A DNA stretch of 32,000 nt from an uncultured Erysipelotrichaceae bacterium (lineage in GTDB: Bacteria > Bacillota_I > Bacilli_A > Erysipelotrichales > Erysipelotrichaceae), in contig OW818653.1 of the NCBI GenBank assembly GCA_942492995.1, positions 840,001 to 872,000 of the forward strand. The letters are read 5' to 3'. Below the pieces are notes generated by a model. The model saw only the letters and a list, made by a program, of their open reading frames with translations. It made no database searches and was not told the origin of the DNA. Position numbers and translations under genes: made by a program. This document shows, piece by piece, positions 1 through 32,000 of this stretch; within the stretch, counting starts at the first letter, position 1, and each line of letters starts with the position of its first letter.

Positions 1-155
1 TTAAATTCTTTCAATAACTCAACTAATTTTGGATTTTCAACTGGTTTGTTTATATCAAAATCTATTCCATTACTTTCATTTTTATCTTCATGAATAGTCT
101 TTTGTAAATTATCAATTGAATTTTTGGATTTAAAAATGTTTTTAAAGAAACTCAT
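1..155 (-). CDS. hypothetical protein, N-terminal part only (gene runs off the left edge of the window)
   Basis: ATG at 153-155 lies 7 nt downstream of a GAGG Shine-Dalgarno (rc of 163-166). The frame stays open to position 1. Translation: MSFFKNIFKSKNSIDNLQKTIHEDKNESNGIDFDINKPVENPKLVELLKEF. No motif recognised. Confidence 0.5.
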   Translation of the reverse strand, partial: MSFFKNIFKSKNSIDNLQKTIHEDKNESNGIDFDINKPVENPKLVELLKEF

Positions 156-239
156 TATTGTACCTCTTTAATTAGTTATCTATTTCATACTAACTGTTTT
201 GATGTTAACTCTCAATACTAAAAATAAACAAGGCATAGA

Positions 240-272
240 AAAGCTTCTATTGAAATACATAGAAGCTTTTTT
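240..272 (-). terminator. intrinsic terminator after the PTS operon (hairpin usable on both strands)
   Basis: Perfect 11-bp stem aaagcttctat (240-250) / atagaagcttt (259-269) with an 8-nt loop. T-runs flank it on both strands. It sits 6 nt downstream of the EIIA stop codon (278-280). Confidence 0.7.
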
Positions 273-277
273 AATGA

Positions 278-760
278 TTAAATACTGGAGTATTCTACAA
301 TACAAGCAGTTTCACCTTTTTTTACTTTACGGTTAGGAGTCATTCCTAAATCCATAATATTTATGACTCTACTTGTTAGAACACATATTACAACAGGATC
401 AAATCCATTCTTAATGATTTTCTTAAAATCCACTTCTACAACAGGACTTCCCATTTTTATAAATGTATTTTTCTCTACTAAGAGATTAAAGCCATCTCCA
501 TTTAATGTAACAGTATCAATCCCTATATGTACAAGAAACTCAAGACCATCATCGTTTCGAATACCAAATGCATGTTTAGTTGGTGAAATCATCGTCACAA
601 TACCATCAATTGGTGAATGTACTGTGTTCGATGTAGGATGAATCGCGAACCCATCTCCGATTATCTTTTGAGAAAACATATCATCATTAACTTGGGTGAT
701 ATCAATTAATTGACCATCGCAACATGCTAAGACTTCTGTTTTAATTACTTTATTATTCAT
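278..760 (-). CDS. PTS sugar transporter subunit EIIA, glucose/beta-glucoside family
   Basis: 160-aa ORF with EIIA-Glc signatures: GDGFAIHP, PTKHAFGI and LVHIGIDTV (the two conserved His regions). It lies directly downstream of the EIIC fragment. Confidence 0.9.
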   Translation of the reverse strand: MNNKVIKTEVLACCDGQLIDITQVNDDMFSQKIIGDGFAIHPTSNTVHSPIDGIVTMISPTKHAFGIRNDDGLEFLVHIGIDTVTLNGDGFNLLVEKNTFIKMGSPVVEVDFKKIIKNGFDPVVICVLTSRVINIMDLGMTPNRKVKKGETACIVEYSSI

Positions 761-771
761 ACAACCCTACA

Positions 772-1608
772 TTAATTCGTTTCGTTATTTTTTAGGTAGA
801 TTTCCATATTCTCATCCTTTACACCTAATACGTTTGTAAAGAATGCGGCTGCTAGAACTGCCACTGCATAGCCTAATAAATATGCAAGAGGTTTAGTATT
901 AACCAATGCGCCTAATAATCCAGATACATTCAATGCGATTGCGCCTTGGCCTGGGAATAAGCCTAAGACAAATCCACCACATGCACCACCAAGATTAGCC
1001 GCAATAAATGGACGCCATAGAGGAATTGAAACCCCATAAATCATCGGTTCAGAAATACCAAGTAATTGTGTAGGAATATTTCCATAGACTGTGTTACGTA
1101 GTTTCTTGTATTTTGGACCACGGTATTTAATTAATACACCAAGCGCAACCCCTGCTAAACCAGCACCTGCAAGAGATAAGAATCCTTGAAGTGATGTATA
1201 ACCAACTTCTTGTAATAGAGTTGTTTGAATCGGTGTAACGATATGATGTATACCTAATGCGACAAGTGGTAAGAATGTACCAGAAATGATCGCACCACCA
1301 ACTGCACCTGCATTATAAACTAACCATGTTACGACGCCTGCTAAACCATTGGAGATAATACCACTGATTGGTTGAATCACAAAGAGTAAAGCTAAGCCTG
1401 TTATTGTAATAGAGAGTAAAGCTGGGAAGTGTACTTGTAAGAATCCAGGAATAACTTTCTTGAATCTCTTTTCTAGATAAGCCACTAAGAAACCACCAAC
1501 TAGTGCAGCTAATGTTCCGCCCATACCACTTCTAAAGCTTAAATTCGCAAAGCCCATGGATACACCATTAAGTGATCCAACATTGATTACGATTGCCCCA
1601 ATCGCCAT
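772..1608 (-). pseudogene. PTS EIIC, C-terminal fragment of an interrupted EIIBC gene
   Basis: 278-aa polytopic membrane ORF with Gly/Ala-rich TM helices (GISEPMIYGV-type EIIC core). It is in the same frame as ORF 1645-2187 and separated from it only by TAA at 1645-1647. The 36 nt between the stop and the ORF-track ATG read AAKTIGGSPFLG, which continues the EIIC sequence. Confidence 0.8.
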
Positions 1609-1644
1609 CCCTAAGAATGGACTACCGCCAATCGTTTTTGCGGC

Positions 1645-2187
1645 TTAAGACGCAACTGCGATATTCATGATTGAGAAGAATGAGAATGCGATAACACTAA
1701 GGGCTGCCATAAATAATGATCCACCATCTGCGATTGGTGCAGGATTAAATAGACTTACGCCAAAGTATAAATAGATATACTGGAAGATACGCATAATCCC
1801 AAAGATTAAACCTGTACCGGCAAGTGCTGGAATCATTGGTGTAAAGACTTGGGAGATTGTGGTAAATATTTCACTACGATTCTTTTTCTTTTCGTTGAAT
1901 TCTTCTACTTTATTAAGCGTACTATGTTTTTTACCATCCGCTTCAATCATCTTTTGAACTGCTTCTCTGACAAATTCCGCGTTGCCAGGTCCGACGATGA
2001 TTTGAGGATTATTGTCTTTTCCAACAATGCCTAATACGCCTGGTAATGATTTAATCTTATCATGATTAATTTTACTTGCGTCTATGACTACAACTCTAAA
2101 ACGTGTCATACAATTACTAATTCGTTCGATATTATCTAAACCACCGATTGCCTCGACAATCTGTTCTATCACTTTTTGTTCAAACAT
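1645..2187 (-). pseudogene. PTS EIIB domain plus first EIIC helices, N-terminal fragment of the interrupted EIIBC gene
   Basis: The N-terminus, MFEQKVIEQIVEAIGGLDNIERISNCMTRFRVVV, is a glucose-family EIIB domain (phospho-Cys in the CxTR motif). FTPMIPALAGTGLIFG then starts EIIC. The ORF ends at an in-frame TAA (1645-1647) in the middle of the membrane domain. Confidence 0.8.
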
Positions 2188-2198
2188 TTTTTGTCCCT

Positions 2199-4040
2199 TT
2201 ATTTCATTCGATATTGAATGTATTCTCTTAATTTAGTTGTCATATCGTGTAAGTCGTTTTGATTCGACTTAAGCGATGTATATACTTTAAAGTTTTCTTG
2301 ATTAATTACATTATTAAGTGTCTTCATAATCTCTTCTTTTAACTCTGGATTATGATTGCTAATGTTTATAAGTGCCCTTATACAATGTGCTACATACTGG
2401 AAACGATAATCTTCTTTACTGCCGATAAACTTATCAAATTGGAAATCATCTTCTACAAATCGATCATTCGATAATAGAATATTATAGAGAATCGGATAAC
2501 TCTCTTTTTGATGTAGTCTACCAAGGCAATAAACAGCGCTTAATCCACGATACATGTTATATGACTTACTAGTCTTAGGTAAGTATGTATCACGTTTTAA
2601 TGCTAATTCTACAAGGATTGAATGACCTTCTGTTTGATTGAGTAGCGCTAATACGATTGCACTATTACTGCGTAAATTCGTGTCACTATTATTCAAACAT
2701 ACACTTAATAATTCAATCTTCTTTTCTCGATAAGCAACTAACATAGCGAAGCCTGGTCGATCAGATTTCATAAATTTAATAAGTTCTAAATCATCCTTAG
2801 GTATACGCATTTCATCACTTATATCGAGCGGAGGATTATCTTTCAATCCATAATTATTCGTTATATTTAAACAATTATCTTTTTCTAATCGTTCTTCAAT
2901 ATCCGCATATTTTACATCATCTAGTCGGATATTATTCTTCAATGACGCATCTATCAAAATCGCCGCAGCTTCACCCGCTTTTTGACAATCTCTCATCATA
3001 CGTGTATGTGATGCGACATCATGATCCATTGACATTATCCGTCCAATTGCTAAGACATTATCCAATCCTTTAGGACGCATCATATCTTTTTCAACGGGAA
3101 CTGAAACAAGTGTAGACCACATACTTAAACCAACAACCCAATCACATAACTGTTCACTTTCAAATGCCATTTCCTTCGTATGATTATCGAAGTTAGCACT
3201 TGAGTAGTACAGAGGTTCATGACTGGTATACCCTTCCACAATCTCTTGCATGGTTAGGTGTTTAATTCCATCAATGACATAGCCTTCACGTAAACCGATG
3301 ATGGGTGACATACCAAGCGTAAATTCATCCTTTTGCGGATTGGAATAAACCGCATTGTTCAATGATTTTACGACGGATTGTGCATAGTCACACGGATTAT
3401 CTTGACGCATAGTACCCGCATCAATATTGTTAAATTCTACTCTTTGATTAATGAAATTATAGTAAATTCTAACATTTGAGAATGGTTGACATAATCCATC
3501 AAACGCTCTACCTTTATGCGCATTTAGTCCTGCCATACGACAGAGTGAGGCTTCTGCACTCGCATCGATAAATACTTTTGCCTTTATCGTTGTAAGTTTG
3601 CCATCTCCATAGTATTGAACCCCTTCAATGCGTTGATTCGATGTATATACCCCAGTTAATACTGAGTTATACGCAATCTTTGTATGCGTATCCTTTAGTA
3701 GATTATCAAACACATAACGTCGTATTGTAGGTTGAGATCCAAACGCATCCGCAATTTGAAATTTATCCTTTTCTTCACGAATGATTTGATCAATCTTTTC
3801 ATACATTCCGCCATTTGATCCCCGATAATATTGAAACATTGTGCTTGAGTATATCCCACCCATAAAGTTCTTTTTTTCGATGATGCATAGCTTATAGCCT
3901 AATTGTGCAAGTTTAACTGAAACAATTGATCCAGCCGTTCCAGCCCCTACTATTACTACATCATATTCCTGATCATATTTAACCTGTTCAATCAATGTTT
4001 CTTCTATTCCATTTTCACTTATACGATGGTAGGCACTCAT
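2199..4040 (-). CDS. FAD-dependent oxidoreductase with a HEAT-like helical C-terminal region
   Basis: Dinucleotide-binding fingerprint YDVVIVGAGTAGSIVSVKLAQLGYKLCIIEKKNFMGG near the N-terminus. The C-terminal ~200 aa is helical-repeat-like. I prefer ATG 4038-4040 (MSAYHR...) as the start: GGAGG lies 7 nt upstream, and the ATG overlaps the upstream TAA by 1 nt (TAATG). The ORF track extends the ORF to 4055. Confidence 0.75.
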   Translation of the reverse strand: MSAYHRISENGIEETLIEQVKYDQEYDVVIVGAGTAGSIVSVKLAQLGYKLCIIEKKNFMGGIYSSTMFQYYRGSNGGMYEKIDQIIREEKDKFQIADAFGSQPTIRRYVFDNLLKDTHTKIAYNSVLTGVYTSNQRIEGVQYYGDGKLTTIKAKVFIDASAEASLCRMAGLNAHKGRAFDGLCQPFSNVRIYYNFINQRVEFNNIDAGTMRQDNPCDYAQSVVKSLNNAVYSNPQKDEFTLGMSPIIGLREGYVIDGIKHLTMQEIVEGYTSHEPLYYSSANFDNHTKEMAFESEQLCDWVVGLSMWSTLVSVPVEKDMMRPKGLDNVLAIGRIMSMDHDVASHTRMMRDCQKAGEAAAILIDASLKNNIRLDDVKYADIEERLEKDNCLNITNNYGLKDNPPLDISDEMRIPKDDLELIKFMKSDRPGFAMLVAYREKKIELLSVCLNNSDTNLRSNSAIVLALLNQTEGHSILVELALKRDTYLPKTSKSYNMYRGLSAVYCLGRLHQKESYPILYNILLSNDRFVEDDFQFDKFIGSKEDYRFQYVAHCIRALINISNHNPELKEEIMKTLNNVINQENFKVYTSLKSNQNDLHDMTTKLREYIQYRMK

Positions 4041-4792
4041 TATAGATTCCTCCATAATTCAATTCCTTTATCCATCGCATCAAACAGATTATCCGTATGA
4101 CTTGAACATGCCTTTAAATGATTTCCTATTCGATTTACACGATAGTTTCCTCGAACACACACTTCTTCTGCGATCATCAATAACGTATCTTCACTCGCTA
4201 GAGGTTTCTTAAATACCGATAGAACTTCTCTTCTAACATCAGACATGGTTAATGACGTTACTGGTATTTCTAAACAATATATTTCTTTACCTAAGTCATA
4301 GTGTTTACTGTTTGTGACTTCGATTGGAGTATTCCCATTCGCTTTCACCAGTACATTACAACTCAAGTTATCAGTAAGTTGATTACTCAATGTATCAATG
4401 TAATATTCTGATTCAAACATCATGATTTGATCTCTACAAATCGCTTCAATTAAATAACCATTCTTCGTTTCAGTTTGTTTAAGAATGACACAATCGAACA
4501 TTATTTTCAGATTATGTTCTTCCACAAACTTTCCTAATACAGGCATAATTTCACTCATTATAATCATGTCATCATGCACCATATGCTTATTCATCAATAT
4601 TCTGTCAGATAAGTTTTTTGTGAGTTCTTCTTTTATCTCAAATCCACTTAAATGATCAATTCTTAAACTAGAATACATGTCACATCCTAAGATGTTTCCA
4701 CGCTCAATGATTAAAGTATTATCTGGATCAAAACTCGCAAACGCTAAGCCTAGAAAGCTAGCACCATTCACAACTGTCCGATACTTTTTCAA
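4040..4792 (-). CDS. hypothetical protein, possible degenerate FAD/NAD-binding paralogue
   Basis: 250-aa ORF with a TTG start (rc of 4790-4792) after GAGGG. The N-terminus, RTVVNGASFLGLAFASF...LIIERGNILG, follows the spacing of a Rossmann beta-alpha-beta fingerprint but has lost the GxGxxG glycines. It is translationally coupled to the FAD oxidoreductase. Confidence 0.55.
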   Translation of the reverse strand: MKKYRTVVNGASFLGLAFASFDPDNTLIIERGNILGCDMYSSLRIDHLSGFEIKEELTKNLSDRILMNKHMVHDDMIIMSEIMPVLGKFVEEHNLKIMFDCVILKQTETKNGYLIEAICRDQIMMFESEYYIDTLSNQLTDNLSCNVLVKANGNTPIEVTNSKHYDLGKEIYCLEIPVTSLTMSDVRREVLSVFKKPLASEDTLLMIAEEVCVRGNYRVNRIGNHLKACSSHTDNLFDAMDKGIELWRNL

Positions 4793-4808
4793 TCCTTATC
4801 CCTCTCTT

Positions 4809-5648
4809 CTACTGGTTTCTTGTGATAAACGTATTGATATGCGTCGCCAAATACATGGTCTCAGCTTCTTCAACACATTCATCAAACGTTTCTTCTATGT
4901 AGTCTTTGATTTGTAGTGAGATATCATACGCTTCTTTATATTCTTTTTTAATCACATTTAATACACCCTGACTAACGACTTGAAGCTTTTCTTTCTTAAT
5001 CAATCGCATTGAAAAGAACTTCAAATGTGTTATGAAACGCTCATAGCTAATCGAATCTGTATCAAACTCTATGCCTAGTTTCTCACGTGCAATATCCAAA
5101 GATTGATTGATGATTTTGGTCATAAAATCGGTATTATCAAAGTAATTCTCATCTAATTGTGCATTCAGTATATGCATCGCTATAAACGATGCCTCATCAT
5201 TCGGCAATTTAATCTTTAATTCTGAATTAATAATTTCCACTGCCTTTTCACCAATTCGATACTCTGTCGCATAGAATCGTTTAATCTCATTATGGAGTTT
5301 GTTTTCAAACATTAGATTATTATGGTATCTATCCACCGCGAAATTAACATGATCTAAAAGCGAGAAATACACACTTGTCGAAAGTTCTTTCCCAAGTGTC
5401 GCTTCAGCTTCTACAATAATCTTGTTCACAACTTGTACATTCGTGAAATCCACATCCGCTAACAGTGACATCAAATCATTCTCATATTGTTGGTTCGTCA
5501 ATATATAAGTTTTTTCGATATCATTTTCCAGAATATCATCGCCATTTTTCTTCTGAAATCCGAGTGCTTTTCCTAGTAATAGTACTTCTTGTCCACGATC
5601 ATTGATTGAACGCACAATGTTATTATTAATTACTTTTGTTATTCTCAT
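4809..5648 (-). CDS. BglG/LicT/SacY-family PRD-containing transcription antiterminator
   Basis: N-terminal CAT RNA-binding domain MRITKVINNNIVRSINDRGQEVLLLGKALGFQKK, followed by two PRD-like regions. Preferred start is ATG 5646-5648, with GAAAGGAG 5 nt upstream. The ORF track extends 11 codons further, to 5681. Confidence 0.9.
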   Translation of the reverse strand: MRITKVINNNIVRSINDRGQEVLLLGKALGFQKKNGDDILENDIEKTYILTNQQYENDLMSLLADVDFTNVQVVNKIIVEAEATLGKELSTSVYFSLLDHVNFAVDRYHNNLMFENKLHNEIKRFYATEYRIGEKAVEIINSELKIKLPNDEASFIAMHILNAQLDENYFDNTDFMTKIINQSLDIAREKLGIEFDTDSISYERFITHLKFFSMRLIKKEKLQVVSQGVLNVIKKEYKEAYDISLQIKDYIEETFDECVEEAETMYLATHINTFITRNQ

Positions 5649-5711
5649 TTTTCTCCTTTCTTTGTATGTTTGACCAATCATCTAATCTTCTGTACCTTCT
5701 ATGCCTGTTAA

Positions 5712-5770
5712 CAAAAAAAGTAGACAACATGACATAAAGGTCGATGTAGCCTACTTAAAGTAACAACTCT
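5712..5770 (-). promoter_or_regulatory. RAT (ribonucleic antiterminator) element overlapping an intrinsic terminator in the licT-like leader
   Basis: The minus strand reads GAGTTGTTACTTTAAGTAGGCTACATCGACCTTTATGTCATGTTGTCTACTTTTTTTG. TTGTTACT...AAGTAGGC matches the Bacillus RAT core TTGTTACTG...AAGCAGGC. The 3' half of the RAT also forms the 5' arm of the hairpin GTAGGCTACATCGAC / GTCATGTTGTCTAC, which is followed by T7. Confidence 0.7.
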
Positions 5771-5777
5771 TGATTAA

Positions 5778-5806
5778 AGAATATAATAGAAAAATTAGGT
5801 TGTCAA
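5778..5806 (-). promoter_or_regulatory. putative sigma-A promoter of the PTS operon
   Basis: On the minus strand: TTGACA (rc of 5801-5806), a 17-nt spacer, then TATTCT (rc of 5778-5783). It lies just upstream of the RAT element. Confidence 0.35.
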
Positions 5807-5918
5807 ATATGAATTTAATTAAAGTTAGTTTTGTTTATACGTTATTAACAAAATCATTTTAAATGTAGCTTAAGATTTCATTCTTATGATCTTTTATAAT
5901 GAAAAATAGTTAAATAAC

Positions 5919-6392
5919 TTATTCTGCCGTTCTACTATCAAAATCAAAATGATAGAACTTCTCTCCATGATTAATCCTTAAAGTTCCTTTAGATAATTTG
6001 ATTTGTACAAAACAGAAATTCACATCACTTTCATCATTCGCAAAATCATACCATTCTTTAAACACTTCACGTAATTTCGTTCTAATTTCCGCATTCTTAG
6101 GATCTAACACCCAACCTAAATTGTGACCAGTTCCACTCGCATAGAAGTCTTCAAAGTTTGCGGATATCGCAACTTCAGGATTCAATTCAATTTGTTTTAC
6201 TTTCTTTGATAATGCATAGGTCACAATATAGAATGATCCATCTTCATAATAAGCATCCACATCACGTACACATGGCTTAGGAAAACCATTAACACTTAAT
6301 TCATGGGATATTGTCGCAAGTGCTATGACATTATCTTTACCCTTCCCAAATTTTTCATTCAATAAATTCATTCCTTCTTCATACTTGTTCAT
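5919..6392 (-). CDS. pyridoxamine 5'-phosphate oxidase-family (FMN-binding split-barrel) protein
   Basis: 157-aa ORF. The pattern NVIALATI...VRDVDAYYEDGSFYIVTYALSKKVKQIELNPEVAI resembles PNPOx-like / general-stress-26-like proteins. It overlaps the upstream gene by 14 nt. Confidence 0.5.
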   Translation of the reverse strand: MNKYEEGMNLLNEKFGKGKDNVIALATISHELSVNGFPKPCVRDVDAYYEDGSFYIVTYALSKKVKQIELNPEVAISANFEDFYASGTGHNLGWVLDPKNAEIRTKLREVFKEWYDFANDESDVNFCFVQIKLSKGTLRINHGEKFYHFDFDSRTAE

Positions 6393-7020
6393 TGTTTATT
6401 CCCACTTGTTCCCTTTTTATCCATAGAGCTGGACGTATACCACCTCTCGTATCATTCGCATATCGATGAATTACATTGGTATTACGTTTCGCAACACCAT
6501 TTCCTTGTATACCAATATTCCCATCCCCGTGAATATATACCGCAACGCGATTGTGTTTACCTGGTGTTCTTACCCACCACCACCAAATTGAGTTCATATA
6601 CGTTGATCTTCTTTTTATATTATTCTCATCTTTTCTTTGAAACCAATATCTTTGGTTCTTAGCTGGATTATCCAATAATTTACTACTATCCCCAAAGTAC
6701 AATCGTACAACTTCATCCATTGATAGAATGAATATCTTATCGAGTGTATCTTCTCCACCATCCGCTTTATACCAATTGTTAATAGGATTCTTGTTTAAAG
6801 TTTCTATGATGCTTGATTGTTCATTTTTATTGAATGTATTAAAGAACTCATGATTAAGATAATTTCTTAGCTCACAGTCTTTCCAAGTAATCTCCACAGC
6901 TTTCGTGTGATAATCACGTAACTCAATAATTTCATCTGTAAGAATCAATATTCGATCTTCACGAATATCAAGAATTCGCCATTCATACTTCCCAAAACTT
7001 ATTTTATCTCCGATATTCAT
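6379..7020 (-). CDS. DUF6273-like domain protein
   Basis: Motifs in the spacing typical of this Firmicutes family: FGKYEWRILD, CELRNYLNHEFF, DKIFILSMDEV, WWWVRTPG and GGIRPALWI. SD AAGGGA precedes the ATG. Confidence 0.6.
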   Translation of the reverse strand: MNIGDKISFGKYEWRILDIREDRILILTDEIIELRDYHTKAVEITWKDCELRNYLNHEFFNTFNKNEQSSIIETLNKNPINNWYKADGGEDTLDKIFILSMDEVVRLYFGDSSKLLDNPAKNQRYWFQRKDENNIKRRSTYMNSIWWWWVRTPGKHNRVAVYIHGDGNIGIQGNGVAKRNTNVIHRYANDTRGGIRPALWIKREQVGINNEQV

Positions 7021-7031
7021 ATCATTTCCCT

Positions 7032-7709
7032 TTACTCAATCGCCACATATATCTTCATCATTTCTATGCCATCTTTCTTGAACTGACTCTCAAAGGCAAA
7101 TCCACCATAGGTATATCGATTCACATTAATGTATTGAAAGACTGACTTAAACGCATTTGATATTAAGTGAAATGGATTATCCATTGGATTCTTAATCGAT
7201 ATCGTCACATAGTTTTGTGATTTTCTTTCTTCAATAACATATGAATCTTTTTTAAGATTAATATCATCTGGCAGTATTAGCGCAGCTGTATATCCATGCA
7301 TATGATATACATTGATTTGTTCCTGTGAGATATAAGGGAAATCCCAACCAATTATATTTGGATTTTCTATGTTTAAATGTCTTGCCAGTTTATTAATACG
7401 ATCAATCGAATCATCTTCAGGTTCTGCAGAAATAACTGTATATTTTATGTACTTAAAAGCCTCGAGCATTTCTATTTCGATCTCAGAATATGCTTCATTG
7501 GTTATCTTCATATCCCCAAACAATAGCTCATCTGATTTACAATTAAACAATGTACATATTTCTTTGATTTTACTTAACTCAGGATTTCCTTGATTCAATT
7601 CCCATTTAGATATTGTTTGTCTAGAAACACCTAGTTTATTAGCTAGTTCTTCTTGCGTCATATTCTTATGCATCATTCTGAGATACTGCAAGTTTCTGCT
7701 GAAATTCAT
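7032..7709 (-). CDS. XRE-family HTH transcriptional regulator with a C-terminal effector-binding-like domain
   Basis: N-terminal HTH MTQEELANKLGVSRQTISKWELNQGNPELSKIKEICTLFNCKSDELL. The ~150-aa C-terminal domain is possibly GyrI-like. It is the first gene of a three-gene operon. Confidence 0.8.
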   Translation of the reverse strand: MNFSRNLQYLRMMHKNMTQEELANKLGVSRQTISKWELNQGNPELSKIKEICTLFNCKSDELLFGDMKITNEAYSEIEIEMLEAFKYIKYTVISAEPEDDSIDRINKLARHLNIENPNIIGWDFPYISQEQINVYHMHGYTAALILPDDINLKKDSYVIEERKSQNYVTISIKNPMDNPFHLISNAFKSVFQYINVNRYTYGGFAFESQFKKDGIEMMKIYVAIE

Positions 7710-7885
7710 TGTGTCACCTCGTTATATTATCATTATGGTATTGTTTAAATCATCTATCAACCAACTATAAATTGCGTTTAATTGATATATGCACTTTAAA
7801 GTTGCGGAGTAATACTTAAATCCTTCGAATTTAATAGTATTAAATAATTCTTGGTAAATCAAATTTTTTATTGAATATTTTGCAT

Positions 7886-7911
7886 AAGAAAAACCGCTAA
7901 ATCAGCGGTTT
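7886..7911 (-). terminator. intrinsic terminator after the giant gene
   Basis: The minus strand reads AAACCGCT-GATTT-AGCGGTTT followed by TTCTT (8-bp perfect stem plus T-run). It lies 23 nt downstream of the stop at 7934. Confidence 0.8.
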
Positions 7912-7933
7912 CGAGAGTCAATTGTTAATATTA

Positions 7934-10900
7934 CTAATTACCATTCTGGGTTACTTGAACTAAAATACTTGGATCTTTTAGTTTTGAATCTTCCGCTAGT
8001 AGAATAATTTTCGATAAGATTTCCGCACTTCTTGGATCTTCATCAATAAATGGTAAGAATAATCTTCCTCTATGACTAGAATGAACAGGAAGTATGTTTA
8101 AAGCGCCTGTCCCCATTTTATGCGCTACACCACTACCCAAATGGACTGTATATTCTCCATGAACACCATCTATAAATGCGTGCGACCCTTTTATCACTAC
8201 ATTCTTGAGTTTTAAAAGTAACAAGAGTTCATTTACAATTACTGATCTTATTTCTATCGTTGATAAGCTTGCTTCAGGGTCAACACCACCAACATGCGCA
8301 ACACTAACAACAAGATCTACATCACGCATTACTTCAGAGAAAACTAATTTTGGTACAGACTCGAGATCAACTATTTTACTTGTAAATCTATCTTCGAATC
8401 TAACAAGTTCAATTGTAGGAGATTCAATTTCCGAAGGAGAAAACCAATCTGCAATTGCATATATTGTTGCTACTAAATTTTCTTTATAGAAAACCTTTTG
8501 CAAACCTTCTTCATAATTAAGTATCCAACCTCTATTTTTTAATAATGCAATAGTCTTCTTTGGTTGTACTTGATGACCAGCATATCTTCTGGATTGATTT
8601 TTTTCAGTTAAATCATCATTATTCAAAACATAAAGTTCTCTATAAATCTGCTTGAATGGTTGAACCAACTTCTTAGTAAATACATGTTTCTGATACTCTG
8701 CCCAACAACCTAGCTCAAAAAGATGAACTGGATGTGCTAACATAACTTCTTCGTTATTTTCAAGTAAATATATTTCTCCAGAAAAATTAACTAATGTATT
8801 ATTTCTTAAAAATCCATTACCCTTGTTCGCAATAAAAACTAATTTTGAAATTATTGGAAACAAGACAGGATTACTTTGAAGGTTAATTAGCTCTTGTGAT
8901 TTAAATCTTTCACCCTTTTCCATTAATTCTTCAAAAATTGAACGAGCTCTTAAAAACTGATCGTTAAGTTCTTTCCGAATTGATGTCAATTGTTTAATAT
9001 ACTCATGTTTTTTATATTTATCTGGAATAACCTTTAACTCTTTATCATTCTTTCTTATCTTAATAGTAGTTTTTCCAAATTCATCAATACTAAGTTTTAA
9101 CTCAATATCGTCAATATAATAATTTTCTAAATAAGTACTTATTGAATCTAATTTAGCAGTCTCCATATCCCATATCATACGATTCACATCGGAATAACCA
9201 GCATTTCGTGCAAGATTTACGAGTGCTACTTGAACACTTCTACCTTCACTAGCACGTCTTTGTGCTCCAAACTGTTTACTTTCCTTAAGATATTGTTGAA
9301 TATATTCATATCTATTTAAGATATCCTTTTTATCAACTATTGGTATGATTCCATAAGCTAGTAAGTAGTCCTTATTCCGTTTTTCAACTATCCTATTCTT
9401 TACGGTTTCAATATCAAGTTTTCCTAATACTGCATCCGCAAAAAGCTGTGATCGTTTATGCAAGTTACCATCAGCTATATATTTTGCACTATTATAAATC
9501 ATCTTAAATCTCTTCTCACTAATACCCGCATATGCCTCTTTAAACCATATAGAATCAAATGCTCCATCTTTAAAATCTTGTGATGATATGGTTGAATATC
9601 TAGCAACTATTATTTCTTTTTCTTCGTTGAAAACACTATTTACATGTGAATGGAAATACCAACAAACAGATTTTAAACCTGGATCATTTAAATAATCCGC
9701 AATTATGTCTAACCATTGTGGAGCATACATTGCCGCTTCAATTAATTGCTTTTCACTAACTGTTCGATTACCAAATGCATTTTTTAAAGTTTCAACATTA
9801 TCTAACTTATTTGGATAACAACACTTTAATAGATAACTTAATACTTGGTTTTTAGTACTATTTCCATTGATGAAATTATACCCTCTAACATAAGAATCTT
9901 TCTCCGAATTTAATATAATAGTCGTAAAATTACGAACACCATAGCATCTTTTAATCATTGATGCTAAGTGAGTAACTTCAGTGTTTAACTCTCCACGTTT
10001 TGTTTCAATCTCTGTAAGAACATCGACTACATTGTCTCTAATTTTTTGAAGTTTACTATAGTTTGCATTCAGAGTATTTTGTCTTGGATTCGTACACAAT
10101 TGGATATTTTCAGCACTTAAAGGCCTAGAAATCATTTCTTTATAAACTTCAGTTTCTGTTATTAACCCTAATTCTAAAGCTCCCCCAAAATCTATAAGTG
10201 TTAATGTTGCATGGTTCAGATAGTCACACGCTTTATAATAATTATATGCTAAGGAGAAGTATTGACTAAATTGTTTAGCATCTTTGCATTTATTTGCCAT
10301 TAATCTTAACCAGTAGCTTACTACAAAACTTTCAATTGCTAAATTCTTAGAATTACCAACATAAAAACGATTATTTTTCATACATTCTTTTGTATGCTCA
10401 TCTTTTTCTAACTTCATAAAGATTTTAATTAATATTGAATATGAAAGATTAAACGCTTCAGTACTTGAAGAATTCATAACTAAGAATGTTATATACTCTC
10501 TAATTTTGTCTTTATACTTTAGATTACTAATAAATTTTTCATATGCCGTTATATCACTATAGTTCAAGTGTTTATTAATAAATACTTTATACCAATCAAG
10601 ATAGTTTGATTTAGCATTGAAACCATTAATTCTTATGTAAAAATCAAGATAGACTAATTCTTCATCTGTAATAGCGTTCTCTTTTACAAACTCTAAAACT
10701 TCATCGATAAATGGATAACTTGAAATCGTATGATTTCCAGCTTCTTTTAATTGGAGGAATGGTGTTCCTCCCAATGTTACTTTTGTTCTATTACCTAAAT
10801 AATTAATAACCTCATATTCATAATTTCTGTTTTCATGTATCAATTTATCAAATTCAGATAATATAAATTGAGTTCTATCACTATTTAAGATTTTATATGA

Positions 10901-12850
10901 ATCGACTTCAATATTATAAGAATCATTGAACGTTATATATTCGCTTTTAATTCCTACATCAAATAATTCTAATCCATTTTCAAGTTTCTTTGTATTTGAA
11001 ACGCCATTAATAATATCATTTGCGATAACTAATTCTCGTTGAGAAACTTCATCATTTTTATTGATTAATTTTCTCGAATTATTTCTAATACTTTCATAAG
11101 AATCATTTGATTCAATTACATTTATTAAATCTAGTGCTGCTAATCGTTTATTTTCATTATCACTTTCCATAAGCCGTTTTACTGATAAGTAAAGGTTATT
11201 GGAATTTTGCTTTAATAATAGATTTATACAGTTCTTTCTTAAATCTCCAGACTTATATTCTAGAAAATTCTCGATTTCAATATATTCATCTCTATCAATT
11301 TCAAAACTTGATAGAAGCTTAAATGCAGCATTCCTAACATTCACTACACGATCTCCACATAAATTAATTAATGTAGTTCTTTGTAACCCTTGACTCGGAA
11401 CCTTTAGAAAATGTTCAACAAGTAACACTCTATTTTGTGGACTCATACTATCTTTAATTTCAATTAAATAATCTACAACTTCGTTATCATAATCTAGATA
11501 GACTGACATCATCATTTTCTCAATTATTTCTGATACAGTAAGACTCATATTTATCCATGGAAAAACTATTTCATTAAAGACAATCTCTTTCTTTGGCATT
11601 AATTCTAAAACATTTTTTAATTTATAAAATAATTTCTTACCATAATCAACTTTATTGTAATTATAACTTTGTAGACGTTCACCATTGTTATGTTTCATGT
11701 CATATGTGTTCAAATTACCAAATAGATTTTTAATTACTAAAACTAATACATCTAAATCTATAACATCAATTGATTTACATGCTATACCATGTTTAAAAAT
11801 ATTGAACTGTGTATCATATAAAAATAATAAGCCACTTTGACGTTGATATTTTTTATCAGATTTCATCAGTGATTCTATTGGTTTTTTAACATCTTCAACT
11901 TCATCAAATGCAGTCGCCCATAATCCGATGTATATCTCTAGATTATCAATTGAGTTTAAACATGTGTCTAGATACTTCTTATCAGTAATACATTTGTATG
12001 CAGTTTCAAAACATCTTAAATTTACTTTATGCCTTTCCACATCTAGAATTAACCCTGTCCAAGTCGAAAATGCTCGAAGTATTGAAGAAAATCTTATTAA
12101 ATTATTATCTATGATACTTTTGAGTAAATAAACAAAGCTTTCTCTAGAGCATTCATCCATACATTCAACAATCGACTGTCTCAGTCCTTCTTGTAGTTTG
12201 GATGCTAATAGAAGATCATTAACCATTTTATAAGCTTTAACATTTTTACTCATTAATATTCCACGTATTATTTCACGCGTCAATACAGCAAAATTATTAT
12301 CATTATAAATGATATTTTTTATGTGATTAAATACAACTTCATTATCATTATTTAATTCAATAGCAATTAAGTCCGCTATAACAGATATATTTTCACTATC
12401 TTTTGTATTTGATGTTAAATAATTAACTAATGAAAAATTAGTAGCTAGAAGATATGTATATTCAGTCAATTTTTCTAAGTTTTTCGAAAAATATAAACTC
12501 GTAGATTTCTTAGTTCTATATGAACGCCTAACATAACCTGTTGTATAAGTGAAGTTTATTGATCTGTCCCAAATTCGTTTATAGACTAGTGCATTTTTGT
12601 CTCCCAGAATATATTTTAATGTCTTAAGATTATTATCTTCAAATACTTTGTGAACATGATTTGTAGTTCCTGTCCATAGAAATTTAAATAAGTTATTAAA
12701 CTTTAAATTACTTGAAGAATAATCTGCCAGAATATATTCTTTGATCGCAAATACTAGATTGTTGTTCACACCAAACGCAAAAAATTTATTAGATTCCACT
12801 CTATTTATATAATCTGATATTATTTTCTTTTGATTCGCGTTAATGTACAT
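7934..12850 (-). CDS. 1638-aa HEAT/ARM-like repeat protein with a DUF4132-type (possibly DUF5724/DUF4132) C-terminal region; function unknown
   Basis: Uninterrupted 4.9-kb ORF with GGGG SD. HEAT-like segments include VNVRNAAFKLLSSF and ENKRLAALDLINVIES. C-terminal motifs I associate with DUF4132 (YehH/YehI-type) proteins: AHPVHLFELGCWAEYQ...LVQPFKQIYRELY, MRDVDLVVSVAHVGGVDPEASLS and GRLFLPFIDEDP. I found no Walker A or other catalytic motif by eye. Confidence 0.75.
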   Translation of the reverse strand: MYINANQKKIISDYINRVESNKFFAFGVNNNLVFAIKEYILADYSSSNLKFNNLFKFLWTGTTNHVHKVFEDNNLKTLKYILGDKNALVYKRIWDRSINFTYTTGYVRRSYRTKKSTSLYFSKNLEKLTEYTYLLATNFSLVNYLTSNTKDSENISVIADLIAIELNNDNEVVFNHIKNIIYNDNNFAVLTREIIRGILMSKNVKAYKMVNDLLLASKLQEGLRQSIVECMDECSRESFVYLLKSIIDNNLIRFSSILRAFSTWTGLILDVERHKVNLRCFETAYKCITDKKYLDTCLNSIDNLEIYIGLWATAFDEVEDVKKPIESLMKSDKKYQRQSGLLFLYDTQFNIFKHGIACKSIDVIDLDVLVLVIKNLFGNLNTYDMKHNNGERLQSYNYNKVDYGKKLFYKLKNVLELMPKKEIVFNEIVFPWINMSLTVSEIIEKMMMSVYLDYDNEVVDYLIEIKDSMSPQNRVLLVEHFLKVPSQGLQRTTLINLCGDRVVNVRNAAFKLLSSFEIDRDEYIEIENFLEYKSGDLRKNCINLLLKQNSNNLYLSVKRLMESDNENKRLAALDLINVIESNDSYESIRNNSRKLINKNDEVSQRELVIANDIINGVSNTKKLENGLELFDVGIKSEYITFNDSYNIEVDSYKILNSDRTQFILSEFDKLIHENRNYEYEVINYLGNRTKVTLGGTPFLQLKEAGNHTISSYPFIDEVLEFVKENAITDEELVYLDFYIRINGFNAKSNYLDWYKVFINKHLNYSDITAYEKFISNLKYKDKIREYITFLVMNSSSTEAFNLSYSILIKIFMKLEKDEHTKECMKNNRFYVGNSKNLAIESFVVSYWLRLMANKCKDAKQFSQYFSLAYNYYKACDYLNHATLTLIDFGGALELGLITETEVYKEMISRPLSAENIQLCTNPRQNTLNANYSKLQKIRDNVVDVLTEIETKRGELNTEVTHLASMIKRCYGVRNFTTIILNSEKDSYVRGYNFINGNSTKNQVLSYLLKCCYPNKLDNVETLKNAFGNRTVSEKQLIEAAMYAPQWLDIIADYLNDPGLKSVCWYFHSHVNSVFNEEKEIIVARYSTISSQDFKDGAFDSIWFKEAYAGISEKRFKMIYNSAKYIADGNLHKRSQLFADAVLGKLDIETVKNRIVEKRNKDYLLAYGIIPIVDKKDILNRYEYIQQYLKESKQFGAQRRASEGRSVQVALVNLARNAGYSDVNRMIWDMETAKLDSISTYLENYYIDDIELKLSIDEFGKTTIKIRKNDKELKVIPDKYKKHEYIKQLTSIRKELNDQFLRARSIFEELMEKGERFKSQELINLQSNPVLFPIISKLVFIANKGNGFLRNNTLVNFSGEIYLLENNEEVMLAHPVHLFELGCWAEYQKHVFTKKLVQPFKQIYRELYVLNNDDLTEKNQSRRYAGHQVQPKKTIALLKNRGWILNYEEGLQKVFYKENLVATIYAIADWFSPSEIESPTIELVRFEDRFTSKIVDLESVPKLVFSEVMRDVDLVVSVAHVGGVDPEASLSTIEIRSVIVNELLLLLKLKNVVIKGSHAFIDGVHGEYTVHLGSGVAHKMGTGALNILPVHSSHRGRLFLPFIDEDPRSAEILSKIILLAEDSKLKDPSILVQVTQNGN

Positions 12851-12895
12851 TTTTTCCCCTTGTTAATGTTCACAATAAAACTTTGTAAATTCAAA

Positions 12896-13315
12896 CTACC
12901 ACAATCTTCCTGCAAGCATTGTTAATCTAATAAAAGTTAGAACATCTCCTTCTTTTAAATCTATTGTGTTATCTAACTCGCTTGTTTCTGTGTCATTTAT
13001 AAACACTCTGTAGATACCATCTTCATACGAAGTCAAAGCATTCTCAATCGCTTTATTTAATAATTGATTATCATGATTGTATCTTTCATTGAAAGAAACT
13101 TTTCCTAACACTATTTGCTCTTGAAGGGTTTCATTTGTTAAATAATGAAGTATTGTGTTTTCATTATTTTTTTCGTTGAATTGTATTACATTGTTTATTA
13201 CGATTTCTCGAATTAATTCACGTAAAGTTAATGGCATTGAATTTAATATAATTTCTTCATTTTCAATTTGATTCTTTCGTTTGTTAGCTTGTTTAACATT
13301 TACAGATAATTTCAT
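12896..13315 (-). CDS. 139-aa hypothetical protein, co-transcribed partner of the giant gene
   Basis: Preferred start is ATG 13313-13315 (MKLSVNVKQ...), with GGAGA 6 nt upstream. The ORF track extends to 13387 without an SD. The stop lies 45 nt upstream of the giant gene's ATG. No motif recognised. C-terminus: KEGDVLTFIRLTMLAGRLW. Confidence 0.6.
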   Translation of the reverse strand: MKLSVNVKQANKRKNQIENEEIILNSMPLTLRELIREIVINNVIQFNEKNNENTILHYLTNETLQEQIVLGKVSFNERYNHDNQLLNKAIENALTSYEDGIYRVFINDTETSELDNTIDLKEGDVLTFIRLTMLAGRLW

Positions 13316-13402
13316 GATTCTTCTCCATATATTTAAATTTAGTTCTTCACTTACTAATTCCAATTTTAATTTAAACATTTCTAACAAACATTAATTGTTC
13401 TT

Positions 13403-13432
13403 ATTATAACAAAACAAAATTTAAGAATTGTA
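13403..13432 (-). promoter_or_regulatory. putative extended -10 promoter of the small/giant operon
   Basis: The minus strand has TGTTATAAT (rc of 13403-13411), a TGn-extended -10. The -35 (TACAAT/ACAATT) is weak, at 17-18 nt. Confidence 0.3.
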
Positions 13433-13513
13433 GAAATAGTTAATCAATTCATTAATTTTGGATTAAATTATCGACTATCTATTTTTTTGATAATATTCAT
13501 TAGAATTTAGAAC

Positions 13514-13547
13514 AAAAAAAAGAGTATCCTAGTTCTCTAGAATACCC
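13514..13547 (-). terminator. intrinsic terminator after the RidA-family gene
   Basis: The minus strand has GGGTATTCTAG-AGAA-CTAGGATACTC (11-bp stem with two G-U pairs) followed by T8. Confidence 0.7.
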
Positions 13548-13609
13548 TTTCAATTTCTTCTAACTTTAAAAATTACACCAAATCACTTATGTGAATTCTT
13601 TGATACTGA

Positions 13610-13966
13610 TTAATCCTCTCTATATGCAATCGCATCAACTTGAAAGTCAATTCCATCGCGTATAAACTTAGTTTCATATGCCTTACGAGCCGGATACTTA
13701 CCATCAAATCTCTGTTTAATTATTTCACCTAAATACATCAAATCATTAATATCTTTAAATAAACAATCCATTTGAACCACTGATTGCAATGTCAAACCGA
13801 TCGATTCTAGTCTTTCGCTCAAAACATCAAATGCACCATTAATTTGGTTTTCGATTGATTGTCCTTCATTCTTCATACAATAGCTAATATAGACAAAATC
13901 TCCCGCTTCAACAATCGCGGAATGTGCCCATTTTTCGTCAATTTCTGTTCTTTTAATTTCTTTCAT
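13610..13966 (-). CDS. RidA/YjgF/UK114-family protein (reactive-intermediate deaminase family)
   Basis: 118-aa ORF. The pattern AIVEAGDFVYISY...IENQINGAFDVLSERLESIGLTLQSVVQMDCLFKDINDL...YPARKAYE...FQVDAIAY matches the family layout. SD AAGGGA. Confidence 0.7.
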   Translation of the reverse strand: MKEIKRTEIDEKWAHSAIVEAGDFVYISYCMKNEGQSIENQINGAFDVLSERLESIGLTLQSVVQMDCLFKDINDLMYLGEIIKQRFDGKYPARKAYETKFIRDGIDFQVDAIAYRED

Positions 13967-14049
13967 ATACTTTCCCTTTTATTTATAAATAATTATACAT
14001 CGAAGATATTTAAATGTTTATCAAGAGAAATTCAATTATATGCTTGAAA

Positions 14050-14904
14050 TTATTTATTCTCTTCTGGAGTATTAAAATATGCAACAGATGCGTTTATTTC
14101 GCCTCCCAATAGTAAGAACAAACAACTTAAATTTAACCAAACTAATAAAAGAATGATTCCACTAATACTGCCATATACATTGGCATAATTGGTAAAGTTA
14201 TTGACAAAGAATGAAAATAATAATGATATCGTAACCCAACCTACCATTGTAAAAATAGTGCCTGGTAAAATTTCTATAATTCTAACTTTTCTATATGGGA
14301 TTAACAGATATAAGATCGTAAATACAGCAGCCATCGTAATAAGTGGAACTAATAAGCGTATTAGATTCCAAACAATTTCAAATGAACTGGATATACTAAA
14401 CAGTTTAAAAACTTGTTCACCAATTACTTCACCGGACACTAAAAAGATAATAGTTATAAATAGAATTAGTGCTAGACCAATTGTAGAAATCAAATTCACA
14501 ACAATCACTTGCCATATATGTCTATCTTCAAATTTTCGATATGCTTTATATAGTCCTTTTCTTACAGCGTTTATACCACTTGATGAACTCAATATAGTTA
14601 CTACAGCACCGACTGTTAAAAGCGTCGCATTACGTGTACTTAGAACATTTTCAATAATAGTTCTTGTGACAATTGCGACATCAGTTGGGAAGAAACTAAA
14701 TACTAGATTCATTAATTGGGATTGAGGAATATTCGTGAAACTTAATAGACTAAATAAGAAGATGACAAAAGGAAATAAAGATAAGAAAAGAAAATATGAA
14801 CATTGCGCACTTAACCCAGCTATATCATCTTCTTTAAGACGAAATAACAGGTGTTTAATATATTTTTTTGCATAATCTTTAGTATTAACTAACGTTGGTT
14901 TCAT
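14050..14904 (-). CDS. YihY/BrkB-family (formerly 'ribonuclease BN-like') integral membrane protein
   Basis: 284-aa ORF with about 6 TM segments. N-terminal signature DIAGLSAQCSYFLFLSLFPFVIFL, and a C-terminal LLLVWLNLSCLFLLLGGEINA typical of the family. Confidence 0.75.
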   Translation of the reverse strand: MKPTLVNTKDYAKKYIKHLLFRLKEDDIAGLSAQCSYFLFLSLFPFVIFLFSLLSFTNIPQSQLMNLVFSFFPTDVAIVTRTIIENVLSTRNATLLTVGAVVTILSSSSGINAVRKGLYKAYRKFEDRHIWQVIVVNLISTIGLALILFITIIFLVSGEVIGEQVFKLFSISSSFEIVWNLIRLLVPLITMAAVFTILYLLIPYRKVRIIEILPGTIFTMVGWVTISLLFSFFVNNFTNYANVYGSISGIILLLVWLNLSCLFLLLGGEINASVAYFNTPEENK

Positions 14905-15025
14905 TTGAATCCCCTAGTTATTCTTGCTACATACTAATTTAAATTTCTAAGTCACTATTTCCACTAATATTTAATTGATTCTATATTTTGTAACAATAAA
15001 CTTATTGTTTTACTATACTCAGGAT

Positions 15026-16207
15026 TTAAAAAATATCATTACTATCATCAATATAGTTTTTTATTTTAGCACCATTAATACTTAACTTACTTTTATTACT
15101 TATTAAAGATAGGTAAAAACTCTTTACATCAGGATCATTTATTATCCACTTAATTTGATTGTTATTTACTGCTGCATTGTAAAGAATTTCTTTTTCACTA
15201 TTATTCCAATTTTGAATTTTGTTCAAATCACTAATTAACGTATGGGTATTTGCAAAACTCATACTATTTTCAAATGCAATTAAAAGTTTATCTTTAAGAT
15301 TTTCAACATTATTTTCAAAATTATTATCTTTAGATGTTTCATTTTTATTACTATAATGAATAGTTTCTAACTTTTCATTCAAATAAGTTCTTTCAATAAT
15401 CGTTTTTATTAAGCAATCAAGTTCACTACCCTTAGAATAGTCAGCAGGTGCAAAATATTTTATTCGATTATGCGACATCATTTTAAAGACTTTTTTCTTA
15501 TCTCTTGTACTTTGATTATATACACCTATTGAATGTCCGCCATAAATATTAACTAACTTCATACAAGGAATATCAGTATCACTATCACCTATATATATTA
15601 TATTTCGAAATGGAATTCTTAATTTATCTTCTGGAAAATAATCATTAACTGCAGGATCATTTACATCCAATACTCCCTTCTCTATTCTGAACAAAAATTG
15701 AGTTTTGTTTGTATAATTTACAACTTGAGCTGGCCATTGAGCAACACCTCGTTCATTAAAGTAAAATGAACTTGCATATATTTTCTCAAATGCTCCTTTT
15801 TTTGCAATTTCAGTGCCTTCAATCATTTCTTTTAGACCTGACGAGATTATATAATGCTCTATAATAACTCCATATTCATTACCATAATCATTAATTCTAT
15901 CAAACCACTCAAGCACTCCAGGAAAAAGCAAGACTTCAGATCCATATTTTGCTAATATATCCTTTGTAAACGGAAAACGGCCTTCGGACTCTTTAATCAT
16001 TTTATACATGTATGCTAGGTTTTGGTCCATTTCATTTTGTTCAGCTAATCCATTTGACTCAGTCCAAAAAGATTTAACGTCATACTTAACAGATTGAATA
16101 AATCCTTGTGCTTGCATATCATCTGGAGTAAGTGTTTTGTCAAAATCATAACATATCGCAATTACTGGTCTTTCCTCTTTATATTTTCTATTAAATTCTT
16201 TCCCCAC
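15026..16207 (-). CDS. HAD-superfamily phosphatase-like protein with a ~110-aa C-terminal extension of unknown function
   Basis: HAD motif I is DFDKTLT, motif II is IISSG, and motif IV is IGDSDTD. Preferred start is GTG 16205-16207, 9 nt after GAGGGAG. The ORF-track start is GTG 16223-16225. The gene is very AT-rich. Confidence 0.65.
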   Translation of the reverse strand: MGKEFNRKYKEERPVIAICYDFDKTLTPDDMQAQGFIQSVKYDVKSFWTESNGLAEQNEMDQNLAYMYKMIKESEGRFPFTKDILAKYGSEVLLFPGVLEWFDRINDYGNEYGVIIEHYIISSGLKEMIEGTEIAKKGAFEKIYASSFYFNERGVAQWPAQVVNYTNKTQFLFRIEKGVLDVNDPAVNDYFPEDKLRIPFRNIIYIGDSDTDIPCMKLVNIYGGHSIGVYNQSTRDKKKVFKMMSHNRIKYFAPADYSKGSELDCLIKTIIERTYLNEKLETIHYSNKNETSKDNNFENNVENLKDKLLIAFENSMSFANTHTLISDLNKIQNWNNSEKEILYNAAVNNNQIKWIINDPDVKSFYLSLISNKSKLSINGAKIKNYIDDSNDIF

Positions 16208-16365
16208 AATCTTAGTCTCCCTCACTTTATTTAATTAAATAATAATTGACCATTTAAGTAGTGTAAAGAAAATAAATTAATATTATTTGATACAAACTCA
16301 GTTCTTGAATGACTTTATAAATGTATTAGTTTTAGATTAAAAATTTATAAGCAAATACTTTACTT

Positions 16366-17244
16366 TTAAATTTTATTTCTTGAACCAAAATTAAAAATCT
16401 GTGCCATTGTCGCTCTTAATACTTGATAACAAATTAGTGCTGTATTTTTATCTGGAAAAAATTGTGAACTCATTTGCTGATATGGATGAATGTAATTTCT
16501 AAAATCTCTAACTACATGACTAAATTTACTTACATCATCACTTACAACTCCTAATTCTTTTGATACATCTATAAAATTACTCAGTGTCCACTCACTAAGT
16601 TTTTTAACTTTTAAATCGCGATCTTTTGGTGCTGTTATGGCCTTATTAAAAAGTGAGGGATTTTTTATAGCAAAACCTAAGAAAAGACCTTCCATAATAC
16701 TTCCGATTAGTAGAATTGAAGCTAATGGTGCTTCACTTGAAAAACATTTTTCAGACTCTATAAGACGTTTTTCTAAAACATTAGAGATAGCTGAATCAAA
16801 ACAAAGATCTTCAATTTTTATTTCAAATTTAGTTGCAAGAAACTCTTTTTCTGTTACATCTCTTTTATTTTCTGGATTATCTATAATTACTTTCTCTAAT
16901 CGTTTAAATAAAATTTCATCATTATTTCTTTCAACTTTCCATTTATCGAAGACCATATATTTATTGAATTCTTCAATCAAATTATCTAGGTAATCGATTC
17001 TAGAAATATAATTAATCACTTCGAAAACTTTCCTAATACATTTATCTAATTCAGGTTTACCATTAATTTCTTTAAGCTTTGTTTCAGTATAAAACCATCT
17101 CGATGGAAACCCTTTACCATATACATCTTGAAAACCAAGCATATTAAAAAAGGCAATCAGTTTTGGACCTGAACGATAATCCGGTGTTCCATCACCATTA
17201 ATTATATCTCTTAATTTTTCTAAAGTTTTTTCACTCAAAATCAT
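16366..17244 (-). CDS. hypothetical protein, candidate AbiJ-like architecture (N-terminal domain plus C-terminal HEPN-like domain)
   Basis: 292-aa ORF. The C-terminal half has SILLIGSIMEGLFLGFA followed by HVVRDFRNYIHPYQQ (R-x6-H / RN..H, resembling the HEPN Rx4-6H motif). The N-terminal ~120 aa was not recognised with confidence. AT-rich, with its own 326-nt upstream spacer. Confidence 0.4.
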   Translation of the reverse strand: MILSEKTLEKLRDIINGDGTPDYRSGPKLIAFFNMLGFQDVYGKGFPSRWFYTETKLKEINGKPELDKCIRKVFEVINYISRIDYLDNLIEEFNKYMVFDKWKVERNNDEILFKRLEKVIIDNPENKRDVTEKEFLATKFEIKIEDLCFDSAISNVLEKRLIESEKCFSSEAPLASILLIGSIMEGLFLGFAIKNPSLFNKAITAPKDRDLKVKKLSEWTLSNFIDVSKELGVVSDDVSKFSHVVRDFRNYIHPYQQMSSQFFPDKNTALICYQVLRATMAQIFNFGSRNKI

Positions 17245-17570
17245 AAATAAATTACCTCATTTTACTAATTTTAAAAGTAATTATACTATACAAATCTTTT
17301 TTATAATTTAGTTAAAAACAACATTTAAATGATTTACGTGGTATTTTTTTGCTTTCGAATTAATAACCCTTATGGCAAAACAAGTATTTTGAGTTAAATC
17401 TAATGACTTACATATTTTTTATTTTTATATCTTTATAATATTACTTAGACTTTTCTCAATTATTCCAAGAATTATTGATTTCTAATAATCGCGTATAATT
17501 ACATTTCTTATAAACATTACAAGCTTTTGTTCTTACAAAGTTTTACTTAGCATTCTATTTTGATTTATCT

Positions 17571-18872
17571 TCATTTATAATATTTTGTTCTTATAAAATT
17601 TGCAACATTATCAATCTCAGGAAATAATGATGATTGGTTGATCCCTAGTAAATTAAGTTCGCTGAGAATTTGTTGTTTTGAATTTGATGGAATAATAAAA
17701 TGTAACTTAACTCCATTTTTCTTAACCTGAAATTTAGATAATTCGTGCACATTACTTTCAACAATATTATTATAATTTACATTATCATTAAAAACGTGTA
17801 AACCATTAACTAAAAACACTCCATCTTGCCTAATAATTCTTTCATTTTTTCGAGTAGGGACAACAAAATATGTTTTTTGCAAATCTTTTGGATTAATGCT
17901 ACATTCAAAATCACCAGTAACTTTTCTTATTTCATGAATAAGTTTCTTTACAATCAGCGTTGAATTAAAATAATCTACATCTATGTTACCTTTTTCATTA
18001 GCTATTATTAATTTATGTATTTCTTCCTTTTCATTCATTCTCAAACCTGCAATTGCACACAAGATTTCGATCGTATCACTATTTGCTTTTTTAACATTTT
18101 CAGTTTTGGGAGAATAAATCAATACTTCACCATCTTTTCTTTCATTACTACTACAAGCAAAATATAAAGCTACTAACAGATTTGTTGTTGCATCTAATAA
18201 TCTTGTAGGTAACCCATAATGTTGCATAATTTGAAGAATCTCAAGATGACTATTAACATTTTGAAATTCAAATGGTTTCTTAGTAGTTAATTCATGATGC
18301 ATTGTGTCTTCGCTTTTGTAATAGTTTTCATTTCTAAATATACTTGCTACCGTGTTATATTCGATTCTTGAATTTCCTCTCAAAAATAAGTTATTGAACT
18401 CAAATTCTTTTAAATTATTATTTAAGAATTTATCAAATTCATTCTTAAATTCATCAAAATTATTTACTTCTATTTTATTTTTATGCCATCCACTTGATCT
18501 AGATCTATTAGTTTGATCTTGATTTACTAATAAAAAATCAGATAGTTGACTTTCATATTTCGAAATATCAATCTCAAAATTTTTATAACTTGATATTTGA
18601 TTTGATAAAAAATCATTCTTGATACTTTTTAATCCAGACAACATCATATTTACTGTATTTATAACTTGAACATTATTTTTCTTATTTATTATATAAGTTT
18701 TCTCACTGCCCTTTTTACCTATTTTTTCAATATTATACTCTTCATTCCATGTAAAATATTTGGATATTTCAAAATCTTCTTCCTTAGAACTGAAGTTATA
18801 TTCCAAGTCATCTAAACATAATATCCCCTTTACTTGAAGCTTAATTCTAGAATCTCTTATTATTTTATCCAT
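17571..18872 (-). CDS. FRG-domain protein
   Basis: Central motifs LFLRGNS (the eponymous F/Y-R-G) and QHYGLPTRLLDATTNLLVALYFA match the FRG domain (PF08867) as I remember it. Preferred start is ATG 18870-18872, 4 nt after GGGGG. The ORF track starts at TTG 18900-18902. Confidence 0.7.
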   Translation of the reverse strand: MDKIIRDSRIKLQVKGILCLDDLEYNFSSKEEDFEISKYFTWNEEYNIEKIGKKGSEKTYIINKKNNVQVINTVNMMLSGLKSIKNDFLSNQISSYKNFEIDISKYESQLSDFLLVNQDQTNRSRSSGWHKNKIEVNNFDEFKNEFDKFLNNNLKEFEFNNLFLRGNSRIEYNTVASIFRNENYYKSEDTMHHELTTKKPFEFQNVNSHLEILQIMQHYGLPTRLLDATTNLLVALYFACSSNERKDGEVLIYSPKTENVKKANSDTIEILCAIAGLRMNEKEEIHKLIIANEKGNIDVDYFNSTLIVKKLIHEIRKVTGDFECSINPKDLQKTYFVVPTRKNERIIRQDGVFLVNGLHVFNDNVNYNNIVESNVHELSKFQVKKNGVKLHFIIPSNSKQQILSELNLLGINQSSLFPEIDNVANFIRTKYYK

Positions 18873-18999
18873 TAATCCCCCTTTGAATTTTTTAATTCTC
18901 AATTTGATACATTTTAGATAAATTATAATTTAAATAAATTAAATAGAATATAAAAATATCGATAAATAAGAGAAAATTATTTGATTATCGGCAATACAT

Positions 19000-19034
19000 A
19001 AAAAAAACTAGAAAACTTTAATGTTATTCTAGTT
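19000..19034 (-). terminator. intrinsic terminator after guaA
   Basis: The minus strand has AACTAGAA (rc of 19027-19034), a 13-nt loop, then TTCTAGTT followed by a T-run (rc of the A7 at 19001-19007). Confidence 0.7.
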
Positions 19035-19041
19035 ATTCTTT

Positions 19042-20574
19042 CTATTCCCACTCTATTGTTGAAGGCGGTTTAGAAGTCACATCGAACAGGATACGATTAA
19101 CTCCCTTGATTTCATTTACGATACGATTTGATATTCTATCCAATACTTCATACGGAATCTTAGCGTAATCTGCAGTCATGCCATCGATTGAAGTAACTGC
19201 ACGAATACCCAACGCATAATCATATGTACGTTGATCGCCCATTACACCAACAGATTGAATGTTGGTTAGTACGGTAAAGTACTGCCATATTTCTCTGTTT
19301 AAACCAGCTTTTTTGATTTCTTCATGAAGAATGGTATCACTCTTCTGAACAATGTGTAACTTCTCTTCAGTCACTGCCCCAATGATACGAATGGCTAAGC
19401 CAGGTCCTGGGAATGGTTGACGTTGGACCATTTCTTCACTTAACCCAAGAAGTAAGCCTAATTGTCTAACTTCATCCTTGAATAACATGTTTAATGGTTC
19501 AATTAACTTAAAGTGCATATCTTTAGGAAGTCCACCAACATTATGATGTGACTTAATAGTATGTGCAGTTTTCGTGCCGGATTCGATGATATCTGTATAT
19601 AGTGTACCTTGAGCTAAGAATGAAATATGACTTAGCTTTTTAGATTCGGATTCAAATACACGAATGAATTCTTCCCCAATAATTTTACGCTTCTTCTCAG
19701 GATCAGAAACGTCGGCTAATTTAGATAAGAAACGTTCTTTCGCATCAATCTTAATAAGATTAATTTTGAAATGATCTTCAAACGTTAATTTAACTTGTTC
19801 AGCTTCATTTTCTCTAAGTAGACCATGATCCACAAACATACAAGTTAGTTTATTACCAATAGCTTTATGTAGAAGTGCCGCCACAACCGATGAATCGACG
19901 CCACCAGATAGAGCACATAGTACTTCTTGACCTTGTGTTACATCTTGAATTTGTTTAACTTGTAAATCGATAAAGTCTTCTAACTTCCAGTTATCTTTTG
20001 CACCACATACTTTGAACACAAAGTTATGTAGCCAAGCTTGACCATAAACACTGTGTTTTACTTCTGGATGGAACTGTACACCATAAAGTTTCTTTTCGGC
20101 ATTACTCATAACCGCTAGAACACCAGATTCACTGAGTGCATCTTTGGTGAAACCTGTAGGAACTTGACTGACTTCATCACCATGACTCATCCATACCGCT
20201 TGTACTTCAGGTAAGGTATCACACAATAAATTAGGATGTTTCAAATGAATATCGGATTTACCATATTCACGAATCTTTCCAGACTTCACTTCACCACCCA
20301 ATTGATGTGCCATCAACTGCATGCCATAACAGATACCAAGTACTGGTAAACCTAATTCATATATCTTAGGATCAACTAATAATGCGTTCTCTTCATAAAC
20401 AGAATTAGGACCACCAGAGAAGACAATCCCTTTTATCTCAGGATCATTCTTATAGAAGTCTAAATCCGTATCATGCGCCTTTAATTCACTAAATACACCC
20501 ATTTCACGAATACGTCGTGCAATAAGTTGGTTATATTGACTTCCGAAATCGAGTACTACTATTTTATCAGCCAC
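19042..20574 (-). CDS. guaA: GMP synthase (glutamine-hydrolysing)
   Basis: 510 aa. N-terminal class-I amidotransferase ([29 protein letters not shown]). ATP-pyrophosphatase P-loop SGGVDSSV. C-terminus [11 protein letters not shown] start (rc of 20572-20574) overlaps the guaB stop by 8 nt. Confidence 0.97.
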
Positions 20575-21700
20575 GGTAATTTGGAGCCTCCTTCACATTT
20601 TCTACAGTATGCGGGTGAGACTCTTTTAGCCCTGCATTACTAATTCTTACAAACTTCGCTTTATCTTTTAATTCAGTAATCGTTGCACATCCGCAATAAC
20701 CCATCCCTGAACGTAAACCACCCATCATTTGATAGATGACATCGCTCATTGGACCTTTATATGGAACAGTTGCCTCAATGCCTTCTGGAACTAATTTCTT
20801 TAATTCTTTTTGTCCACCTTGGAAATAACGATCACTACTACCTCTTTGCATAGCACTGAGTGATCCCATCCCAACATAAGTCTTAACACGTTTGCCATAT
20901 ACTTCTATAATTTCGCCTGGTGTTTCTTCACATCCTGCCAATAATCCACCTAACATAACTGCATCTGCACCAGCTGCTAGAGCTTTTACGATATCGCCTG
21001 AGAACTTAATCCCACCATCCGCAATAACGCCTACATTGTATCGTTTTGCGACTTGTACGACATCACTGATTGCGGTAAGTTGAGGAACTCCAACACCGGA
21101 TACGATACGTGTTGTACAGATAGAACCTGGACCTACACCGACTTTTAATACACTTGCGCCAGCTTGAATCAATGCTTGTGCAGATTCACCTGTAACGATA
21201 TTTCCACCAACGAGTGGTAATTTAGGAAATGCTTTATGAATCTTAGCGACAGTATCAATAACGCCTTTTGAATGTCCATGCGCACTATCAACGGTTATAA
21301 TATCAACCCCTGCTTCCACAAGTAACTTTACACGATCCATCGTCGAATCACTTACGCCAACAGCTGCGCCAGCTAATAACTTACCATTCGCATCAATAGC
21401 CGCATCTTTAGATAATACTTCTGCAGCTTTAACAGCTTTTACCATTTCCGCTTGTATTTCTTTACTTAAATTCTTATGAATAAATCCAATCCCACCACTT
21501 TGTGCTAAGGCAATTGCCATTGCGCTTTCTGTGACTGTATCCATGGCAGCGGAACAGACAGGAATTGATAGTTCAATCCCATCACAGAGACGTGTCTTCA
21601 AATTAACATCGTTAGGAACGACTGTAGAATATGCGGGAACCAGTAATAAGTCATCGAAAGTATACCCTTCTTTAACAACTTTTCCGTTCATTGAATCCAT
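20567..21700 (-). CDS. guaB: IMP dehydrogenase, short form lacking the CBS/Bateman subdomain
   Basis: Motifs: [19 protein letters not shown], catalytic GSICTT loop and [11 protein letters not shown]. Total length is 377 aa, or 381 aa from the ORF-track start at 21712. Preferred start is ATG 21698-21700, 5 nt after GGAGG. Confidence 0.95.
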
Positions 21701-21723
21701 TGTTTCCTCCATTTTTTCTTGCC

Positions 21724-21751
21724 ATTATATCACATATGAAAATGAGTACAA
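21724..21751 (-). promoter_or_regulatory. putative guaBA promoter
   Basis: On the minus strand: TTGTAC, a 16-nt spacer, then TGA-TATAAT (extended -10). It lies about 25 nt upstream of the guaB SD. Confidence 0.5.
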
Positions 21752-21788
21752 CAGCTTTATCTTAAATTTTTGACAACTATACGTTTAT

Positions 21789-21820
21789 AAAAAAAGACTA
21801 AGTGAAATAATCACTCAGCC
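21789..21820 (-). terminator. intrinsic terminator after the TrmH-family gene
   Basis: The minus strand has GGCTGAGTGA-TTATT-TCACTTAGTC (10-bp stem with two G-U pairs) followed by T7. The stem overlaps the stop codon at 21811-21813. Confidence 0.65.
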
Positions 21821-22539
21821 TTACGTTTACGATATACTTCGAAACAAACAATAGCACACGCACTAACCGCATTTAATGCGACTTTAGTTTGTGTCGAATA
21901 ATTGATTTTAAGCGATGCTTCACGTGCTTGAATAACAGAACGCGATAAACCTCTAAGTTCTCCACCAAACGCTAAGATAAGTGGGAATGGATAATCATAG
22001 TTCGTAAAATCAACCGATGTATCTTCACGATGGGTAATCGCAATATGATAACCCTTTTCTTTTAGAGCTTGCATATCTTCTTCTAAGTTATTTAAGGTAA
22101 TAATCTGTAATCTGTCGTAACACCCAGCACTTGATTTCATAAGTGTAACTTCACTCGTCGACCAATCACGTTTGCTTAAGATGACTGATGTTGCGCCAGA
22201 GGCATACGCAGTACGAATCATTTGCCCTAAGTTAAATGGATCTTCAACGCCTTCTATCAATACCACAAACCATGATTTATTCTTGAGTAAGTACGATACA
22301 TCTTGAATAACGCGTGGATCAGTAAATGCAATGATACCGCCATGAGTTTTACCAACAGCCTTTTCATCGATCTCTGCTTTAGGTTTGAAAATAATCTTCA
22401 CGCCTTTTTCTTTGGAGATACGTTTAATATAATCAAAGTCTTTGGACTCTTTTGTACTATCCATCCAGACATAATGTATTTTACGTTGATTTGATTCAAT
22501 CGCTGCCTTAATGGATAAAGCTCCTTCTAATATGATCAT
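21811..22539 (-). CDS. TrmH/SpoU-family RNA 2'-O-methyltransferase (RlmB-like)
   Basis: 242 aa. SPOUT motifs: VLIEGVEDPFNLGQMIRTAYASGA, LAFGGELRGLS and LNAVSACAIVCFE. The ATG overlaps the upstream TGA (ATGA). Confidence 0.85.
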   Translation of the reverse strand: MIILEGALSIKAAIESNQRKIHYVWMDSTKESKDFDYIKRISKEKGVKIIFKPKAEIDEKAVGKTHGGIIAFTDPRVIQDVSYLLKNKSWFVVLIEGVEDPFNLGQMIRTAYASGATSVILSKRDWSTSEVTLMKSSAGCYDRLQIITLNNLEEDMQALKEKGYHIAITHREDTSVDFTNYDYPFPLILAFGGELRGLSRSVIQAREASLKINYSTQTKVALNAVSACAIVCFEVYRKRKAE

Positions 22540-23735
22540 TGTGATCCTTTCTTACGAATAAAGTCATTCACACGAACATCCAGTTCGCATTTCATCCATA
22601 TCTTAGACATGGGTTTATTCGCAACTTCAATGGATAAATTCTCTTCATCCATCATTTCTTCTACTTTAAACGATTCTGGCACAGAATGGTAACTAAAACA
22701 TTCAAGTTCTTGGCCAATGGAAACTAAATTACGCATTTCCACAAGGATATATCCAGGTTTAGTGTTAATAACCGTTCCGACAAAGTTTTGAACAACACCC
22801 TCTTCTTTAGGATGGTATAAATGACCTTTTGAATCAGGAAGCGATGTCAAGAAACCATTAAAGGTAGGACGACTCTCTGCTTGTTTAAGTTCAATTAGTA
22901 ACTCTTGATATAATACATCCGTATGTGTATTCGTATTAATCGCGTCAATCCATCGACGATACGCTTTGATAATAACACCAATATAATAAGCCGATTTCAT
23001 ACGACCTTCGACTTTTAGACTATAAACCCCTGCTTTCATCATATTCTCGATTTGATCCATGGCCATTAGGTCTTTAGATCCCATTGAGAATGCGGTATCT
23101 TCAGGACTAATCTTTACCCCATCTTGGAATAAATCATATGCCCATCGACAGGATTGAGCACAACCACCGCGATTCGCATCACGCAAAGTCATTTCATTAC
23201 TTAGTGTACAACGACCGGAATAGTTAACACACATACCACCATGAATAAAGACTTCAATCGGTAGTACATTCTTTTCAGTGATTTGAGCTATCGTATCCAT
23301 ACTTAATTCACGCGCTAATACGATACGATCAACACCGAAACTCTTATAGAATTTCATTGTCTCACTGTTCGTAATTGAGAGTTGTGTACTTAAGTGTACT
23401 TCCATTTCTGGCGCAACTTTCTTACTTAATTTTGCGATGCCAATCGATGCGACTATAACCGCATCGACATGAATACTGTTTAATTCTTTGAGATACGCTT
23501 CTAATCCATTTAAATCCCCTTGATGAGGAATCATATTGACAGTCACAAAGACTCGTTTGTTTTTTGCATGCGCATAATCAACCGCATCTTTAATATCCTG
23601 TATTTCAAAGTTTGATGCACGATAACGCAGTGAAAATCTCTTTCCACCAATGTATATCGCATCTGCCCCAAAATCGAGGGCAACTTTAGCACGTTCTAAA
23701 TCACCTGCAGGAGCCAGTAATTCAATGGTTGTCAT
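22536..23735 (-). CDS. peptidase U32-family protein (YrrO/TrhP-like)
   Basis: 399 aa. The N-terminus ELLAPAGDLERAKVALDFGADAIYIGG and the Cys-rich GGMCVNYSGRCTLS...GGCAQSCRW segment are typical of U32 proteins. Confidence 0.85.
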   Translation of the reverse strand: MTTIELLAPAGDLERAKVALDFGADAIYIGGKRFSLRYRASNFEIQDIKDAVDYAHAKNKRVFVTVNMIPHQGDLNGLEAYLKELNSIHVDAVIVASIGIAKLSKKVAPEMEVHLSTQLSITNSETMKFYKSFGVDRIVLARELSMDTIAQITEKNVLPIEVFIHGGMCVNYSGRCTLSNEMTLRDANRGGCAQSCRWAYDLFQDGVKISPEDTAFSMGSKDLMAMDQIENMMKAGVYSLKVEGRMKSAYYIGVIIKAYRRWIDAINTNTHTDVLYQELLIELKQAESRPTFNGFLTSLPDSKGHLYHPKEEGVVQNFVGTVINTKPGYILVEMRNLVSIGQELECFSYHSVPESFKVEEMMDEENLSIEVANKPMSKIWMKCELDVRVNDFIRKKGSQ

Positions 23736-24607
23736 TATTTACCCTCCTCTTTACTCATATTCGTTTTACGATAGTAATACGCTTGTCCAAGTTTCACTTT
23801 ACTGTTTGATTGTGCTTCAAGTAGAGTGACTGAATCATCCATTAAATCATTGGTTAGTTGAATAAACGCTTCTTCATCCAACATACAATCATCAAAGTGT
23901 AATCCATAACAATTCGCATCATTTAAAATTAACTTTTCATGTTTTGGGAATAAGACAGTATCTAAGAAAATACTTGTCCCTTGTGCTTCTTCTAAGATTG
24001 GAAACAACTGATCGCGTTTCGCTTCTTTGATCACAAGATTCTTCTTATTTAAGACATCTAATGATGTTCCTATTTCATCCAAGTAATTACGGACTAAAGG
24101 ACGTTTACTAAATGACATTAATGCATAACCTAAGCCTAAAGCTTCTACTTTATTTGGAAATAGACTTACAAGTTGAGTAATCTCTTCTAACATAAGTTCT
24201 TTAGATAAGACAACACGATCCACAAGTTCTAAAATAGCTTCAATATCCATCGCATTGGTTAGAATTGTTTCAGGAGAATAGATAATCACACCTGTATATC
24301 CATTGCGTTTAAGTTGATTGTAAATTGCGAAGTCATTGAAATAGAATCCCTTTGGATTAAATCCAATGAGTTGTTTAACCCATGATTCACACGCTAATAA
24401 TTGGTCTTCTTCGATATACCCATTGATTTGAATGTATGGATGATAGCCTAACTTAAGTGCTTCATTGTAGAAATCAGCGAACTGATCGACTGTTTGTATA
24501 TTTGGATGACGATAGGAAAAAAGTGGTTCAGTGATGACACATTCCCATTGTTTATCCATTAATCGTTTGAGAACGTTTAAATTCTCAGTATGCAAAATTG
24601 TTTTCAT
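23735..24607 (-). CDS. peptidase U32-family protein, short paralogue (YrrN-like)
   Basis: 290 aa from ATG 24605-24607 (GAGGA 5 nt upstream). U32-like TIM-barrel pattern without the Cys-rich segment. 1-nt stop/start overlap (TAATG) with the downstream U32 gene. Confidence 0.65.
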   Translation of the reverse strand: MKTILHTENLNVLKRLMDKQWECVITEPLFSYRHPNIQTVDQFADFYNEALKLGYHPYIQINGYIEEDQLLACESWVKQLIGFNPKGFYFNDFAIYNQLKRNGYTGVIIYSPETILTNAMDIEAILELVDRVVLSKELMLEEITQLVSLFPNKVEALGLGYALMSFSKRPLVRNYLDEIGTSLDVLNKKNLVIKEAKRDQLFPILEEAQGTSIFLDTVLFPKHEKLILNDANCYGLHFDDCMLDEEAFIQLTNDLMDDSVTLLEAQSNSKVKLGQAYYYRKTNMSKEEGK

Positions 24608-24608
24608 T

Positions 24609-25916
24609 TTAATCCTCAAAGAATGTCTGATGTTTCTTGTTAAATACCAATTGGATAAAGACCAATGTGACTAAACTTAGTCCTGTAATCAATCCAAATA
24701 CCCATTGTGATACTTGAATATCACTTAGTGTAGCTGGTAATAGTTTAATGAGTAATGCATAAATCTTATCACCATAGAAAATCCCAACCGCAAAGAAGGT
24801 TTGATAGATTCCCATCGTAATTTCACGCATATCTTTTTCAAATGGCTGCATCGCCATGCCTAATAATATATTGTACATAATTCCATAACCTAAACCACTA
24901 ATTGGTGTGATTAAGAAGATTAACCAAGAATTTGTTGAATAGCTTAGTGTTAAGGTATAAATAGCACTTAAGACTAAACCTAAGATTAAGCTCTTCTTAA
25001 CCCCAATCCAACGTTTAAGGGATAAACCAACCATAACACCCCCAAAGAGTTGTGCTACAGCGTAACCAACATCAATATACGCAACCATTAGTGGATGCAT
25101 ATCAATGCCTTCCATACGGACAAAGCTGATTAGATTAGAACCACTGGTTGAGAAACGAATAAACGATACGACAACACCTAATAACGCAATGCTAATAAAA
25201 CGTGGATTGCTTAAAGCAAGTTTAATTTTCGCAACACTGAAGTTACGAATATTTTCTTTATTATCTTTCACAAAGAATAAGAAGACCAATGCGACAATCC
25301 CAATTACTGCACTCGTTAACCACATCCCCGGATAATCATTCGGTTTCGTAGCAGTAAAGATGTATTGAATTGGCGCAACTAAGAACTCAGCTAAGAGTGG
25401 CGCAACCGATAAGATTGATACCGACATAATCGCTTGTTTAGCACTGAATGTTTCAGAGAATAGGACATTGAATAAACTCAACATACTTGCGCCTAAACCT
25501 AACGCAAGCGATGAGAACATTAAGCTATTATAACTTGGATTAAAGTACACGATAATCGAAGATACTATAATAAATACTAACGCTAACGCAATAAAGAATT
25601 TACGGGATTTAAAGAAATCACTTAACGCAAAAATCGGTAATCGTACAAAGATAGAGATTAAACCATACGCTGCCGCAATATTCGCAGCCATGATTCCATC
25701 CATCGCTAAACCACCCGCATCAAGGGCTCCTCCTGCATATGCTTTACGATACGCACGGATTAAATTAATCGCAGACCAAAACAAAACTAATAGAATATAG
25801 ATTAAGATTTGGTACTGGCTTAATTTATATTTACGGACAAGATAGATCGTCACAACTAAACTAATTAGAATTGTGATACTACTTAAGAATAATTTATGGG
25901 TCAATAGTTCTAACAT
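24609..25916 (-). CDS. MFS transporter
   Basis: 435 aa with about 12 predicted TM helices in a 6+6 arrangement and a basic central loop (FVKDNKENIRNF). Confidence 0.7.
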   Translation of the reverse strand: MLELLTHKLFLSSITILISLVVTIYLVRKYKLSQYQILIYILLVLFWSAINLIRAYRKAYAGGALDAGGLAMDGIMAANIAAAYGLISIFVRLPIFALSDFFKSRKFFIALALVFIIVSSIIVYFNPSYNSLMFSSLALGLGASMLSLFNVLFSETFSAKQAIMSVSILSVAPLLAEFLVAPIQYIFTATKPNDYPGMWLTSAVIGIVALVFLFFVKDNKENIRNFSVAKIKLALSNPRFISIALLGVVVSFIRFSTSGSNLISFVRMEGIDMHPLMVAYIDVGYAVAQLFGGVMVGLSLKRWIGVKKSLILGLVLSAIYTLTLSYSTNSWLIFLITPISGLGYGIMYNILLGMAMQPFEKDMREITMGIYQTFFAVGIFYGDKIYALLIKLLPATLSDIQVSQWVFGLITGLSLVTLVFIQLVFNKKHQTFFED

Positions 25917-26017
25917 GTTACATTTCCTTTTAACCTAACAATTGTACCAAATTTTACAGAAAAATAAAGTAAAGGCGTTTAGGCATGGTGTATAATCAAT
26001 AAAAAGAGGTTTAAACG

Positions 26018-27043
26018 ATGAAAACAATAGATTTAAGAAGTGATACTGTAACATTCCCAACCGATGAAATGCGTAAGGCAATGGCCATCGCAGAAGTCGG
26101 TGATGATGTATATCAAGATGATCCAACGGTCATAGAACTTGAAACCTATGCGGCACAGTTAGTTGGTAAAGAAGCTGCTCTATTTGTACCAAGTGGAACG
26201 ATGGGCAATCAACTCTGTTTAATGACCCATACGAAACGTGGGGATGAAATCGTAACAGGCGCTAATAATCATATCGTAATCCATGAAGTTGGATCGGTTG
26301 CGGTGTTATCACAAGCAAATCTCAGAACAATCTCACATCCCGATGATTTTATCTTGCCAAGTGATTTTCTTAAGGCAATTCGATCAAACGATATTCATGA
26401 ACCTCAAACAACGGTATTAAGTATGGAAAATGCTTTATCCAATGGTAAAGTTATGCCACTCAGTTTAATGAAAGAGAATTATGATATTGCGCATGCACAT
26501 AATATCAAAGTACATCTTGATGGTGCACGCTTATTCAATGCGGCTACATATTTAAATTGCGATCCGAAAGAGTTAACGCAATATACCGATTCTGTTATGT
26601 TTTGTCTATCCAAAGGTTTATGTGCGCCAATTGGTTCAATGATTGCGGGTCCTAGAGAATTCATTGAACGTGCACGTAAGAATCGTAAATTATTGGGTGG
26701 CGGAATGCGTCAAGCTGGTATACTCGCTGCCGCAGGACTAATTGCCCTAAAAGATATGACAAAACGATTGGATATTGATCATAAGAATGCACAATACTTA
26801 GGCCAAGAACTCATTAAAACTGGGTTGTTTAAAGTCAATCTAGAGAGTATACATATCAATATGGTTTTCTTTGATGTGGTTGATCCAAACTTTGACTTCA
26901 AAGCATTTGAAGAGTATTTAACCAAACATAATGTTAAAATAAATCCAAATTATAATGGTTATCGATTTGTGACCCATTATTGGATCACACACGAAGACAT
27001 CGATACACTCATTACATTAATCAAAAACTATGCTAAAAACTGA
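26018..27043 (+). CDS. ltaE: low-specificity L-threonine aldolase
   Basis: 341 aa. The N-terminus DLRSDTVTFPTDEMRKAMAIAEVGDDVYQDDPTVIELE is the threonine-aldolase signature. PLP-Lys region FCLSKGLCAP. SD AGAGG. Confidence 0.85.
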   Translation: MKTIDLRSDTVTFPTDEMRKAMAIAEVGDDVYQDDPTVIELETYAAQLVGKEAALFVPSGTMGNQLCLMTHTKRGDEIVTGANNHIVIHEVGSVAVLSQANLRTISHPDDFILPSDFLKAIRSNDIHEPQTTVLSMENALSNGKVMPLSLMKENYDIAHAHNIKVHLDGARLFNAATYLNCDPKELTQYTDSVMFCLSKGLCAPIGSMIAGPREFIERARKNRKLLGGGMRQAGILAAAGLIALKDMTKRLDIDHKNAQYLGQELIKTGLFKVNLESIHINMVFFDVVDPNFDFKAFEEYLTKHNVKINPNYNGYRFVTHYWITHEDIDTLITLIKNYAKN

Positions 27044-27545
27044 ATGTGTTAATTGCGGATCAAATTCCATTTTACCCGTAGAATATGGCACACCCAATGA
27101 AGAGTTGATTTCAAATATCGAAAAAGGTCAAATCTTACATGGCGGATGTGCAATTCAAGGGCTTATGCAAGCACACTACTGTACCGAGTGTGATACCCGT
27201 TTTGATATGCAATGTACAGAAGAGTTTTTGAATCATATTAAAGCTCTTACGTATAGTACTAAAGATATGTTAGTGACCATTTATTTCCATATCGATCATT
27301 TAACAGTACACGCAAAATATGTAGAGAAAGAAATCCCCTTTTTTGTCGAATTAAAGGAAGCTTTTAAACATACTGCCTTAGAGTTCTGGAATGAAAATAA
27401 TGGCAATGTATGGCAAATGGATATTGATTGTCCTGGTTACTTTAAAGATTCAATTCATTTGAGTGGTACAGAGTTTAGACCCTACACCTTTCATAAATTC
27501 AATGAATTCTTAACCTTATTATTAAACTATAAACAAGGAGACTAA
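27030..27545 (+). CDS. hypothetical protein with an N-terminal CxxC...CxxC zinc-ribbon
   Basis: 171 aa. CVNCGS...CTECD. Overlaps ltaE by 14 nt. No clear SD. Confidence 0.5.
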   Translation: MLKTECVNCGSNSILPVEYGTPNEELISNIEKGQILHGGCAIQGLMQAHYCTECDTRFDMQCTEEFLNHIKALTYSTKDMLVTIYFHIDHLTVHAKYVEKEIPFFVELKEAFKHTALEFWNENNGNVWQMDIDCPGYFKDSIHLSGTEFRPYTFHKFNEFLTLLLNYKQGD

Positions 27546-27547
27546 TT

Positions 27548-28267
27548 ATGTCACATTGTACAAACCTACCGCTGAATTATTCTAAGACTGACTTACCGAA
27601 TATCTTAAATGTATCGGTTATTTGGGATGATAATGATTTAATTCTGGTGGATTGTGGAAATCCAAACTCCGTTGAATTATTACAAGAAGCGCTTAAATGG
27701 AATGGACTTTCACTCAATAAACTGACTAAGATTATTATCACGCATCATGACTATGATCATTATGGTTCTTTAGCTGAAATAATCGAGAAGTATCCAACTG
27801 TTAAAGTCTATGCGACTGCAGTTGAAGCTGAATATCTCAATGGATCAAAACGTTCTCTTCGATTAGTTCAAGCTGAAACACTCTTTCCTACCCTTCAAGA
27901 TAATCAACGTGAACAAGCAATTGCGTTTCATAAGAAAATTGAATCCATTACCCCTGTTCAAGTGGATGGAATCTTAGAACTTGATGAAGATCTTCCATGG
28001 TGTGGTGGCATTACCATTGTATCAACACCAGGTCATATGCCAGGTCACATTTCGGTGTATCATAAACCAACCAAAACCATGATTACAGGTGATGCGATGG
28101 TTGTGGAACATGGTAAATTAGAAACTGCAAATCCTCGTTATACCTTAGATAATGACAGTGCCTATACATCCATGAAAAAGTTCTTGAAGTATGACATTGA
28201 ACGTTTGATCTGTTATCACGGTGGTGTCGTAACACAAGATATTCAATCATTAATTGAAGCATTATAA
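27548..28267 (+). CDS. MBL-fold metallo-hydrolase
   Basis: 239 aa. HxHxDH motif ITHHDYDHYGS, later TPGHMPGH and a GD...H motif. SD AAGGAG 7 nt upstream. Confidence 0.85.
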   Translation: MSHCTNLPLNYSKTDLPNILNVSVIWDDNDLILVDCGNPNSVELLQEALKWNGLSLNKLTKIIITHHDYDHYGSLAEIIEKYPTVKVYATAVEAEYLNGSKRSLRLVQAETLFPTLQDNQREQAIAFHKKIESITPVQVDGILELDEDLPWCGGITIVSTPGHMPGHISVYHKPTKTMITGDAMVVEHGKLETANPRYTLDNDSAYTSMKKFLKYDIERLICYHGGVVTQDIQSLIEAL

Positions 28268-28291
28268 GCGAACCCTGTGTTCGCTTTTTTT
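28267..28291 (+). terminator. intrinsic terminator after the MBL hydrolase gene
   Basis: AGCGAAC-CCTGT-GTTCGCT followed by T7, starting at the last base of the stop codon. Confidence 0.75.
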
Positions 28292-28324
28292 ATGCTAGAA
28301 TATTTTAATAAGGAGTTTGAACTT

Positions 28325-29071
28325 ATGCTCATAAAAGAATTTGGCGATATTAATAAACCCACGTTGTGTTTACTTCATGGTGGTGGATTATCTTGGTGGT
28401 CTTCTCAACCTATTATTGATTTATTGAAGAATGATTATCATATCCTATGTCCAATCATTGAAGGACATGGTGAAGCAGGTCATGAAGAATTTACAACAAT
28501 TGAAGATTCCGCAGCTCACTTAATTGAATACTTAGATCAACACTATAATGGTCATATTCATTTAATTGCGGGTTTATCCATTGGGGCACAAATTGTCTTA
28601 GAAGTTATCTCTCAGCGTCCTAATATTGCGGATAAAGTGATTATTGAAAGTGCATTAGTATACCCAATTCCAGGGACTAAATTATTAGTTGGACCAAGTT
28701 TTAAACTCTTCTATGGTTTGATTAAACAACGTTGGTTCGCTAAACTACAAGCCAAGACATTGTTTGTGTCAGATGATATGTTTGAAACCTATTATCAAGA
28801 TAGTTTACATATGACATGTAATTCATTGGTTAATATGAGTAATAGTAATGGCACCTATCAATTAAAAGATACACTTAATAAAGTAAGTGTCCCTGTTTTG
28901 ATCATAGTCGGTCAAAAAGAAATCGGACTCATGAAGAAATCAGCAGATCTTCTTCATACAAAACTATCTAATAGTAAACTTGTTGTTTTACCAAACTTTG
29001 GTCACGGAGAATTAAGTCTTGTGCATCCTAAACAATATGTAGAAATGTTATTAGATTTATTAAAGAATTAA
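28325..29071 (+). CDS. alpha/beta-fold hydrolase
   Basis: Oxyanion-hole segment LLHGGG and nucleophile-elbow-like GLSIGAQ; C-terminal FGHGEL may supply the catalytic His. Preferred start is ATG 28325, after AAGGAG. The ORF-track GTG 28277 start would read through the terminator hairpin. Confidence 0.75.
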   Translation: MLIKEFGDINKPTLCLLHGGGLSWWSSQPIIDLLKNDYHILCPIIEGHGEAGHEEFTTIEDSAAHLIEYLDQHYNGHIHLIAGLSIGAQIVLEVISQRPNIADKVIIESALVYPIPGTKLLVGPSFKLFYGLIKQRWFAKLQAKTLFVSDDMFETYYQDSLHMTCNSLVNMSNSNGTYQLKDTLNKVSVPVLIIVGQKEIGLMKKSADLLHTKLSNSKLVVLPNFGHGELSLVHPKQYVEMLLDLLKN

Positions 29072-29210
29072 TTCAATTTCGGGGGAAATCATACTTAAAA
29101 ACTACAATGTAAAATTACTAATCTTTTCGTTTATTCCTTTTATCGTTTGGTTAATTCGAGCATTTACGGGTAATGTATCTATAACATTTAACACCGTATT
29201 ATTTGGAATA

Positions 29211-29432
29211 GTGTTTCTACTACTTTGTCTAACTACAGCGTATAAACATAATTACGCTCGTTTTATAGCACTTATCTCATTAGCGATTATTGTGTATGTA
29301 CTTTATCAAGAAGGTTTAAGCAATGATATGTTTGGTAGCTTATATCCAATATTTCTAATAGTATTTTCAATGTATTACATAATTATGAATTTTTACATAT
29401 ACAAAAATAAAAAGGAATTCCTTTTTATTTAG
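29211..29432 (+). CDS. small hydrophobic membrane protein; the true start may lie upstream
   Basis: 73-aa ORF from GTG with 2 TM-like segments. The same frame is open back to 29064 and encodes a further TM-like segment. See the finding on a possible non-canonical start. Confidence 0.45.
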   Translation: MFLLLCLTTAYKHNYARFIALISLAIIVYVLYQEGLSNDMFGSLYPIFLIVFSMYYIIMNFYIYKNKKEFLFI

Positions 29433-29461
29433 TATATTTTATAAATGTTTACTATTATGTT

Positions 29462-29893
29462 TTATTCTTTATATTCAATTGATCCACTTTCATCTTTTGC
29501 TCTATTATAATTATTTGCCGCAATGAATCTTACTTGTTCAATTAATTTTGAATGATCAACAATTTTTAAATTGTCGAATGATTCATAATAATTTAATAAT
29601 ATTTTTTCAAGGTTTCTATATTCATCTCTACTTGAATTAAAAAGTAATAGTAACTTAAAATAACTTGCTTCAAACAATTTCCGATTTTGACTGTTTGGTT
29701 CTAACGCATATGTAGTAAATAACTCAACTGATGCATGTCTTAAATCGTCATTCCACTTTAATCTATTTCTGGTAATAACATCAGAAAACGTCGCTCTTTT
29801 TGATTGTCTAAAATTCAAGAAAGATAAGATTGCTGCCAAAAATGATGCAAAAATAGTTAAACCACTAAAAATCAAATCGATTGTTAATTCCAC
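29462..29893 (-). CDS. hypothetical protein with an N-terminal TM helix
   Basis: 143 aa. The N-terminus LIFSGLTIFASFLAAILSFLNF is hydrophobic and the rest is helical and charged. Extremely AT-rich, with no recognised motif. Confidence 0.5.
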   Translation of the reverse strand: MELTIDLIFSGLTIFASFLAAILSFLNFRQSKRATFSDVITRNRLKWNDDLRHASVELFTTYALEPNSQNRKLFEASYFKLLLLFNSSRDEYRNLEKILLNYYESFDNLKIVDHSKLIEQVRFIAANNYNRAKDESGSIEYKE

Positions 29894-30061
29894 ACTTTTC
29901 CCCCGTATTTATATTTTAATACTATTACATTAAATCAAATATCTATTTAAGTTACAATTTTTTCTGTTAAATAGTAATATTTTTGTTTTATTAAATAAAC
30001 TAAATTGAATTTACTGATTCAATTCATGCTATTATCGTAATTATTTTAGACTTAACTACTA

Positions 30062-30084
30062 AATAAAAAGAGGTTACCCTCTTT
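30062..30084 (-). terminator. intrinsic terminator after the HTH-S24 repressor gene
   Basis: The minus strand has AAAGAGG-GTAA-CCTCTTT followed by TTATTT. The stem overlaps the stop codon. Confidence 0.6.
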
Positions 30085-30679
30085 ATTTAAATCGTATCTT
30101 ACTATGTATTACTTCTCCAATAACTTGGATATTTTTTTCATCAATCTCTTTTTCACTAAATACCATATCTTCATACTTAGGATTCTCAGGATGTAAGACT
30201 AATCCATTATCTTTATAATAGACTCTCTTAAGAGTTGCCTCATCCCCTACCAACACAACCGCAATCGTACCTGATGTCACAACTGGTTGTCTTTTCACAT
30301 ACACTAAATCACCTGGAAAGATACGTGCATTAATCATCGAATCCCCAATAACTTCAAGATAGAAATACTCTCCCCCTAGACTCTCTTCTACAGGAACTAA
30401 CTCTTGACCTAACCATTCATCTTGAGCTAAACGTAATGAACCACCTCGAACTGTCCCAAGGATTGGAATCGCAATCTTTTCACTTTCACTTAATAGATCT
30501 TCTAAGCTTACACCAAAAAACTCTGCTAAAAGCTTCATTGTTTTAGCAGGTGGAGTGGATGAACCATCTTCCCATTTCTGTATGGTTGTAAAGGATTTAT
30601 AGCCGAAGTGATCCGCTAAGTCTTGTTGGGATAAACCTCGATCTTTACGATATGTTTTAATTTTTGTCTGGAAGTCCAT
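30083..30679 (-). CDS. XRE-HTH / S24-peptidase (LexA/HdiR/CI-like) self-cleaving repressor
   Basis: 198 aa. N-terminal HTH LSQQDLADHFGYKSFTTIQKWEDG. C-terminal S24 domain with IPILGTVRGG, the nucleophile motif GDSM and the Lys motif TLKRV. Confidence 0.85.
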   Translation of the reverse strand: MDFQTKIKTYRKDRGLSQQDLADHFGYKSFTTIQKWEDGSSTPPAKTMKLLAEFFGVSLEDLLSESEKIAIPILGTVRGGSLRLAQDEWLGQELVPVEESLGGEYFYLEVIGDSMINARIFPGDLVYVKRQPVVTSGTIAVVLVGDEATLKRVYYKDNGLVLHPENPKYEDMVFSEKEIDEKNIQVIGEVIHSKIRFK

Positions 30680-30691
30680 ATTCTTACTCTT

Positions 30692-30751
30692 AGTATAAAA
30701 GATACTTGAATTATTTTCAAGTAAAACTTGTAACTTGAATATAATTCAAGT
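30692..30751. promoter_or_regulatory. divergent promoter region with two 19-bp palindromic operators
   Basis: ACTTGAA-TTATT-TTCAAGT (30704-30722) and ACTTGAAT-ATA-ATTCAAGT (30733-30751). Minus-strand promoter: TTGAAA-17 nt-TATACT (30692-30720). Plus-strand promoter: TTCAAG-18 nt-TATAAT (30716-30745). Both promoters overlap the palindromes. Confidence 0.65.
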
Positions 30752-30775
30752 AAAATGAGACTAAGGAGGAAAACC

Positions 30776-32000
30776 ATGGAACGAATCATATTTCATTGCG
30801 ATTTAAATAACTTTTATGCGTCTGTAGAATGCTTACATCATCCTGAATATCGTAATGTCCCATTAGCGGTTGGCGGTGATATTGAGAAACGTCATGGGAT
30901 TATCCTAGCGAAGAATCAATTAGCGAAGAAGACTGGGGTTAAGACAGGTGAAGCATTATGGCAAGCGATGCAGAAGTGTCCAAACCTAGTGATTGTTAAA
31001 CCGAATTTTTCACTGTATTTACGTTTCTCTAAGCTGGTGAAGAAAATATATGAAGATTATACGGATCAGATTGAATCGTTTGGGATTGATGAAGTTTGGT
31101 TGGATTTGACGCATAGTATTCACCTATTCAATCAAACACCGCATGAATTAGCGGATAGTATTCGGGAGAGAATTCAAAGAGAGGCTGGGATTACAGCTTC
31201 GATTGGGGTTAGTTTTAATAAAGTATTTGCGAAGTTAGGGTCTGATTATAAAAAACCGAATGCGACAACTGAGATAACACGTGAGAATATGCAAGATATT
31301 GTATATCCTTTACCAGTTGAAGATTTATTGTATGTTGGAAGAGCTACTACCGAGAAGTTACACACCCTTGGGATTTATACCATTGGGGATTGTGCGCAGT
31401 TTGATGTACAGGTTTTAAAGCGTCGTTTGGGTAAATGGGGCGATTATTTACATCGTTTTGCGAGTGGGCAAGATACAAGTCCTGTTTTAGTTCATCATTA
31501 TGAACCTCAGGTTAAATCGATTGGGAATAGTACGACAGCTCCAAAGGATTTAAAGAATATGGATGATGTACGGATTATTGCGTATATCTTGGCTGAGAGT
31601 GTTGCGGCAAGGTTGAAGGAAGCGCATTTAATGGCATTTACCGTTTCGATTGGTGTGAGGGATGTGAATCTACAGGGATTTACTCGTCAATACAAGATGG
31701 AACAGGCAACGAATTTGAGTGATACGATTGCGAAGATTGCGTTAGACTTGTTTTGTAAGAATGTAGACTTTAGTACTTCATTAAGAAGTATTGGGATTAA
31801 GGCGACGGATTTGATTATAGAACAGAAAGCTGAACAGCTTAATTTGTTTGAGGATCCGCGTAAGAAGGAAAAGAGTTTATCGTTGGAGACGACGATTGAG
31901 CAGATACGTGAGCGTTATGGTTTTAATTCTGTGCAGAGATTGTTAATGTTGGAAGATACGGTGTTGAGTGGCTTTAATCCTAAGCAGGAACATGTTATTT
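30776..32000 (+). CDS. Y-family DNA polymerase (UmuC/DinB/PolY-like), 3' end beyond the window
   Basis: AAGGAGG SD 5 nt upstream of the ATG. The N-terminus IFHCDLNNFYASVECLHHPEYRNVPLAVGG...IDEVWLDLT is the Y-family palm signature. The frame is open to position 32000. Confidence 0.9.
   Translation, partial: MERIIFHCDLNNFYASVECLHHPEYRNVPLAVGGDIEKRHGIILAKNQLAKKTGVKTGEALWQAMQKCPNLVIVKPNFSLYLRFSKLVKKIYEDYTDQIESFGIDEVWLDLTHSIHLFNQTPHELADSIRERIQREAGITASIGVSFNKVFAKLGSDYKKPNATTEITRENMQDIVYPLPVEDLLYVGRATTEKLHTLGIYTIGDCAQFDVQVLKRRLGKWGDYLHRFASGQDTSPVLVHHYEPQVKSIGNSTTAPKDLKNMDDVRIIAYILAESVAARLKEAHLMAFTVSIGVRDVNLQGFTRQYKMEQATNLSDTIAKIALDLFCKNVDFSTSLRSIGIKATDLIIEQKAEQLNLFEDPRKKEKSLSLETTIEQIRERYGFNSVQRLLMLEDTVLSGFNPKQEHVI

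Follow-up and report, generated by a model that had tools for sequence, protein, structure and literature searches.

The DNA analysed here is a stretch of 32,000 nt (the window) from an uncultured Erysipelotrichaceae bacterium, in which three intact ORFs, here called genes A, B and C, follow one another on the minus strand. They lie between guaA, encoding GMP synthase (19042..20574, minus strand), and a gene for a YihY/BrkB-family membrane protein (14050..14904, minus strand; PF03631, 2.3e-60), which are the conserved left and right boundary genes, respectively. A preliminary description had located the three ORFs correctly, and only the starts of C and A required revision. For gene A (15026..16207; the ORF reaches 16225), the likeliest start is the GTG at 16207, with the ribosome-binding site GAGGGAG, which gives a product of 393 aa (P0241); gene B (16366..17244) encodes 292 aa; and for gene C (17571..18872; 433 aa), whose product is identical to a database protein (P0001), the likeliest start is the ATG at 18872, with the ribosome-binding site AAAGGGGG. 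The spacers are long and AT-rich (16–24% G+C), measuring 326 nt between C and B, 140 nt between B and A (158 nt once the start of A is corrected) and 121 nt between A and yihY, in agreement with the approximate values of 120, 140 and 326 nt given before. The G+C content is 28.2% in A (GC3 18%), 27.8% in B (GC3 14%) and 25.2% in C (GC3 17%), against 37.1% in guaA (GC3 27%), 41.3% in guaB (GC3 26%) and 32.2% in the whole window. The islet genes, at 25–28% G+C and 14–18% GC3, are therefore poorer in G+C than guaA and guaB (37–41% and 26–27%), as had been claimed, but the contrast is milder than hand counts on single lines of sequence had indicated (13–30% versus 40–43%). The low G+C extends beyond the islet, over ~8.5–19.0 kb, and takes in the conserved yihY (29.8%).

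Gene A encodes a HAD-type phosphatase core and, C-terminal to it, a domain of some 100 aa that is poorly conserved. It matches PF12710 above the cutoff (36 bits versus 27), and its HAD motifs (DFDKT, SSGLKE, KTQF and GDSDTD) are intact, each being at least 95% conserved among 120 homologues, in line with the earlier HAD-phosphatase-like reading. Over almost its entire length (aa 9–390 on model positions 3–380 of 384), A also matches the PADLOC profile PDC-S34 (PDLC05001; E 2.9e-189). PDC-S34 (HAD-like) and PDC-S15 (FRG) are PADLOC phage-defence candidates from Payne et al. 2024, and the former was defined by its embedding in BREX, DISARM or type I restriction-modification loci. We recovered the restriction-modification embedding independently: the immediate neighbours of A-homologues (n=135) include about 19 type I specificity subunits (HsdS) and 8–11 HsdR-type subunits, together with shufflon-type integrases, PLD nucleases, Schlafen, AbiEii-like ATPases and TIR proteins. 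This embedding holds for the family but not for the copy of A in the window; unlike the loci on which the PDC-S34 and PDC-S15 candidates are based, A and C sit here in an att-site islet outside restriction-modification, BREX and DISARM, and profile searches of the window found neither a restriction-modification system around A, B and C nor a known defence system nearby. HAD enzymes associated with defence include Chp (CARF-HAD; PMC12715507), PUA-Cal-HAD, MisB of Metis, which removes m6dAMP, the nucleotide that acts as trigger, and thereby determines the threshold of activation, and DS-9B of DS-9. In all four the HAD core acts on nucleotides in an anti-phage setting, and A keeps all of the HAD motifs. 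However, these enzymes are of the HAD_2 type (PF13419 is stated for MisB), whereas A is PF12710/HAD-IB-like; moreover, they work together with a second protein or with a CARF or transmembrane module fused to them, whereas A stands alone with its own C-terminal domain.

Gene B consists of an AbiJ-type N-terminal domain (aa 1–115) and a probable helical, DUF4145-like HEPN domain (aa 150–290). The match of the latter to DUF4145 (PF13643) is below the Pfam cutoff (19.2 bits versus 23.1; E 1.3e-3), and DUF4145 is matched by 24 of 54 members of the B family (best E 5e-6). In an alignment of 54 sequences, the Rx6H motif R246-DFRNYI-H253 is invariant, as is R249. With an AF2 model of B (pLDDT 89.9), the Foldseek list against the PDB is led by the HEPN toxins 7AE9, 7AE6 and 7AE8 and further includes 2HSB (TM 0.70 normalised to the target), 1UFB, 2Q00 and AbiV, all with weak E values of at least 0.38. 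The N-terminus of B matches that of Stk2 (2.9e-12), and a search with aa 1–120 returned 443 representative clusters. Among 52 diverse relatives of this domain, 32 match PADLOC AbiJ, 24 carry Pfam Abi_C on the C-terminal side of this domain and 6 match Pfam AbiJ_NTD3; the domain is also found on full-length Stk2 (E 1e-189), TIR/SpbK proteins, DpnII, Mrr and PLD nucleases, and is common to ThsB-like proteins too. Its place at the head of such varied defence proteins matches the AbiJ-NTD fusion pattern of Anantharaman et al. 2013 (PMC3710099), which includes AbiJ-NTD1 fused to DUF4145. The earlier HEPN-like reading of B therefore corresponds to a described architecture.

B was compared with two named systems that it resembles. 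Lactococcal AbiJ shares with B the two-part plan of an N-terminal domain and a C-terminal HEPN domain, but this HEPN is Abi_C (PF14355) in AbiJ and DUF4145-like in B; no match to Abi_C or PADLOC AbiJ was found in B at E ≤0.1. We therefore rejected B as a member of the AbiJ family and regard only its design as AbiJ-like. RAZR, or PD-T7-4, is a zinc finger joined to a DUF4145 HEPN RNase, and through it DUF4145 is a proven abortive-infection RNase (Nature 2026, PMC13017515). Like B, it is a single protein with a C-terminal DUF4145-type HEPN containing an arginine and a histidine, both essential in RAZR, and the reference structure of the RAZR paper, the HEPN toxin 7AE6, is among the top Foldseek matches of B, as is 7AE9. 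The N-terminus of RAZR, however, is a zinc ribbon, whereas that of B is of the AbiJ/Stk2 type; profile searches of B found no zinc finger and no match to PADLOC PD-T7-4, and B was rejected as RAZR because it lacks the Cys4 zinc ribbon. RAZR responds to ring or portal assemblies of phages as its trigger (PMC13017515), and we saw no sign of the same trigger for B. One B-homologue (P0233) is translationally coupled in an operon that encodes an SNF2 helicase, DUF4391, B, an N6/N4 methylase, RhuM, a ResIII endonuclease and GmrSD.

Gene C encodes a winged-helix-like domain (aa 1–90), a low-confidence linker (aa 92–158) and an FRG core (aa 160–430), with a pLDDT of 78.5 for the AF2 model. It matches Pfam FRG (PF08867) at 65 bits (cutoff 25), PADLOC PDC-S15 (PDLC04936) over the FRG core at E 3e-76 and phrog_4962 at 3e-45. 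Thirteen residues are invariant in the family: R165 and G166 of the YRG motif of FRG, R180, E188, Q217, H218, Y219, D227, S265, D266, N343, R345 and Q349. The N-terminal 140 aa are common only to a handful of close relatives. FRG had been called functionally uncharacterised, which is true experimentally, but computational work places the domain in the ADP-ribosyltransferase superfamily and regards it as probably an NADase effector (PMC9503650). Homologues of the FRG core were found on 352 plasmids, among them a lactococcal plasmid on which the gene lies near ToxN/AbiQ. Three chromosomal C-homologues lie among housekeeping or polysaccharide genes instead of defence genes.

What might be the role of these genes? 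We consider it probable, at roughly 60%, that the 4.1-kb segment (~14923–19039) is an integrase-less accessory islet at the guaA att site that carries three independent single-gene candidate abortive-infection modules. The 3′ end of guaA, into which the islet was presumably inserted, is a known hotspot used by integrative elements of the Tn5801/Tn6647 type, and in each module a sensor-like domain that varies appears to be joined to an enzymatic effector that is conserved. Upon activation, the FRG domain of C, for which published work predicts an NADase of the ART superfamily, would deplete or convert NAD+; the putative HEPN RNase of B would cleave RNA and stop translation, by analogy with the DUF4145 protein RAZR; and A may dephosphorylate nucleotides, by analogy with the other defence-associated HAD enzymes. 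Phage protection by any of A, B and C, as well as their substrates and their triggers, is inferred; our literature search found no phage-protection test of PDC-S34 or PDC-S15. The core of the preliminary description, namely conflict-flavoured but separate genes in an accessory patch, is supported. Its statement that none of them forms a named defence system needs qualification, since A is PDC-S34 and C is PDC-S15, although both are named as candidates only. The checks that it proposed, by PADLOC profiles and by the proximity of homologues to defence genes, gave the matches described above and placed A- and B-homologues inside restriction-modification operons. The islet would then be a tidy and fairly ordinary small defence island, all three families being already catalogued or described.

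We also weighed, as an unlikely alternative, that the genes are accessory but non-defensive, either as ordinary cargo, for instance a HAD phosphatase of metabolism and a regulator of the winged-helix type, or as selfish toxin-like modules that do no more than stabilise the islet. C-homologues occur among polysaccharide and vitamin B6 genes, and A is as highly conserved as a metabolic enzyme, with about 65% identity across thousands of homologues, which is unusual for a defence gene; NCBIfam assigns it only HAD-IB, below the cutoff. Against this stand the strong embedding of A-homologues in type I restriction-modification loci, the presence of B-homologues within a restriction-modification-like operon, the sharing of the B N-terminal domain by AbiJ, Stk2, SpbK and ThsB-like proteins, and the very strong matches of full-length PADLOC candidate models to A and C.

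Comparison with relatives supports the view that the segment is accessory. Two Erysipelotrichaceae MAGs, L002 and L003, have a guaA 89% identical to that of the window, followed directly by yihY, and the islet is absent; yihY of the window shares 83% identity with the gene that comes straight after guaA in L003, and the start of that gene is visible in L002 too. Homology with L003 stops at 19040 and resumes at 14922. In a closer relative, L001, this chromosomal site is occupied by C and A alone. Three forms of the locus are therefore observed, namely empty, C+A and C+B+A. The presence/absence polymorphism that had been proposed as a check was thus found, and the earlier reading of a horizontally acquired patch beside guaA gains support from it.

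The borders of the segment bear a resemblance to those of known integrative elements. First, the last 11 nt of guaA ahead of the final G of its TAG stop codon are GAGTGGGAATA (19043–19053), an exact copy of the published 11-bp att core, contained in the attL-like GAGTGGGAATAG (19042..19053, minus strand). This core has been reported for Tn6647/Tn5801-type elements (bioRxiv 10.64898/2026.03.26.714560) and, at the guaA 3′ end, for GIflu-1 (PMC13418153; see also PMC4844618 and PMC4701971). Second, the distal junction has a putative second copy of the core, the degenerate, attR-like TAGTGGAAATAG (14955..14966, minus strand), which shares 10 of 12 positions with the 12-mer and 9 of 11 with the published core. 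Matches as good are expected by chance ~1.7 times per window on both strands, but roughly 0.003 times in the 121-nt spacer on the same strand. Third, there is a direct repeat, the exact 12-nt AAGAATAACTAG, which occurs twice in the window on the minus strand: the right copy (14914..14925) is directly upstream of the yihY ribosome-binding site, and the left copy (19029..19040) doubles as the 5′ stem arm of the guaA intrinsic terminator. Both copies coincide with the breakpoints of homology with L003, and the probability of a shared run of at least 12 nt between random AT-rich 60-mers of the window is 0.0018. The terminator (19000..19040, minus strand), a hairpin followed by U8 (−10.9 kcal/mol, z = −3.0), insulates the island from guaA transcription, and a hairpin with a similar CTAG..CTAG-T-run is also present in L001.

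Hence the earlier statement that no flanking direct repeat exists does not hold, whereas its report of no integrase and no transposase does: across the window we found no integrase, transposase or tRNA, and no conjugation genes in the islet or elsewhere. The mode of insertion, formerly described as unclear, can now be placed on the guaA 3′-end att core with flanking repeats. Because the distal att copy is degenerate (9/11) and an integrase is absent, site-specific integration is suggested rather than demonstrated by the sequence. The islet shares its target, a guaA ending in the identical core, with Tn5801/Tn6647-like elements and GIflu-1, but unlike them it spans only 4.1 kb and has no integrase, conjugation genes or resistance genes. 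Having no tyrosine integrase and no conjugation module, it was rejected as a Tn5801/Tn6647-type element; it could at most be what remains of one, or a cis-mobilisable cassette that is mobilised in trans.

Alternatively, the segment could be ancestral, so that the empty sites of L002 and L003 and the absence of B from L001 would be deletions. The two 12-nt repeats could recombine and thereby remove it, and the comparison covers only three loci (L001, L002 and L003). Such a deletion, however, would leave a spacer of ~25 nt, whereas the guaA–yihY spacers of L003 and L002 measure 193 and about 340 nt, are unrelated and have their own terminator. Moreover, A, B and C have a GC3 well under the values of the core genes on either side, the junction falls on an att core that is already known and that recurs in degenerate form at the distal edge, and the three families are patchy across phyla and found on plasmids. 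We consider an ancestral origin quite improbable.

Do the three genes of the inserted islet act together? Within 10 kb of A-homologues, B or C was found at none of 85 loci, and A or C was found at none of 7 loci around B-homologues. Because the families never co-occur over these 92 loci, A, B and C appear, from their genomic distribution, to be independent single-gene modules and not one system, and the earlier view of separate units rather than a tight operon is upheld by this distribution and by the long spacers. It is highly improbable that they form one cooperating system in which FRG makes an NAD-derived signal, the HAD enzyme processes or clears it as MisB clears m6dAMP in Metis, and the HEPN RNase is the effector: A, B and C do lie side by side in one orientation, no terminator being recognisable in the gaps, and C and A adjoin in the closest relative, L001, but the spacers measure 140–326 nt, B is dispensable in L001, A- and B-homologues occur in quite different operon contexts, and the adjacency of C and A in L001 reflects shared descent rather than independent co-selection, because L001 is closely related and the two genes occupy the same site on its chromosome. 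PDC-S34 and PDC-S15 are likewise single-gene candidates, in agreement with the independent distribution of A and C found here.

How did three genes come to lie between guaA (19042..20574, minus strand) and yihY/brkB (14050..14904, minus strand)? An ORF call on the window recovered the three minus-strand ORFs as they had been preliminarily described: gene A, which encodes a HAD phosphatase-like protein (15026-16225), gene B, which encodes an AbiJ-type N-terminal domain and a DUF4145-like HEPN domain (16366-17244), and gene C, which encodes a winged-helix-like region and an FRG domain (17571-18902). From the ribosome-binding sites and the database copies P0241 (393 aa) and P0001 (433 aa), the starts of A and C are likely at 16207 and 18872, respectively. 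The long AT-rich spacers were likewise present, at 121, 140 (158 with the corrected start of A) and 326 nt, with a G+C content of 16-24%. The proposal that this ~4.1-kb islet (~14923-19039) is a horizontally acquired patch was borne out by relatives. First, two Erysipelotrichaceae MAGs (loci L002 and L003), found by scanning one genome per species with the GuaA of the window and 89% identical in GuaA, keep the upstream synteny (guaB plus the genes located at 21.8-28.3 kb) and carry directly after guaA a yihY/brkB homologue that is 83% identical to window 14050-14904. Second, the nucleotide homology to L003 ends at window position 19040, in the guaA stop codon, and restarts at 14922, 18 nt before the yihY ATG. 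Third, L001, a 3-kb contig that opens with the final guaA codons, continues with C and A, without B, and holds the nearest relatives of A, at 82% identity, and of C, at 67%. Therefore, one and the same site occurs in three states: empty in L002 and L003, C + A in L001 and C + B + A in the window.

A G+C contrast with guaA and guaB had also been claimed. Measured over whole genes it is real, albeit milder than the counts on single lines had indicated: A, B and C have 28.2, 27.8 and 25.2% G+C (GC3 18, 14 and 17%), against 37.1% in guaA (GC3 27%) and 41.3% in guaB (GC3 26%), and the mean over the window is 32.2%. The low-G+C stretch, from ~8.5 to 19 kb, is wider than the three genes and takes in the conserved yihY. 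We rejected the entire block as a single island, because yihY, inside it, is kept beside guaA in the relatives. Past yihY, no synteny with L003 remains, and a second low-GC block (7934-13966, 26-33% G+C per gene) is also missing from L003; it encodes a 1,638-aa protein in which DUF5724 (E = 0), DUF4132 and DUF7737 are recognised, a 163-aa protein without an assignable family and a 118-aa RidA/L-PSP-like protein. The overall G+C content of L003 is 42%, and its guaA has a GC3 of 41%, against 27% in the window. Because the relatives are far GC-richer, the source lineage has drifted strongly towards AT, and this drift weakens raw G+C as a marker for foreign DNA in the source genome.

What, then, was the mode of insertion? 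An exact 12-nt repeat, AAGAATAACTAG, has just two copies in the window, one at each breakpoint; random AT-rich 60-mers from the window would share a run of this kind with a probability of 0.0018. The guaA gene terminates in GAGTGGGAATA-G, and this 11-mer is the published att core both of GIflu-1 in Vibrio (PMC13418153) and of the Tn6647/Tn5801-type elements found at the 3' end of guaA (bioRxiv 10.64898/2026.03.26.714560); among Firmicutes, this end of guaA is known as a target for integration (PMC4844618, PMC4701971). A degenerate copy of the core, TAGTGGAAATAG, lies at 14955-14966 in the spacer between A and yihY, 29 nt from the distal 12-mer, where ~0.003 matches are expected by chance. Profile and tRNA scans of the window found no integrase, transposase or tRNA, in agreement with the preliminary description as regards the first two, and no repeat flanking B alone was found. 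The islet is genuine and horizontally acquired, at a known att hotspot, and it is read most economically as a remnant without an integrase, or a trans-mobilised cassette, at the guaA att site. By folding, the guaA terminator is strong (hairpin + U8, z = -3.0). Within window 18985-19041, the 5' stem arm of this terminator is also the 12-nt flanking repeat, and a similar CTAG...CTAG hairpin in L001 (positions 30-75) has another stem sequence; therefore, the islet may have carried in its own terminator for guaA.

We considered that the three genes might form a single system, and rejected this, because HMMs for A, B and C detected no partner family within 10 kb at any of 85 A-homologue or seven B-homologue loci. 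The only shared adjacency is that of C and A in L001, which is shared descent rather than independent co-selection, because the chromosomal site is the same and the relative a close one. A scan of viral contigs found five relatives of A and seven of B, with a partner gene at none of these loci, and no relatives of C. The islet consists of three candidate abortive-infection modules, each a single gene independent of the others. Predicted sigma-70 promoters were not in excess (35 sites, vs 37.9 in shuffled sequence), a scan of the spacers for terminators was negative, folding gave no significant hairpin after C, B or A, and the spacers matched no Rfam family and lacked meaningful tandem repeats. 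Because no convincing promoter or terminator was callable between C, B, A and yihY, it is from spacer length and independent distribution that we infer separate transcription of the three genes. Searches of PDB sequences with A, B and C, as single proteins and as profiles, gave no matches.

Gene A matches over its full length the PADLOC model PDC-S34 (E 2.9e-189), a single-gene phage-defence candidate, and exceeds the Pfam cutoff for HAD PF12710. All four HAD motifs are invariant across 120 homologues, and the C-terminal ~100 aa are poorly conserved. The 135 immediate neighbours of A-homologues, at 85 loci of metagenomic or viral origin, include about 19 type I specificity subunits and 8-11 HsdR-type proteins, along with shufflon-type integrases, PLD nucleases, Schlafen, AbiEii-like ATPases and TIR proteins. 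These neighbourhoods independently reproduce the guilt-by-embedding logic that defined PDC-S34. HAD phosphatases with experimentally supported roles in defence include Chp, which dephosphorylates ATP, dATP and IMP (PMC12715507), the HAD subunit of PUA-Cal-HAD, which turns dATP into dADP, MisB of Metis, which removes the m6dAMP trigger, and the HAD-metallophosphatase pair DS-9. By analogy, A would act by dephosphorylating nucleotides.

The family of B comprises 2,262 matches, with ~60% identity throughout. Its AF2 model has two domains (pLDDT 89.9). In the C-terminal helical domain, R246, R249 and H253 are invariant and constitute an Rx6H motif; the top Foldseek matches of this domain are HEPN toxins, including 7AE6, 7AE9 and 2HSB, at weak E-values. 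B itself falls slightly under the Pfam cutoff for DUF4145, to which 24 of 54 close homologues do produce a match (best E 5e-6). DUF4145 is a HEPN family (PMC3710099), and in RAZR/PD-T7-4, an abortive-infection protein, it has proved to be the catalytic RNase (PMC13017515). The N-terminal 120 aa align with the N-terminus of the PADLOC Stk2 model, and an exhaustive search found this domain in 443 representative clusters. Across 52 diverse matches surveyed for fusion partners, it was found on AbiJ-type HEPN proteins (Pfam Abi_C recognised 24, PADLOC AbiJ 32), on a full-length Stk2 kinase (E 1e-189), on TIR, SpbK and ThsB-like proteins, on DpnII, Mrr and PLD nucleases, and on Ymh and DUF4145 HEPN proteins. 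This partner range is the AbiJ-NTD pattern set out by Anantharaman et al. (2013), in whose proposal such domains sense phage and thereby gate a toxic effector (PMC3710099). B resembles AbiJ in design but is not a member, because it has no Abi_C domain; nor is it a member of RAZR, because, unlike RAZR, it has no zinc finger. One B-homologue is translationally coupled within an operon of SNF2 helicase, DUF4391, B, N6/N4 methylase, RhuM, ResIII endonuclease and GmrSD. This seven-gene restriction-modification-like operon is conserved at loci L174-L181 (e.g., L174:2099-12891), with start and stop codons that overlap or abut; in the L176 variant, the methylase and endonuclease half is swapped for Vsr, a BanI/DpnII-like REase and another SNF2 protein.

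Gene C scores 65 bits against Pfam FRG (cutoff 25) and matches the PADLOC candidate PDC-S15 across aa 146-441 (E 3e-76) and phrog_4962 (E 3e-45). Because most of its 3,588 homologues align over the C-terminal 62-69% only, the N-terminal ~140 aa constitute a variable module. In the AF2 model (pLDDT 78.5), a winged-helix-like part (aa 1-90) is joined by a linker of low confidence to a confidently modelled alpha/beta core; Foldseek matched the winged-helix part alone, weakly. The genomic contexts vary. FRG cores occur on 352 plasmids, 258 of them conjugative, and on one lactococcal plasmid the FRG gene lies near ToxN/AbiQ; by contrast, three chromosomal homologues are solitary amid genes for polysaccharides or vitamin B6. 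A solitary FRG insert in each of two unrelated gut lineages (L182-L189 and L196-L198) lies within cell-surface polysaccharide/dTDP-sugar loci, and one of these genes adjoins an AAA_14/DUF4143 ATPase and a 151-aa ORF without matches. The 383-aa FRG-family match P0020 has precomputed ABC/SMC-type ATPase domains (AAA_23, AAA_15 and SMC_N), which suggests a fusion of FRG with an OLD/Gabija-like ATPase or a gene call that wrongly merges the two.

A and C are thus already catalogued as PADLOC candidates (Payne et al. 2024), and the architecture of B was described computationally in 2013 (PMC3710099). The locus does not overturn current ideas; it contributes instances and testable material, and its value lies in being compact and naturally polymorphic. 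Close relatives holding zero, two or three candidate anti-phage genes at one att site constitute a natural experiment, and single-gene constructs of only 0.9-1.3 kb would suit the questions of whether FRG is an NAD+-consuming effector, whether a HAD phosphatase standing alone defends the cell, and whether the AbiJ-type NTD is a portable phage sensor driving a DUF4145 RNase. The guaA integration hotspot, better known for resistance-carrying elements, is now tied to small defence islets. We speculate, with a probability of about one in five, that the guaA att site is a cassette-exchange hotspot at which short integrase-less defence cassettes are gained and swapped stepwise (empty to C + A to C + B + A), presumably trans-mobilised by Tn5801/Tn6647-family integrases, and that the B family, with more than 2,000 clusters at ~60% identity, represents an abortive-infection RNase that is widespread and embedded in restriction-modification loci, yet has no name and no entry in current catalogues of defence systems.

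Elsewhere in the window, at 772-2187, a PTS EIIBC gene is apparently split into two ORFs, of which 1645-2187 carries EIIB and 772-1608 matches positions 110-319 only of the EIIC profile. A gap of 36 nt separates the two halves, pointing to a frameshift, a pseudogene or an error in sequencing.
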